Origin: Alphaproteobacteria bacterium
GTDB taxonomy: Bacteria > Pseudomonadota > Alphaproteobacteria > RF32 > CAG-239
Length of the DNA stretch: 64,000 nt
Direction of reading: 5' to 3'
Assembly (NCBI GenBank): GCA_045537965.1
Contig: JAZSQL010000054.1
Coordinates: forward strand, 15,224 to 79,223
The notes under the pieces were generated by a model, which worked only from the letters and a program-made list of their open reading frames with translations, did no database searches and had not been told where the DNA came from. Shown here one piece after another: positions 1-64,000 of the stretch. How positions within the stretch are numbered: the stretch's first letter is position 1; every line of letters begins with the position of its first letter. Position numbers and translations under genes: made by a program.

Positions 1-568
1 ACGCCGTATGTCAGCTGCTTCTGGTCGCATTACCGATGTTGATGTTGCTATGGACTTAATGATTCACGATGCTGAAGTTGTCATGTCTTTAGTTAAATCA
101 CCTGTTATTCACGTTCATGCATCAGCTGTTCATTCAGCTAAATCACCATCTGGCAAGGATTATATCAATGCTATATTAGAATTTGCTAACGGTGCAACAG
201 CAACACTAACAGCTTCTCGCATTACTCAATCTCGCATACGTACATTAAATATTACAACTAACGATAATTATATTGATATGGATTTCATTAATCAAAGTAT
301 TGCAGTTCATTCCCAAGGTCGTATGCATAATGTAAATCAAAATGATTTACCAGAAAACATGCGTTATGGACTAAAAGGTAGCATTGAAAACTTGTTTATT
401 ATGCAAGCACAACCCCTAAATTCGGAATTATCTCATTTTGCGAATTGTATAAATGGTAAAGAAACCCCCAGAGTTACTGGAGAACAAGCTCTAGAAGCTT
501 TGCGTGTTATTTGGAAGATTCAAAACTCTCTTAACTTCAGTAATTCATTACAAATCGCTGCAGAATAA
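1..568 (+). CDS. Gfo/Idh/MocA-type oxidoreductase, C-terminal portion; gene is 5'-truncated by the window edge (frame open from position 2)
   Basis: Reading frame is open at the window start. The alpha/beta C-terminal domain resembles that of the Gfo/Idh/MocA family. A terminator hairpin follows the stop. Confidence 0.4.
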   Translation, partial: RRMSAASGRITDVDVAMDLMIHDAEVVMSLVKSPVIHVHASAVHSAKSPSGKDYINAILEFANGATATLTASRITQSRIRTLNITTNDNYIDMDFINQSIAVHSQGRMHNVNQNDLPENMRYGLKGSIENLFIMQAQPLNSELSHFANCINGKETPRVTGEQALEALRVIWKIQNSLNFSNSLQIAAE

Positions 569-590
569 AAATCTTGCCAAAAATTTAAAT

Positions 591-623
591 AAGGGGCATA
601 AATATCTTGCCCCTTATTTTTTG
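591..623 (+). terminator. Rho-independent terminator (stem aaggggca/tgcccctt followed by a T-run)
   Basis: Perfect 8-bp GC-rich stem followed by attttttg. It overlaps the upstream TTG of the ORF-track start for truA, which argues for the ATG at 640. Confidence 0.7.
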
Positions 624-639
624 CAAAGAAAGAAAAATT

Positions 640-1380
640 ATGCGCTACAAACTAACACTTGAATATGACGGAACCAATACTCTTGGTTGGCAACGACAAT
701 TGGATGGTCCCTCAATTCAAGAATATTTAGAAACAGTCTTAGAAACTTTATCAGGACAACATTCTGAAGTTGCTGCCGCAGGAAGAACCGATGCTGGTGT
801 TCATGCACTTGGGCAAGTAGCTCATATAGACTTTGATACATCAATGGAAACTTGGAAAATACGTGAAGCTTTCAATGCCAACCTACGTCAACTTGAAGCT
901 CCAGTAAATGTATTAGAGGTTGAAGAAGTAAGTGATGATTTTCATGCACGCTTTTCCGCTAAAGGAAGAGGCTATATATATCGCATTCTAAACCGCCGCT
1001 CCCCATCTATTCTTCGTAATAATCGTGTTTGGTGGGTTCCTGTACCTCTGGACATCAATAAAATGCAAGAAGCCGCTCAATTTTTACTAGGAAACCACGA
1101 TTTTACATCTTTTCGAGCCGCTGCTTGCCAAGCTAAATCACCAATAAAAACTCTTGATAAACTAGACATTCAACAAAATGATGACGAAATAATATTCATA
1201 GTTGAGGCAAAATCATTTTTACATCACCAAGTCCGTAATATGGTTGGCACACTAAAACAAGTTGGCGAAGGAAAAATGCTTCCCAAAGACATAAAAACAA
1301 TTCTCGAAGCTAAAGATAGATCCAAAGCTGGAGCAACAGCCCCCGCCTGCGGTTTGTATTTAAATAAGGTTATGTACTAA
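640..1380 (+). CDS. truA: tRNA pseudouridine(38-40) synthase TruA
   Basis: N-terminus MRYKLTLEYDGT..GWQRQ and the catalytic region GRTDAGVHA are canonical TruA. Start placed at the ATG at 640 rather than the upstream TTG. Confidence 0.88.
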   Translation: MRYKLTLEYDGTNTLGWQRQLDGPSIQEYLETVLETLSGQHSEVAAAGRTDAGVHALGQVAHIDFDTSMETWKIREAFNANLRQLEAPVNVLEVEEVSDDFHARFSAKGRGYIYRILNRRSPSILRNNRVWWVPVPLDINKMQEAAQFLLGNHDFTSFRAAACQAKSPIKTLDKLDIQQNDDEIIFIVEAKSFLHHQVRNMVGTLKQVGEGKMLPKDIKTILEAKDRSKAGATAPACGLYLNKVMY

Positions 1381-1382
1381 CT

Positions 1383-3191
1383 TTACTCATCACCAATACG
1401 CAATGCTTCAATAAATGCAGATTGTGGAACTTCAACTTTTCCAAACTGGCGCATACGTAATTTACCTTTTTTCTGCTTATCCAACAATTTACGTTTACGT
1501 GTTATATCACCACCATAACATTTAGCAGTAACATCTTTACGCAAAGCTGATATTGTTTCTCTAGCAACAACCCTTCCGCCAATACAAGCTTGGATTGGAA
1601 TTTTAAATAAATGTCTAGGAATCAAATCTTTCAAACGTTCACAAATCTGACGACCTCGCGATTCTGCCTCTGTTTTATGACATAAAAATGCCAAAGCATC
1701 AACGGGCTCTTCATTAATCAAAATCTGTACCTTAACCAAATCAGACTGCTGATACCCTATCAACTCGTAGTCAAAACTAGCATAACCAGATGTTATTGAT
1801 TTTAATCTATCATAAAAATCAAACACTATTTCATTAAGTGGAATTTTGTAAACCACCATCGCTCTAGAACCAACATAAGTTAATTCTTGTTGCTCGCCTC
1901 GTCGTTCAGTGCAAAGCTTCAAAACTGATCCTAAATATGTATCAGGAACAAGAATAGTAGCTTTTACCATAGGTTCTTCTATAGAAGAAATCTTTGTTGG
2001 CTCTGGCATATCAGCAGGATTATGAAGGGTAATATCTTCTCCATTTGTCATATGTATTTTATAGGCTACAGATGGAGCTGTTGTAATCAAATCAAGATCA
2101 AACTCTCTGCCCAAGCGTTCTTGGATAATTTCCATATGCAAAAGCCCCAAAAATCCACATCTGAAACCTAACCCTAAAGCTGCTGAATTTTCATTCTGAT
2201 AATCTACACTGGCATCATTAAGCTTAAGTTTTGCTAAAGCATCTTTTAATGTTTCATATTGACTTGAATCAACTGGAAAGATAGAACAAAATACCACTGG
2301 TATTGATGGCTTAAATCCTTTTAATGGTTCATCACACGGCCTTTTATGTTCAGTAATAGTATCACCTACACTACAATCTCCTACACTCTTAATACTCGCA
2401 GTAATAAAACCAACCTCACCAGGATATAAAGCATCAACATCTGTCATCTTGGGTGAAAATATACCAACTCTATCTACTAAATATGTTGCATTATTTGACA
2501 TCATTCTTATTTGTGTTTTTTTCTTCAAAATTCCATCATTAACACGAACTAAAATAATTACCCCTAAATAGCTATCATACCAACTATCAATCAACAAAGC
2601 TTTGAGTGGAGCATTTTCGTCACCTTTGGGAGCTGGCAACTTATTAACAATTTCTTCTAATAAATTATCAACCCCTAAACCTGTTTTTCCAGATGCTTCA
2701 ACAGCCTCAGATGTATCCAATCCGATAACGTCCTCAATCTGTTGTTTAACCCTATCAACATCTGCCGATGGTAAGTCAACTTTATTTAATACAGGAATAA
2801 TTTCATGATTATTGTCTATAGCCAAATAAACATTTGCTAAGGTTTGCGCCTCAACCCCTTGTGTAGCATCAACCACCAATACAGATCCTTCACAAGAAGC
2901 CAATGAACGAGATACCTCATAAGAAAAATCAACATGTCCTGGGGTATCAATTAAATTAAGTTGATATATCTTACCATCTTTTGCATTATAATTCAGACGT
3001 ACTGTCTGAGCTTTAATCGTAATACCTCTTTCTTTTTCAATATCCATATTATCTAAAACCTGTTCGGTCATTTCTCGTTTTTCTAAACCACCGCAAAGCT
3101 CTATTAATCTATCTGCCAAAGTTGATTTACCATGGTCAATATGGGCAATAATTGCAAAATTTCTTATTAAATCAATATTGTGATTGCTCAT
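1383..3191 (-). CDS. lepA: Elongation factor 4 (LepA)
   Basis: G-domain motifs [17 protein letters not shown] and NKVD are present. Length of 602 aa and the LepA-specific C-terminal domain fit. Confidence 0.95.
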
Positions 3192-3357
3192 TTCTTAATC
3201 TTTCTTAAAGCATATTTATTTATATTAAGCCAAAATACTAGAAAAATTAAAATAGGCAAGCATTTTTGGGATTAACTTATAAAGATTGACTCATTTTAAG
3301 AAAAAGCGCATAATTAAACTCATAAACTATTATTAAAAAAGGGGGGGAGATATTATC

Positions 3358-3795
3358 ATGCGAAAAATTATCGATATTGATTTTGGTTCAAGTCGCTACG
3401 AACAACTAGTTGAACTACGTTATAAAGTTTTGTTAGAACCCCTTGGTCTAAAATTTTTAGATTCCCATCGCGATAAGGAGATAAACTATCTTCATATTGG
3501 TTGTATAGAAAATTTAGATGACAAACTAATTGGTGGAATGATGCTAATCCCCTTAGATGATACAACAATTCGTATGATGCAAGTAGCTGTTGATGGTAAA
3601 TATCAAAGAGACGGTGTCGGACGTGATCTTGTTACGCATGCTGAAAATCGCGCCAAAAAAACTGGATATAAAAAGATTGTTATGCACGCAATGCTCACCG
3701 TTATAGGCTTTTATGAAAAACTTGGTTATACCCAAGAAGGAGAAATATTTGAAGAACGAGGTATAACCTTTGCTAAGATGGTCAAACAATTATAG
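3358..3795 (+). CDS. GNAT-family N-acetyltransferase
   Basis: GNAT motif A-like QRDGVGRDLV at 145 aa. GGGGAGA RBS lies upstream. Confidence 0.7.
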   Translation: MRKIIDIDFGSSRYEQLVELRYKVLLEPLGLKFLDSHRDKEINYLHIGCIENLDDKLIGGMMLIPLDDTTIRMMQVAVDGKYQRDGVGRDLVTHAENRAKKTGYKKIVMHAMLTVIGFYEKLGYTQEGEIFEERGITFAKMVKQL

Positions 3796-3939
3796 GACAT
3801 AAAAAAATTTAGCCCCTTAATAATTCTATATTACCAAAGGGCTAATGGTTATTTTTCACATCATTGCAAGTTGTATGGCTCTGTTTGTATTTACATACAA
3901 AACACATCTATTTGTTATTTTAATATATTTCTACGACAC

Positions 3940-4452
3940 TTAAGCTTTTTCTTTTCTAAATTTCTCTAGTTTTTTCAATAACATCTGCCTTTTTAATCTG
4001 CTTATTTTATCAATATAAAGAACCCCCTCTAAATGATCTAACTCATGCTGAACTGCAACAGCTAAAAAGTCTTCCGCCAAAAGTTCCTGTTTTTTACCAT
4101 TATAATCTAAATATTCTACTCTGACCATTGCAGGACGCTCAACCTCAGCTCTTTGTCCAGGAACTGACAAACAACCTTCTTCACAAATTTCTGTCTCTTC
4201 CGACTTCCAAATAATAACAGGATTAACCATATAAATAGGATTCGCTTCTTCTCCTTCATGAGCAATATCTATCACTACAACTCTTTTTGACACACCAACT
4301 TGCGGAGCTGCCAAACCACAACCATTACTAGCATACATAGTTTCTAGCATATCATTTAAAAACCTACGTATCTCATCATCAACCGCTACTACATTCTCAG
4401 CTTTTTTTTTCAAAACTGGATGTGGATACTCATAAAGTTTTAATATTGCCAT
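3940..4452 (-). CDS. def: Peptide deformylase
   Basis: Carries the three PDF motifs GCGLAAPQVG, EGCLSVPG and HELDHLEG. Confidence 0.93.
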   Translation of the reverse strand: MAILKLYEYPHPVLKKKAENVVAVDDEIRRFLNDMLETMYASNGCGLAAPQVGVSKRVVVIDIAHEGEEANPIYMVNPVIIWKSEETEICEEGCLSVPGQRAEVERPAMVRVEYLDYNGKKQELLAEDFLAVAVQHELDHLEGVLYIDKISRLKRQMLLKKLEKFRKEKA

Positions 4453-4947
4453 TTACACTCTAACCTGTTTTGCTATTGAATCTAACAACGCATTAACCAT
4501 TTTAGGTTCATTTTTAGAAAAGAAAGCATATGCTAAATCAACATATTCTTTAACAATCACTGCCGCATCAATATCTATAGTATGAACCAATTCATATGAT
4601 GCACATAATAAAAGAGCTCGCAACGTACCATCAAATCTATCAAATTGCCACCCATCTTTAAGGTAATGAGCTAAAGATTTTTCTAACATTTCTTTATTTT
4701 TATGAACATCACGAGTTAGTGTCGCAAAATAATTAGTATCCATTTCTTCTATTTCAACCATATTTTCAAACACTTCATAACCATCACTATCTTCTTCTAT
4801 CACAAAACGTCCAATATTACCATTGACAAAATCTTTAATTACCTCGTCAACTGACAATTGACCATATTCAATCATATATGTTGCCTGAACAGCGGCCAAA
4901 CGAGCCGCTGATTTTTTCTTTATCTTTTCTGAAATAAATTTAGCCAT
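4453..4947 (-). CDS. nusB: Transcription antitermination factor NusB
   Basis: NusB-like helical protein (ARLAAVQATY...) located immediately downstream of nrdR, the typical arrangement. Confidence 0.75.
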   Translation of the reverse strand: MAKFISEKIKKKSAARLAAVQATYMIEYGQLSVDEVIKDFVNGNIGRFVIEEDSDGYEVFENMVEIEEMDTNYFATLTRDVHKNKEMLEKSLAHYLKDGWQFDRFDGTLRALLLCASYELVHTIDIDAAVIVKEYVDLAYAFFSKNEPKMVNALLDSIAKQVRV

Positions 4948-5420
4948 TAATTTTCTCCTGTTATCTTGGCCATTTTTTCCAAAGTCTCTAAAAATTCTTC
5001 AAAATCCTTTGGTTCTCTAAAATCTCGATAAACTGAAGCATATCTAATATACGCCACATGATCAAGAGTTGCCAAAGCATCCATCGTCAAATCACCAATC
5101 TTTGTAGATAAAATCTCCGCCTCTCCAGTACTTTCTAAGCGTCTTTGGATTGAATTAACAATTTTCTCTACCCTTTCATTGCCAATAGGTCTTTTACGAA
5201 CCGCTAAATAGATTGAACGAGCTAGCTTATCTCTATCGAACATAACTTTCTCGCCATTTTTTTTCACAACCATCAAATCTCGTAATTGTACATGTTCAAA
5301 TGTTGTAAACCTTTGACCACATTCGGGACACTCCCTACGACGACGAACAGCTGTATCATCATCTGCATTACGAGAATCTTTTACTTGTGTATCATTGCAT
5401 CCACAAAAAGGACACTTCAT
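4947..5420 (-). CDS. nrdR: Transcriptional repressor NrdR
   Basis: N-terminal zinc ribbon CPFCG...CPECG followed by an ATP-cone domain. Confidence 0.93.
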
Positions 5421-5423
5421 TAC

Positions 5424-6746
5424 CTATTTTCCTTTTTCCAAAAGACTATCAGTAACCTGATAAAGCTTTGATGAATATCTTGCCCCTTTTATAAGAACAA
5501 TATCATTATTTTGCAAGCACTTATTTAACAAAAAGTCATCTAAACCTTCTTTATTCTCAAAAAAATACTTCTCTTTTTTATCAGATACCTGAGCTAACAT
5601 ATCTTTCATTTCAGAACAAACACCTATAACTACATCAACATCTGTTGCTTCAACTGTTTTTCCTATCTCAACATGTCTTGCCATAGAGGTATTTCCAAGT
5701 TCAGCCATCTTTCCTAAAACGACTATCTTTCGCCCATTATGCTTTATTTTACCAAGAGTTTCTATTGCAATTTTCATTGCTTCTGGCTGTCCTGAATAAC
5801 TGTCATCAATTAAAGTATAATATCCACCTTTAGGCAACTTAAGTTTGTGTTTAGCTCCCCTACCAGCTAAAGCTTTAAAATCTGACAAGTGTTTAGCCGT
5901 TTTTGCAGTATCAAGCCCCAGCTCTTTTACCAATGTCAAAACACACCAAGCATTATAAAAATTATGCTCTCCCTCATCAGCCAAGTTCAAAACAACATCT
6001 GGATGTTGATTTTTACCAAATTTTGCAATTCTCGCTCCATTTTCTAAAGCTCTTTTTTCCAAAATATCTGCAAAATTTGTATCTTCATTAATAAGAGCAA
6101 TACCTCCTTTTTTCAAAGATTTAAATATTTCAGCTTTAGCCTCTGCGATTCCTTCAAAATCCTTAAAAAACTCTATATGCATAGGATAAACATTAGTAAT
6201 TATAGCTATATCAGGCTTTACATAATCTACTAATTCCTCTATTTCGCCTTTTGCACTCATCCCCATCTCAATTATCGCAAAATCAGCCTCCATATCCATA
6301 TTACAAAGCGTGATTGGCACCCCAACATTGTTATTATGATTTCCTTCTGTGGCATAAACTTTACCAAATTGTGATAATGCAAACTTTATTTCTTCTTTAG
6401 TGGTTGTTTTACCTGCACTACCTGTCAAACCAATAACAACTCCTTTAAACATCGAACGATTATAAGCCCCTATTTTACCATAGGCTTGTAAAGTATCTCT
6501 AACAACAATTTGTCTATTCTCTGGCACATTTTCAAGCAAATGATCAACTATCGCTAATTCTGCCCCCTGTTCTAAAGCTTGCTTTACAAAACTATGTCCA
6601 TCAAACTTTTCTCCTTTAACAGCGATAAACAAATCACCTTTTTTTATTTTTCTACTATCTGTAGTAATATTACCAATTTCAACATCAATAACTTTACCAT
6701 TAAAACCAACTATTTCTGACAATTTTCTAGCTGTAATCTTTAACAT
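5424..6746 (-). CDS. murF: UDP-N-acetylmuramoyl-tripeptide--D-alanyl-D-alanine ligase (Mur ligase family)
   Basis: Mur ligase P-loop GLTGSAGKTTTKE and a MurF-like N-terminal domain. Confidence 0.8.
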   Translation of the reverse strand: MLKITARKLSEIVGFNGKVIDVEIGNITTDSRKIKKGDLFIAVKGEKFDGHSFVKQALEQGAELAIVDHLLENVPENRQIVVRDTLQAYGKIGAYNRSMFKGVVIGLTGSAGKTTTKEEIKFALSQFGKVYATEGNHNNNVGVPITLCNMDMEADFAIIEMGMSAKGEIEELVDYVKPDIAIITNVYPMHIEFFKDFEGIAEAKAEIFKSLKKGGIALINEDTNFADILEKRALENGARIAKFGKNQHPDVVLNLADEGEHNFYNAWCVLTLVKELGLDTAKTAKHLSDFKALAGRGAKHKLKLPKGGYYTLIDDSYSGQPEAMKIAIETLGKIKHNGRKIVVLGKMAELGNTSMARHVEIGKTVEATDVDVVIGVCSEMKDMLAQVSDKKEKYFFENKEGLDDFLLNKCLQNNDIVLIKGARYSSKLYQVTDSLLEKGK

Positions 6747-6864
6747 AATTAAATCCTTCTTTATTAAACAATCTTTCCCAACATCATACTATCTAATGTT
6801 AAACAATTTATTTAAAAAACCGTATCCAATAAAAGATACGGTTTTAAAACAGTTCTTTAGTATC

Positions 6865-8118
6865 TTAATAAATAGGAAAATCTTCACAAAGTTTTACAAC
6901 TTTTTTTGCTACTTCTGCAATTACATCTTCCTGTTTATTCGTACCCAGAGCATCTATTACATCTGCTATCAAATTACCTATTAATTCAAATTCCTTTTCC
7001 TTAAATCCTCTAGTAGTACCAGCTGGTGTACCAACTCTAATACCAGAAGTAATCTTAGGTGGCATAGGATCAAAAGGAATAGCATTTTTATTGCAAGTAA
7101 TATGGGCCTTATCCAAAGCATCTGCCACTACATCACCTGTAACATTTTTAGGACGTAAATCAACTAACAATAAATGCGTATCTGTGCCTCCTGACACCAA
7201 ATCAAAACCTCTTTTTTTCAAAGTTTCACCCAAAACAACCGCATTATCAATTACTTGTCTGGCATAACATTTAAATTCATCACTCAAATCTTCTTTAAAA
7301 CAAACTGCTTTAGCTGCAATAACATGTTCTAAAGGCCCCCCTTGCGAACCAGGGAAAATAGCAGAGTTGATTTTCTTAGCTAAATCTTCATTATTAGTTA
7401 AAATCATACCGCCACGAGGACCACGCAAAGTTTTATGTGTTGTCGTTGTAACAACATCGGCATATTTTAAAGGATTAGGATGAACACCTCCTGCAACAAG
7501 ACCAGCAAAATGAGCCATATCAATCATTAAATATGCATTTACCTTATCTGCAATTTTTCTAAAACGATCAAAATCAATTCTTCGTGGATACGCTGACCCA
7601 CCAGCGATAATCAACTTAGGACTATTTTCTAAAGCCAAACGCTCAACTTCATCATAATCAATCAGTCCATCTTCTTTTCTAACACCATAAGCCACCGCAT
7701 TAAGCCATTTACCAGAAATCGAAACCTTTGAACCGTGTGTCAAATGTCCACCAGCATCAAGCGACATTCCCATAATTGTATCATACGGTTTTAATAAAGC
7801 CAAATAAACTGCTGTATTAGCTTGGCTACCTGAATGAGGTTGAACATTGGCAAATTTGGCACCAAACAACTGCTTTGCTCGCTCAATTGCTAAATTTTCA
7901 ATTCCATCAACAAATTCACATCCATGATAATAACGTTTTCCTGGATAGCCCTCTGCATATTTATTAGTTAAAATAGAACCTTGCGCTTCCATAACTGCAT
8001 GAGAAACTATATTTTCAGATGCAATCAATTCTATCTGTTGCTGCTGACGCTTTAATTCTTTTTGGATAAGTTGATAAATATCATTATCTTCAATTTCTAA
8101 GTTCTGTATAAAATCCAT
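6865..8118 (-). CDS. glyA: Serine hydroxymethyltransferase
   Basis: PLP-lysine motif [14 protein letters not shown] and full-length SHMT similarity. Confidence 0.95.
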
Positions 8119-8132
8119 TTTCTATTCCTCAA

Positions 8133-8558
8133 TTATCCTAACAAGTCAATCCTGCGACAATGTCTTTCACCATTAGAAAAAGGAGTCGCTAAAAAGATAT
8201 CAAAGTACCGTAATACTTCTTCTTTAGTTTGAACTCTTGCTCCAAAAACCGCCACATTTGCATTATTATGTTCTCTAGCTAACGCAGCAACCTCATTATT
8301 ATAAAGCAACGCTGCTCTAATCCCCTTATGTCTATTAGCTGCAATAGATATACCAACACCAGTTCCACAAATCAATACACCCATATCAGCTTGTCCACTA
8401 TTAATAACATCAGCCATCTTATCTGCAATAACAGGATAGTCACACGATTCGCTTGAATAGGTACCAATATCAAACCAATCAATATCTTGATAATTATTTT
8501 TTAAAAACTCTTTTAATTCAAACCCACCATGATCTGAACCTATTGCTATTTTCATCAA
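8133..8558 (-). CDS. rpiB: Ribose-5-phosphate isomerase B
   Basis: RpiB/LacAB family with motifs MKIAIGSDHGGFELK and CGTGVGISIAANR. Confidence 0.88.
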   Translation of the reverse strand: MMKIAIGSDHGGFELKEFLKNNYQDIDWFDIGTYSSESCDYPVIADKMADVINSGQADMGVLICGTGVGISIAANRHKGIRAALLYNNEVAALAREHNNANVAVFGARVQTKEEVLRYFDIFLATPFSNGERHCRRIDLLG

Positions 8559-8638
8559 TCACCTCATACAAAAAATTATAAACTTTCTCTATCATACAAC
8601 AAAGTTGTGATAAAAAAACAAATTTTTAAAAAAATATA

Positions 8639-8666
8639 TTGACGTGTGAAAAAATTATTGTATATA
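8639..8666 (+). promoter_or_regulatory. Candidate sigma70-type promoter for the tRNA-Cys/tRNA-Asn operon (TTGACG, 16-nt spacer, TATATA)
   Basis: -35/-10-like hexamers about 35 nt upstream of the tRNA-Cys 5' end. Confidence 0.4.
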
Positions 8667-8701
8667 TAGAGGCACCGATTGAGAGAACGGTAACCATGAT
8701 T

Positions 8702-8776
8702 GGCCGGTTGGCAGAGTGGCTCATGCAGAGGACTGCAAATCCTTGTACATCGGTTCGATTCCGGTACCGGCCTCCA
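8702..8776 (+). tRNA. tRNA-Cys (anticodon GCA)
   Basis: Cloverleaf with acceptor stem ggccggt/accggcc. Anticodon stem gagga/tcctt with loop cuGCAaa. Encoded CCA. Confidence 0.9.
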
Positions 8777-8791
8777 AAATACCGTTTTTAT

Positions 8792-8866
8792 TCCGGCTTA
8801 GCTCAGCGGTAGAGCAATCGGCTGTTAACCGATTGGTCGCCTGTTCGAATCAGGCAGCCGGAGCCA
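8792..8866 (+). tRNA. tRNA-Asn (anticodon GTT)
   Basis: Acceptor stem tccggct/agccgga. Anticodon stem atcgg/ccgat with loop cuGUUaa. T-loop ttcgaat. Encoded CCA. Confidence 0.9.
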
Positions 8867-8871
8867 AAAAA

Positions 8872-8905
8872 AAGACCTTAGCTTTACAGTTAAGGTCTTT
8901 TTTTG
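8872..8905. terminator. Bidirectional rho-independent terminator (tRNA operon and convergent prfC)
   Basis: Hairpin aagacctta...taaggtctt flanked by an A-run on one side and a T-run on the other. Confidence 0.75.
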
Positions 8906-8945
8906 TTGTTCCTTGCCACTATCTTTGACGATGAACCAGAAAACG

Positions 8946-10538
8946 TTATTCTTTAACTTTTGCAAATTTTATCTTAGAAAAATCTTCTTGAGCTTTATTT
9001 AAGTGCCAAGCATTACGCGCTAAAAACACCAAAGCTCCATCATTATCTTCTGCAATATTAAGCCTATTATCATCAACAAATTTATTCAACTCCTTACTAT
9101 CATCTGCAGAAATCCACCTCGCTGTAAAATACTGTGTTGGTTCAAACATAACAGGCAAACCAAATTCATTTTTAATACGATCAGCCATAACTTCAAACTG
9201 TAAAACACCAACCACTCCAACAATCCATTCAGCACCAACAACAGGTTTAAAAATACTTGCTCCCCCCTCTTCTGCAATTTGTCTTAAAGCATCACCCAAA
9301 TGCTTAGACTTTAAAGGATCTAAAGCTCTAGCTGATTTTAGTAATTCAGGAGCAAACGAAGGAATCCCTGTAAACGTTATCTTTTCCCCCTCAGTCAAAG
9401 TATCTCCTATTCTAAGTTGTCCATGATTGGGAATTCCTATAATATCTCCAGAATATGCATCTTCAGCTAGTTCTCGTTCTTGAGCCAAAAACATTACTGG
9501 CGTTGGAACCTTAATCACCTTACCTGTTCTAACTTGATGTAATGTCATACCTCGCTTAAAATGTCCCGAACAAATTCGCATAAAAGCGATTCTATCACGA
9601 TGCTTTGGATCCATATTAGCCTGAATTTTAAATATAAAACCACTAACCTTAGTTTCGTCAGGCTTAACTTCTCGCTCAATCGCTGGATGAGGGCGAGGAG
9701 TTGGAGCAAAAGAATGCAATCCTTCCAAAACCTCTTTAACACCAAAGTTATTAATAGCACTTCCAAAAAATACAGGTGTCAAAGTACCTGCTAAATAAGC
9801 ATCTAGATCAAATTTAGGACAAAGTTCGCTAATCATCATAACATCTTCACGCAACTTTTCAACCTGATGCGCTGGTAACAATTCATCTAACTTTGGATCA
9901 TCAAGCCCACTACATGTTTCAATTACACTATTAACTGTTGACTTGTCTCCTGATTTATTCATCAAAATCATACGATTATTCAAAATATCATAACACCCCT
10001 TAAAATCCTTACCTGATCCTACAGGCCAACTTGCAGGTGTAACATCTAACGCTAGCGTTCGTTCAATTTCATCTAACAAAGCAAACGGATCTTGCCCCTC
10101 TCGATCTAATTTATTGATGAACGTTAAAATAGGAACATCACGTAAACGACAAACTTCAAACAATTTTTTAGTTTGGGTCTCAATACCTTTTGCCGAATCA
10201 AGAACCATAACGGCCGAGTCAACAGCTGTCAAAACACGATATGTATCTTCTGAAAAATCTTCATGCCCTGGCGTATCTAAAAGATTAAATGTTATATTAT
10301 CATATTCAAAAGTCATAACAGATGATGCAACAGAAATTCCTCGTTCTTGCTCAACCTTCATCCAATCAGAATGAGCTCGCCTACTTTCTCCTCTAGCTTT
10401 TACAGCACCTGCTTGTTGAATAGCACCTCCAAATAACAACAACTTTTCTGTCAAAGTTGTCTTACCAGCATCTGGGTGCGAAATAATTGCAAACGTTTTA
10501 CGTGGATTAACCTTTGTCATTTTCCAATTCCTTAACAA
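8946..10538 (-). CDS. prfC: Peptide chain release factor 3
   Basis: GTPase motifs AIISHPDAGKTT, DTPGHEDF and NKLD. Length of 530 aa fits RF3. Confidence 0.95.
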   Translation of the reverse strand: MLRNWKMTKVNPRKTFAIISHPDAGKTTLTEKLLLFGGAIQQAGAVKARGESRRAHSDWMKVEQERGISVASSVMTFEYDNITFNLLDTPGHEDFSEDTYRVLTAVDSAVMVLDSAKGIETQTKKLFEVCRLRDVPILTFINKLDREGQDPFALLDEIERTLALDVTPASWPVGSGKDFKGCYDILNNRMILMNKSGDKSTVNSVIETCSGLDDPKLDELLPAHQVEKLREDVMMISELCPKFDLDAYLAGTLTPVFFGSAINNFGVKEVLEGLHSFAPTPRPHPAIEREVKPDETKVSGFIFKIQANMDPKHRDRIAFMRICSGHFKRGMTLHQVRTGKVIKVPTPVMFLAQERELAEDAYSGDIIGIPNHGQLRIGDTLTEGEKITFTGIPSFAPELLKSARALDPLKSKHLGDALRQIAEEGGASIFKPVVGAEWIVGVVGVLQFEVMADRIKNEFGLPVMFEPTQYFTARWISADDSKELNKFVDDNRLNIAEDNDGALVFLARNAWHLNKAQEDFSKIKFAKVKE

Positions 10539-10629
10539 TCAATTGCCTTATCAGTAACAACTATCCAAGCATAAGTCAAGCAAAAGAAAAAAACTCAATA
10601 TACCTAATTTTAGCTAAAATATCAGAAAA

Positions 10630-12720
10630 TTAAAATAACCCCAACACCCCTTGTGTAGATTGCGACGCTAACGACAAAGAATTAATTGCCAATTGTTGTC
10701 GTGTCTGTAACATTAAATAATTTGCTGTTTCTTCATTAATATCTGCCAACACTAACTTATCAGCACCGATTTCTAAAATATCAATCAACGCATCTATAAA
10801 ATCTTGTCTTGTTTGAACAAGTTGAGACTTATTACCAAACATACACGAATATTCTCTCATCTTAGCAATCGCCTTTGTTAACTCATCAATAGATTTTTCA
10901 ACAGATTTTATATCATTCCAATTATTCATTTCAATTCCTAGAGCATTGTACCTAACATCTACCCCATTTATAACAATCTTATGCGAACGTATTTCATTGA
11001 GAGTTACTGTTAATGCATCACCATAAAGTAAATTTATCCCTTGATATGAAGTATCCTTAATTAATCTATTATATTCTGTTAAAATATCATGATACTGCTT
11101 ATCATATAAAACTCCACCATCATCATGTTCTCTAACAATAACACTTCCTCCTTTCCCCACATAACCATCAACATCAGGAATATCAATAATATTAGTACGC
11201 ATATAACCAGCTATAAAGTGATCAGTATATTTAAATAATCCACCATAAGGATCATCTGCATTAAAATTACCTTCCATATACTTACTACTAAATGTTAAAT
11301 CTTTAAGATTAACAATTTTAACAGAACCATCTGCATTTATATCACATATAATCCCCACAGCTACTTTACTTCCGTCATAATCATTTGCTGATCCCCATGT
11401 TTTATCTGTATACATAACATCACCTATTCTTGGAACAGAATCACTATTATTCAAAGACGAAGGAATAAAACAATTTTTTAAAAGCTTAAAACATCTAACT
11501 TGAGCACCTTCACTTAAACCATCATTACCACGGTAACCATTACTAACATTAAATACCCAAAAAGTACTACCTACTCCTTCAGAAGAAGACCAATAATAAT
11601 CTTGCATTTTTTCTGCAATATATGGATCTTTGTTTGCCAAAACATCTAATGCATCATTTATTAAGCGCATATTATTACCATCAGCACCGTCCGCACCACA
11701 AAGATCTCCATATATAACCGATGTATCAGTTCCGTACATTTCCATCAGTTCTCCCATAGCTGGTAAATACCATTCTCCTTGTCCAAACTCTCCTTCTTTA
11801 TTACCAACATAAAATTGATTTGCAGCACTAGCCAATAAAGCTATTTCCCCTATTTGATCAACAATAGCCTTAGTATAAATTTCTCCTTCATACAATAAAG
11901 CATCATCAGCACTGGCTAAACCTGTACCTAACACTTTAACATCAGCATTAATTTCATCTGTACTATCAATATTAAATAACGCTCCTTGCATCGCTAAAAT
12001 ACCATAACCACAGGCATCTGCATTGTTTATTTTTATCTTAGACGCATCAACAATTGTATCTTCACCCATAGCTACAATTGCAGAACTAATATAATTACTA
12101 CTAGATGTAAAATTAAGTTGCAAATTAGATATATTAACACCTTTTGCTAATGCCATAATACCAGCACCACTGCCTGAAATATCGTTAATTGTAATTGTAT
12201 GACCATTACCATCTATTACTACATTTTCTACATCAATTACCAAACTATCTATCAAATACAAATCATCAGCTAATACAACTTTTGCATCAACATTATTTAT
12301 AAGTGCATTTATTTCATCTACACTCATATCAGCAGTAATAACTGAATATCCTTCTTTTTCATACTCTACAATATCTTTAGTTATTAGATCAACCTCATCT
12401 AATTGTTTTGCTCTATAATATAACAACGCTTGCTCAGCAACAGTTTTTGCTTTTTCTAAAAAAGATATCCCTTCTTCAATACCAAGATTTGCAACTGAAA
12501 TTGTCTTAATAGTTTGCCCTATTGAATCTAATAATACATCCAAATCTTTCGCTCTATTAGTCAAAGAACGTGAAGAATAATAGCTCGATGCATTATCTAA
12601 CGCCGAACTAACCTTATTACCTGTAGATAAAGATTTTTGCGTCTTATCCAATTGTTCTTGAATCACTTTTAATGAGTGTAAATTAGACCGCATACTAAAA
12701 GTTAATGCTATTCTTTCCAT
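10630..12720 (-). CDS. Flagellin-like protein with a very large (~500 aa) central insert
   Basis: N-terminal region (SLSTGNKVSSALDNAS..SRSLTNRAKDLD) and C-terminal region (MFGNKSQLVQTRQDF...LMLQTRQQLAINSLSLASQSTQGVLGL) match the conserved flagellin N/C helical domains. The central region is Gly/Asp/Asn-rich and beta-helix-like (VIDGNGHTITINDISGSGAG). Confidence 0.55.
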   Translation of the reverse strand: MERIALTFSMRSNLHSLKVIQEQLDKTQKSLSTGNKVSSALDNASSYYSSRSLTNRAKDLDVLLDSIGQTIKTISVANLGIEEGISFLEKAKTVAEQALLYYRAKQLDEVDLITKDIVEYEKEGYSVITADMSVDEINALINNVDAKVVLADDLYLIDSLVIDVENVVIDGNGHTITINDISGSGAGIMALAKGVNISNLQLNFTSSSNYISSAIVAMGEDTIVDASKIKINNADACGYGILAMQGALFNIDSTDEINADVKVLGTGLASADDALLYEGEIYTKAIVDQIGEIALLASAANQFYVGNKEGEFGQGEWYLPAMGELMEMYGTDTSVIYGDLCGADGADGNNMRLINDALDVLANKDPYIAEKMQDYYWSSSEGVGSTFWVFNVSNGYRGNDGLSEGAQVRCFKLLKNCFIPSSLNNSDSVPRIGDVMYTDKTWGSANDYDGSKVAVGIICDINADGSVKIVNLKDLTFSSKYMEGNFNADDPYGGLFKYTDHFIAGYMRTNIIDIPDVDGYVGKGGSVIVREHDDGGVLYDKQYHDILTEYNRLIKDTSYQGINLLYGDALTVTLNEIRSHKIVINGVDVRYNALGIEMNNWNDIKSVEKSIDELTKAIAKMREYSCMFGNKSQLVQTRQDFIDALIDILEIGADKLVLADINEETANYLMLQTRQQLAINSLSLASQSTQGVLGLF

Positions 12721-12927
12721 ATTAAATTTCAGATATAATTTAAATACTCAATCAGTCTGAACATATCCTAAACAACATTTATCGTTAATTAGTTAGTTTC
12801 TTTTATCCACAATAACATCATAATACTACAAACAAAATATTATAATTTTTTACCAAAAAAATAAAATAAGCAAAAGAAAAGCCCCTCAATCAATACGATT
12901 GGGAGCTTTTTCTATTAAAGATTACAG

Positions 12928-13746
12928 TTATTCACCAATTTTATTACCTTCAGTATCATATTTTACTACTGTAGCATTACTTTGCAAAGATTTAATAATA
13001 TCTCCCATTGTCTTTTGTGCCAACATAGCCTTTAGCTGAGGTTCAATTTTTTCCAATGGCTGAGGTTTAGCATCTCTAATATCCTCAACCAAAATAACAT
13101 GATAACCAAATTGTGTTTTTACAGGTGTTTTAGTATACTGCCCTTTTTTCAAACTAAACGCTGCTTCTGCAAATTCTGGCACCATCATATCTTTAGTAAA
13201 ATAACCAAGTTCTGCAGGTTCTTTTGAATATTCCTTAGCTAATTTATCAAAACCACCTTCTTTTTGAAATTTAGCAATAACTTCTTTAGCTGTAGCTTCA
13301 TTTTTAACCAATATATGCTTAGCTTTAACCTCTTTTTCACCCTTAAAAGTATTTTTATAATCATCATAAAGTTTTTTAACAGCTTTATCATCTACTTTAG
13401 CTCTTACTTTTTTCTCTAAATAAATCTTGCGAGCTAATTCTTCTTTCAAACCTTTAAGTTGCTGTTTATATTCTGGTGTATCTTCAATTTTTTCTTTAGC
13501 AGCAGCCTGATAAACAATCTCGCCATCAACAAAAATATCTAATGTCTTAGCATAAAAATCATCAAATGACGTTTTTTCTTTAACAGCAGGATTCGCATCA
13601 TAAGCAACCTTAATATCTGCAACATTAATATTTTTACCATTAACAACTGCAGCTACACCATCTTTACCTGCAGCCAAAGCATTTGCAACTTGCAAAGTTG
13701 CCAAACCCATAACTACATAAGCCAAATATTTTTTATTCATTATCAC
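12928..13746 (-). CDS. Secreted parvulin-type peptidyl-prolyl cis-trans isomerase (PpiC/PrsA/SurA-like)
   Basis: Signal peptide plus PpiC domain (HILV...GGFDKLAKEYS...GYHVILVED). Confidence 0.85.
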   Translation of the reverse strand: MIMNKKYLAYVVMGLATLQVANALAAGKDGVAAVVNGKNINVADIKVAYDANPAVKEKTSFDDFYAKTLDIFVDGEIVYQAAAKEKIEDTPEYKQQLKGLKEELARKIYLEKKVRAKVDDKAVKKLYDDYKNTFKGEKEVKAKHILVKNEATAKEVIAKFQKEGGFDKLAKEYSKEPAELGYFTKDMMVPEFAEAAFSLKKGQYTKTPVKTQFGYHVILVEDIRDAKPQPLEKIEPQLKAMLAQKTMGDIIKSLQSNATVVKYDTEGNKIGE

Positions 13747-13924
13747 TTCTCCTAAAACAAAAAAACTTATTCAAAAGTTATATAATAAATTGATTAAAAT
13801 TTCCAAGATATTTTTTTATCAAGTTTATAACTTGGTACAACTCTTGACTCTACTAAATTAAAACACTAAGTATAGAATGTTAAACTATTGAATATAAAAC
13901 TTATAACCCAAGGATAATTAAATT

Positions 13925-16651
13925 ATGATAGGTAGTCTCGCTCGTAAGATTTTTGGTTCTGCAAATGATCGCTATATAAAAAAGCAACACAAAATTATTG
14001 AGAAGATAAACTCTCTTGAGCCAGAAATAGCAAAACTGAGTAATGACGAACTTCGTGCGAAAACCGATGAGTTTAGAAATCGTCTTACTCAAGGTGAAAA
14101 CCTTGATGACCTTTTACCTGAAGCTTTTGCAACAGTTCGCGAAGCTGCTAAACGTACTCTTGGTCAACGACACTATGATGTTCAGCTCATCGGCGGTATT
14201 GTTTTACATCACGGTCAAATTGCCGAAATGAAAACTGGTGAAGGAAAAACTCTCGTAGCAACATTAGCCGCCTATCTCAATGCCCTATCTGGTAAGGGTG
14301 TTCATATTGTTACTGTAAACGATTACCTTGCTAAACGTGATGCAGAATGGATGGGACAAGTTTATCGTTTCCTTGGTTTAACTGTAGATTATATAATCCA
14401 CGAAAAAGATGACGAAGCTCGTCGTGCAGCTTATAACTCTGATATTTTATATGGAACAAACAACGAATTAGGCTTTGACTATCTACGTGACAACATGAAG
14501 TTCCGTCGCTCTGATATGGTTCAACGTCCCTTCAATTATGCCATAGTTGACGAGGTTGATTCTATTTTAATTGATGAAGCTAGAACTCCTCTAATTATTT
14601 CTGGTGCTGCTGAAGATAGTTCTGAAAAATATATTCTAGTAAATAGAATAATTCCTCGCTTAAGCAACGATGATTACGAAAAAGATGAAAAAGCCCGCCA
14701 AGTTACTTTAACTGAAAAAGGGATGATTCATGTTGAAGAATTACTTAAAGAAGTAGGTCTAATCAATGAAGGCGGATTATATGATTTAGCTAACGTCAGT
14801 TTGGTTCATCACGTAAACCAAGCTCTTCGTGCTCACAAAATGCACACCCGTGATGTTGACTACATAGTCAAAGATGGCAAAGTTATGATTATTGATGAAT
14901 TTACTGGTCGAATGATGGAAGGACGCCGTTATTCTGATGGTTTACACCAAGCCATTGAAGCTAAAGAAGGAGTCAATATTCAATCTGAAAATCAAACTCT
15001 TGCTTCAATAACTTTCCAAAATTATTTCCGCCTCTATCCCAAACTTTCTGGTATGACTGGCACAGCTATGACTGAAGAAGCCGAATTTAACGATATTTAT
15101 AACTTGAGCTGTGTTGAAATACCAACCAATCGTCCTGTCCAACGTGAAGATTTGCACGATGAAATATATCGCACTGAAAAAGAAAAGTTTAATGCCATTA
15201 TTAAAACTATTGAAGAATGTCATAAAAAAGGACAACCAGTTTTAGTTGGTACTGCATCCATTGAAAAATCCGAACTAGTAGCTGACTTACTAGCAAAAAA
15301 TACCAATCTAAAATTTGAAGTATTAAATGCCCGCCACCACGAGCGCGAAGCCTATATTGTCGCTCAAGCAGGTGTTTCTGGAGCTATAACTATTGCCACC
15401 AATATGGCTGGTCGTGGTACCGATATCCAACTTGGCGGTAATGTAGATATGCGTGTTAAAGAAGCTCTCAAAGGTGATGAAACCGAAGAACAAATAGCCC
15501 TTTTACGCCAAAAAATAAAACAAGAAGTTGAAGCCGATAAAGAAAAAGTAAAAGCAGCAGGTGGCCTTTATATTTTAGGTACAGAACGTCATGAAAGTCG
15601 CCGTATTGATAACCAATTACGTGGACGTTCTGGTCGTCAAGGAGACCCTGGAACTTCAAAGTTCTTCTTATCATTAGAAGACGACTTAATGCGTATTTTT
15701 GGTTCTGAACGTATGAGTATCATGCTACAACGACTTGGGCTCCCTGAAGGTGAAGCGTTAGTTCATCCTTGGATTAGTAAAGCCTTAGAAAAAGCACAAC
15801 AAAAAGTAGAAGAACGCAACTTTGATATTCGTAAAAACTTGCTTAAATATGACAATGTCATGAATGAGCAACGCAAAGTAATCTACGAACAGCGCAAAGA
15901 ACTCATGGAAGCCGAAGAAGTATCTGATACTGTACTGGATATGTGTCATGAGCAAATCCGTAATACTATTTATAAAGATGTTGCTTATGGTTCATCGCCA
16001 AAAGAATGGAACAGTGAAGTTATCAAACAAGATCTTGCTCGTCTAACAGGGGTGTTGCTTCCTTTAGAAGAATGGATTAATGAACCAGAAATGGATGCTG
16101 AAAAACTAACCGAAAAAGTTATTGATGCTATAGATACACACCAACAGGCAAAAAATGCTAATGTTCCAACAGAAATTATCAAAATGGTTGAAAAATCTAT
16201 TTTGTTACAAGAGCTTGATGCGTTATGGAAAGATCACATTGCAACTCTTGATTATATGCGACATACAATAGTATTACGTGCTTACGGACAAAAAGATCCT
16301 CTCAATGAGTATAAAAAAGAGGCATTTAATCTATTTTCTGAAATGTTGAATCAATTAGGTGAAAAAGTTGCCTTTATTCTCATGCGTACAGTAATTCAGC
16401 AAAATTCAGCTGAAAATTTGGAAGAAAAAAATTCTCGTCAAGCTAAATTGCAAGCGGTTCATGAAAGTCCTGTTAATTTATTATCAGATAAAAAGGAAAC
16501 TTCTACAGAAACAGAAAAACAAACTCCTTTTGCTTATAGTAGGCAAGAAATTGACCCTAATAACCCAAATACTTGGGGAAAAGTTGCCCGCAACGATCTA
16601 TGTCCCTGTGGCAGTGGTAAAAAATATAAACACTGTCATGGTCAAGTCTAA
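13925..16651 (+). CDS. secA: Preprotein translocase ATPase SecA
   Basis: Full-length SecA with DEAD motor motifs and the C-terminal zinc finger [14 protein letters not shown]. Confidence 0.97.
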
Positions 16652-16693
16652 AAAAGGTCTCATTTGAGCCCTTTTTTAGTACAATCAAATACA

Positions 16694-17026
16694 TTAATTA
16701 ATTGTAGCTTTCAAAGCTTTAAGTTGTTCGGTCAACTTTTCGATACTAGCCTTAGCACTAGCAATAGCTTGTTTAGTCGCATCAGTATCTGCACTATCAG
16801 ATGATTGCCATTTAGCAATCTTATCCTTCAATTCAGCAATTTTTTCTTCAATTTTATTTTGAGCTTCTTCATTTTTAGCATCTTTTTTAGCTTGAGCTTC
16901 TTCAATTTTTGCTGAAGCTTTATCTGCTGCTGATTGAACTTTATTTGCCATAGATGCCAAATCAAATGCACTGGCATTCGAAGCAAACAAACCAACAGCT
17001 AAAAGAGCAATAAACTTTTTCATCAT
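16694..17026 (-). CDS. Small secreted Ala/Lys-rich coiled-coil protein
   Basis: Signal peptide MMKKFIALLAVGLFASNASA followed by heptad-like AKxxEAQ repeats. Confidence 0.5.
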   Translation of the reverse strand: MMKKFIALLAVGLFASNASAFDLASMANKVQSAADKASAKIEEAQAKKDAKNEEAQNKIEEKIAELKDKIAKWQSSDSADTDATKQAIASAKASIEKLTEQLKALKATIN

Positions 17027-17108
17027 TAATTCTCCTAAAAAAATAATTAAGACAAACTAACTGTAAAACCTAGACAAACCATATCGCAACATAAAATATT
17101 TTTTACAC

Positions 17109-17142
17109 AAAAAAAGCACGTCCCTTTTAAAAGGGCGTGCTT
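17109..17142 (-). terminator. Rho-independent terminator downstream of the flotillin gene
   Basis: On the minus strand, a GC-rich hairpin agcacgccctttt...aaaagggacgtgct followed by a T-run. Confidence 0.7.
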
Positions 17143-17163
17143 AGTAAAGTTTAGTTAATTAGA

Positions 17164-18564
17164 TTAGCCTAACTTAACGCCAAGCTTTTCCAACAACGCT
17201 TTACCTGCATCGGTTGCAGCAAAAGCCTCAAGAGCACCGGCCAAATTGGCTCCTCCCTTCGGAGTAAGCACATCGAGAGCCGAGCTAACGCCACCGGCAA
17301 CATCACCTGCGTTTGCGATGACCTTGATATCAGCGTGAGCCATGTTCTTAGCCTGCTCCAAGCCGACCTTCTCTGTAGCCTCGACTTTACGGATCTCAAT
17401 GAGATATTGCTGATAACCATCATTCTCACCGATCTCCTTAGCTAAAGAAGTCTGTGCAGTAACTGAAGCAAGCTGCATAGCCTCTTCAGCACCTGCCTTT
17501 GCCTTACCTTCAGCCTCGATACCTTCTGCATTCTTGGTAGCACGTACCAATGCAGCCTCAGCTTCAAGTTCAGCCTTCTTCTTGGCAGCCTCTGCATCAA
17601 TCTCAGTCTTACGACGATCAGCCTCAGCCTCTACGACCTTAGCATCACGAGCAATCTCTGCAGCACGGACGGTTTCAACCTTACGAACTTCCATATCTTT
17701 CTCCATAGTTACTTTCGCCTCTTCCTTAACCGCCTGCTCAGACTGCTGTTTAGCAATACCGACCTTTTTGTCTACCTCTGCTGCGCGAAGACCTACGACC
17801 TCATCTGCAGCTTTCTGCTTAAGGTCGATTTCCTGCTGTGCAGCAATCTCTGCCTCCTTAGCTTCCTGCTGGTTTTTAGCCACAGTAACGCGAGAATCTT
17901 TCTCGATTGCAGACTTCTTCTTCGCCATAATGTTAGAGATTACCTCTTCACCACGTGAGTCACGGATATCCATGAGCTCTATGGTCTTGATAGTCTCAAC
18001 ACCCCAGCTTGCGAGCTGCTGATTCACTTCCTTAGTGAACTCATCGCCGTACTTCGAACGCTCAACCATGATCTTCTCGAGATCATCCTGTGCAAGGATA
18101 GTACGAACAGCACCCTTCACTACATCAGCCAACTGCTTATGAAGCAAATCCATCGACGAAGCACGAGTAGCCGCCATCATGCAATCTTTAATATGGAAGA
18201 ACGCACGAATATCCACTACAAACGGAAGCTTCTCTTTGTCATATGCCTCATAGTCATCGACAGGAAGAACAAAGTTCTCAAGCGAAAGCTTCGTTACTGA
18301 AACTCCGATTGCAGGGACCCACTCAGGCCACTGATAATAAGAGCCCCCCTTACTACCGCCATACTCCATAGTAGTACTCCCCTTACGCACAACATGTGCC
18401 TCATTGGTCGATACCACTCGACGAAGGGAGAGGATCCACTTCAACAAGAAAACCAAAAGAATTACTGCAACGAAAGATGCACTTAAAATAATCCATGTAG
18501 CTGTTGTCATATAACTAAAATTTTGATTATAAACCAATATCCTTTGCAATTCCATTGCATTCAT
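17164..18564 (-). CDS. SPFH/band-7 flotillin-family membrane protein
   Basis: N-terminal TM helix, SPFH domain, and a long Ala/Glu/Lys-rich coiled-coil C-terminal region typical of bacterial flotillins (YqiK/FloA-like). Confidence 0.8.
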   Translation of the reverse strand: MNAMELQRILVYNQNFSYMTTATWIILSASFVAVILLVFLLKWILSLRRVVSTNEAHVVRKGSTTMEYGGSKGGSYYQWPEWVPAIGVSVTKLSLENFVLPVDDYEAYDKEKLPFVVDIRAFFHIKDCMMAATRASSMDLLHKQLADVVKGAVRTILAQDDLEKIMVERSKYGDEFTKEVNQQLASWGVETIKTIELMDIRDSRGEEVISNIMAKKKSAIEKDSRVTVAKNQQEAKEAEIAAQQEIDLKQKAADEVVGLRAAEVDKKVGIAKQQSEQAVKEEAKVTMEKDMEVRKVETVRAAEIARDAKVVEAEADRRKTEIDAEAAKKKAELEAEAALVRATKNAEGIEAEGKAKAGAEEAMQLASVTAQTSLAKEIGENDGYQQYLIEIRKVEATEKVGLEQAKNMAHADIKVIANAGDVAGGVSSALDVLTPKGGANLAGALEAFAATDAGKALLEKLGVKLG

Positions 18565-19084
18565 CTATTACCTTTGAACTTAACTTTGGTCCCCCGAACA
18601 CGTAGTTCTCTGCTATTTAGCAGTGGGCGTCTTGGATTAAAAGAACTTTCGCTCAAAACGTAAATTTCAAAAACACAATTTCCTGTACAAATTTCTTTGA
18701 TTTATTTATTATTAATAATAAAGAATTATCACTTAACATACATTTTAATTGTACCATATTTTTCAATGTATTGCAATTTTTTAATTTAACGCAAAAACAA
18801 CGTGTTGACAGAAACAGAGACTATTGAAATTAAATGTACCTTTAATTTCAATATTTTTTTAATCTACTGATAAATCAGATCTTATATTTAAATATTTTAC
18901 TCTTTCATTTTTTGCCTAAAAAAATCTCTAAAAAACCTAATTTTTTACTGGATTTTTAATATCTCAAATGCTATAAAGCGCTATAGAATTTGATTCTGTT
19001 TTATAATGGCCGGAAGATTAGGCATTAAATCGTCTAATTTGAGGGCCTCTTTTATTTTGTTAACGTTAACTTTAAGGATGAAAT

Positions 19085-22000
19085 ATGTCTGAAGTAAAGA
19101 TGAAAATGATGGATGGTAACGAAGCTGCTGCTTCTGTTGCTCACCGCATGAATGAAGTCTGCGTTATCTACCCAATTACTCCATCTTCTCCGATGGGTGA
19201 ATGGGCTGATGCGTGGTCTGCTGCCAAACAAAAAAACCTTTGGGGTGTAATTCCTGAGGTTCAAGAAATGCAATCAGAAGCAGGTGCTGCAGGTGCTTGT
19301 CATGGTTCTGTTCAAGCAGGTGCTTTAACCACAACCTTTACCGCTTCTCAAGGTTTGCTTTTGATGATTCCAAACATGTACAAAATTGCTGGCGAACTTA
19401 GTCCATTTGTTATGCATGTAGCTGCTCGTTCTTTGGCTTATCATGCATTGTCAATTTTTGGTGATCACTCTGACGTTATGTCTTGCCGTCAAACAGGTTT
19501 TGCAATGCTTGCATCAAACTCTGTTCAAGAAGCTCATGACTTTGCAGCAATTGCCCAAACTTCAACTTTGCGTTCTCGCGTTCCATTCATGCACTTCTTT
19601 GATGGTTTCCGTACTTCACACGAAATCAAAAAAATCAAATTGTTGTCTGATGATGATTTGCGTGCAATGTTAGAAGGTGTTGACTATACTTTCAACGCTA
19701 AAAATGCGCTTCGTCCAGAAGCTCCTGTTTTGCGTGGTACAGCTCAAAACCCTGACGTATTCTTCCAAGGTCGTGAAGCCTGCAACAAATTCTACAATGC
19801 TGTTGAAGGTATCGTTCAAGAAGAAATGGATAAATTTGCTAAAATTTCTGGTCGCAAATACAACGTTGTTGATTATGTTGGTCCAGAAGATGCTGAACAA
19901 GTCATTGTTATTATGGGTTCTGGTGCCGAAACAGTTGAAGAAGCAATAGCTTATTTAAATAATAATGGATACAAAGTTGGTCTTTTAAAAGTTCGCTTAT
20001 ATCGTCCATTCCCAGAAAAATCATTCTTAAAAGCTCTTCCAAAATCTGTCAAAGTTGTAAATGTTTTGGATAGAACAAAAGAGTCTGGCTCTATTGGTGA
20101 ACCTTTATACTTAGATGTAGTAGCAACCCTCACTCAAGCATTTGCTAATGGTGAAATAGCTAATATGCCTCGCGTATTTGGTGGTCGCTATGGCTTGTCT
20201 TCAAAAGAATTTACTCCTGGTATGGTTCGTGCTGTTTATGACAATGGTGCATCAATGAAACCTATTAATGGTTTTGCTGTTGGTATCAATGACGATGTTA
20301 ATAACACATCTCTACCATACAACGATGATATCGATACCGAAGGTAAAGACGTTATTCGTGCCGTATTCTATGGTTTGGGTGCTGATGGTACCGTTGGTGC
20401 TAACAAAAACTCAATCAAAATTATTGCTGAAGATGCAGGTAAATATGGTCAAGGTTATTTCGTTTACGATTCTCGTAAATCAGGTTCTATGACCACATCT
20501 CACCTACGTTTTTCCGACAACCCAATCAAAGCTGCATACTTAATTAACAAAGCAGATTTTGTTGCTTGTCACCAATTCCCTTTCATGGCAAAGGTTGACA
20601 TCTTAAAAATTGCTAAACCTGGTGCAACATTCTTGCTCAATGCTCCATATTCTGCTGATGAAGTATGGAACCATCTTCCACGTGAAGTTCAGCAAGAAAT
20701 TATTAGTAAAAAACTAGAATTCTACACAATTAATGCTGTAGAAGTAGCTCGTGAAACTGGAATGGGTCAACGCATTAACACAATCATGCAGGCTTGCTTC
20801 TTTGCGATTTCTAATATCCTACCAAAAGATGAAGCTATTGCCCAGATTAAAAATGCAATTAAAAAAACCTATTCCAAAAAAGGTGACGCTATTGTTCAAA
20901 AGAACTTTGTTGCTGTTGATGCTTCATTGGAACACTTACATAAAGTAAACTATCCAAATGAAGTTACATCGACATTTAATCGTTTACTTCCTGTTCCTGC
21001 TGATGCTCCTGAATTCATCCGTAAAGTTACAGGTGAAATCATCGCTGACCGTGGTAACGAACTTCCTGTTTCTGCTTTCAACGATGTTGTGGATGGTACA
21101 TGGCCAACAGGTACAACTCAGTTTGAAAAACGTTGTATTGCAACTGAAATACCTGTTTGGGATGCTGAAAGTTGTATCCAATGTGGTAAATGTTCTCTTG
21201 TTTGTCCTCATGGCGTTATCCGCATGAAAGTAGCTTCAGAGGCTGAACTAGCTTCTGCTCCAGCAACTTTGAAATCAGCTCCTTACAAAGGTAAAGAATT
21301 TGCAGATAAAAGATTTATTTTGCAAATTTCTCCTGAAGATTGTACAGGTTGTGGTATTTGTACGTCTGCTTGTCCAGCAAAGAACAAGGCAAATCCTGAA
21401 CTCAAAGCTATCAATATGGATCACATTGAAAACCATTTGGATGCTGAAAAAGCTAATTGGAAATTCTTTGAAACTTTACCATATGTAAAACGTACCGAAG
21501 TTGTTAAGAACTTGCCAAAGACAACCCAAATGATTCAACCTTTATTTGAATTCTCTGGCGCTTGTGCTGGTTGTGGTGAGACACCTTATGTAAAATTGTT
21601 GACTCAATTGTTCGGTGACCGCATGGTTGTTGCTAATGCAACAGGTTGTTCTTCAATTTACTCTGGTAACTTGCCTACAACTCCATATGCTAAAGATGAA
21701 AAAGGTCATGGTCCTGCTTGGGCTAACTCTTTATTTGAAGACAATGCCGAATTTGGTTTAGGAATGCGTTTTTCAATTGATCAACAAACATCTTTTGCTA
21801 AACAATTGTTAGAAGGCTTAAAAGATAAAGTTGGTGTAGAATTAACTGAAAAATTGTTAAACAATCCTCAATCAAATGATGTTGAAATTGATGAACAACG
21901 TGGTCTTGTTGCTGAATTGCGTACAAAATTGACAAGTATCAATTCCGCTGAAGCTAAACATCTTGATAAATTAGCTGACTACCTCATCAAAAAATCTGTA

Positions 22001-22645
22001 TGGATTTTAGGTGGTGATGGTTGGGCTTACGATATTGGTTTTGGTGGTCTTGATCATGCTATTGCTTCTGGCAAAAACATCAACATTATGGTAATGGATA
22101 CAGGTGTTTACTCAAATACTGGTGGTCAGCAATCAAAAGCAACTCCAATGGGTGCTTCTGCTAAATTTGCTACTGCAGGTAAAGCAATTCCTAAGAAAGA
22201 TTTGGGCATGATAGCTATGTCTTATGGTAATGTTTATGTTGCTCAAGTTTCAATTGGAGCTAATGATAGCCAAGTAATCAAAGCCTTAAATGAGGCTGAA
22301 GCATATGATGGTCCATCATTGATTATCGCTTATTCTCACTGTATCGCTCAAGGTTTCAACTTGATTGACGGTTTGTCTCACCAAAAAGCCGCTGTTGAAT
22401 CTGGTTCTTGGCCTTTGTACCGTTACAATCCTGAAAACGTTAAAGAAGGTAAAGCTCCATTGAGCCTTGACTCAAAAGCTCCAACCAAACCATTAGCTGA
22501 ATACATGGCTAATGAAACACGCTTCCAGATTGTCAACAAACAAAATCCAGAGCGTTATGAAACTCTTGTAAACAAAGCTCAAGAAAACGTTAATGAAAAA
22601 CGTTCACTTCTTGAACATATGGCTGAATTCAAAGTTGCTGAATAA
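19085..22645 (+). CDS. nifJ: Pyruvate:ferredoxin (flavodoxin) oxidoreductase, single-polypeptide PFOR
   Basis: 1186 aa. N-terminal MDGNEAAA..IYPITPSS. Two 4Fe-4S ferredoxin motifs (CIQCGKCSLVCP, CTGCGICTSACP). TPP-binding GDGW..DIG motif. AAGGATG RBS upstream. Confidence 0.95.
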   Translation: MSEVKMKMMDGNEAAASVAHRMNEVCVIYPITPSSPMGEWADAWSAAKQKNLWGVIPEVQEMQSEAGAAGACHGSVQAGALTTTFTASQGLLLMIPNMYKIAGELSPFVMHVAARSLAYHALSIFGDHSDVMSCRQTGFAMLASNSVQEAHDFAAIAQTSTLRSRVPFMHFFDGFRTSHEIKKIKLLSDDDLRAMLEGVDYTFNAKNALRPEAPVLRGTAQNPDVFFQGREACNKFYNAVEGIVQEEMDKFAKISGRKYNVVDYVGPEDAEQVIVIMGSGAETVEEAIAYLNNNGYKVGLLKVRLYRPFPEKSFLKALPKSVKVVNVLDRTKESGSIGEPLYLDVVATLTQAFANGEIANMPRVFGGRYGLSSKEFTPGMVRAVYDNGASMKPINGFAVGINDDVNNTSLPYNDDIDTEGKDVIRAVFYGLGADGTVGANKNSIKIIAEDAGKYGQGYFVYDSRKSGSMTTSHLRFSDNPIKAAYLINKADFVACHQFPFMAKVDILKIAKPGATFLLNAPYSADEVWNHLPREVQQEIISKKLEFYTINAVEVARETGMGQRINTIMQACFFAISNILPKDEAIAQIKNAIKKTYSKKGDAIVQKNFVAVDASLEHLHKVNYPNEVTSTFNRLLPVPADAPEFIRKVTGEIIADRGNELPVSAFNDVVDGTWPTGTTQFEKRCIATEIPVWDAESCIQCGKCSLVCPHGVIRMKVASEAELASAPATLKSAPYKGKEFADKRFILQISPEDCTGCGICTSACPAKNKANPELKAINMDHIENHLDAEKANWKFFETLPYVKRTEVVKNLPKTTQMIQPLFEFSGACAGCGETPYVKLLTQLFGDRMVVANATGCSSIYSGNLPTTPYAKDEKGHGPAWANSLFEDNAEFGLGMRFSIDQQTSFAKQLLEGLKDKVGVELTEKLLNNPQSNDVEIDEQRGLVAELRTKLTSINSAEAKHLDKLADYLIKKSVWILGGDGWAYDIGFGGLDHAIASGKNINIMVMDTGVYSNTGGQQSKATPMGASAKFATAGKAIPKKDLGMIAMSYGNVYVAQVSIGANDSQVIKALNEAEAYDGPSLIIAYSHCIAQGFNLIDGLSHQKAAVESGSWPLYRYNPENVKEGKAPLSLDSKAPTKPLAEYMANETRFQIVNKQNPERYETLVNKAQENVNEKRSLLEHMAEFKVAE

Positions 22646-22664
22646 CGCTTTGTTTTAGCTAATT

Positions 22665-22698
22665 AAAACTCTCCAATCGCTGATTGGAGAGTTTTTTA
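22665..22698 (+). terminator. Rho-independent terminator of the PFOR gene
   Basis: 12-bp stem aactctccaatc/gattggagagtt followed by TTTTTT. Confidence 0.8.
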
Positions 22699-22705
22699 TA
22701 ATTAT

Positions 22706-22745
22706 CAACAAAAACCCTCGTACTTATAAAAGTACAAGGGTTTTC
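22706..22745 (-). terminator. Rho-independent terminator for the convergent minus-strand gene
   Basis: Hairpin accctcgtactt/aagtacaagggt; on the minus strand it is followed by a T-run. Confidence 0.65.
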
Positions 22746-22759
22746 GTTAAAAGAAAACA

Positions 22760-23734
22760 CTACTTAATAATTAAGCCACGTTTAGGAAAACTTTTACGTA
22801 TCCTTTTTAACAAAATTTTAGTTTGTTCATCAAAATTTCCATTTTTCTGAAAAATACGTAGCTCTTTTCGTCTTGCGGCTGCATTTGCTAAACCGATATT
22901 ACAATCAAGTCGCAAAAATTTCCACATATCAGCAGTATTAAAAAATGCGCTATATCCTCTCAAAAGCAAATCCTTAACCCAAGCCATTTCTGGTCGAGCA
23001 AACTTCTTTTCAATTGGAAGCTCTATTCTTTCTTGAGGTCTATAAATCTGCGCGATAACTACATTAGCCAATAATTTATCGACAGCATACGTTTGAGGTG
23101 AAAATACCTCAACATCAAACAATCTTGCCGAAAAATCAAGTCGCGGCACTTCGAAAAAAATAAAATCAATGTGCGGCAACATTTTAGGCAACGTCTGAGC
23201 AGCAAGAAGAGATAGCCCAACTCCTGTAATAACCAAAACTTTAGGCTTAGTCTTACATGGAATACTTCTAATTACTTGATTAATATCCCATATAATCTCC
23301 CGACTTGTTTGACCATAGGCTTGCTGATGATTCTTCAGAACCCAATCTTTAGAAAAACCAAGTTCTATCATACCATTCTCAAACCATTGAGCATTAGGAA
23401 TTTTTTGATTAAAACTCCCTTGCAGATTTCCTACCGTAACAAATTCAGGATATTTACCGTATTTATCACGATAGCGAACAGCAATTTCAGCAGCATAATC
23501 TAACGCTCTAGGACTTTCCCCAAAAACCAACATAATATCAGCTTCTGGAATGCTATCCATAGCAAATGAATGAACTTTGGAGTTATCCTCGCTCACAAAC
23601 CTAGAAAAATTACCACCACCATTCTTATGATCATTTTGAATCACATCAAGTAATGACAATGGATTATTTTCATTATAGGTGCACCAATCCTCCATAAGTA
23701 TCAAATGACGACAATCTTCTCTTGATAGAATCAT
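22760..23734 (-). CDS. Hypothetical protein, paralog of the adjacent upstream gene
   Basis: 324-aa ORF. Shares the LV.G...RA...AA...Y..G.YP and LANVV motifs with the 23731-24639 product. Its start overlaps that gene's stop (ATGA). Confidence 0.55.
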   Translation of the reverse strand: MILSREDCRHLILMEDWCTYNENNPLSLLDVIQNDHKNGGGNFSRFVSEDNSKVHSFAMDSIPEADIMLVFGESPRALDYAAEIAVRYRDKYGKYPEFVTVGNLQGSFNQKIPNAQWFENGMIELGFSKDWVLKNHQQAYGQTSREIIWDINQVIRSIPCKTKPKVLVITGVGLSLLAAQTLPKMLPHIDFIFFEVPRLDFSARLFDVEVFSPQTYAVDKLLANVVIAQIYRPQERIELPIEKKFARPEMAWVKDLLLRGYSAFFNTADMWKFLRLDCNIGLANAAARRKELRIFQKNGNFDEQTKILLKRIRKSFPKRGLIIK

Positions 23735-24639
23735 AATCCTAGTTGATCTTTATATTGGACAATCAGTTTTCTAACTTGAGCTCGAACATAAGCGCAGGTA
23801 TCTTTGCTAAACCACGGGAAATCCTGTAGTCTATCACAAAGAAGCTGAAACACATCCCCCTCTTGCAAACCAAAACCTTCAAAATTGTGATTTTTGTTCA
23901 CTCCTAAGACATACCCTTTGACTGCTACTTTATAAATAAACCTAGCATCAAGAGCATATGCCCTTACATCCTTGGGTAAATGACATCTTTTTTCGCCCCA
24001 TCCTTCAAAAGCTTTTACTACATTTGCAAGCATCAAATCTATTGCAAAACCATTAGGTCCCACAATTTCCGCCTCAAAAATTCTATCTTCCTCTGCAATA
24101 AAAGGATTTTCATAAAAAGACCAATTAATTTTCGGAAAATAGAAAAACAGTTCTTGAGCCACATTCAGCGAATATCCTCTAGACGAGAAAACCGCAACCT
24201 TTTTCAAACATTCTTTTGGTGTAAAAACTTCCGCCAATCCGTTTATCACACCAGCCTCAAAACTAGGATTATACTTATTTACAACATCCTTAGGGACGCC
24301 TAAAGAGTGTAAAATAAGTTTAAGCCAAAACTCTGTTCTATAACCATAATTAATATGTAGCGAAGAACAAAACGCTGGAGTACAAATCAAATTCGGATAT
24401 ACCCCAAAACGTTGATAAAAATTGTGTAAAAATACTGCTGCTTCTGCGGCGGCTCTAAAATTATCACCCACCACCAAAACAGCATCTACAGGCTTAAGCC
24501 CTCCATAAATTGAAATAGATGGAACAGCTCTTAGCTTACCAGATTTTTCAATCTTCAAATTGCTAAATGTTAGCCATGTCTCACTGCCAAGCAGCTCTCT
24601 GTGTTTGTACACAGAAATTTCTCTACCTTTCTTTGCCAT
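23731..24639 (-). CDS. Hypothetical protein, paralog of the 22760-23734 product
   Basis: 302-aa ORF that is tandem and co-oriented with its paralog. No family is recognisable from sequence alone. Confidence 0.55.
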   Translation of the reverse strand: MAKKGREISVYKHRELLGSETWLTFSNLKIEKSGKLRAVPSISIYGGLKPVDAVLVVGDNFRAAAEAAVFLHNFYQRFGVYPNLICTPAFCSSLHINYGYRTEFWLKLILHSLGVPKDVVNKYNPSFEAGVINGLAEVFTPKECLKKVAVFSSRGYSLNVAQELFFYFPKINWSFYENPFIAEEDRIFEAEIVGPNGFAIDLMLANVVKAFEGWGEKRCHLPKDVRAYALDARFIYKVAVKGYVLGVNKNHNFEGFGLQEGDVFQLLCDRLQDFPWFSKDTCAYVRAQVRKLIVQYKDQLGL

Positions 24640-24784
24640 AAGCTTTTATTTTTTAAAATTAAACATAGGGAATTCATAATTATTAACTGGCATCTTTAAT
24701 ACAACACCTTTAGACAAAAATCAAGACAAAAATATTGTCATATAAACAAAACATGCCTACAATCTACAACAAGACAAATATAAA

Positions 24785-25477
24785 ATGCATATAATTATGA
24801 AAAAACTAGAATTTTTACCTCCTGATGCTATCGTGCAAAATGAGGCTGAAGCACAAAAGAAAGTTTTAGATGGTATCAAGCTTAAATTAACATTCAAACC
24901 ATACCTTATAACTTTTTCCAATAACAATAATGATGATACAAGTGTCGCCTTTTGTTGGAGAAGTTTATTAGCTGATAAAAAATCAGAAATAATGATTTTT
25001 GCATTTGAAGATGATTTAAACTTAATGAAAGATTTCGACAATTACGAATACATTCCTCTTTCTCAGGAAAGTACGTTTATAATTGAAGACAGAATCTTTA
25101 CTATCAAACATTCTCACAAAGGTTATGAACTTATGGAGTTGCCATATGTTTACTCTGAACAACAAGCAAAATCTATCGCTCGCGTTATAAATGCTGATTC
25201 GAATCTTGTTTGGGATATATGTCTAGCTCACTGTGAAAATGAACCTTTATGTTACGTATGGTACGGAAAGTCCAATATCGATGAAAGCAAAAGCTTTTAT
25301 ATTCCCGTATTTCCAGAAGATGTCGATAAAATAAATTACTTAGACTATCTTGGTTTCATAAACAAAAACAAACCTATCATTAATGAAAAAATGATTTACG
25401 AATTTGTTTATGATAAAACCGCTGGGTTAGTAATTAAAAGACTTTGTCCTATGCTAAATGATGGTCCGCATTCTTGA
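24785..25477 (+). CDS. Hypothetical protein
   Basis: 230-aa ORF ending inside a strong terminator hairpin. No recognisable motifs. Confidence 0.45.
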   Translation: MHIIMKKLEFLPPDAIVQNEAEAQKKVLDGIKLKLTFKPYLITFSNNNNDDTSVAFCWRSLLADKKSEIMIFAFEDDLNLMKDFDNYEYIPLSQESTFIIEDRIFTIKHSHKGYELMELPYVYSEQQAKSIARVINADSNLVWDICLAHCENEPLCYVWYGKSNIDESKSFYIPVFPEDVDKINYLDYLGFINKNKPIINEKMIYEFVYDKTAGLVIKRLCPMLNDGPHS

Positions 25478-25502
25478 TATCAAGATGCGGACCTCATTTT
25501 TT
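25463..25502. terminator. Bidirectional terminator between convergent genes
   Basis: Perfect 9-bp stem ggtccgcat/atgcggacc followed by TTTTTT. It overlaps the TGA stop of the upstream gene. Confidence 0.75.
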
Positions 25503-26628
25503 ACTTCAACTTATCAGGATTCAATCCTTGCAACTCTTTAACTACAAAAATTCCATCTCTCCTTATCAATTTATCATCAAACCAAATCTCACCACCACCA
25601 TGCACCTTGTCTTGTATTAAAACTAAATCCCAATGCACACTAGATCTATTTCCATTAAATGTTTCATCATTATAAGAATTACCGATTGCCATATGAAGAG
25701 AACAAGCTATTTTCTCATCAAACAAAATATCCATCATTTCTTTTCTGATATAAGGGTTTACTCCAATAGCAAACTCACCCATATATTTAGCTCCTTCATC
25801 AACTGACAATTGTTTTTGCAATTTATCATTATTAGCTCTCGATTCTGCCTTTATAATTTTTCCATCTTTAAATTCTAAATATATGTTTGAATAATATACT
25901 CCTCCATACAAAGTATCTGTATTAAATTGAATGTATCCATTAATTGAATTTTTAACTGGCGCTGTATAAACCTCTCCATCTGGAATATTCATATTTCCAT
26001 CACAAACTACTGCTTTCAAATCTTTAATCGAAAATTCCAAATCAGTATTAATACCTTTAATTCTAACCTTGTCGGTTTTATCCATCAACTTCTTTAATGG
26101 TTGCATGGCTTTGCCCATTTTTTTATAATCAACCAAACAACAATCAAAGAAAAAATCTTCTAACGATTTTTTAGACATTTTTGATACTGCTGCCATCGTA
26201 TCATTTGGATACCTCATCACACACCACCGTGTATTAGGGATTCTAGCATCAAAATGCACCAGATTATAATAAATTTCATTGTAAGTTTTCATTTTAGCAG
26301 GAGAAACATCAGACATTGCGAACAAATCATCATATCCCCTAACTGCCACATAACAATCCATATCATCCATCAACGATTTGTGCCACTTTGCATATTGTTC
26401 AATCTGCTGTGGATTTGCATTATCTACCAAATTTTTAACAAATGAATTATCATTATACATATAAAATGGTACTGCTCCCATCTTTGTAGCAATTCTAATA
26501 AATTCATTGAATAAATCTTTAGTAGATTCGCTAAAGGCTTCAATATAAATTTTTTCACCTTTTTTAAGTTTAACTGAGTTTTTCAAAATATTTTCAGCAA
26601 GTTTTGTAATTCTATCATCTATCCTCAT
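25501..26628 (-). CDS. M29-family aminopeptidase (AmpS/PepS-like)
   Basis: N-terminus MRIDDRITKLAENILKNSVKLKKGEKIYIEA resembles thermophilic metalloprotease M29 family members. 375 aa. Confidence 0.7.
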   Translation of the reverse strand: MRIDDRITKLAENILKNSVKLKKGEKIYIEAFSESTKDLFNEFIRIATKMGAVPFYMYNDNSFVKNLVDNANPQQIEQYAKWHKSLMDDMDCYVAVRGYDDLFAMSDVSPAKMKTYNEIYYNLVHFDARIPNTRWCVMRYPNDTMAAVSKMSKKSLEDFFFDCCLVDYKKMGKAMQPLKKLMDKTDKVRIKGINTDLEFSIKDLKAVVCDGNMNIPDGEVYTAPVKNSINGYIQFNTDTLYGGVYYSNIYLEFKDGKIIKAESRANNDKLQKQLSVDEGAKYMGEFAIGVNPYIRKEMMDILFDEKIACSLHMAIGNSYNDETFNGNRSSVHWDLVLIQDKVHGGGEIWFDDKLIRRDGIFVVKELQGLNPDKLK

Positions 26629-26631
26629 AAC

Positions 26632-28077
26632 TCATAATCCTTTAATAAGCTCATTCAGCAACTTAACACCAAAACCTGATGCCAAACCATCTTTATTCAA
26701 TCTTAAACCACTCATATCAATATGAGCCCATTTAGTATCTTTTTCAATAAACTCCTGTAAAAAAGCCGACGATGCTACTGATGCACTTTCTCCAACTGGT
26801 AAATTTTTTAAATCGGCAATTTTAGAACTCAACATCTTTTTATATCTATTATCTAAAGGCATTTGCCACAATTTTTCCCCACTCAGATTACCAGACTCTA
26901 TCAAATCTTCTACTAACTCTTCATCATTTGAAAAAACAGCTGCATAAACATTACCTAACGTAGTTTTGAGCGATCCAAAAGTTGCAATATCAACCAATTT
27001 TGCTATTTTATAATTATTTTGCAAATAAGATAAACAATCTGCCACCACTAAACGTCCTTCAGCATCTGCATTAACAACTTCAACTGTTTTTCCTTTAAAT
27101 GAAGTATAAACGTCACCTATTTTCATAGCTGTTGCACTCGGAATATTTTCAACCAAACCAACAACGGCCACCAAATTTTTACGTACCCTTTGTAATGCTG
27201 CCACTTTCATTGAGGCAACAACCGCTGCAGCTCCAGCCATATCCATTTTCATTTCTATCATACCTTGATTCGACTTCAAACTCAAACCGCCTGCATCGAA
27301 ACAAACTCCTTTGCCAATCAAACCAAGATCATAATCTTTTTTATCTCTATTACCAATCCAACGCATCACAACAACATAAGGCTTATTGTCACTTCCTTTT
27401 CCAACAGCATCAATCAAACCTAAACCATTAAGTCTAATTTGTTCACTATCTAACACATCTATATCAAGTCCCAGATAAGTGAGTCTTTTTATATCAGAAG
27501 CAAAAACTTCTGGCGTCAAATAACTAGCAGGTTCATTACATAAATCTTTACAATATCTAACACCATTAACCATAGCAACATAAGGTTTAAAATGCTCTGT
27601 TGCTTCTTTTTCATTTTCTACTCGTAAAATTATTCTTTCCAATTTAGTATATTCTTCAACCCTTTTTTCTGTTTTATATTTATCAAAACTATACGAACCC
27701 AACAAAACACCATAAGCCAAATTCAAAGCTATATCTTCACTTTCTACAGCAATATAAGCACTTTCAACATCAAACAAATTTTCAAAAAGAAACTGCCCTA
27801 CATCACGAATTGCTAAAATATCATTTTTCTTACCTAAACCAAATAATATTATTTTTTCACGAGCACCATACACCACACAAACCTGATTAGCTTTTCCTTC
27901 AAAACCAGACTGTAAAATAGCACTTTCTACTAATTTAATTTCATTTGCTGTTAAAAAATCTATTGCAGTTTCTTGTCCCTCAAACATTGCAATTACCTTG
28001 ACAACATTTTGAGGCTTATCATTCGTAAAAATAACCTCTAACATATCAATAACACCCCTACTCCTAAGCATTATCAT
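26632..28077 (-). CDS. pepA: Leucyl aminopeptidase (M17)
   Basis: M17 signature NADAEGRLVVAD and the conserved catalytic region. 481 aa. Confidence 0.9.
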   Translation of the reverse strand: MIMLRSRGVIDMLEVIFTNDKPQNVVKVIAMFEGQETAIDFLTANEIKLVESAILQSGFEGKANQVCVVYGAREKIILFGLGKKNDILAIRDVGQFLFENLFDVESAYIAVESEDIALNLAYGVLLGSYSFDKYKTEKRVEEYTKLERIILRVENEKEATEHFKPYVAMVNGVRYCKDLCNEPASYLTPEVFASDIKRLTYLGLDIDVLDSEQIRLNGLGLIDAVGKGSDNKPYVVVMRWIGNRDKKDYDLGLIGKGVCFDAGGLSLKSNQGMIEMKMDMAGAAAVVASMKVAALQRVRKNLVAVVGLVENIPSATAMKIGDVYTSFKGKTVEVVNADAEGRLVVADCLSYLQNNYKIAKLVDIATFGSLKTTLGNVYAAVFSNDEELVEDLIESGNLSGEKLWQMPLDNRYKKMLSSKIADLKNLPVGESASVASSAFLQEFIEKDTKWAHIDMSGLRLNKDGLASGFGVKLLNELIKGL

Positions 28078-28205
28078 TTATATACACCAGTTTAAGTATT
28101 TTTTTATAAAATAAAACAAAAAAAACACTATCCTCATCAAATATTTTATGGACAAAAAACCAAATATATGCTATGTTTTGTCAAACAAGTTAAGAGGAAC
28201 TATTC

Positions 28206-29270
28206 TTGTCAAAACAAATAAAATATTTAATCAAAGCCATTACAGAAGAACTTAAAGAAAGTTCTGAACTTTCTCTATTGTTAAAAAGAATTACTCATAA
28301 GTACATTGCTCAACAAAAAGCATCTAAAAACAAAAGTAAAGATCGTGGTTATAAAAAAGGAAATAAAAAGCCTAAAAACCAACCCAACACATCTACTAAA
28401 AGTCAAGATAAAAATAGAATTAGGCAAATTGTTGAAAAACATCATATTGGTATTCCTCATATTAAGATAGCTAATCAACCAAGACTCTCTGAAGAACAGA
28501 AACTAATCATAAACTGGGATTTTGAAGGTATCAACATCCACAAAGATACACTCATGCTATCAACATACTTTCAAAATGCTCTGCAAATTTCAGAAAATTA
28601 TGATGTTGGCAATCGTTATGATATAAAAGAATACGATTTAACCCAAATCCCAATTTGGAACGAAATGAAAAAATTTAAGAGCTTTCAAACAATATATCAT
28701 CCTATCTGCCAACAACTTTCAAATATAGGATACCCTCCTGAAAATTTAAATTTACTTAATATTTATGACGTTGCTTACCTCATAAAAAAACACAACAAAT
28801 CTACCCCCTCTTACAAAACCATGACTTGCCAACGTACAAAATTCTTAAAAATGTTTGCGGCATGCTATAGCGATGAATTTATTTCAAAAGAACGACTACT
28901 AGGACGTGAAGAAACAGCTAAAAATTTTATCGAATATATTAGTATTCTTGATACCGACAAAGAAGTATCAGATAGTCGCTGGGAAGCATCATTACATTCT
29001 GCTTCCCTTTACAATGTACATCATAAGAAAAATCGCCAATTTGCAATTGAACTTGATGAGTACCATCAGATAAATGATTTTGCTAATCTTACTCTTTGCT
29101 ACGCTGAACCATATCACAGAATTTTACACACCCCTCAGGAAATTGATTTAAACACGAATATTGTTTATTTGGGCGGTCTTAGAAAAGAATTTCAAGTTAT
29201 TCGCGACCCTGAAAAAGAACGTCAATATCTAAGAGGAAACGTCAGAATAACTAAGAAGGAACGAGAATAA
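28206..29270 (+). CDS. Hypothetical protein with a Lys-rich basic N-terminal region (TTG start per ORF track)
   Basis: 354-aa ORF lying first in an apparent operon with the next two genes. Confidence 0.45.
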   Translation: MSKQIKYLIKAITEELKESSELSLLLKRITHKYIAQQKASKNKSKDRGYKKGNKKPKNQPNTSTKSQDKNRIRQIVEKHHIGIPHIKIANQPRLSEEQKLIINWDFEGINIHKDTLMLSTYFQNALQISENYDVGNRYDIKEYDLTQIPIWNEMKKFKSFQTIYHPICQQLSNIGYPPENLNLLNIYDVAYLIKKHNKSTPSYKTMTCQRTKFLKMFAACYSDEFISKERLLGREETAKNFIEYISILDTDKEVSDSRWEASLHSASLYNVHHKKNRQFAIELDEYHQINDFANLTLCYAEPYHRILHTPQEIDLNTNIVYLGGLRKEFQVIRDPEKERQYLRGNVRITKKERE

Positions 29271-29687
29271 ATGGATACACTACTAAAAGAGATAAATTCT
29301 TTGCGATGTGGTTTTATCGGCACTCCTCTTACAGATGCGGATATTGATTTATTTCAAAAAGAATTATCTGAAAGCGGTTTTAACACACTTCCTGAAATAG
29401 TTATAACTTTTCTAAAACATTATAATGGTTTTCTACTAGAAAATCGCTGTTTTTGGGGAATTAATACCAACGAACATTATACTAATGATATTCTTGGTGA
29501 AAATGCTATTGCTCAAAATCCTCAACCAAACAATCTACTGTTGCTCGGTTCTACAGAAACAACTTATATCGGTTGGTTCAAATCAACTAACTGTTATTCA
29601 ATGATTGACAAAAGCGATTTTATAGTGCTACATAACTTCAATAATTTTCAAAATGCTGTGCGATACATACTAAAAATTGATGACTAA
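29271..29687 (+). CDS. Hypothetical protein
   Basis: 138-aa ORF translationally coupled to its flanking genes by overlap. Confidence 0.45.
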   Translation: MDTLLKEINSLRCGFIGTPLTDADIDLFQKELSESGFNTLPEIVITFLKHYNGFLLENRCFWGINTNEHYTNDILGENAIAQNPQPNNLLLLGSTETTYIGWFKSTNCYSMIDKSDFIVLHNFNNFQNAVRYILKIDD

Positions 29688-30630
29688 TATTTTTACATAT
29701 TCTAATTCAACACTTCAACAAGCTGCCGAAATAATAAAAAGTGGTGGACTTGTAGCATTTCCAACCGAAACTGTATATGGTCTTGGAGCAAATGCTTTTA
29801 ATAACCAAGCTGTTGCTAACATTTTTGCAGTTAAAGGTCGCCCTAACTTTAACCCTTTAATATCTCACATTGCGGAAATTGAAACCTTATTTGACTTAGT
29901 TCAAATTGATGAACGTGTAATCGCTCTAGCTAAACAATTTTGGCCAGGTCCGCTTACATTTGTACTAAAACGCAAAGAACAAAACAAATCTCTTGATTTA
30001 GTATGCGCAGGCCTACCAACCATGACTATAAGAATGCCCAACCATCCTATTGCCTTAGATTTAATAAGAAGTGCTAACGTTCCTATCGCTGCTCCCTCAG
30101 CCAATCGCTCTCAAACAATATCCCCAACTACAGCACGTCATGTTTTTGAAAGTTTAGGACACAAAGTAAATATGATACTAGATGGTGGGTTTTGTAAAGT
30201 TGGTGTTGAATCAACTATTATTGACCTAACTACAAGCAAAACTGTTCTACTTAGAGCAGGTGGCTTAGCTAAAGAAGACATAGAGAAATTTTTAAATGAA
30301 GAAGTTTTACTATCTCAAGGCAACCCTAATCTTCCATCATCGCCAGGACAAATGCTAAAACACTACGCAGCTAAGCTCCCTACACGCATCAATGTAAAAC
30401 CTGAAGATAAAAAAGATAACGAATTTTATATTGGTTTTGGTAATATAGAATGTAACCTAAATCTAAGCCCAAGCAGCAACCTCATCGAAGCTGCTGCTAA
30501 CTTATTTGCCTATATGCATCTAGCCGAAGAACAATCAGAATATTCTTCTATCGCTATATCACCAATACCCCAAACAGGTTTAGGTCTTGCTATAAACGAC
30601 CGTATAAGGCGTGCATCATATTCAAAATAA
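29677..30630 (+). CDS. tsaC: L-threonylcarbamoyladenylate synthase (YrdC domain plus Sua5 C-terminal domain)
   Basis: YrdC motifs VAFPTETVYGLGANA and KGRP..PL..H, with a Sua5-type C-terminal extension. 317 aa. Confidence 0.88.
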   Translation: MMTNIFTYSNSTLQQAAEIIKSGGLVAFPTETVYGLGANAFNNQAVANIFAVKGRPNFNPLISHIAEIETLFDLVQIDERVIALAKQFWPGPLTFVLKRKEQNKSLDLVCAGLPTMTIRMPNHPIALDLIRSANVPIAAPSANRSQTISPTTARHVFESLGHKVNMILDGGFCKVGVESTIIDLTTSKTVLLRAGGLAKEDIEKFLNEEVLLSQGNPNLPSSPGQMLKHYAAKLPTRINVKPEDKKDNEFYIGFGNIECNLNLSPSSNLIEAAANLFAYMHLAEEQSEYSSIAISPIPQTGLGLAINDRIRRASYSK

Positions 30631-30632
30631 AA

Positions 30633-31172
30633 TTATCTTCTATCAATTATAATCTGATACATATTTTTCGACATATAATATTCTGCTAACTGTAAAATTC
30701 CAAACATTACAGCGTACAATCCCACCACAGTGGAAATGGTAATTGCTCCAACCAAAGGATATGCCAAAATAATTAAGCCAAAAACAATACCTATTATTCC
30801 CATCAATACAGACCAACCCCAAGGAAGTTCATAGCGCTTTAGTTCAAAAGCCCCTATCAACTGAACAACACCAACAGTTAAACTCCACAAAGCTAAAATT
30901 ACTGGTAAACTTGCTGCCGTAATACCTAAATTTGCCATCAAAATTAAACCAACAACTAAATCTAGCGCACCTACCAATAAATACCAACCAGATCTAATCT
31001 CAATTGATGACATAACATAAAATGCACCAGCCAACACAAAACCAATACCAATATAAAAAGCTAATGCTAACATCGTCCCGAAGGGATTAAACCAAACAAA
31101 TCCTCCTAAAAACAACATAACAATCCCCGCAACGAGATTCCATTTGCTTCCTTTAAACCTTGCTGTAACCAT
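30633..31172 (-). CDS. HdeD/DUF308-like small membrane protein
   Basis: Repeated TM hairpins carrying Gly-rich GxxxLxxG motifs. Confidence 0.5.
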   Translation of the reverse strand: MVTARFKGSKWNLVAGIVMLFLGGFVWFNPFGTMLALAFYIGIGFVLAGAFYVMSSIEIRSGWYLLVGALDLVVGLILMANLGITAASLPVILALWSLTVGVVQLIGAFELKRYELPWGWSVLMGIIGIVFGLIILAYPLVGAITISTVVGLYAVMFGILQLAEYYMSKNMYQIIIDRR

Positions 31173-31231
31173 TTGCTAATCTCCTATATTAAATATTCCT
31201 TATTATAATATAAGAATAGCTATCATCTTTT

Positions 31232-32440
31232 TCAAATATTCATCTTAATTTTAGTCGGAAATTTTCGCTTCCAATAATCTTCTACCTGAAATACTACAGC
31301 ACCCCAAACCGCAGAAAGTATAGAACCACATAAAATTCCTAAACGTACTTCTCCTTGCATTGCTTCTGGTAGTGATAAGTTTCCTACAAACAAAGCCATT
31401 GTAAAACCAATTCCAGCGACACAAGCTACACCATACAAATCTATCATTTTAACTTCACGTGGAAAATCAGCTATTTTTACTCTAACCAACAAAAATGTTG
31501 TAAGAAAAATTCCAATTTGTTTACCAAAAAACAAACCACAAATAATACCAAGTGTCAATGTATGAGTAAATGTTTCAAAAGTAACATCTCTTAAATATAA
31601 TCCTGCTGATGCAAACGCAAAAACAGGAAGAATTAATAAATCGACCCAAGGTTTTATTGAAACAGATAACTTTTCTAAAGGCGAATACTGTTTTGATCTA
31701 ACTCGCATAGGATAAGCCATTGCCACAACCACTCCTGCAATTGTTGTATGTATTCCGCCATTCAAAAAACAATACCACAAAACCACACCAAGGATTAAAT
31801 ATGGACTAAATCTTGTAACTTGCATTCTATTAAGCATATATAAAGCTACACAACTCAAACTCGCATAACCTAACAAATCAACAGAAACACCTTGATTATA
31901 AAACAATGCAATAATTAAAATCGCACCCAAATCATCAAAAATAGCTATAGCTAACAAAAATATTTTAGCTGCTTGAGGGATTGCCTTACCAACCAACATC
32001 AAAACACATATTGCAAATGCAATATCTGTAGCTGTTGGAATAGCCCACCCATTCATATATTGTGGTTGTCCATTATTTATAAGTGCATATATAATTGCAG
32101 GACACAAAATCCCTCCCAAAGCTGCCAAAGCTGGAACTAATATTTGTTTAGGATCAGACAAAAAACCCTCTTTCATTTCTCTTTTTAGTTCTAAACCAAT
32201 CTGCAAGAAAAAAAACACCATTAAAACATCATTAACCCACCATTCCAATGACTTAGAAAAAGACAGAGAACCAACACCAACAAACAATTTTGTTTCCCAA
32301 AAACTCTCTATTGATCCATGCAAATATGTATTTGCACAAATAATTGAAGCAAACATTGCAACAATCATTAAAATACCACTTGTCATATCATTATAAACAA
32401 TTTTTTCCAACCACTCTTTTATCTTCATATCAAACACCAT
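31232..32440 (-). CDS. nhaA: Na+/H+ antiporter NhaA
   Basis: Signature LLAIAIFDDLGAILIIALFY. The true start may be the internal Met MKIKEW. Confidence 0.9.
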   Translation of the reverse strand: MVFDMKIKEWLEKIVYNDMTSGILMIVAMFASIICANTYLHGSIESFWETKLFVGVGSLSFSKSLEWWVNDVLMVFFFLQIGLELKREMKEGFLSDPKQILVPALAALGGILCPAIIYALINNGQPQYMNGWAIPTATDIAFAICVLMLVGKAIPQAAKIFLLAIAIFDDLGAILIIALFYNQGVSVDLLGYASLSCVALYMLNRMQVTRFSPYLILGVVLWYCFLNGGIHTTIAGVVVAMAYPMRVRSKQYSPLEKLSVSIKPWVDLLILPVFAFASAGLYLRDVTFETFTHTLTLGIICGLFFGKQIGIFLTTFLLVRVKIADFPREVKMIDLYGVACVAGIGFTMALFVGNLSLPEAMQGEVRLGILCGSILSAVWGAVVFQVEDYWKRKFPTKIKMNI

Positions 32441-32537
32441 AAGTAATTAAAATTACAGCAATACTAAATTCTATATATTAATATTTAATAAAAAATAGCC
32501 CCACTTTTAAGAGAGGCTATTAGCATTTTAGAAAATA

Positions 32538-32861
32538 TTAATCAACATAAATAATTTCGTTAGAAGCATTTTCAACACATTCTTGCCGAACTTTACCAGT
32601 CTTGCGCGAAACTATAGTGTAACATTTAGCTTCTGGCTCAGCAATATAAACTCTTGGATTTTGAGGTTTTCTGTATCTTTTGTACCCTCCCATAATCTCT
32701 CCAGCAATCATGACACCCACAGCTGTACCAACAATTCCAGCAGTAATATCACTTGCGTAATAACCAACTTTATTATGGTGTGGGTGCTTTCCCCATCTTT
32801 TTGCTAGAGCAGGATTTGCAATAAATAATGTTGCTAACAAAATTACAATAAACTTTTTCAT
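32538..32861 (-). CDS. Small secreted or membrane protein
   Basis: Signal peptide and a Gly-rich segment. 107 aa. Confidence 0.45.
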   Translation of the reverse strand: MKKFIVILLATLFIANPALAKRWGKHPHHNKVGYYASDITAGIVGTAVGVMIAGEIMGGYKRYRKPQNPRVYIAEPEAKCYTIVSRKTGKVRQECVENASNEIIYVD

Positions 32862-32882
32862 TTAACCTCTCCTAAAAAATAT

Positions 32883-33287
32883 TTAGTCTTCTGGTTTATT
32901 ATCTTTTTCACGAAATTGTTTATGATGTTTCTTAAATTTTTCTTCATGATGCTTTCTCATTTTTTTAAACTCTTCTTTTTGTTCATCAGTTAAGATTTTT
33001 TCAAATTCTTGCATATTTTCTTTACGCAATTTATCCATTTTTTCATAAAGCTCTTTTTTCTGTTCCATCAATGGTTTCATTTTTTCACGACCATCTTTTC
33101 TAATTTTATCAGCTTTTTCTTTTTGTTCTTCCGATAATTTAAGTTTTTCAGCTAATTTTTCTTGATGCTTTACCATTTCAATTGGTGGACGTTTATCAAA
33201 CTTATGTTCATTATTTTTTGCGTTAGCACACAAAGCACTACCCAACAACACACTCATACAAACTGTTGCTAATATCAATTTTTTCAT
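32883..33287 (-). CDS. Periplasmic LTXXQ-motif protein (Spy/CpxP-like)
   Basis: Signal peptide. Lys/Glu-rich helical protein with LSEEQKEK and LTDEQKEEF motifs. Co-transcribed downstream of the ECF sigma factor. Confidence 0.6.
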   Translation of the reverse strand: MKKLILATVCMSVLLGSALCANAKNNEHKFDKRPPIEMVKHQEKLAEKLKLSEEQKEKADKIRKDGREKMKPLMEQKKELYEKMDKLRKENMQEFEKILTDEQKEEFKKMRKHHEEKFKKHHKQFREKDNKPED

Positions 33288-33784
33288 ATCATTTCTCCTT
33301 GTAAAAATTCAAGTTTTTCTGCCAAAATTTTTCTAGCATTATACAATCTAGATTTTATTGTACCTTCTGGTTCGCCAAGTTTTTTTGCTATTTCTGCAAT
33401 CGTAAACTCTTCAAATTCAAACAAAATAACAACTTTACGCATTTTTCTTGGCAAATCATTTATTGCTTTCAAAATAATTTTCTGTCTAAGTTTAGCATCA
33501 ACAATTTTTTCTTGCGATGCCATAACCGATTTATTCTCTAAAACCTCTTCCGAAGTTATTTCATTACTTTTTTGACGATATTGTGAAGAACGAAAATAAT
33601 CTTTACATACATTAGCTGCTATTGTTGTAATCCAAGCACGAAATTTTCCACTTTCCGTATATGATGACAAGTTTTGCCATGTCTTGATATAAACTTCTTG
33701 TTCAATATCTTCATTGTAAGAACCAGTTATTTTCTTTATAACGGCTTTAATAAATCCTTTATTGTGTTCAATTATTTCTCTCAT
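33284..33784 (-). CDS. ECF-subfamily RNA polymerase sigma factor
   Basis: Sigma-70 region 2 and region 4 (FTIAEIAKKLGEPEGTIKSRL). 166 aa. Confidence 0.85.
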   Translation of the reverse strand: MREIIEHNKGFIKAVIKKITGSYNEDIEQEVYIKTWQNLSSYTESGKFRAWITTIAANVCKDYFRSSQYRQKSNEITSEEVLENKSVMASQEKIVDAKLRQKIILKAINDLPRKMRKVVILFEFEEFTIAEIAKKLGEPEGTIKSRLYNARKILAEKLEFLQGEMI

Positions 33785-34060
33785 TTAACTCACCAAAAGC
33801 AAACCATAATCATCAACTGGAAAACCTAAATTTTCTATATAGCTTTGTTCATTAACTGGCTGCTCTATTCCTAGATCCCAGTAATACATATCATCTACTT
33901 GATATTTTTTAGGCATCATAACAGAAATAAAGGCAACACAAACAAGCATCACAGCAACAGAAAAAATTTGCTTTTTCCTCTTTTTTCTAGCAAAATATAA
34001 AGGCTTTGCTTCTTTAATTAATGTAGAAATATCTTGCATCATCAATCTCCTTTCTACCAC
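33785..34060 (-). CDS. Small single-pass membrane protein, possibly an ECF regulator
   Basis: 91 aa with one TM helix. Immediately upstream of the sigma gene and translationally coupled to it. Confidence 0.35.
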   Translation of the reverse strand: MVERRLMMQDISTLIKEAKPLYFARKKRKKQIFSVAVMLVCVAFISVMMPKKYQVDDMYYWDLGIEQPVNEQSYIENLGFPVDDYGLLLVS

Positions 34061-34160
34061 TTAAAACGATGCTAACTTGTAAAAAGTTCATTTTCAATTA
34101 AAAAATTTTTTTCAAAATTAAGATTGCATTTAAAAACAATTTGATATATACCAACAATCA

Positions 34161-35858
34161 CTAATAGTTATTGCTTCGTCGTCTAATGGTAGGACAGCGG
34201 ATTCTGACTCCGTCAATCTTGGTTCGAGTCCAGGCGAAGCAGCCAGCTTGGACAGGGCTAGCGGAAATTTTCGCTAGCCCTTGATTTTTAAGGCTTTCGG
34301 CGAGTTCGATTGATTTCATATACCCAATTTGTACATTTTCGTTATCATTTGCCTGTAACCTTTGTCCTGCAACGGTTTGCATCTGTTCGTGCGGCAACAC
34401 TTTATTTCCTTTCGGATTGTTAATATTTACAAATTCATTAAACGGAAATCTTAATTTGTAACTGATTACGCCTTCGGTCAAAGTAATCTTTTCAAATACA
34501 AATTTTAAGAGAAGTCTTTTCATTTCATAATTAGATGATTTTTCAAAAAAGTATCCTGCTTGTGTAGCAATATCCAATAGTCCTAAAATTGTATCATCAA
34601 AGCAGATATCTGCTTTTTCATGAGAAGCTATTTTCCTTTTAATGCGTTCTATTTTTAACTGTATATCGTTCCGTTTTGTATCAAATGACTCTCTATCCAG
34701 TTCACCATCAAGCCTTAAATCAAACAATGTATCCATCTTTTCTTTGAGTTTTTCTTGTTCACCTTTAAGCCTTTTAATCTCTTCGGAATTGAATTTTCTT
34801 TCAGATGCTTTGGCTGTTTTGAGTTCTTGTTGTAGTTCTGTTATAATATTTTCAGGTAGTCTTATACAATTTAAAATTGAGCTCACACGACTAGTAAACT
34901 CTTCTTCACGAATATACATTCTTGTTTTATCTTTGCGCCAGCATGCTACATAGCTGAATATTCCTTTTTTTAATTCACACTGACATATTTTGTTAGTTAT
35001 GCCACAAGTAACTAATCCACGAAAAAGAAAATTCTTTTCAGATTTTTTTGTACATTGTCCGCCTCTAATTGCTTTCTGTTTTTGGCATAAATCCCATAAT
35101 TCTTTGCTTACTATCGGTTTATAAACATGTGGCATAATGCCTCTTTTTGTGCGCATTTCACCATAATAAAAAGGATTTCCCAATATATTATGCATAGAAT
35201 TAAGACAAATCTCTCCGCCTTTGGCATTTCTTAATCCCATCATATTTGCATAATGTTGTAGCTCGGAAACACTTGTATTGCCCAAAGAATAGATTTCATA
35301 ACATTTGCGAATAATTACAGCTTCTGATTCTTTAGGACGGATAAACTTTTTTCCTCGTTCATCTGTATAATTTTCATATCCGATAGGAGCTTGTCCTGTT
35401 ATTTCGCCATTTCTATTCTTTTGTTCAGTAGAGCGACGAACATTCTCGGACAGTTGCAAAACGTAAGCTTTCGCTCCCATTACCGAGAAATCCCATCTCA
35501 TAATATCAACAGATGTAGATTTACTATTTAATACCATTCCCTCACGATAGAAATGAAGCTCAATTTTATCTTGTCGCATCAACTCATCAAGCAACACACT
35601 TTCTTTGAAACTTCTTTGTACACGGTCAACTGTATCAGCAACAATAGCTATGGTTTCTTTCTGTCTTTTACAAAAGTTTATCATTTCCATAAATTGTTTA
35701 CGCTGACCATGAGTAGAACTCTCAACGATTTCAAAGGTTTTGATAACTTCTAAATCTTTTCTGTCAGCATACTCATGTAAACGATTACTTTGAGCAAGCA
35801 GGCTCAAGCCTTCTTCCTGCATCTTCGTTGAAACACGGGTTAGTATTATTGCCTTCAT
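34161..35858 (-). CDS. Large serine recombinase (integrase)
   Basis: N-terminal resolvase catalytic domain (ILTRVSTKMQ with Ser nucleophile) plus a large C-terminal recombinase/zinc-ribbon/coiled-coil region. ORF as tracked reads antisense through tRNA-Gln; the true stop may lie earlier. Confidence 0.82.
   Translation of the reverse strand: MKAIILTRVSTKMQEEGLSLLAQSNRLHEYADRKDLEVIKTFEIVESSTHGQRKQFMEMINFCKRQKETIAIVADTVDRVQRSFKESVLLDELMRQDKIELHFYREGMVLNSKSTSVDIMRWDFSVMGAKAYVLQLSENVRRSTEQKNRNGEITGQAPIGYENYTDERGKKFIRPKESEAVIIRKCYEIYSLGNTSVSELQHYANMMGLRNAKGGEICLNSMHNILGNPFYYGEMRTKRGIMPHVYKPIVSKELWDLCQKQKAIRGGQCTKKSEKNFLFRGLVTCGITNKICQCELKKGIFSYVACWRKDKTRMYIREEEFTSRVSSILNCIRLPENIITELQQELKTAKASERKFNSEEIKRLKGEQEKLKEKMDTLFDLRLDGELDRESFDTKRNDIQLKIERIKRKIASHEKADICFDDTILGLLDIATQAGYFFEKSSNYEMKRLLLKFVFEKITLTEGVISYKLRFPFNEFVNINNPKGNKVLPHEQMQTVAGQRLQANDNENVQIGYMKSIELAESLKNQGLAKISASPVQAGCFAWTRTKIDGVRIRCPTIRRRSNNY
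34172..34245 (+). tRNA. tRNA-Gln (anticodon CTG)
   Basis: Acceptor stem tgcttcg/cgaagca. Anticodon stem gcgga/uccgu with loop uuCUGac. T-arm ggttcgagtcc. Encoded CCA. Confidence 0.88.
34240..34603. repeat. Left copy of a long imperfect direct repeat (tRNA 3' end, terminator and integrase 3' end)
   Basis: Aligns with 58152-58433 base by base, with scattered mismatches and an in-frame ~81-bp segment present only in this copy and bounded by gttcg. Confidence 0.8.
34255..34289 (+). terminator. Rho-independent terminator after tRNA-Gln; duplicated at 58166-58200
   Basis: Perfect 9-bp stem gggctagcg/cgctagccc followed by ttgattttt. Confidence 0.6.
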
Positions 35859-36083
35859 TTTCTAAAATCTCCTGTCGTAGCATTAATAAACATTTTGCAA
35901 AACCTATTAAATGCCTTGCACCTTGTTCTAATTGTGCATCCGATAAAGGCTCTGATGATATGTTCCGCAATGCTTCTTTTAATTTGGCTGTCATTTTATC
36001 TTATCTCCATGCAATCCTCAAGCCAAGGCATTGTTGTTTTTTATGCAAGGGCTTATTATACAAGCCCCTGCATAAAAGGTAAT

Positions 36084-36599
36084 TTATCCTTGTTGGGTAA
36101 AAACACTTGTTGGAAGTCCCATTGCTGATAGCATTGGCTCTGTCGCAGCAATAGTTCTTATTTTTGCTTCTTCAGCTTTTTTCTCTCGTTCTGCTTTCTT
36201 TTTATTGCGACGACGTTCATTAGCCTCTTTTTTGCGAGCATTGGCATTATCAATCTCTTTTGCCAAGAAATCTGTAATGTCCTCATCAAATCCCTTATTG
36301 GCAACGCTGGTATAAAAATCTGCCAAAAATTGAAGCTTTTGTTCTGTACTCAACAAATCCAAAGAATAGCGAACAATACGTTTACCACCGAGACGAAGCG
36401 TAAAAATGGAATTTTTCTCGGTATCCGTCATCAATTTATTCATACGGTTTGATATATCCCAACTATTATCCTTAAAGTTTTTCATATTCTCGGTCAAAAG
36501 TTTCAAAATACGCTCACGAGCTTTTTCAAGTGTAAGCAATCCTTCATCTTTTGAGGTTTCAAGCTTGTTAGCATTATATTTCATTAAAAATTGTTTCAT
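36084..36599 (-). CDS. Hypothetical protein with a basic C-terminal tail
   Basis: 171-aa ORF carrying an RRRNKKKAEREKKAEE basic stretch. Confidence 0.45.
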   Translation of the reverse strand: MKQFLMKYNANKLETSKDEGLLTLEKARERILKLLTENMKNFKDNSWDISNRMNKLMTDTEKNSIFTLRLGGKRIVRYSLDLLSTEQKLQFLADFYTSVANKGFDEDITDFLAKEIDNANARKKEANERRRNKKKAEREKKAEEAKIRTIAATEPMLSAMGLPTSVFTQQG

Positions 36600-36715
36600 T
36601 TTATTTTCCTTTCAAAAATTAAATTAGTTAAAAAAAGAGCATAATAATTCTGTATGGCATTTAGGCATCCCTTCACGCCATTTGGGTTAAAATTGTTGGT
36701 TTTGTTAGATTTTAG

Positions 36716-36955
36716 TTATTTTTGACAGTCCATAACATAAACCACATCGGTTGGTTCAAACGGACATCTCGTTTCGGTTAGGTAAAAAGGCTCACCAAGA
36801 GCTGATATAAAAGCATAAACACCTTGCGGAGAGTTTATGACTTCGCTGTATCGCTTCAATTCCTTAAAATTACAGTTTGTAAAATGCTTGGAAGCTATAA
36901 CGGATATTTCATCCGGTAAAAAATCAGCGACTTTTGCTACAACTTGATAATTCAT
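36716..36955 (-). CDS. Hypothetical small protein
   Basis: 79-aa ORF. Confidence 0.3.
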   Translation of the reverse strand: MNYQVVAKVADFLPDEISVIASKHFTNCNFKELKRYSEVINSPQGVYAFISALGEPFYLTETRCPFEPTDVVYVMDCQK

Positions 36956-36966
36956 TGCAAGCCCCC

Positions 36967-37074
36967 TAATAAGCGAAACGAGCCATATTAACGAGGTTCT
37001 CTAAACGTTTTGCATCTCTGTTGAGGTGATACTTCCTCTTTAAAGATGCTATGATGTAACTTAAAACAGTCATT
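36967..37074 (-). CDS. Possible 35-aa small ORF with an AGGAA RBS
   Basis: ATG preceded by aaaggaaactaaa. Too short to validate from sequence alone. Confidence 0.2.
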
Positions 37075-37373
37075 TTAGTTTCCTTTCAAATTTTATTTTA
37101 ATAAAACGGTATTGCTACCTGACACCGTTAGTATGAAAGAAAACCAAAACAGAAGTCAACGCCTTATTTTTCAACGATTTTTGCAATGTATGTTTTTAAA
37201 TGTATTTAAATGGGTATTGATGGGTTTATCGGGGTAAAAAGTTTTTGATACATTTTGTAAAAAAGGCAATATTTTATAAAATTTAGTCACGAATCGTAAA
37301 AATTATGATGTTAAATAAACTTAAACTTATATAAGATATTAATTATATTAGGTTAGTTTTTAGGTAGAAAAAG

Positions 37374-39023
37374 ATGTCATGGATTAATATTAAAGATTAC
37401 CAATTTAAAGAAGATACTTATATGAGTGTGGAAAAAGTTGATGAAGCAATCCCCTCATTAAATCAAAACAATATTAAAAATTTTAATTTTAAATTTCAAA
37501 ATACTGTTATTGATAATCTTTTGGTAAGAGAATATGCAAAAAGTTTAGCAGAGCCTGTACAACAAGGCAATTTCATATATTGTGATAACGTAGAGCAACT
37601 TAAAGAATTTTGCATGTTGTTCATGATGCGACTATCAAAAGTTTTTTTGACACTTAAAAATCATAACATTGAAAATGTAGGTAATTCTATCAAAAATTTA
37701 ATGGCTTGTTATGATGAATATGTAGAAGAGACTGGAAATGATTGTAAAGCTTTTCAGTCTGTGAAGGAGTTCCTTTTTAGCCTTCCTTCTAAAGAAGAAG
37801 CTCCCATAACAATTAAGAATGAATATTTAGACCAATATTATTCTTATTATGCTGATGCACTAAAAACATTCTTGTCAATTTTAGCGACAATATTCAATTA
37901 CAATCTAAAACAGCCCACTTTATCTTCAAAAGAACTAAAAATATTTGAAAAAAAGGGATATACTCGCAACTTTATAGCCAATAATGAAATCAAATTAAAA
38001 AAGTTTTTAGCTGATTTTGATGAAGAATATTGCTTTGCAAAGCAAGAGCCTATCACAGGTTTTATACATAATTACGCAGATATAGAGCTAAAATCATTAG
38101 GCTTTAACAATTTGTGCTTACATTTGAAAAATATGAAAATCGGCTCAAATGAAGAAACTCTTCACTTATTTACGTTTATTGATTACGTAGATATTAGGAC
38201 AGTGATTTTTGAAAACTGTTGTTTTAGTGAAGCAGAGCATCTATCTTTAAGAAGCAAATCATTTTTGTTCAAAAATTGCACATTTAATTGCAAACTTCGT
38301 TATTGGGAAGCGAGTATTCCAAAAAACTTTCAAACAGTAATAAGTTTATTAAAATTTGAAAGCTGTACGTTTAATGATAGCTTTGAGGTTGATAAAATTA
38401 AAAAGGGATGCTATTCAGCTATTATCTTAAGAAATTGTACTTTTTCAGAGCGTGCAAACTTTTTACTATCTAATATCTCTAAATTGAAAGTTATTTTTAG
38501 TAATACAATCTTTGGTGGTAAAGTATCCTTTACAGATGTGAACTTTCATGATGGACAATTTTCTAATATCGTATTCCTAAACGAATTTAGAGTTAAGAAC
38601 GTTACCTTTACATCCCATATTGATTTCAAACAACTCATATTTTCTGCAAATGTTGTAAAGACTATGAGTAATTCTATTCGTTCATTTGTAAAATCATTAG
38701 AAGATAATGGGTTTAATGATTATGCCGCAGAGTTAGCTGAATTTTACTTAAATGACTTAAATAGTAGCAAAAATAAAGAAGAATTTGATATTGCTATCAA
38801 ATCTGATTGGGTCAATATTAAACAAGCTGCAAGAATTTTAGGGCTTTCATATAATACCTTGCTGACGATGAGAAAAGAAGACAAAGCTACCGGAATTATC
38901 AGAATTCCTTATATTGGTGATGGCAAAAGTACGAAATACTATTATCCGCTTCTTATTGCTTACAAAAGTAATGATATGGCTTTAGTTAAAAAACTTGAAA
39001 AAGAAATGAACAGCAAAAAGTAA
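37374..39023 (+). CDS. Pentapeptide-repeat (beta-helix) protein with an N-terminal unknown domain and a C-terminal excisionase/MerR-like HTH
   Basis: Residues ~280-430 show strict 5-residue periodicity with Phe/Leu at the centre (FENCCF, FKNCTF, FESCTF, LRNCTF, FSNTIF, VSFTDVNFHDGQFSNIVF). C-terminus IKQAARILGLSYNTLLTMRKEDKATG is an HTH_17-like motif. Confidence 0.6.
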   Translation: MSWINIKDYQFKEDTYMSVEKVDEAIPSLNQNNIKNFNFKFQNTVIDNLLVREYAKSLAEPVQQGNFIYCDNVEQLKEFCMLFMMRLSKVFLTLKNHNIENVGNSIKNLMACYDEYVEETGNDCKAFQSVKEFLFSLPSKEEAPITIKNEYLDQYYSYYADALKTFLSILATIFNYNLKQPTLSSKELKIFEKKGYTRNFIANNEIKLKKFLADFDEEYCFAKQEPITGFIHNYADIELKSLGFNNLCLHLKNMKIGSNEETLHLFTFIDYVDIRTVIFENCCFSEAEHLSLRSKSFLFKNCTFNCKLRYWEASIPKNFQTVISLLKFESCTFNDSFEVDKIKKGCYSAIILRNCTFSERANFLLSNISKLKVIFSNTIFGGKVSFTDVNFHDGQFSNIVFLNEFRVKNVTFTSHIDFKQLIFSANVVKTMSNSIRSFVKSLEDNGFNDYAAELAEFYLNDLNSSKNKEEFDIAIKSDWVNIKQAARILGLSYNTLLTMRKEDKATGIIRIPYIGDGKSTKYYYPLLIAYKSNDMALVKKLEKEMNSKK

Positions 39024-39163
39024 TAAGTTATTTAGACTTATTATAAATGTAGTAAATAGCAAATAAATTAAGTTGAACTTATAAATAAAATACTTGAAAT
39101 ATTAATAGGGATTAGATAGCATTTCTCTCAATAGATATTTTTTAATAAATTCGGAGAATGTAG

Positions 39164-41395
39164 ATGGCTGTATTAGAACAAAAAATCACTATTGAAGATT
39201 CTTGTTCTATTGTTAAAAAAGCAAAAAGTCCTTTTTCACCAATTAAGGAAGCTATAACAAATGCCATGGATTCTATTGTAAAAAGGCAAGAATCGGGTAT
39301 TTCGTTTATACCTAAAATATCCGTTATTTTAAACTTTATAGAAAAAAAAGATTTATATAATCCTGAAAATTCTAAATATTTGTTATCGTCAATTTCAATT
39401 GTTGATAACGGGGAAGGATTTATTCAAAAAAACATTGAAAGATTTAAAAATCTAGGAGAAAGAAGCAAAGGATTAAATAATAGAGGAACTGGTAAAGTAC
39501 AATTATTTTGCCGTTTTAAACAAATTGATATAGAAAGTATTTTCTATGAAGATAATAAATGGAAAAAATTTACATCTACATGGAAAAGAAATGGTGATTA
39601 TACAGACAGTATTTCATACATAGGTAAAGAAAATGATAACAAAACTACTGTAATGATGTCTTATTTAATCAATGATAAAGAACATGAATATTATGGAGAG
39701 TATTTAAAAGATATTGAAAATTTAAAAAGAGATATATTAAAAAATTTTTTATTGCGTTTATGGTTAGGCTCATCATCTACAAATCAGTCTATTGAAATAA
39801 AAACAATGATTAATGAGCATGAAAAAGATAGTTTTATTTATAACGAAAAAACAATACCCGTTCCTGATAAAGAAGATACTATTAAGATACATACACAAAA
39901 AGCTGATATTTATAAAGACACAAAAGGGAAAATAAAAGTAACATGGCTGTCAACAGAACCATCATATACTTTAAATTTTTATAGATTCAAGCTAAATGCC
40001 TCTGAAATTAATGAAAATGGAGTATATATTTGTAGTAAAAATATTGTTGTAGAACCTTTTAGCTTTTCTGCAGTAAAAAAAACAGCTAATTTTGATGGGG
40101 CGCGTTATATATCATGCGTAAGTGGCAATTTATTAGATGCATCAGATAATGTTAGTCAATCAGTGGAGAGTTTTAATTTCCCATTAAAAAGAGAAGTAGA
40201 AAAAGATTTAAAAGAAGAAACAGGAGAGTTGTTTAATCAAGAAAATATTTTTGTTTTTTGGGATGAGATAAAAGAAAAAATAAATTTAGTTTTAGAAAAA
40301 AATTATTCTGACATTCAGGGATTAAAAGAAAGTAGAGAAAAAGATATTTTAAAAATTGCTGCTCGTTATGGCATATCTTCTGATATTGTAGATGAAGCAG
40401 ATATAGAATTTAATGATACTGAAGAAAAAACTATAGAGAAACTTTTTCAAGCTCAAGCTCGTAAATTTGCAAAAGAAAATATAGAAATCCGACATACGTA
40501 TGAAGAATTAAATAATCTTGAGTTGCAAAACTTAGACCCTACAAGCAATGACTATAAAGACAAGTTTAGAGCTGTTTCTCAAAAGTTATTGCAAAAAATA
40601 CCTCAACAAAATAAGGATGAACTAACTCGTTATATCATTAGAAGGGATATGGTTGTAAAATTGCTTGGCTTGGCTCTCAAAAATGAATTAGCCATTCAAA
40701 AAGATTGGAAAGACAAGAAAGCTCGTGGTATCGATGTAAAGAGACAAAAGGAAGCTATTTTTCATGATTTGATTTTTAGAAGAAAAATGAAAGGTGTGCC
40801 GAATGATTTATGGATATTAAATGAAGAGTTTGTTCATTTTGATGGTTATTCAGACATAGAACTAGAGAATCTGGTAGTTAATGGTGAAAAATTATTGCAA
40901 GATAATATTGATATATATGAAGCATTGAAATCTGTAGGTATAGAAAAAGATACATACTTAAAACAACGTCCAGATATATTTTTATTTCCAGAAGAAGGGA
41001 AATGTATATTAATAGAATTCAAAGCTCCTGATGTTGATTTATCTGAGCATACAAACCAAATTTCAAGATATGCAACATTGATAGCAAATTATTCTCGTAG
41101 ACCTAAGCAATTTACACAATTTTTTGGTTTTTTAATTGGAGAAGAGATAGACTTAGTTAATTTAGATAGGTCTTTATGGAAGAAAGTTCCTTTTGGAAAT
41201 TATCGTATCTATCCTAATAAAGAAATATTATCTATAGGAGAAGTAGAAACAACTATAGCTAATATATATCAAGAAATTATACCTTTTTCTGAAATAGCTA
41301 AAAGAGCTAAGATACGAAATAAAAGTTTTGCTGAAAAACTAGGAATAGAAGAAAGTGAATTAGAAAAAATTCAAAATCTAAACAATATTCTTTAA
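39164..41395 (+). CDS. GHKL-family (Bergerat fold) ATPase fused to a C-terminal PD-(D/E)xK-like nuclease motif
   Basis: N-box EAITNAMDS, G1 box IVDNGEGF and G2-like NRGTGKVQLF near the N-terminus. Near residue 600, RPDIFLFPEEGKCILIEFKAPD matches the PD-x(n)-ExK pattern. GGAGAATG RBS. Confidence 0.65.
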   Translation: MAVLEQKITIEDSCSIVKKAKSPFSPIKEAITNAMDSIVKRQESGISFIPKISVILNFIEKKDLYNPENSKYLLSSISIVDNGEGFIQKNIERFKNLGERSKGLNNRGTGKVQLFCRFKQIDIESIFYEDNKWKKFTSTWKRNGDYTDSISYIGKENDNKTTVMMSYLINDKEHEYYGEYLKDIENLKRDILKNFLLRLWLGSSSTNQSIEIKTMINEHEKDSFIYNEKTIPVPDKEDTIKIHTQKADIYKDTKGKIKVTWLSTEPSYTLNFYRFKLNASEINENGVYICSKNIVVEPFSFSAVKKTANFDGARYISCVSGNLLDASDNVSQSVESFNFPLKREVEKDLKEETGELFNQENIFVFWDEIKEKINLVLEKNYSDIQGLKESREKDILKIAARYGISSDIVDEADIEFNDTEEKTIEKLFQAQARKFAKENIEIRHTYEELNNLELQNLDPTSNDYKDKFRAVSQKLLQKIPQQNKDELTRYIIRRDMVVKLLGLALKNELAIQKDWKDKKARGIDVKRQKEAIFHDLIFRRKMKGVPNDLWILNEEFVHFDGYSDIELENLVVNGEKLLQDNIDIYEALKSVGIEKDTYLKQRPDIFLFPEEGKCILIEFKAPDVDLSEHTNQISRYATLIANYSRRPKQFTQFFGFLIGEEIDLVNLDRSLWKKVPFGNYRIYPNKEILSIGEVETTIANIYQEIIPFSEIAKRAKIRNKSFAEKLGIEESELEKIQNLNNIL

Positions 41396-41436
41396 TTAAT
41401 AAGCAGACATAACCCTCCATATAGAATGTAAAAGAA

Positions 41437-41466
41437 TTGACATTTTTTAACATTTTCTCTGTAATT
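41437..41466 (+). promoter_or_regulatory. Sigma70-like promoter (TTGACA, 18-nt spacer, TGTAAT) upstream of the 286-aa gene
   Basis: Consensus -35 hexamer and a near-consensus -10. Confidence 0.4.
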
Positions 41467-41517
41467 GGCTATTTTCCTAGTATTTTATTTTGACTGTCTT
41501 ATGTGGCAAATATAAAA

Positions 41518-41555
41518 TGTTAAACTTTATTAAAGTTGACTATGAAGTTTAACAT
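41518..41555. promoter_or_regulatory. Perfect 11-bp inverted repeat (ATGTTAAACTT, 16 nt spacer, AAGTTTAACAT); candidate operator
   Basis: Lies between the putative promoter and the start of the 41560 ORF. Confidence 0.4.
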
Positions 41556-41559
41556 TTGA

Positions 41560-42420
41560 TTGATATTTACAAGGATTTACATTATTATAACAAAAAATAT
41601 CATAGAGAGGATTGTTTTGCCTAATACAGTTGTAAAATTGAAATTAAAATTTACTGGAGCCGATGCAAGAAACCATCGATTAGATTTTTATGATGCAACC
41701 TACTCACTATATGGATTTGCTCGTGCATTACAAATAACAATGGATTTATTTGTAAATAAAAGAGTAATAAAAAAGGCAAACACAACTAAAAACTTTAAAA
41801 GTTATATGCTTACCTCTAAAGAAGGAAGTTTTGAGCAGGATATTCTTTATTTGTTAGCATCAGGAGTAGCTGTTAATGCTGTTTATGATTTTATTAAATA
41901 TGTATTTAAACAAGCTATTAGCTCCGAACGGGTTCGTTTGAATAGACAACAAAGTTTAATGCACACAGAATACGAGCCATATTTCGATAAAATAACAGAA
42001 GTTATTAAAAATCCATTACTTGATGCTCACAGAGTTATAAAAATGAATCCATCTTGTAAAATATCTTTGATTGCGGAAAAGGAAAATAGTTCCAATAGTA
42101 CTTTAGTAAATTTTAATTATGATACTTATTGTTATCTATCCCAAGAAGAAAATAACGATGATATAATAGTAGAAACAGGAAATATAACTAAATATAATGT
42201 ATTAACCCAAAATGGTAGAGTTTATTTGACTTCATATGGACGAGTAATTTCATTTTCTCTTTGTAAAAACATAAGCGATGATGCAAAAAATTTAATAACA
42301 TTATCTTTACATAATAGGAACAATGGTCTTCCAGATATTCTAAACATAAGTTATAAAAAAGTATTATCTTCTAATAATAAAATTGTAAAAATAATTATAG
42401 TTGATTGTTCAGAATTATAG
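41560..42420 (+). CDS. Hypothetical protein, third gene of the candidate module; start uncertain (TTG at 41560 or a downstream TTG/ATG)
   Basis: 286-aa ORF co-oriented with the two upstream genes. GAGAGGA RBS precedes an internal TTG at ~41617. Confidence 0.45.
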   Translation: MIFTRIYIIITKNIIERIVLPNTVVKLKLKFTGADARNHRLDFYDATYSLYGFARALQITMDLFVNKRVIKKANTTKNFKSYMLTSKEGSFEQDILYLLASGVAVNAVYDFIKYVFKQAISSERVRLNRQQSLMHTEYEPYFDKITEVIKNPLLDAHRVIKMNPSCKISLIAEKENSSNSTLVNFNYDTYCYLSQEENNDDIIVETGNITKYNVLTQNGRVYLTSYGRVISFSLCKNISDDAKNLITLSLHNRNNGLPDILNISYKKVLSSNNKIVKIIIVDCSEL

Positions 42421-42432
42421 CGTTTGTATATA

Positions 42433-42810
42433 TTAGTCATGTACTTTTAACTTCTTCAAAATCTGTTTCACTTCATCATTCGGAATATATTTTTCAGTAT
42501 CATCATATTCAAATTGATGATTGATTAGTTTTCCCTTCTTAATATAATAAATGTTAATTGAGTTATCGCCATAGGATTGATGATAATGAACTAAAGGTAA
42601 ATCTTTATAAGTAAATCCATTGTTCCAAAGGTTAATCAAATTGCCGAGTGTGATTTTATCTATTCTGTATGAATAATACGGACAGGCAAAAGCGTTAATT
42701 ATCAAACCTGAAATGACAAATTCGGCACAAGTCCTATTTTGTAACTTGTGCCGATTATTATAAATCCACTCACAATGGTTTATAAAACACTTTTTATCTA
42801 TGATTGGCAT
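42433..42810 (-). CDS. Hypothetical protein
   Basis: 125-aa ORF translationally coupled to the recombinase gene upstream. Confidence 0.4.
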   Translation of the reverse strand: MPIIDKKCFINHCEWIYNNRHKLQNRTCAEFVISGLIINAFACPYYSYRIDKITLGNLINLWNNGFTYKDLPLVHYHQSYGDNSINIYYIKKGKLINHQFEYDDTEKYIPNDEVKQILKKLKVHD

Positions 42811-42811
42811 A

Positions 42812-43396
42812 TTAAACCCTCACATTCTCCACGGCATTAGCAAGCATTTGCTGGTTGTAATTGAAATAATGCTGTGTGGTTGAGATGTTTCTATGATTGG
42901 CGAGTTTTTGAACTAAACAGATATTAACTCCGGAATTTACCAGTTTTGATACAAACAAGTGTCTGCCCAAATGGCTTGCACCTTTAATGTTGAATTTGCG
43001 GTAAATCGAAGAAAACAAACGACTAATGCTTACTCTGTTATAAGGTTTATTGAGTTTTTGACTTGTGAACAAATATGTTTCCTGTGTCAGTTTCTCGCCC
43101 CATTTTCTTTGCAAATATTTCAAATATTCGCAAAACTCCTTCTTTAACTGGCTATTCATATAATATTCGCATTTGTTTTTGCCTTTGTTTTTATCGTAAT
43201 CAAGACAAATGACATCTTTGATTTTCAAATCATCGGTAAAAATATCTTTGATTTGCAGATAAGCAAAATTAATTGAGCGCATGCCATTTAGACTGCAAAG
43301 GAACATCATACGAATTTGTTCGGTATGCTTCATCGATTTGATGAAATTCAAAATATCCTTAATTTTCTTATCATCTACAAAAACATCATTTGTCAT
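42812..43396 (-). CDS. Tyrosine-type site-specific recombinase, catalytic domain only
   Basis: Conserved Arg (GMRSIN), HLGRHLFVSKL..G (box II His/Arg) and HRNISTTQHY (catalytic Tyr). 194 aa, lacking the N-terminal core-binding domain. Confidence 0.7.
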   Translation of the reverse strand: MTNDVFVDDKKIKDILNFIKSMKHTEQIRMMFLCSLNGMRSINFAYLQIKDIFTDDLKIKDVICLDYDKNKGKNKCEYYMNSQLKKEFCEYLKYLQRKWGEKLTQETYLFTSQKLNKPYNRVSISRLFSSIYRKFNIKGASHLGRHLFVSKLVNSGVNICLVQKLANHRNISTTQHYFNYNQQMLANAVENVRV

Positions 43397-43408
43397 AATT
43401 ACCTCTCT

Positions 43409-43777
43409 CTACAAATTGTAATATTTCTCAACTCTTTTTCTTAATATTTGCTGTCCTTCCTTGATTATTTCGCTCAACCTTTTATCATCAAAACACTCTT
43501 TGATTTGCTTTAAGTTCAAAGTCAGGTCATGCAATAAATGACATCCGACTTTACGCTTCTCACAATCAAGAACTCCATAATAAAACTTACTCTTACCTAA
43601 AAATTGTTCAGAAAACTGTTGTTTGCTCTCAACAATTCCAAGCTCCTGCAAAAGCTCATAAGCCTTGTTCAGATAATCTAAACCGTTATTTGCTTCTAAA
43701 TCTTGTGGCTGTGGGGTTTTGCGTTTTATCATTTTGACTAACTCTTCCTTAAATTTGTTTTTCCAGTTCATCATCAA
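43409..43777 (-). CDS. Hypothetical protein
   Basis: 122-aa ORF. Confidence 0.4.
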   Translation of the reverse strand: MMMNWKNKFKEELVKMIKRKTPQPQDLEANNGLDYLNKAYELLQELGIVESKQQFSEQFLGKSKFYYGVLDCEKRKVGCHLLHDLTLNLKQIKECFDDKRLSEIIKEGQQILRKRVEKYYNL

Positions 43778-43982
43778 TCCTTTCTTATGGTATTTATTAC
43801 CAAATGTAATGAGCTGGCTATTTCTTCACCATTGCTTGATAAAATACAGTGTAGTCAATTTGTTGTGTCATAGTGGCAATTCCACCTTGAAGTTCCCATC
43901 CTTTCTTTATCTGCTCATTTACCCATTTTATCAACTCATCTATACTGGTTGAACAAATCACATCATATTGCATAGGCATCTC

Positions 43983-44309
43983 CTAATACTCATCAGCATA
44001 CATTATAGTCATAACTCGGTTGGTAAGTCTTGGCTTGCAAGCATTAGGCGAAAGGAAAAGGAAATTGTTGTCATAATAATCAATCTTCCAGAAAATCTTT
44101 TTGCCCTTAAAAGTAAATGCCCCGAAATCCTTTTCGCCATATGGGTTATTATTTTCATTGAAATCGTTGAAATTGCGGACTTTATTGATAATGGTTGTAA
44201 TATCATCATGAGTGTTGCTTCTGATACCTTCGGTTAAAATCAAAGTACCTAGCGAGGGATTGGCTCTGAAAGCATCATTTAGTTTGGCGATTTCTGATAC
44301 ATTATTCAT
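43983..44309 (-). CDS. Small protein resembling the DUF3768 family (recalled, unverified)
   Basis: Motifs NDAFR, NNPYGEKDFGAFTF.GKKIFWKIDYYD and LTNRVMTIMYADEY match my recollection of DUF3768 proteins found on plasmids and ICEs. Confidence 0.4.
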   Translation of the reverse strand: MNNVSEIAKLNDAFRANPSLGTLILTEGIRSNTHDDITTIINKVRNFNDFNENNNPYGEKDFGAFTFKGKKIFWKIDYYDNNFLFLSPNACKPRLTNRVMTIMYADEY

Positions 44310-44829
44310 TGCAACTATCCTCTAAATATAAGTTGAACATCAAATCCACCAAGCCTTCTTTGTCGTTGGCATAGTCCCAAACATTTTTTCCTTTGTTGTT
44401 TTTGATATCAGGGTCAGCATCGTTATTGATAAAAAACTCAATCAATCCCAAACGCATCATGGCTTGCGGATGATTTACAACCTTTATAAAAGCTGTATTA
44501 CCGGCATTGTCTTGGGCATTGATATCACTTCCGGCTTGAAGCAAAAGGTTCAAACTAGCAGGATTGCTTCGTTTCTTGGCGGCAATCATAAAAGGAGTAT
44601 CGCCGGAAATGTTACGAGAATGAACATCGCCACCGTGAGATAAGAAAAGCTCAATGACCTCGGGTTCATAGAACTCACGGCAGGCGAACATAAAAGGAGT
44701 GTAACCGTTAGAATTGTAGGGTTTGTTTACATCTGCACCATTTTCAAGCAAAGTCTTGATAGTTGCGAAGTCTTCGCTATAAAGTGCTTTCATTAAATCA
44801 TTATCGTTACTAACCATTTGAATCTCCAT
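44302..44829 (-). CDS. Ankyrin-repeat protein
   Basis: Four to five ANK repeats (NGADVN...GYTPFMFACR, GSDINAQDNAGNTAFI, NNDADPDIKNNKGKNVWDYA). Confidence 0.85.
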   Translation of the reverse strand: MEIQMVSNDNDLMKALYSEDFATIKTLLENGADVNKPYNSNGYTPFMFACREFYEPEVIELFLSHGGDVHSRNISGDTPFMIAAKKRSNPASLNLLLQAGSDINAQDNAGNTAFIKVVNHPQAMMRLGLIEFFINNDADPDIKNNKGKNVWDYANDKEGLVDLMFNLYLEDSCNE

Positions 44830-45020
44830 GAAATTGCGGGTGGCTTTAAATTGCCGCCCGGGATATCATGCAAAGATTCAGCTGTCAAGCCGCAAAATTA
44901 ACATTTTTTCACGATAATCTATTGATTCTAAAGAATTTCTTTTAAATTCAGAGGATTAGGAATGTAACATTTATTACAAAAAGTAATGATAAATACCTTT
45001 ATAAGCCAAAGGATAAGGAA

Positions 45021-45329
45021 ATGAAGGTGTTGATTGAGACTATCACAAATCGTAAAGGGTATAAGAATTTCAAAGATATTGATTGTTTGGGCGAGTTTTT
45101 GAACGAAAATCGCAAGAAGATTAAAAGCTTCAAAATCTTAAATGAAACCTATAACGGTACTTTTGAAGAATTGCTTCAAGATGTTATGAAACGAGCTGAT
45201 TTTCTTGGAAACATGATAGGTTACGCATTTTTTCAAATGACCGATAAAAGCGACAAGTACAATAAATTGCTTCGTGCAATGGGGCTTGCCGCCGAAATTC
45301 AAGGTTTGGTTAGAGGGTATTTGAAATAA
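45021..45329 (+). CDS. Hypothetical protein
   Basis: 102-aa ORF. Confidence 0.35.
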   Translation: MKVLIETITNRKGYKNFKDIDCLGEFLNENRKKIKSFKILNETYNGTFEELLQDVMKRADFLGNMIGYAFFQMTDKSDKYNKLLRAMGLAAEIQGLVRGYLK

Positions 45330-45347
45330 CAATATCTTTTTTATACT

Positions 45348-46601
45348 CTAAAAGTCTAAACTTTCAGGTGATAATAAGAAATCTTTTAACCCTACAATTA
45401 AAATACCAGATTCATTGTAGTACGGTTTTCTGCTACCTCCAACGATAATGATTTTCTTAAATCCATCAGGAATATTAAGAAGTGACCTTTCTTCCTGTTT
45501 TTGTTTTTCTTCAGTAGGCATACTATATGCTGATTGTATGTAATATCTTTTGCTTCCCAAATTAACTACAAAATCAACTTCTAATTTCTTTTCTTGCTTT
45601 TTCCCTGCAGTATTTTTCTCTGTAACTGTAACTTCTCCAATATCAATTTGGTAACCTCTTATAGTTAATTCATTATATATAACATTTTCCATAAGATGAG
45701 TTTCTTCTTGCTGACGAAAATTAATTTCTGCGTTTCTTAATCCTACATCAGTAAAGTAATATTTTGCAGGTGTATTGATATATTTCTTTCCTTTTATATC
45801 ATAACGAAGCACTTTGTTTATTAAAAATGCATCTTCTAAGAAAGATAGGTAATTCTTTATTGTCGGTGCTGTTAAATCTAAATGTTTCTTGCTTTTGAAT
45901 GTATCTGCTAGTTTTTGAGGATTTGTTAAAGAACCGATATTAGATGCAACAACAGCAAGCAATTCTTCTAATTCTTCAGAGTTTTGTATTTTGTTTCTTG
46001 CTATAATATCCTTTAAGTAAGTTTCTTTATACAAATTCTGCAAATATTTTGCTTTTTCAATATCTGTATTGAATTTGAATAATGCAGGCATTCCTCCATA
46101 TACACTATACTCATTCCAAGCATCGTCCCAATCTGTGTTTTTATGAGCATAAAATTCGGCAAAACTCAATGGATGAATACGAATTTCATCTCCTCTACCT
46201 CTAAATTCTGTAACAATATCAGTTGATAAAAATTTAGAATTACTTCCGGTTACATAAACATCTAAGTTTTTAATTCGTAAAAATCCGTTCAAAACACTTT
46301 CAAAATCTTCCATCATTTGAACTTCATCAAGTAGTAGATAATACATGTCTTTGTCTTGTATTCTTTCTTTTACATAACTTGTGCATTCATCAGGATTGCG
46401 ATATTTTTCATCTTCTCTGGTATCTAATTGAATAGAGATAATATGGTCTTCTTTTACATCGTTTTCTAATAAGTGGTTATAGAATAACTCAAATAACATA
46501 TATGATTTGCCACAACGACGGATACCACTGATTATCTTAATAAAACCATTGTGTTTGTGGCTAATAAGTTGATTTAAGTAGGTATCTCTTTTGATTTCCA
46601 T
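45348..46601 (-). CDS. AAA-family ATPase with a DUF4143-type C-terminal domain (start re-placed at MEIKR)
   Basis: MEIKRDTYLN...GIRRCGKS (Walker A) ...LLLDEVQ (Walker B). GGAGG RBS 5 nt upstream of this ATG. The upstream part of the tracked ORF is a translated palindromic repeat. Confidence 0.8.
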   Translation of the reverse strand: MEIKRDTYLNQLISHKHNGFIKIISGIRRCGKSYMLFELFYNHLLENDVKEDHIISIQLDTREDEKYRNPDECTSYVKERIQDKDMYYLLLDEVQMMEDFESVLNGFLRIKNLDVYVTGSNSKFLSTDIVTEFRGRGDEIRIHPLSFAEFYAHKNTDWDDAWNEYSVYGGMPALFKFNTDIEKAKYLQNLYKETYLKDIIARNKIQNSEELEELLAVVASNIGSLTNPQKLADTFKSKKHLDLTAPTIKNYLSFLEDAFLINKVLRYDIKGKKYINTPAKYYFTDVGLRNAEINFRQQEETHLMENVIYNELTIRGYQIDIGEVTVTEKNTAGKKQEKKLEVDFVVNLGSKRYYIQSAYSMPTEEKQKQEERSLLNIPDGFKKIIIVGGSRKPYYNESGILIVGLKDFLLSPESLDF

Positions 46602-46612
46602 AATTGCCTCCA

Positions 46613-46718
46613 TTTTAGATTTTGCCGACAAGTCGGTATTTTCTAAAATAATATACATTAAATAGATAAAAGTCAAGAGTATTTTAGATTTTGCCGACAA
46701 GTCGGCATTTTCTAAAAT
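46613..46718. repeat. Two copies of a 37-bp palindromic element (46613-46649 and 46682-46718) in the promoter region of the AAA ATPase gene
   Basis: ttttagattttgccgacaagtcgg(t/c)attttctaaaat, with inner palindrome ccgacaagtcgg and outer arms tttaga/tctaaa. Copies are 69 bp apart. Confidence 0.55.
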
Positions 46719-46780
46719 GAACAAACCACCACCTTATATAAAAGTAGCGATTTTATAGGAGAATTTATTGTTTAGTGGGC

Positions 46781-47302
46781 TTATTCCTTATAAATCACTG
46801 CACCATTATCTAAAAGTAGGTTTGCTATATCTATTTCTATTCGTTCTAATGCGATAAGAAGTGCTGTTTCTCGTTGGTAATTGAGCCAATTTACATCACA
46901 TCCTTTATCAATCAACATCTGAATTACATCTAGTTTTAGGTCATCAGTCATATTTTCGTTCAAAATTACTGACATTATCGCATTATAGCCAAATATATCG
47001 GTTTGGTTGATTTCGCTTCCTTGTTCGAGCAGATATTCAATCGGCTCTATGGTAGAGCAAAAGTAGCAAGCAACCAAGAAAAGTGTAGCTCTTCGGCGGT
47101 TTATTGGTGTGTTAATTTGGAAATTTTCCATTTCTATCATTTTTTGTATCTCATCAACGCAATCAATGCAAAGCTCCGCTTCGCTTTCATAATTAACCAC
47201 AGGAAACACCGGTGCGTTCTTCACTCGCTCAGCAATCTGTTCCATTTTCTTTTGCATTTCGGGGAATTCACCTAGAAGCCATTTGTTGCAAAAAATCGTC
47301 AA
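46781..47302 (-). CDS. Ankyrin-repeat protein
   Basis: ANK repeats (GSEINQTDIFGYNAIM, GCDVNWLNYQRETALLIA, LLLDNGAV). Confidence 0.75.
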   Translation of the reverse strand: MTIFCNKWLLGEFPEMQKKMEQIAERVKNAPVFPVVNYESEAELCIDCVDEIQKMIEMENFQINTPINRRRATLFLVACYFCSTIEPIEYLLEQGSEINQTDIFGYNAIMSVILNENMTDDLKLDVIQMLIDKGCDVNWLNYQRETALLIALERIEIDIANLLLDNGAVIYKE

Positions 47303-47577
47303 CCAAAGTAATGGGCAATAAACTCGTCAGAGAGGGCTATTTGATAAAACCCTGTGATGATAAGGGCAGAAGACAATTATCGCTCTCTGAACGCCAATTT
47401 ATCCCCTAGATGGCATCAACATGAGTAACGTGGAGAAGACTTTGATTTTGCGTGAATTGGTCGAGGCGCAAAATGATGCAAACAACTACAAACAACAGTA
47501 TTTGCTTGAAAAAGCACGAGCTGATAGATTATCCGAAGAACTCACAAATCTTAAGTTTCAAATGATAGGTAATATTG

Positions 47578-47979
47578 CTATTTAATCTGTGTTTTGTAAA
47601 GAGAACCATAGATTGAGTTATCTTTTGCTAATAATTCTTCATGTGTTCCTATTTCTACAATCTCACCATAGTTTACAACAACAATCTTATCGGCATTCCT
47701 AACAGTAGATAGGCGGTGTGCAATAATAAACACCGTTCTATCTTTCATAAGATTATCAATGGCTTGTTGAACAACTGCCTCAGATTTATTATCAAGAGCT
47801 GATGTTGCCTCATCTAAAATAACAATAGGAGCATCTTTGATAAAAGCTCTGGCAATGGCTATTCTTTGTTTCTGACCACCTGAAAGCAAAACACCTCGCT
47901 CACCAATCTCTGTATCTAAACCTTTTTCAAGACTAGATATAAATTCTTCTAAACAAGCACATTTAATAGCTTTATGGTG
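47578..47979 (-). pseudogene. 3' fragment of an ABC exporter ATP-binding domain (signature to C-terminus only)
   Basis: Frame encodes ..[45 protein letters not shown]. No Walker A or TMD. The fragment begins exactly at the stop codon of the upstream gene. Confidence 0.7.
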
Positions 47980-48966
47980 CTATTTTATAATGGTATTTCG
48001 AAAAGAAAGTCCTAATAGTGATTTAAGATTATACAAAATTTTCTTTTTACTATGTCTTAGTCTAATCGACCAATAAAGGCGTTTTACTTTTTCCTTATCA
48101 TAAAGCGGTAATTTATAATTTTTATCGCAGTATTTTTTGTATAATTTTAACCATTCAAAATGAGAATACATTGCAAACATTTCATAATGTGTATGTATAT
48201 TATTATGCTTATATGAATTATACCCAATATCAATAGCATCTAACAAAACAGTATTATTTGCAAATATATGTTCTGATTTCTCTAAATTACCATGCTCTAT
48301 ATCAACACTATGTTCAAATTCTAATCGAATATGACGACGCAGAAATGCTACCCAAATATATTGCTCTGCAGAATACTGGCATAAAGCTGGAACCCAATTT
48401 TCATATTTCACAATCGGACGTTTATGTGTCTCAAAATAACGTGAAGTCTGGGGCTCAGGACATAAAGGAGAGTTAAAAACATCTATTAAGTCTTCTCTTA
48501 AACCAAAGAAGAACCAATCGGAAGGATGATATGGTTTAGCTTCTCTGTGTGGGTTGGGTGCAAATCGCGTAGACATCAAAATGCGTTCTTTAGTTATCTT
48601 ATATTCTGTACATCTTTGGGGAAATCTATCCCAGTAATTTAAGAAATTTATATTATCAAAATACATATCGGAACGAATTTTTAAGGCATATTTTCTAGTT
48701 GCCTTTTTCAAGCCGGCTAAAGTTGAAACTATTTGTCGATTGCATGCATTCAATATTTTAGGGTTATCCCACACGGGATATCCTCCAGGATCTTTGCTTT
48801 CTATAATAACATCAGCCAATTGATGTTGATAATTACTACCTTCCCAAGTAGATACAATAATCTCTGCATCTGGAAAAAACTGCCTGATATTTGTAACAGT
48901 ATTATCTGTCATGTAATTATAAATGGGACCTTGAATAATTACTGATATATCAAAAGATTCTATCAT
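47980..48966 (-). CDS. Hypothetical protein, last gene of the glycan-decoration operon (possibly a WavE-like LPS biosynthesis protein, unverified)
   Basis: 328-aa ORF whose start overlaps the epimerase stop. Trp/Tyr-rich with no clear motif. Confidence 0.4.
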   Translation of the reverse strand: MIESFDISVIIQGPIYNYMTDNTVTNIRQFFPDAEIIVSTWEGSNYQHQLADVIIESKDPGGYPVWDNPKILNACNRQIVSTLAGLKKATRKYALKIRSDMYFDNINFLNYWDRFPQRCTEYKITKERILMSTRFAPNPHREAKPYHPSDWFFFGLREDLIDVFNSPLCPEPQTSRYFETHKRPIVKYENWVPALCQYSAEQYIWVAFLRRHIRLEFEHSVDIEHGNLEKSEHIFANNTVLLDAIDIGYNSYKHNNIHTHYEMFAMYSHFEWLKLYKKYCDKNYKLPLYDKEKVKRLYWSIRLRHSKKKILYNLKSLLGLSFRNTIIK

Positions 48967-49970
48967 TTAATATATTCCTTCTGATAATTAATAATTTCTT
49001 TCAAGCCATCTAACAAATTTATTTTCGCCTCATAATTGAACTCATTTCTTACTTTTGAGCCATCACCAAGGCAATGTTTAAATACTTCTTGTTTTACTCT
49101 TTCTTTTCTCAAATTATATGTTGCATTAAACAATTCTTCATATTTGTCCCAAAATTTTAAAGGTTCGCCTTTATCATATTCAAAAGGTTTCTCTAATGCA
49201 GAATATATTGTTTTTGCTATTTCCATAGCTGAATAAGCTTTGCCTGTAGCGAGATTGAAAATATCAGCATTATATTTCTTATCTGATATTGCCATTCTGT
49301 GTAAATATTGCATCAAATCATAAACGTATATATAATCCCTTTTGCAATCTTCCGTATTATAAATTGTAGGCTTTCTTCCAGCTAATGCTTCACGAATTAA
49401 AAAGCTAGTAAAAGGCGGATATTTACGTTTAAAATCTTGATGCGGTCCAAAAACGTTAAAAAATCTACATATTACAATATCTATACCATAATTTTGAGCA
49501 AATGATTTGCAAACTTGTTCAGCACAATATTTTGTTGTTGCATAAACTAAATTAGGGTGGACATCATCTGTTTCTTTATGTACTTCATTTGCTGGATTGT
49601 TTTCATAAACAGCTGATGTCGATGCAAAAATAAAACGTTTAACATTACTTTTTCTGATAGCGTTCAAAACATTAGCGACACCTGTGGTGTTCACGTCGAA
49701 AGCTTTGTCTGGGTGTGATTCACATTCTGGAAGAGCTGAAATACCTGCAAAATGATACACTATATCTATATTTTCTAAATACTTCTCAAAATTTTGTTCC
49801 CTTACATCTGCTTGTATAAAATTTTTAGATAATATTTCATTATCTTCAAAATTATCTCTGTAACCATATTCCAGATTATCTAGAATTTTGACATTATGCC
49901 CTTCTTTTAGTAAAAACTTACCTAGTTCAGAACCAATAAATCCTGCACCACCTGTAATCAAAATATTCAT
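48963..49970 (-). CDS. NAD-dependent sugar epimerase/dehydratase (SDR extended family)
   Basis: Rossmann motif ITGGAGFIGSEL and the catalytic YxxxK (YATTKYCAEQ). Confidence 0.85.
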   Translation of the reverse strand: MNILITGGAGFIGSELGKFLLKEGHNVKILDNLEYGYRDNFEDNEILSKNFIQADVREQNFEKYLENIDIVYHFAGISALPECESHPDKAFDVNTTGVANVLNAIRKSNVKRFIFASTSAVYENNPANEVHKETDDVHPNLVYATTKYCAEQVCKSFAQNYGIDIVICRFFNVFGPHQDFKRKYPPFTSFLIREALAGRKPTIYNTEDCKRDYIYVYDLMQYLHRMAISDKKYNADIFNLATGKAYSAMEIAKTIYSALEKPFEYDKGEPLKFWDKYEELFNATYNLRKERVKQEVFKHCLGDGSKVRNEFNYEAKINLLDGLKEIINYQKEYIK

Positions 49971-49983
49971 TTATTTCTCCTAT

Positions 49984-51042
49984 CTATTGTAAATATTCTT
50001 TAATATTATTGTTTCTCGGCAATGTAATGGCTATTCCTGAAGGATATGGATTTGTTGGAGCAAAATCATTTACAACAACTCTTGCTGCATGATTCATTCC
50101 CATAAGCATTGCATATGGCTTTATGCCGTTTTCATTTAAGATTTTTTCTAAATCTGTTCTAAATTCTTCTGGACGAGATGTTGTTATTACAATTTGAGCG
50201 CCATCATCTTGTAATTTTCTAATTGTTTCCATATTTTCAGGTAAAGTTTCAGTGTTGTTGTACCAATTACGTTTTCCATACTTTCCGCAATTTTTCATCA
50301 AAACACCATCTACATCAACAAAGTATGTTCTATGTTTTTTTTGTACTTCTTTCCACTCTGATAAAGTACCCCAATCATCATATGAAAGAGCTAATATTGA
50401 TGAAAATACGTAATTATTTGAAGCCAACATATACGAAATCACATGACTTATATACATTTCACCTGATATTTTCTTTGTAAGCATTTCATCATATGCATTT
50501 ATAAAATCTAAAGCATTTTCGAAACAATAAACGCCCAAGCATATAATATTCGAAACCACCTGTTTTTCTATAATGTCATGGATAATTCCCTGTTCATTTA
50601 CTATGAGAAAACTTTTTCCCGGTATGTTTGTAATATCAGGATGTTCATGCAAATTGTAACCAACAATTGAATTTTTAATTTGTTTGTTAAAGTTAACCTC
50701 TACGCGATTATCCGAATCTTTAATAACAAATGCACCCTCTACATTCATTTTCTTTAGTGTCAAGTAAACCGTCTCACTAGCTGACGATGTAAAATCATCT
50801 AGCATACAAATTTCTATTTTGGGATTGTTCTCAAAAACTTGCTCCATAATAAGCTTAGCTTCATATTTTTCATCATGAGGCTTAACGATAGTGATGATTA
50901 TTCTATCAAACACATCTACGTTAATTTTCTCCATTGATTTTTCAATCATTAACTTGCCATCTGGACGAGTTAACATGTATTTGGGTTTCATATTAGGAAA
51001 ACGACTGGATTTTCCGGCGCATGGAATAATTAAAGTATTCAT
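49984..51042 (-). CDS. Bifunctional sugar/phospho-substrate nucleotidyltransferase (MobA/LicC-like) with a HAD-like phosphatase domain
   Basis: N-terminal IIPCAGKSSRFPNMKPKYML (NTP-transferase G-loop). C-terminal FVDVDGVLM (HAD motif I DxDG) and ITTSR (motif II). Confidence 0.65.
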   Translation of the reverse strand: MNTLIIPCAGKSSRFPNMKPKYMLTRPDGKLMIEKSMEKINVDVFDRIIITIVKPHDEKYEAKLIMEQVFENNPKIEICMLDDFTSSASETVYLTLKKMNVEGAFVIKDSDNRVEVNFNKQIKNSIVGYNLHEHPDITNIPGKSFLIVNEQGIIHDIIEKQVVSNIICLGVYCFENALDFINAYDEMLTKKISGEMYISHVISYMLASNNYVFSSILALSYDDWGTLSEWKEVQKKHRTYFVDVDGVLMKNCGKYGKRNWYNNTETLPENMETIRKLQDDGAQIVITTSRPEEFRTDLEKILNENGIKPYAMLMGMNHAARVVVNDFAPTNPYPSGIAITLPRNNNIKEYLQ

Positions 51043-51923
51043 TATGCCTCCATTTCATTTATTGAGTTTAAAACGCTTTCAAGAGCATTATTTAAGAAAA
51101 GTATTGTTGTTTGGTCTTTAGCGTATGGATAAATTCGCAAGACATTTAAAAGTAAAATATGATATATTGTAATGACATTTTGCTTGCCATTTTCCATGGC
51201 ATATAAATTATCTAGCAAAGCTTGTTTAGCTGTTGCTAGGCGTAAATTAAGATTATAATTTCGTTCTTGATGTCTATATGACCAGCCTAAATCAATATCT
51301 TGTAAAAGTTTTGCTACATCAATCATCCAAGAGTTATAAAATGAATCTAATAAATCAATTACGTAAATGCCTGATGACGAAAGTATAATATTCTCTAATG
51401 TTAAATCACCACAACAAGCTGAAAGAGGAACATTTTGGAAGTTAAATTCTTTTAACTTATTTAGAGATTTCAGAATTAATTCATTGTTTATATCGCATGT
51501 TTTGTATAAAGATAAAATTTTTTCCTTAAAAATACTTTCACTTTTATCCGTAACTACACTTTGTTTTATGGGTAACGACTTAAATAATAGCCCTATCAAA
51601 TCAACTATTTCTTTTATTTTAATTTGATTCATATATTCTGACATACATATGCCATTAATGAATTCCATATCAAAATAAAAAAGATTATTATTATCATAAC
51701 CATAACGTAAAACTTTAGGTGTTTTTACGGCATCAAGCTTAAACCACTTTTGTTTAGCACATTGTTTCTTTAATCTGTTGTTATATGACACATTTCCAGC
51801 ATCTTTACGTAAAAAAAAGACATCCTTTTCTTTATAAAGATTAAGTTGGCAACCTGAATGCCCTTTTAATTCCTTAATATGTTCAAAATTTGTTAACAAT
51901 AAATATTTTTTATCAACAATCAT
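51042..51923 (-). CDS. Choline/ethanolamine-kinase-like phosphotransferase (APH/LicA family)
   Basis: Brenner/APH-like motifs CCGDLTLENIIL and VIDLLDSFYNSWMIDVAKLL. 293 aa. Confidence 0.55.
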   Translation of the reverse strand: MIVDKKYLLLTNFEHIKELKGHSGCQLNLYKEKDVFFLRKDAGNVSYNNRLKKQCAKQKWFKLDAVKTPKVLRYGYDNNNLFYFDMEFINGICMSEYMNQIKIKEIVDLIGLLFKSLPIKQSVVTDKSESIFKEKILSLYKTCDINNELILKSLNKLKEFNFQNVPLSACCGDLTLENIILSSSGIYVIDLLDSFYNSWMIDVAKLLQDIDLGWSYRHQERNYNLNLRLATAKQALLDNLYAMENGKQNVITIYHILLLNVLRIYPYAKDQTTILFLNNALESVLNSINEMEA

Positions 51924-54091
51924 TTTATAATTTTCCTTAGATTTTGTAATGATTGCTCATAAATACTATCAGATAAAATTTTAAGATTTTTCTTCTTGTC
52001 TTGATACTCTTCTTCTGACATTTCAATAGCTTTAATCATTAACGATGCCAAATCTTCCTCATAAATCAAAGAATTTTTATCATTAAAACCATAAAAATCA
52101 GCAAATTTTTGCTGTATTAAGCACGGAATATTAAATCCGTATATCAGTTGAGCTGAGCCTGTAACACCGGTTGTTATATATCGATTATGTTGAGAATTAT
52201 TACAATCTAATAATGGCAAAAAGAAATCCGCTGTTTCCACTTGCTCATACATTTTTGGAAAACTCAAAAATCCTTTAAGGTTAAAATAATTTCGAAACTT
52301 ATTTGGAATATCATTTAATCTTCCTCTGCCAATAACATTTATTTTACAATGATATCCGTGTTGACATATAATATCTACAGCATCAATCAAAAGACGATGA
52401 TTTTTTTGTTCAGGATTTATTCCGCCAACTACAATAAAAGTGGTAGCCTTATTTTTTTTATGTTTTTTATAAGTTCCGAAATAATGCGGATTTACATATA
52501 TCCCCTTACTAAATTTACCAAGAGTAACAATTTGTTTATTTTTATCAAATTCTTGCAAATTAAAAAGAGGGATATCTGTAATATCATGTTCAACAATTAA
52601 AGTTTTTGATTGTCCTTTTGGCCAAAAACCTATTTTATCTTTTAATGAAATTATCTTTGAGTAGTCATAAGTTAATAAAAATCTGGAACTAGTTACAAAT
52701 ATAAATTTATATTTTTTAATTTTAGCTTTGTTAAAAAAATATTTCAAAAATATTGGACAGAAGGAAAACAATTTAATTTGTTTAGTTTCTATTCGTTTAA
52801 ATGGGTGCTCTTTAACATTCTTTTCAGACATTAAAACATCAACATTGTACCCTAAATCAAGCAAATATTTGGCATATCCGACACCTACTTCAGCATGACA
52901 ATCATTGGGTTCTACTAATAGAACACTATTACCACGCACTGATGTAAAACAGAATCTTGCTAAATTTAATAACGATTTTAATGATAATAAACTTAAGGTA
53001 TTTTGAACCTTTTTTCTGGTGTCTTTTTTCCAAATACAACAGGTTAAAATTTTTATAATTCTCTTTTTTAGCTTAATTTTGTAATATATTTTAGAAATAG
53101 GTATGTTTATGATAGAAATATTTCCCGTTTCCTTATTCTTAGAAAATAAAGGAAAGCAAAATAATTTAATCTTCTTGCCATAGCCATTTTTTTCTTTCCT
53201 CCATTTCAAAATATTGAGAAAATATAATAGTCGTAATCTCCTATAAAATGGTGTTATTTTTGCATATTTCCAGAAATACACACTATAAGGGACATTTGGA
53301 GTATTCCAAGGTTTTCGAGAGGATGCGTAGTGAAATAGAAAAGGAAATTTTTCTGCGTTGAGCATTTCTTGATTTTGGGATACGTCTTCTGTGCGATGTG
53401 TACAAAAACTGTATTTATAATCCAAGATTTTATAGTTATTAGCAAAGACAATATTTAATACATCTAAATCTGGATATTGAAGATCTTTTTCGTACTCATA
53501 TGTGGCGTCGATAAGCTTTTGGGTGATATTATTTTTACGCCAATAATCGCAATTAATAAGCAGGTTTCCTGATTGAAAATATTTATGTTGCGGTGTAATA
53601 CCAAATTTCTTTTTACGCATTATATGGTTATCAATTCCCTCTAGAGGCATGCCAATTTCTTCTATAGGTGCTGCTAAGCCAAAATTTTCTACGTTTATAT
53701 CATAAAAATCTTTAATATCCGCATTAAAAATAACATCAACATCAGAATAAATAGCCTTTGATATTTCTGGTTTTAGAAGAGGTATTAAATAACGATTATA
53801 CATTGCAAGTGAATAATGATTACTTGTTTTAGCATTGGGGAAAAATAACTTGACATCAACATTAAGATATTCGACATCAAAATTTTTCCATCGTTTTTTC
53901 AAACTAGCAATTTTTGATTTTGCTGATTGGGAAACACCACTATCCAAAATATAAAATGAAACAAATGACTTTGTATGATCCATTATAGAGGCTATTGTAG
54001 TGGCAATAAATGGGGCATATTTTTCATCTGATGCTAAAAAAACAGGTATTTTTTTTTGAATCATTTTTTGCTCCAATTTTCTAAAATCCAA
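51920..54091 (-). CDS. Two-domain glycosyltransferase: N-terminal GT8 (LPS glycosyltransferase-like) and a C-terminal GT-B-like domain
   Basis: N-terminal IPVFLASDEKYAPF..YLNVD..YSDVDVIFNADI (GT8 DxD). 723 aa. Confidence 0.65.
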   Translation of the reverse strand: MDFRKLEQKMIQKKIPVFLASDEKYAPFIATTIASIMDHTKSFVSFYILDSGVSQSAKSKIASLKKRWKNFDVEYLNVDVKLFFPNAKTSNHYSLAMYNRYLIPLLKPEISKAIYSDVDVIFNADIKDFYDINVENFGLAAPIEEIGMPLEGIDNHIMRKKKFGITPQHKYFQSGNLLINCDYWRKNNITQKLIDATYEYEKDLQYPDLDVLNIVFANNYKILDYKYSFCTHRTEDVSQNQEMLNAEKFPFLFHYASSRKPWNTPNVPYSVYFWKYAKITPFYRRLRLLYFLNILKWRKEKNGYGKKIKLFCFPLFSKNKETGNISIINIPISKIYYKIKLKKRIIKILTCCIWKKDTRKKVQNTLSLLSLKSLLNLARFCFTSVRGNSVLLVEPNDCHAEVGVGYAKYLLDLGYNVDVLMSEKNVKEHPFKRIETKQIKLFSFCPIFLKYFFNKAKIKKYKFIFVTSSRFLLTYDYSKIISLKDKIGFWPKGQSKTLIVEHDITDIPLFNLQEFDKNKQIVTLGKFSKGIYVNPHYFGTYKKHKKNKATTFIVVGGINPEQKNHRLLIDAVDIICQHGYHCKINVIGRGRLNDIPNKFRNYFNLKGFLSFPKMYEQVETADFFLPLLDCNNSQHNRYITTGVTGSAQLIYGFNIPCLIQQKFADFYGFNDKNSLIYEEDLASLMIKAIEMSEEEYQDKKKNLKILSDSIYEQSLQNLRKIIK

Positions 54092-54507
54092 GAAGATGAA
54101 TTGGGCTTAACTCTTCCTGAAACAGAAGTTCCCACATTATACTTAATTTCAATATTTAATGATTGACACGTTGGAATTTCGGGGATGTTATCTGCAGTCC
54201 GATCTCCACCTTTAGCAAAAGTAAGATTTGCCGTAGGATATTTTTGTCGTGCTCTTTGGAGCCCATCGCAAGCAGTGTTGTCGGAATCATCAAAAACAAT
54301 TACATCTACAACACCTTTAATATTTTCCATAATCATTCTACGTGTTTCAAAATTCATAAAAGGCTTTCCTTTTTTACGAGTTAGCCATGCATCAGAATTA
54401 AGAAGAACAATAACACCATCGGAATTTTCACGACTTTCGATAATGTTTTCTATATGTCCTTCATGTAGTGGATCAAATCCTCCGCTAACGATGTATAAAA
54501 TAGTCAT
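54061..54507 (-). CDS. Cytidylyl/adenylyltransferase-like protein (HIGH-motif nucleotidyltransferase, RfaE domain II / TagD-like)
   Basis: IVSGGFDPLHEGH (HxGH motif) at the N-terminus. 148 aa. Confidence 0.7.
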   Translation of the reverse strand: MTILYIVSGGFDPLHEGHIENIIESRENSDGVIVLLNSDAWLTRKKGKPFMNFETRRMIMENIKGVVDVIVFDDSDNTACDGLQRARQKYPTANLTFAKGGDRTADNIPEIPTCQSLNIEIKYNVGTSVSGRVKPNSSSWILENWSKK

Positions 54508-54511
54508 AACT

Positions 54512-55480
54512 TTAATCCTCTGATAAACGACAGTTGTTTTTTTGTGTTTTGGTTAACCAATAATATATGATTCTGTTTTTAATGGATAAATTACGTGGTC
54601 TAAAAATACCTTGTTTTTCCAGTTCTTTTAAAACAGGAAGATATTGTGTTAGCCATTTATTATAATTCTTCTTATCTTTTTTCTTAGTGAACTTAACTAC
54701 ATAACCAAATAAGCGTTTTGCGATATAATGTTCCAAGTCTTTTTTCGTTTTTTTATCCAATGTATTATTATCAAACATACTAGAAAGTTTAATTGCAATT
54801 AAAAGCTCGTCATCCAATCTCTTTTTGGTTAATGGTTTGGTCATAGCACTATTTTCTCTAGTGCGATAAAAATACATATCCGAATGAATATAAACTGCAT
54901 ATTTTGCTCTATGGAGTACCTGATAAAGGAATATCAAATCTTCTCCGACAGACAAATCTTCTGAAAATGTTAAATTTTCAAGCAAATTCTTACGATACAA
55001 TTTATTCCATATAGACGATACTATTTTAGGCTTTTGATGTTGTACATAATGATCAAAAGGTTTGTCGTAAATTTTCTCTGACGTCTCAAAAAAGTTCCAT
55101 TCTGCTTTATTTTCACCTTTCTCAAAATCGCACCATGCAAATCCAGCTTCTGATCTTTTTTGTAAAGCCTCTAACATTTTTTCTAAGAAAACAGGGCATA
55201 TTTCATCATCGCTATCAATAAAGGAAATAAAATCTCCATTTGCATGTTGCAATCCATTGTTTCTAGCTGCAGAAACGCCTTGATTTTCTTGATATATTAT
55301 TTTAAAACGACTATCTTTTCGTGCATATTCATCTAAAATAGCACCACAATTATCAGGACTTCCATCATTAACACAAATTGCTTCCCATTCACAAAATGTT
55401 TGTGCAAGAACAGAATCTAAGCATCTTTTTAAGTATTTCTCTACTTTGTAGCAGGGAATTATAATGGAAACCTTAGGCAT
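54512..55480 (-). CDS. Family 2 glycosyltransferase
   Basis: VSIIIPCYKVEKYL..NDGSPD..DSDD motifs. Confidence 0.85.
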   Translation of the reverse strand: MPKVSIIIPCYKVEKYLKRCLDSVLAQTFCEWEAICVNDGSPDNCGAILDEYARKDSRFKIIYQENQGVSAARNNGLQHANGDFISFIDSDDEICPVFLEKMLEALQKRSEAGFAWCDFEKGENKAEWNFFETSEKIYDKPFDHYVQHQKPKIVSSIWNKLYRKNLLENLTFSEDLSVGEDLIFLYQVLHRAKYAVYIHSDMYFYRTRENSAMTKPLTKKRLDDELLIAIKLSSMFDNNTLDKKTKKDLEHYIAKRLFGYVVKFTKKKDKKNYNKWLTQYLPVLKELEKQGIFRPRNLSIKNRIIYYWLTKTQKNNCRLSED

Positions 55481-56477
55481 TACAGCTCCTTTTGTTTTCT
55501 AATTTTCTTAAGCGATACATAACTGTGTTTGGAGCAACGCCATACACTTGACCTATTTCTTTATAGGTCATACCTTTTCTGCGCATTTTGATAATTTCTT
55601 TATCTAAGCCAAATAGCTTGGTTTTATATTCAGCCATCTTATTGGCTCGGGTTAGCTCCATTTTGCGAATTTTTGCTCCAATCCAAACAGGATGAGCATT
55701 AACTTTTTCGCCGATTTCTTGTAATGAACGGCCTTGTTCGTACATTTTCTTTATCAAGCGTTCATCTTTGGCTAATTTACTATTGATTTTGATATCAGAT
55801 AAAGGACGAGATAAATTAAGTTCTTTTATTTTGGTTGTAACCGTCATAAATGAACAGTTTAGTTTTTTTGCTATCTCTTCTACTGACAAACCTTTGTTAA
55901 ATAAACGTCTAATGGTATTCTCTTTACCATCAAGTTTTTTTACTACAGGAATCTTAATTTCATAAAGAGCTAAAAGATTAAGAACTGTTTGTGGATTTAC
56001 ATTATATCTTCTTGCTACTTCCGCTTTAGAAATTCCAGAATATAATAACTCCAAAATCTCATCTAAATAGATTTCAAGACAATTATATTTGTGTTTATTT
56101 TCTGGTTTAATTCCTGCTTTTTTGTTCTCTGTTCTAACTTTTAATGCTTTGGCTTGTTGTTCTATAACCTCTTGTGGTGGGTTATAAATACCAAGACGTT
56201 TCCTTCTTGTGAGTAATGTTGACGAATGTATGTTTAACTTTTCCGCTATTTCTCTGTAACTTAAACCTTGTTCTTCAAGTGATAATATATCTTCCTTGTC
56301 AATATTCTTTCTTCTTAAACGAGGTTCTCTTTTTAAGCCAAGCTCATTAATTTTATTGCATAAGGTTGTTTTACCAATAGAAAGCTTCTCAGCTATTTGC
56401 TCCAAAGTTAAATCTGAGTTAAACAGCTCTATAATGTGTGCGTTTGTAAATGATGCAGAGGTTGAAGCGTTAATCAC
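55473..56477 (-). CDS. Protein composed of six tandem resolvase-type HTH repeats
   Basis: Six ~50-aa repeats, each ending in an HTH such as IAEKLSIGKTTLCNKINELGL, IAEKLNIHSSTLLTRRKRLGI, VARRYNVNPQTVLNLL, IAKKLNCSFMTVTTKIKELNL, IGEKVNAHPVWIGAKIRKMEL, IGQVYGVAPNTVMYRLRKLE. Confidence 0.6.
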   Translation of the reverse strand: MINASTSASFTNAHIIELFNSDLTLEQIAEKLSIGKTTLCNKINELGLKREPRLRRKNIDKEDILSLEEQGLSYREIAEKLNIHSSTLLTRRKRLGIYNPPQEVIEQQAKALKVRTENKKAGIKPENKHKYNCLEIYLDEILELLYSGISKAEVARRYNVNPQTVLNLLALYEIKIPVVKKLDGKENTIRRLFNKGLSVEEIAKKLNCSFMTVTTKIKELNLSRPLSDIKINSKLAKDERLIKKMYEQGRSLQEIGEKVNAHPVWIGAKIRKMELTRANKMAEYKTKLFGLDKEIIKMRRKGMTYKEIGQVYGVAPNTVMYRLRKLENKRSCNA

Positions 56478-57114
56478 TAGCTATCCCTCCACTAATCATT
56501 TTCAATTCAGGGTATTGTTGCAGGTATTTAAATATCAGCGAGATGCTACAACCAATAGTTTTAGCTATTTGTTTTTTTGTTTTTCCTTCGTGATACAACT
56601 GAATTATTTTATATTTGTTGCGTTCTAATATGGTAGATTTACATTTTTGCCCTTTGACAAAACCTAATATAGCGCCTTGATCTTTTTTGTCTTTTAAGGC
56701 TTTTTTAGTTATGGTAGAAACCATAGAATTACGGATATCTATTGATAGTTTAATCCCATTAAGAAGTTGAGTTGTTTCGTTAGAAGAATCGAATTTGAGG
56801 TTTTCTTTGACACTTATTAATTCAAATCCGTTTGAAACTAAAAATTCTATATTTTCTACAATTGTTACTAATTTGCTGCCTAAACAGGCTATATTAGCCA
56901 CAATGAGCGTATTTTCTTTGGAATTTATATTATCCTTAATGTTTTTGATATCCGGGTCATTGATGAATATATCAATATTATATGCATTATTACGAGCATA
57001 TTGATTTACAATGTCTCGTTGTTCATCTGCGCTTATATTCCTTTGGTTGTTATCCAAATATCCAATAATCACTATGCGCCCCTTATAACAATAAATGCTT
57101 TCGCCATATATCAA
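56470..57114 (-). CDS. Resolvase/invertase homolog lacking the catalytic serine and DRLGR motif (likely non-catalytic); TTG start
   Basis: Starts MIYGES.. but reads GYLDNNQRNISADEQ where YxRVSTxxQ is expected, and IACLGS where SRLGR is expected. C-terminal HTH (KKQIAKTIGCSISLIFKYL) is retained. Confidence 0.55.
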   Translation of the reverse strand: MIYGESIYCYKGRIVIIGYLDNNQRNISADEQRDIVNQYARNNAYNIDIFINDPDIKNIKDNINSKENTLIVANIACLGSKLVTIVENIEFLVSNGFELISVKENLKFDSSNETTQLLNGIKLSIDIRNSMVSTITKKALKDKKDQGAILGFVKGQKCKSTILERNKYKIIQLYHEGKTKKQIAKTIGCSISLIFKYLQQYPELKMISGGIASD

Positions 57115-57304
57115 CGTTTTTGGCGAGGGGTTTTCTTTGTTTTTTCAAAAGGCTACGATTTTTTAAGAAAAGCTTGGATTTGTTGAAATTTTCCTTGCTT
57201 TATTAAATTTATTGGATTAAGGATATTTGTTATGTAATCTAGACGTTGGTTTATGAAGAGTGTCTATTTTATATAGGTTTTCCCTTAGAAATATTGGTTA
57301 TTCT

Positions 57305-57330
57305 TATAAATAGTTATGTAACTATTTGTA
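57305..57330. promoter_or_regulatory. hix/res-like 26-bp site: 12-bp inverted half-sites around a 2-bp centre (TATAAATAGTTA tg TAACTATTTGTA)
   Basis: Located 10 bp upstream of the invertase ATG, in the 226-bp region between divergent resolvase-family genes. It also overlaps a TATAAAT -10-like box. Confidence 0.35.
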
Positions 57331-57340
57331 AGGAACTGAT

Positions 57341-57964
57341 ATGATTTATGGATATTGTAGAATAAGTACGAATCACCAACAGGTTTGTAATCAACGACAC
57401 GAAATTCAAATATTTGCCGATAAAAATAATATAAAAATTGATAAGTGGATTGAAGAAACAATCTCTTCTAAAGAAGCATTAACCAATAGAAAACTGGGAA
57501 AAATATTAAAAAAACTCAAAAAAGGCGATATTTTAATTGCATCTGAACTTTCTCGTTTGGGGCGAAATTTGCTTGAGGTTATGGGAATTTTACAAAATTG
57601 CCTCGAAAAAGACTGTCAAATCTGGACTTTGAAAGAAAATTATAGGCTTGGAGCGGATATTCAATCAAAAGTTTTGGCTTTTGCATTTAGTTTAGCAAGC
57701 GAGATAGAACGCCAACTTATTTCAGAACGCACTAAAAATTCACTTCAAAGACTAAAAGATGAAGGAAAACATTTGGGCAGACCATATGGTTTTAGCTACA
57801 AAAAACTACAAAAGAAGCACAATAAGATAAAAGAGCTATTGGATAAGAATGTATCAAAATCAGAAATTGCAAGGCTTATGGGGTGTACTTGGTCTACTTT
57901 GAATAGATATATAAATGAGGCAATAATAGGTAATCAATTACAAGATGTAATTTCAGAATCGTGA
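57341..57964 (+). CDS. Serine recombinase of the resolvase/DNA invertase family
   Basis: MIYGYCRISTNHQ (Ser nucleophile), ELSRLGRN, and a C-terminal HTH (SKSEIARLMGCTWSTLNRYI). 207 aa. Confidence 0.85.
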   Translation: MIYGYCRISTNHQQVCNQRHEIQIFADKNNIKIDKWIEETISSKEALTNRKLGKILKKLKKGDILIASELSRLGRNLLEVMGILQNCLEKDCQIWTLKENYRLGADIQSKVLAFAFSLASEIERQLISERTKNSLQRLKDEGKHLGRPYGFSYKKLQKKHNKIKELLDKNVSKSEIARLMGCTWSTLNRYINEAIIGNQLQDVISES

Positions 57965-58027
57965 TGAAGCTGTTATTTCATCACAGTTTTGGCTTTTTCT
58001 CATTGTACTTTTAGTCCTGATTTTATT

Positions 58028-58433
58028 TTATGCAGCAAATAAACTTCTTATTAATTGGACTTGTTCTTTCATTTCCAATATTTCTGAACGGTGATTAACA
58101 AGTACACAATAAAGTTGGGCTGATTTTTGTTCTACATATTCCTCTTTCTGCCAGCCAGCTTGGATAGGGCTAGCGGAAATTTTCGCTAGCCCTTGATTTT
58201 TAAGGCTTTCAGCGAGTTCGTGCGGCAATGCTTTGTTTCCTTTCGGAGTGTTAACATTTACAAATTCATTAAACGGAAATCTTAATTTGTAACTGATTTT
58301 ACCTTCAGTCAAAATAATGTTCTCAAATACAAATTTTAATAAAAGTCTTTTTAATTCAAAATTTGATGATTTTTCAAAAAAGTATCCTGCTTGTGTAGCT
58401 ATATCTAATAATCCTAAAATTGTTTCGTCAAAG
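58028..58433 (-). pseudogene. Remnant 3' portion of a second serine-integrase gene
   Basis: Encodes ..ISYKLRFPFNEFVNVNTPKGNKALPHELAESLKNQGLAKISASPIQAG, matching the last ~100 residues of the 34161-35858 integrase. No N-terminal catalytic domain. Confidence 0.7.
58152..58433. repeat. Right copy of the long direct repeat (tRNA-Gln 3'-end-like cagccagcttgg, terminator hairpin and integrase 3' end)
   Basis: Co-linear with 34240-34603 but missing the in-frame ~81-bp segment. Confidence 0.8.
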
Positions 58434-58686
58434 CTGGAATATACAAATTACTGTTTAATGCACTAACTACTTTATTTACAAGCTCATTTGTATCATATTC
58501 TACAGTATAAAATGATTTTATATTAATTCTATTCCATAATTCTTGAAATTCTTTTTTATCAATATTGTTCTTGTTTAATTTTATATCTATAGACTTTGCC
58601 CTAGCATTTTCAAACATAAATTCTTCTTCATCGGACATTTTGAATTCTCTTAAAAAAATTGTGTTTTTCTTTATACATAGGTTCAT
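58414..58686 (-). CDS. Hypothetical ORF adjoining the integrase remnant (possibly a gene fragment)
   Basis: 90-aa ORF ending where the repeat similarity stops. Confidence 0.25.
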   Translation of the reverse strand: MNLCIKKNTIFLREFKMSDEEEFMFENARAKSIDIKLNKNNIDKKEFQELWNRINIKSFYTVEYDTNELVNKVVSALNSNLYIPALTKQF

Positions 58687-58947
58687 TTTAAGGCTAACGC
58701 AAGTTTCTAAAAAATTTTGATTTATTTTAGCTCATTTAACCTTGTAGTTTTTACCCAAATTCCATTTTAAGCGACAATAAAACATCTTATCATTTGGACT
58801 TGCTCTTTCATTTCTAAGATTTGCAATTTTAAATACAATAATTTCGCCCTACTTTTTGTCAACAACTTTTGTCAAAAAAAACTATTGCTACAACAACTAT
58901 TTTATGATATTATCCATCATACAAATTCAATTAATAGGAGTTCCATT

Positions 58948-59439
58948 ATGCATACTTATCGTGTTGTTTGTTGTCACAACCCTCAAAAAGATAAACCTAA
59001 TATAACCGTTGATTTTGCAGTTGCCGATGCAAACAACGCTGAATTAACTCATGAACAATTAATTAGACTTCGCAAATATGAAGATTCTCAAGCAGAGAGT
59101 TTACTTCCCCCAATTATGTTATATGAACAAACAGACAATATTTCTGTTGTTTTTGAAAAACCCGAAAAAGCAACATCCGAACAAAATAAAAAACTAAATG
59201 AACTTACTACTTTAATAAAATGTGAATTCAATAAATTTAAACATCGTGGATGCGAAAGCTCCCTAAAGGTAACAGACCACAACATAGCGCAAGTTTACTG
59301 TGATATTGATCCCTATCAATCACCTAACAACCCAAAAGAAGCTGCTTTATTTGAAAGAATAAGACGCTCCAAAAGAAGAGAGCAACAACTAAGTTCTAAA
59401 CGTAGCTCATCTTCAAAATGGTATTTACCTGAGCGCTAA
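58948..59439 (+). CDS. Hypothetical protein (start re-placed at MHTYRVV with an AGGAG RBS)
   Basis: ataggagttccattATG. Basic Ser/Arg-rich C-terminal tail. Confidence 0.45.
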   Translation: MHTYRVVCCHNPQKDKPNITVDFAVADANNAELTHEQLIRLRKYEDSQAESLLPPIMLYEQTDNISVVFEKPEKATSEQNKKLNELTTLIKCEFNKFKHRGCESSLKVTDHNIAQVYCDIDPYQSPNNPKEAALFERIRRSKRREQQLSSKRSSSSKWYLPER

Positions 59440-59442
59440 ACA

Positions 59443-59778
59443 CTACCCAAACAAATATCCACCATGCGCAACATCTGAAGCGGGTAGGTCTGTCAACTTA
59501 ATGCAGACAAGTTCTTTTTCTGCATTAAGGTTTTCAACTGCAAAATCCGTCAAAACATCAACCACTTGTTGACGATCTCTAAAACCAATTGATGCTATTT
59601 CTATCCACGCACCAATTTTTTGCTTGCTACCTGCAAATGCTAAATCTGAGCTATATTTAATTTCTGCACAAACATAACCAACAGGTTTCCCCAACGCATC
59701 AGCAACCACATTAGCAGCTTTTTCAACTAATTTATTATCATTACTAAACCCATTAGTTTTTATTGTCAAAAATGGCAT
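59443..59778 (-). CDS. MIF/tautomerase-superfamily protein (Pro-1 tautomerase)
   Basis: Begins MPFLTIKTN (N-terminal Pro after Met removal). ~111 aa with a MIF-like beta-alpha-beta pattern. Confidence 0.6.
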   Translation of the reverse strand: MPFLTIKTNGFSNDNKLVEKAANVVADALGKPVGYVCAEIKYSSDLAFAGSKQKIGAWIEIASIGFRDRQQVVDVLTDFAVENLNAEKELVCIKLTDLPASDVAHGGYLFG

Positions 59779-59802
59779 ACCAAACTCTCCTCTTATTGTT
59801 AA

Positions 59803-59831
59803 AAAGGCACTCTTAAAAAAGAATGCCTTTT
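59803..59831. terminator. Candidate bidirectional terminator between gyrA and the MIF-like gene
   Basis: Imperfect hairpin aaggcactc..gaatgcctt flanked by A- and T-runs. Confidence 0.4.
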
Positions 59832-59840
59832 AACTATTTA

Positions 59841-62651
59841 TTACTCGTTATCTTCAGCGATGACTTCTGGTTCTTCGACTATTGCCTCAGTTTCATCAAA
59901 TTCAGGTATATTTTCACCTAAAATTTCTTCACCTTCAGCTGTCTCCAATTCTTCTTCATCATCGTCATCTGCTTCCAACTTAGTTACCGAAACAACTTTT
60001 TCATCATCGGCTGTTCTAAATAGGATAACCCCTTGCGTTTTTCTTCCTGCAATACGAATATCTTCAACAGGCATTCTAATAAGTTTGCCAGCATCTGTAA
60101 CCATCATAATCTGATTATCATCTTCTATTGGGAATGAACTTACAATCTCTTTATTACGAGCTGACATTTCCATATTAGCAATACCTTGACCGCCACGTCC
60201 AGTTACACGATATTCATAAGAAGATGAACGCTTACCATAGCCAGTCGTTGTAACAGAGAGAATAAATTGTTCTTTTTCTTTCATTTCAGCAAATTTATCT
60301 TCTGTTAAAACAGTCATTTCAACACCAGTATCCGCTATTGTTACTTCACAATCACCGCCTTTTTCAGCCTGAATACGTTTCATCGCAGACGAAATCTTCA
60401 AGTATTCTTCTCGCTCTTCTGAAGTTGCCTCACTATGTTTCAAAATCGACATAGAAACAACTTCATCGCCATCTCCAAGTTTAATTCCTCTAACACCCGT
60501 TGAATTTCGACCAACAAATACCCTAACCTCTGTAACAGAGAAACGAATACATTTACCGCTTTTTGCTGCAAGTAATACATCTTCGTCTTCATTACAAATT
60601 CTAACGTTAATAAGTTTATCACCTTCATCTAACTTCATGGCAATCTTACCATTAGATTGAACATTAACAAAATCCATCAACGAATTACGACGAACATTAC
60701 CAGATGCTGTTGCAAACATAATTGACAAATCTTTACATTCTGCCTCATTTTCTGGCAACTTCATAATAGTAGTTATTGTTTCTCCTGCATCTAGAGGTAG
60801 CAAATTAATAAATGGTTTTCCTTTTGAGGTTGGTGAGCCTAATGGTAATTTATAAACCTTCATCTTATATACCAACCCTTTTGATGAGAAGAATAATACT
60901 GGAGTATGAGTACTTGCCACAAATAAACGAGTAACAAAATCCTCTTCTTTTGTAGCCATACCAGATTTACCTTTACCGCCTCGTTTTTGCGCCTTATAAG
61001 CATTCAAAGGAACACGTTTGATATATCCAGCATCAGTAACAGTAACAACCATTTCCTCACGCTGAATTAATGATTCAATATCAGTATCATATTCAATATC
61101 TTCTATCTTGGTACGACGTGGATTAGCATATTCATCTTTAATCTCAACTAATTCATCACGCATAATGCCATACAATTTTTCACGAGAACTCAAAATAGAC
61201 AAACACTCTTTGATCTCATCTCCTAACGAAACCAATTCCTCATGAATCTTATCACGCTCTAATCCTGTCAATCTCTGCAATTTCAAATCCAAAATTGCAC
61301 GAGCCTGCGCCTCAGATAGTTTATATGTACCATCTTCCACTTTTCTATCTGGCTCATCAATCAACTTAACTAAAGCTTCCACATCACCTGCTGGCCAAGC
61401 CTTTGCCAACAAAGCATCTTTAGCCTCTTGTGGAGTTGGAGCTGTTCTAATAAGCTCAATTACAGGATCAATATTTTCAACAGCTATTGCCAAACCAACC
61501 AAAGTATGAGCTCTATCACGAGCTTTGTTAAGTTCAAAAATTGTACGTCTTCTGATAACTTCTTCTCTAAACTCAACAAAAGCCTTCACAATATCCTTCA
61601 AAGTCAACATAACTGGTCGACCATTATAAATGGCAAGCATATTCATACCAAAACTGGTCTGCAAAGGTGTATACTTATAAAGCTGATTCAATACAACATC
61701 AGCCTGAAAATCACGTTTAATTTCAATAACAACACGCACACCATGACGATCTGATTCGTCCCTAATTTCAGAAATTCCTTCAACTTTCTTTTCTTTAATA
61801 AGTTCTGCTATTCTTTGAATCATTGCAGCCTTATTCACCTGATAAGGAATTTCGTGAACAATAATAGCTTCTTTGTCTTTGTGCAATTCTTCAATCGTAC
61901 ATTTTGCACGCATCATAACCGAACCGCGTCCAGTCAAATAAGCTGATTTTGCCCCCGAATAGCCAAGCACCAAACCACCTGTCGGAAAATCAGGTCCTGG
62001 AACTATTTTTATCAAATCTTCAATTGAAATATCAGGATTATCAATATAGGCACAACAAGCATCACAAACTTCGCCTAAATTATGTGGAGGAATATTAGTT
62101 GCCATACCAACAGCAATACCATTTGTACCATTAACCAAAAGGTTTGGATACCTAGCAGGCAAAACTGTAGGCTCTTGCAAACTTTCATCATAGTTTGGCA
62201 TAAAGTCGACTGTATCTTTATCAATATCATCAATCAACGCATGAGCAACTTTAGCCAGTCTGGCTTCAGTATAACGCATAGCAGCAGCACTATCACCGTC
62301 CATCGAACCAAAGTTACCTTGTCCATCAATTAAAGGAACACGCATTGAAAATGGCTGAGCCAATCGCACCATTGCATCATAAACCGAACTATCACCATGT
62401 GGGTGATATTTACCCAAAACATCACCGACAATACGAGCCGACTTTCTAAAAGGTCTGTTATAATCATAACCATTTTCGTATGCCGAATAAATAATACGGC
62501 GATGCACAGGCTTCAAACCATCACGAACATCAGGCAATGCACGCGAAACAATTACACTCATTGCATAATCAAGATACGAACGTTTCATTTCTTCTGAAAT
62601 TTCAACAGGCATAATATCTTGTTTGCTTTCTATCAAATTATTTTCTTCCAC
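59841..62651 (-). CDS. gyrA: DNA gyrase subunit A
   Basis: Active-site region and QRDR ([17 protein letters not shown]) are present. C-terminal beta-pinwheel repeats and an acidic tail. 936 aa. Confidence 0.97.
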
Positions 62652-63027
62652 GCTTAATATTTCCTTCTAAAAATCATATAAAAACTTCCTAAATTATAGT
62701 TATTTTATCCTTTTCCAACCACTTTTTTTTGTTATTTATACCCATAAAAAAAGGCACTTTTCGCTCTACAGTCAAAAAAAGCACCTTAAAATCGATTTTA
62801 CATCACAAAAGTTAACAATCTCGATAAACTGGCAAATCTTTATACAACCCCATTTTTAACACTACCTAAAATTATTTATAAAAAAGTCACTCTGAGCAAT
62901 GTGAAACATCTCACTAATAATGTCATCACCTAAACGAACGTTAGTGAGTATCCTAAAACCTCATTACCCATTATCTTCCCCCTCGTCCTCGTAATAATTT
63001 TTTAAAAATAGTTAAATAGACAAAAGT

Positions 63028-63816
63028 TTAAAAAGCTAAACCACACCGAACGTAGGTGCGGTAGTTCGTCTTATTGTTGTCGAGCATGGTGCCAGATATC
63101 ATGGCGAGATTCCACGCGGCATAGGAGCCGTACGCGGTGGAAGACCAGTAGCGGTAGGTAATGTCTAAAGCCGTTCCACCAGAGTTAGTGAGGGCGGTAT
63201 CTATGGTTGTTTGGTTATCATATATAGCTTTTAATTCTTTTAAACTAGGTAAGAACCAACTTCCTATAGGTTGTTCTCCTTCAGTTAAATTATAACAATA
63301 TCCTGGTGCATAATCACTAGAAGCATAATCTCCTCCTAAAGTCATAATAGTAGCGGTATTTTGTTTCCCTGTTGTCGTTTCTGTTAGTGCTGTACTCTCA
63401 GAGGTATAGTTAGTTAAACCTGCAATATCTTCCTGAACACTAGACCAAGCCATCATACTAGGAGCATCATTTAATCCAATAGCTAATCTACTTTCAGTAT
63501 CAAACACCACAGCTATTGGTGTTACTTTTCCGCTAGGTAAAGAAGATTCATCATAACAATTTAAATCACTATACAATATATCTCCTACAGCACAATTTTG
63601 AGGTTTGTTTGCTTCTATACCATCACTCGAACTCTCGCTCTCACAAAATACTTTATCTGTCTCAAAAGGACATTTAAGCATATTTTTTCCAGCACAATCT
63701 GTGGCTGTTTGTAAATAACCTAGATCTGCACAAGTTGGTATTTTTGTACAATCAAATTCAGCATAAGCTGATGAAGCTACAATTAAACTAGTACCTAAAA
63801 GCAAATATTTTTTCAT
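63028..63816 (-). CDS. Secreted hypothetical protein (start re-placed at MKKYLLLG with an AAGGAGATAAGG RBS)
   Basis: Signal peptide MKKYLLLGTSLIVASSAYA. Cys-rich N-terminal region and a GC-richer conserved-looking C-terminal region. Confidence 0.55.
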   Translation of the reverse strand: MKKYLLLGTSLIVASSAYAEFDCTKIPTCADLGYLQTATDCAGKNMLKCPFETDKVFCESESSSDGIEANKPQNCAVGDILYSDLNCYDESSLPSGKVTPIAVVFDTESRLAIGLNDAPSMMAWSSVQEDIAGLTNYTSESTALTETTTGKQNTATIMTLGGDYASSDYAPGYCYNLTEGEQPIGSWFLPSLKELKAIYDNQTTIDTALTNSGGTALDITYRYWSSTAYGSYAAWNLAMISGTMLDNNKTNYRTYVRCGLAF

Positions 63817-64000
63817 AACCTTATCTCCTTTATATTTTAATTTATAAATCTCATCCCAAAACGCTACAAAAGCCCTAGAAACTCTTGGCTTGCTCCCTCT
63901 ACAAAAACCAACGTTTTTGTAGAGGCAAAAAAGAGACATTTTAAAAAAAAAGAAATAAGAAAAACAAAAGAAGAATAACTTATTGAAAATATGTAATAAA

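Follow-up and report, generated by a model that had tools for sequence, protein, structure and literature searches.

A stand-alone protein built of six tandem helix-turn-helix (HTH) units is encoded near the head of a glycan operon that appears to be switched by an inverton, in a 64-kb stretch of DNA (hereafter the window) from an alphaproteobacterial metagenome-assembled genome (MAG). We tentatively propose, as a reading that may well hold, that this six-HTH protein is a sequence-specific, long-site DNA-binding regulator and the lead gene of the switched operon. Phase-variable surface glycans are a main route by which host-associated bacteria evade phages and immunity, and to our knowledge the logic of their regulation is understood almost exclusively from Bacteroides. 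In uncultured Alphaproteobacteria, the locus described here carries an analogous switch (invertase, inverton and glycan operon) whose inversion is directly visible in sequence data, and thus offers a testable entry point to the regulation of such switches outside Bacteroidales.

Architecture of the six-HTH protein

The gene, its HTH units and the genes that follow it are arranged as follows:

55473 to 56477, minus strand: six-HTH protein gene (ORF of 334 aa, GTG start, pI 9.8)
56340 to 56456, minus strand: HTH unit 1 (aa 8-46; model helices 8-19, 25-32 and 36-46)
56193 to 56297, minus strand: HTH unit 2 (aa 61-95; model helices; Sigma70_r4_2 the top Pfam family, 24.8 bits)
56114 to 56174, minus strand: long basic linker helix (aa 102-121) between units 2 and 3 (DSSP helix; phrog_125)
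55965 to 56075, minus strand: HTH unit 3 (aa 135-171; HTH_7, 25.2 bits)
55821 to 55922, minus strand: HTH unit 4 (aa 186-219; HTH_38, 26.0 bits; HTH_7, 24.4 bits)
55662 to 55763, minus strand: HTH unit 5 (aa 239-272; model helices; HTH_38, 22 bits)
55482 to 55604, minus strand: HTH unit 6 (aa 292-332; Sigma70_r4_2, 26.8 bits; model helices)
47980 to 55480, minus strand: downstream LPS/glycan genes of the same transcription unit (ORFs, Pfam)

The repeats start at residues 15, 64, 141, 189, 242 and 295, with spacings of 49, 77, 48, 53 and 53. Self-BLASTP of the protein returned the identity match alone, and the units were therefore compared with one another against shuffled sequences. All 15 pairwise local alignments beat 500 shuffles (z 3.4 to 12.1), and 13 of the 15 scores were matched by none of them. 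The AlphaFold model (mean pLDDT 82.5) comprises six three-helix bundles and one long linker helix. The six tandem HTH repeats claimed by the initial annotation are thus borne out. The repeat motif given there survives as a loose consensus, being matched exactly by no repeat (4-9 of 13 specified positions) and set off by one in register. The arrangement of the domains relative to one another in the model is unreliable (pTM 0.37), and such a beads-on-a-string arrangement would be expected to leave the whole model without a Foldseek match: nothing was found in the PDB at E<=1e-3, and the best match, 2lvs, was not significant (E 3.6e-2). The protein is strongly basic, and its basic linkers are conserved.

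The description of the units as resolvase-type holds for part of the protein. When each repeat was scanned alone, the HTH_7 gathering score (23.8 bits) was reached by repeat 3 (25.2 bits) and repeat 4 (24.4 bits) and not by repeats 1, 2, 5 and 6; the linker helix and repeat 3 also fit the description, with positions 140-207 of phrog_125 (DNA invertase) aligning to residues 105-176 at 72 bits. In that alignment the resolvase arm or E-helix region preceding the HTH is found for unit 3 only. The other repeats are better described by Sigma70_r4_2, HTH_23 or HTH_38, and unit 1 alone has no significant Pfam family, with weak matches to RWP-RK and HTH_11.

Of the 78 Pfam families with a match, the best 25 are all HTH or DNA-binding families except DUF6115, and neither they nor the AlphaFold model contain another kind of domain, in agreement with the view of the protein as a stand-alone HTH array. 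The Pfam families listed include no Resolvase (PF00239) catalytic domain and no nuclease or transposase domain, and no NusG-like NGN/KOW fold is among these 25 of 78. Several known classes were considered and rejected. At 59.9 bits the TIGR02937 sigma-factor total lies above the threshold of 42.9 bits, but its best stretch covers region 4 only (profile positions 122-158 of 165), so the total is read as repeated region-4 matches; no Sigma70_r2 occurs among the Pfam families listed. GerE matches four stretches, with no receiver or ligand-binding domain to suggest a LuxR/GerE regulator. The domain that defines a transposase is likewise absent among the Pfam families listed.

An invertible segment with a predicted promoter upstream of the operon

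The region upstream of the six-HTH gene holds the following features:

56470 to 57072, minus strand: conserved pseudo-resolvase, the operon's first gene, 200 aa from a GTG at 57072 (weak Resolvase and Mpi-model matches)
57105 to 57119, no strand assigned: operon-proximal hix-like recombination site, plus strand CATATATCAACGTTT, homologous to the L015/L016 inversion boundaries
57120 to 57240, plus strand: invertible segment of about 121 bp with predicted promoter (contig comparison)
57241 to 57255, no strand assigned: operon-distal recombination site, plus strand AGACGTTGGTTTATG, reverse complement CATAAACCAACGTCT
57341 to 57964, plus strand: small serine DNA invertase of the Mpi family (Hin/Gin-like; 207 aa), oriented divergently from the operon

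The invertase scores 272.5 bits with NF009949 (cut-off 272), 102 bits with the Resolvase domain and 151.6 bits with phrog_125, and its catalytic motifs (YxRxSTxxQ and SRLGR) are intact. A serine invertase gene adjoins the locus in 8 of 11 lineages, which sustains the earlier link to neighbouring recombinases. The region 57115-57340 that had been singled out as a possible binding target proved to hold the invertible segment with its predicted promoter, seen in opposite orientations in two independent pairs of metagenome contigs. Over 13 kb, contigs L015 and L016 share 99.4% identity, the exception being a 158-nt inversion that is 97.5% identical on the opposite strand; in L011 and L012 a 143-nt segment is 100% identical on the opposite strand, the contigs being otherwise identical. 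The window's segment runs in the same direction as that of L016 and opposite to that of L015. For the window's own strain the inverton is available in one orientation only, both orientations being known from these two pairs. In addition, the homologous recombination site is the exact point at which contigs L013 and L017 stop. By this contig comparison, 57105-57255 is an invertible segment, with a predicted promoter, flanked by hix-like sites.

The core of the sites, AAACC..CGT, is conserved across lineages. The proximal and distal sites are complementary at 11 of 14 positions in the inverted-repeat search, and because of this limited complementarity they lie outside the top 25 pairs of a generic search of 54-59 kb, having been found via the related contigs. 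Within the segment, the predicted promoter consists of TTGCTT (57195-57200), a 17-nt spacer and TAAGGA (57218-57223), and a TTGCnT-N17-TAnnnn element is conserved in four of six aligned segments (the window, L015, L004 and L001). A promoter scanner found no more sites than in shuffled sequence, the assignment being a consensus match. This promoter faces the plus strand, toward the invertase gene and away from the operon, and the window's operon is therefore predicted to be in the OFF orientation. Since the sole promoter found sits inside the invertible segment, the six-HTH protein is expected only in cells whose segment is turned toward the operon (the ON state).

The strand of the resolvase gene differs between lineages, which suggested a hin-like location of this gene inside the invertible segment. 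This explanation was rejected, as the inverted block is the 140-160 bp intergenic segment only and the same-strand resolvases are different proteins, about 56-62% identical.

The upstream partner and the recombination reaction

The mechanical ORF of the pseudo-resolvase extends to 57114. In alignment, the GYxRxSTxxQ motif with the catalytic Arg and Ser has become GYLDxxQRN and SRLGR has become ACLGS, which agrees with the initial annotation of a degenerate resolvase; a 10-aa deletion is also present, all degenerate features are conserved in five orthologues, and the C-terminal HTH is retained in the protein and these orthologues. Judged by its replaced motifs, the pseudo-resolvase is catalytically dead, and it is the partner of the six-HTH gene in the window's clade. 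The six-HTH gene start overlaps the stop of this gene by 8 nt (GTGATTAA), with a GGAGGG Shine-Dalgarno sequence preceding the GTG, and the six-HTH stop and the GT2 start codon (ATG) likewise share 8 nt (ATGCCTAA); both overlaps are consistent with the translational coupling on either side that had been noted earlier.

This neighbourhood invites the interpretation that the six-HTH protein and the co-translated dead resolvase form a recombination lock or directionality module, binding the hix-like sites or the inverton DNA in the ON state and blocking or biasing the invertase, so that the ON state would stabilize or time itself in a manner comparable to orientation-dependent FimE control. Such a role is possible but rather unlikely. 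It draws on the adjacent invertase gene, present in 8 of 11 lineages, the most distant at 35% identity, and on the translationally coupled pseudo-resolvase, which keeps its HTH and an E-helix-like region and whose only obvious activities would be binding of invertase sites or of invertase subunits. Repeats 3 and 4 at the HTH_7 threshold and the resemblance of the linker helix and repeat 3 to the C-terminal region of DNA invertases (phrog_125, 72 bits) point the same way, and repeat 3 is the most conserved unit just as the site core is conserved across lineages. However, the six-HTH gene and pseudo-resolvase persist where a phage CI-type repressor region replaces the inverton (L005-7, L025-27), and L029 keeps the six-HTH gene alone, with no resolvase in the 660 bp available upstream. 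Conversely, the pseudo-resolvase is missing from more distant lineages in which the inverton is present (L004, L008 and L011). Four of the repeats are not resolvase-like, and the window's segment showed no additional array of half-sites.

A bolder version, which we consider unlikely, makes the six-HTH protein and the dead resolvase an undescribed "anti-invertase" module, encoded by the switched operon and setting both the direction and the dwell time of the switch; in the ON state both proteins would cover the hix-like sites together with the intervening DNA. If this were true, poly-HTH arrays might represent a widespread, uncharacterized class of programmable long-site DNA readers in which the HTHs, one after another, each read a few base pairs.

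Association with the glycan operon

The downstream genes encode GT2, a cytidylyltransferase, a GT8 fusion, unknown proteins, an HAD-like protein and WavE, include a 335-aa ORF (48963 to 49970), and are low in GC (0.28-0.32). Glycosyltransferase genes directly follow the six-HTH gene in all 11 lineages, their content differing by lineage, and the position of the six-HTH gene and its overlap with the first glycosyltransferase gene are invariant in every lineage examined. In three lineages the gene heads a glycosyltransferase operon without an adjacent invertase or inverton, which speaks for a core role linked to the glycan operon and not to inversion itself.

In the proposed regulator role, the six-HTH protein would be neither catalytic nor obligatory in the inversion reaction; it would be the regulatory output of the switch, coupling the ON state to transcription control. 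Its six modules, strung on basic linkers, may lie along one composite DNA site of roughly 60-70 bp, as the three HTHs of Cbp1 do on the CRISPR repeat. Putative targets of this control are its own long AT-rich operon or competing surface loci. In function the protein would come closest to UpxY/UpxZ of Bacteroides capsule operons, or to FljA and MrpJ, which belong to other phase-variable operons. No contig showed more than one copy of the six-HTH gene, so that UpxZ-like mutual exclusion between loci is unsupported here. We know of no HTH arrays that act as elongation factors, which counts against the proposed regulator role.

Repeated DNA motifs within the operon, sought as a Cbp1-type target, were limited to two-copy, chance-level families, and no upstream DNA element common to the inverton, fixed-promoter and prophage-repressor contexts was found. 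The lack of a common upstream element and of a repeated DNA array in the operon likewise counts against the regulator role.

Comparison with characterized systems

The closest characterized relatives of the six-HTH protein are the archaeal CRISPR-repeat binders Cbp1 (three HTHs) and Cbp2 (two HTHs). NF040595 (HTH_Cbp1) is the top NCBIfam model, at 70.2 bits against a curated cut-off of 140 bits, and units 4-5 align to Cbp2 (2lvs) by profile with an E value of 3.8e-12. Like the six-HTH protein, these crenarchaeal proteins are stand-alone, consist only of tandem homeodomain-like HTHs on short basic linkers and arose by internal duplication; they differ in having two or three HTHs instead of six, in being archaeal rather than bacterial and in targeting CRISPR repeats. 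No CRISPR repeat family or array lies within the 64-kb window, and no cas genes occur across the 11 lineage contexts of the gene. The three HTHs of Cbp1 align along one DNA repeat, and the protein shapes transcription of a long AT-rich array, reportedly by suppressing cryptic promoters and enhancing leader-driven transcription (PMC10883916).

By analogy, the six-HTH protein might act as a chromatinizer or anti-silencer that coats or marks the AT-rich, probably horizontally acquired glycan operon, suppressing cryptic internal promoters or countering silencing by nucleoid proteins so that the long transcript is completed. Besides the kinship with Cbp1 and Cbp2, the strongly basic character of the protein and the base composition of the operon agree with this idea, GC being lowest in the window at 50-54 kb (0.28-0.29, vs 0.33-0.40 across most of the first 36 kb), with 38-42 kb equally low. 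It nevertheless appears quite improbable: the operon offers no repeated DNA motif to recognize, the Cbp1-model score is half of the family cut-off, and the conservation of the six recognition helices, each by position, suggests one defined composite site and not generic coating.

In Bacteroides, capsular polysaccharide operons open with two genes for locus-specific regulators, which work in concert with promoter inversion (PMC11685472). The capsular loci of that genus resemble the present locus in their Mpi-family small serine invertase, in an invertible promoter (about 120-190 bp) that immediately precedes a long glycan operon, and in first genes that are locus-embedded regulators and not enzymes. 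They differ in host, which here is an alphaproteobacterial MAG, and in number, only one locus being seen here. In place of upxY and upxZ (a NusG paralogue and its inhibitor), the leader genes encode an uncharacterized six-HTH protein and a pseudo-resolvase, so that the resemblance to UpxY/UpxZ lies in locus logic only. The recombination sites are hix-like (..AAACC AA CGTTT..), unlike the Bacteroides repeat, ARACGTWCGT.

The Hin/Gin/Cin systems share with the locus a small serine invertase gene directly beside the segment that it flips, near-palindromic sites with an asymmetric centre and AAACC-type half-sites, and an orientation-dependent promoter for a surface-structure operon that also encodes a regulator (cf. 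fljA). The window's invertase gene, in contrast, lies outside the invertible segment, and the co-transcribed regulator is a six-HTH array. Tri-helical HTHs on flexible basic linkers that read a long asymmetric site are also found in the Pax paired domain, in Tc3, Mos1 and IS630 transposases and in NUMOD-type homing-endonuclease arrays; Pax and the transposase arms have two modules and the homing endonucleases several, fused to a catalytic domain, whereas the present protein, which matches such arms in fold, has six modules and lacks a catalytic domain.

Such likenesses could also mean that the array is a mobile-element relic: a DNA-binding arm, domesticated or in decay, that derives from a transposase, homing endonuclease or phage regulator, travels by chance on the border of a mobile glycan island and plays no part in the operon. 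This is highly improbable. In structure, the array matches the bipartite HTH arms of Tc3, Mos1 and IS21 transposases and also multi-HTH phage homing endonucleases and D5-like regulators; these matches speak for a relic, as do the prophage genes that abut the locus in L005, L014 and L025 and the presence of other poly-HTH proteins on mobile elements (L028). Against a relic stand the six-module order, kept at full length and with intact frame in about 50 protein clusters at 35-92% identity, the invariant position and overlap with the first glycosyltransferase gene in every lineage, and the absence of a nuclease or transposase domain among the Pfam families listed. A tblastn search of 50,697 phage genomes gave no match, indicating that the six-HTH protein is not a common phage gene.

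Homologues and wider poly-HTH proteins

Homologues of the six-HTH protein form 52 clusters; the genome scan recovered a single MAG, and the scan of JGI metagenomes gave no match. Among 28 aligned homologues (35-92% identity) the six units are conserved position by position, with unit 3 showing the highest column identity and holding 9 of the 20 invariant columns. In the literature on tandem or multiple HTH repeat proteins and on invertons in Alphaproteobacteria, the family was not found described.

A profile of the repeat type retrieved 2554 metagenome representatives at E<=1e-10. The locus is also an entry point to the role of tandem HTH arrays, which have thousands of metagenome representatives, none with a described function. 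Should the modules, one after another, each read a short DNA word, such arrays could be of interest as modular DNA-recognition scaffolds. Uncharacterized poly-HTH proteins such as P0061, P0069 and P0075 share the repeat type of the six-HTH protein, I-x-x-L-x-x-G-[LY]-[ST]-x-x-E-[IV]-[AG]-x-x-[LF]-x-V-S-x-x-T-[IV]-x-x-[RK]-[IL] followed by a basic linker. They carry 10 to 13 or more near-identical repeats in 500-1500 aa, whereas the window's family has six diverged units, each conserved in its own position. Proteins such as P0061 also occur in other genomic contexts, for example a Mob_Pre/TnpV element.

An array of six helix-turn-helix units

The six-HTH gene (window 55473..56477, minus strand) is an intact open reading frame, 334 codons long. 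It opens with GTG, behind a GGAGGG ribosome-binding site, and its start shares 8 nt with the end of the preceding gene (GTGATTAA). At its 3' end, the stop codon and the ATG of the GT2 gene that follows likewise lie in an 8-nt overlap (ATGCCTAA). The initial annotation had read the product as six resolvase-type HTH repeats, and their presence and number are confirmed. The units begin at residues 15, 64, 141, 189, 242 and 295 (spacings 49, 77, 48, 53 and 53); all 15 unit-versus-unit local alignments scored above 500 composition-preserving shuffles (z 3.4–12.1), and for 13 of the 15 the score was attained by no shuffle. An AlphaFold2 model built with 29 family members as input (mean pLDDT 82.5) contains six three-helix bundles and a long helix (102–121) within the extended linker that joins unit 2 to unit 3; at a pTM of 0.37, the relative placement of the bundles is undefined. 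The literal motif proposed earlier, matched exactly by none of the six units and at 4–9 of its 13 specified positions, is a loose consensus rather than a signature. With 65 K+R versus 40 D+E, the product is strongly basic (pI 9.8).

A search of 5.8 billion proteins returned 52 homologous clusters, nearly all of 320–350 aa, and one further marginal match (E 3.2e-4). Family identity ranges from 92% down to 35%, with six units in unchanged order in all members and the linkers conserved. The possibility that the gene is a relic of a mobile element is contradicted by this conservation and seems very improbable. The only annotation among the homologues is 'helix-turn-helix domain-containing protein', in Alphaproteobacteria MAGs, and the single match in a species-representative genome set is likewise an alphaproteobacterial MAG. 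One homologue, P0046 (396 aa; 968–2158 of the related metagenome contig L008), carries an extra, C-terminal seventh unit, so family members are not strictly limited to six.

Among 1.84 billion representatives, a profile search found about a dozen full-length collinear relatives, surrounded by a much larger set of poly-HTH proteins (2554 at E<=1e-10) that includes members of 500–1500 aa in which a nearly identical repeat occurs 10 to 13 or more times. These appear to form a large uncharacterised class, and a literature search found no description of the six-HTH family or of other poly-HTH proteins. Three examples of 500–830 aa (P0061, at 5001–7223 of contig L028, P0069 and P0075) are made up of the HTH repeat type common to the six-HTH family, present in 10 to 13 or more nearly identical copies; P0061 is carried on a mobilisable Mob_Pre/TnpV/large-serine-recombinase element.

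Resolvase-like features

The "resolvase-type" label holds for only part of the array. The whole protein matches many HTH families (HTH_23, HTH_38, Sigma70_r4_2, HTH_7, GerE), and its HTH_7 membership is partial. When the units were scanned one by one, unit 3 had HTH_7 as its top family (25.2 bits; gathering score 23.8) and unit 4 also passed the HTH_7 gathering score (24.4 bits), whereas units 2 and 6 fitted Sigma70_r4_2 best, unit 5 fitted HTH_38 only and unit 1 had no significant family match. Unit 3 is also the best-conserved unit in the family, with 9 of the 20 invariant columns. Because the C-terminal part of a PHROG DNA-invertase profile (positions 140–207 of 254) aligns to residues 105–176 (72 bits), which comprise the long linker helix and unit 3, this module at least seems to descend from the DNA-binding arm of a resolvase. 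Tests for membership in the Cbp1, sigma-70, LuxR, serine recombinase and UpxY families were negative.

Features upstream of the six-HTH gene
56470–57072, minus strand: pseudo-resolvase, a resolvase paralogue
57105–57119 and 57241–57255: recombination sites of the window, complementary at 11 of 14 positions
57341–57964, plus strand, divergent from the operon: intact gene for a small serine invertase

The upstream gene had been called a degenerate resolvase, and rightly so: the catalytic Arg/Ser motif GYxRxSTxxQ is changed to GYLDxxQRN, the SRLGR motif to ACLGS, and ten residues are deleted. All three changes occur in 5 of 5 orthologues and the C-terminal HTH is kept; the product is a conserved pseudo-enzyme, whose start is most likely the GTG aligned with the orthologues. 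The invertase scores marginally above the NCBIfam cut-off of the Mpi 'master invertase' family (272.5 versus 272 bits). A perfect palindrome (AAATAGTTA-TG-TAACTATTT, 57308–57327), possibly an operator for invertase expression, lies ~14 nt upstream of its ATG; it is kept with a CA spacer in contigs L015 and L016, and is not found in L004 or L011.

The inverton

The segment between the invertase gene and the operon is an inverton, captured in both orientations in two contig pairs. L015 and L016, from two sequencing runs, encode an identical six-HTH protein (87% identical to that of the window) and share 99.4% identity over 13 kb, save for 158 nt inverted between the invertase and pseudo-resolvase genes; L011 and L012, whose family member is only 35% identical to that of the window, likewise differ by an inverted segment of 143 nt. 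Contigs L013 and L017 start exactly at the operon-proximal site, and L002 and L003 at the corresponding site of L001, which is how assemblers behave at a mixed-orientation junction. Each boundary is a near-palindrome whose centre is asymmetric (e.g., CGCAAACC-AA-CGTTTGCG), resembling a hix site.

The window is collinear with L016 across the inverton. A TTGCnT-N17-TAnnnn element, present in the segments of 4 of 6 aligned lineages (window, L015, L004 and L001), constantly points towards one and the same segment end, which is turned towards the operon in L015, L004 and L011 and away from it in the window, L016, L012 and L001. If this consensus match is a promoter, the window would be in the operon OFF state, with the promoter aimed at the invertase gene; a promoter scanner found promoter-like sites not in excess over shuffled sequence.

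The six-HTH gene, whose product has the architecture of a DNA-binding protein, lies downstream of the predicted invertible promoter as a leading gene of a long operon of 28–32% GC. It would be expressed only in the ON orientation, and its product would bind DNA via six serial HTHs. Of the readings considered, the likeliest is that this protein is the regulatory output of the switch and would control transcription of its own operon or of other surface loci; the computational analysis identified no DNA target. FljA and MrpJ, which accompany other phase-variable operons, are presumably comparable regulators. The proposed role also resembles that of UpxY/UpxZ, found with further operons of this kind (PMC11685472).

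A palindrome with perfect 12-bp arms (CCTCTACAAAAACCAACGTTTTTGTAGAGG, 63893–63922) shares the AAACCAACGTTT core with the inverton sites. The gene downstream of it (63028..63816, minus strand) is lipoprotein-like and matches Lcl_C weakly. The palindrome could be a third invertase target, or the end of a second inverton with its partner past the window end.

Synteny across lineages

Eleven lineages were compared (window, L001, L004, L005-7, L008-10, L011-12, L013/15-17, L014, L019/23-24, L025-27 and L029). Glycosyltransferase or sugar-nucleotide genes lie directly 3' of the six-HTH gene in all 11, the stop and start codons overlapping in most cases, and their content varies (GT2, GT8, GT92, RgpF and rml genes; WavE in the window). 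A small serine recombinase gene adjoins the locus in 8 of 11; L029 has no resolvase within the 660 bp available upstream. Since glycosyltransferase genes follow in every lineage and the recombinase or inverton does not, what always accompanies the six-HTH gene is the glycan operon; the invertase and inverton are frequent but not obligatory partners. The pseudo-resolvase is limited to the window's clade; its place is taken by a small HTH_3 protein in L001 and by nothing in L004, L008 and L011.

In L005-7 and L025-27, the inverton is replaced by a phage CI-like S24 repressor gene beside an integrase, with a divergent region rich in operators. These lineages nonetheless retain the pseudo-resolvase as well as the six-HTH gene. 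This bears on the main rival to a regulatory output, namely that the six-HTH protein and the pseudo-resolvase act on the recombination sites and lock or bias the switch. Genomic linkage to the invertase, the resemblance of unit 3 to resolvases and coupled translation with a dead resolvase all point that way, but persistence without an inverton argues against it as the sole role, and we regard it as rather unlikely.

Prophage DNA adjoins the operon 5' end in some strains (L005 1638–5409, L025 1–2429, L014 1–5124), comprising integrase, DUF6456 and DUF6291 genes, the CI-like S24 repressor and TATATC/GATATA operator repeats in L005 and L025, and tail genes with a 198-aa Cin/Gin-like resolvase in L014. 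In these strains, the inverton is swapped for a fixed TTGACT-N18-TATAAG promoter or a repressor gene.

Comparison with known systems

The nearest relatives by profile are Cbp1/Cbp2 (2lvs, E 3.8e-12); 2lvs is also the top, though non-significant, Foldseek PDB match of the model, and HTH_Cbp1 is the top NCBIfam model for the protein, at half its cut-off score, in line with Cbp1/Cbp2 as nearest relatives. They are also the best functional precedent: Cbp1 places three HTHs in series along one CRISPR repeat and influences how a long AT-rich array is transcribed (PMC10883916). In proportion to that arrangement, six modules would cover about 60–70 bp. A Cbp1-like role, in which the protein coats the operon or counters silencing, nevertheless appears improbable, as a repeated DNA target is absent.

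Inverton-controlled glycan operons with an Mpi-type invertase are well known in Bacteroidales; a literature search found no description of such a switch in Alphaproteobacteria, of a six-HTH array paired with a conserved pseudo-resolvase, or of a six-module stand-alone array as the conserved leader gene of an inverton-controlled glycan operon. Known multi-HTH readers have two or three modules (Cbp1/2, paired domains, Tc3/mariner arms) compared with six here, and the HTH arrays of homing endonucleases are attached to an enzyme, whereas this array stands alone.

Repeats within the glycan operon and its flanks

Contigs that are otherwise identical differ in homopolymer length, with A7 against A8 in a GT8 gene of L015 (about 12160) and L016, and A7 against A6 in a GT2 gene of L001 (about 10387) and L002, splitting or restoring glycosyltransferase genes. 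Slipped-strand mispairing may thus add a second level of phase variation here, or the assemblies may be in error. In the window, a T9/A9 tract (54049–54057) is found where the GT8 gene has its 5' end. A 22-nt direct repeat of 82% identity (TGGCAATGGCTATTCTTTGTTT at 47850–47871 and TGGCGAGGGGTTTTCTTTGTTT at 57121–57142), one copy immediately beyond the final gene of the operon and its counterpart within the invertible segment, close to the edge, may be due to chance. A 69-bp tandem repeat (1.9 copies, 82% match; 46612–46746) lies ~1.2 kb past the end of the glycan operon and overlaps the 5' end of an open reading frame (45348..46724, minus strand).
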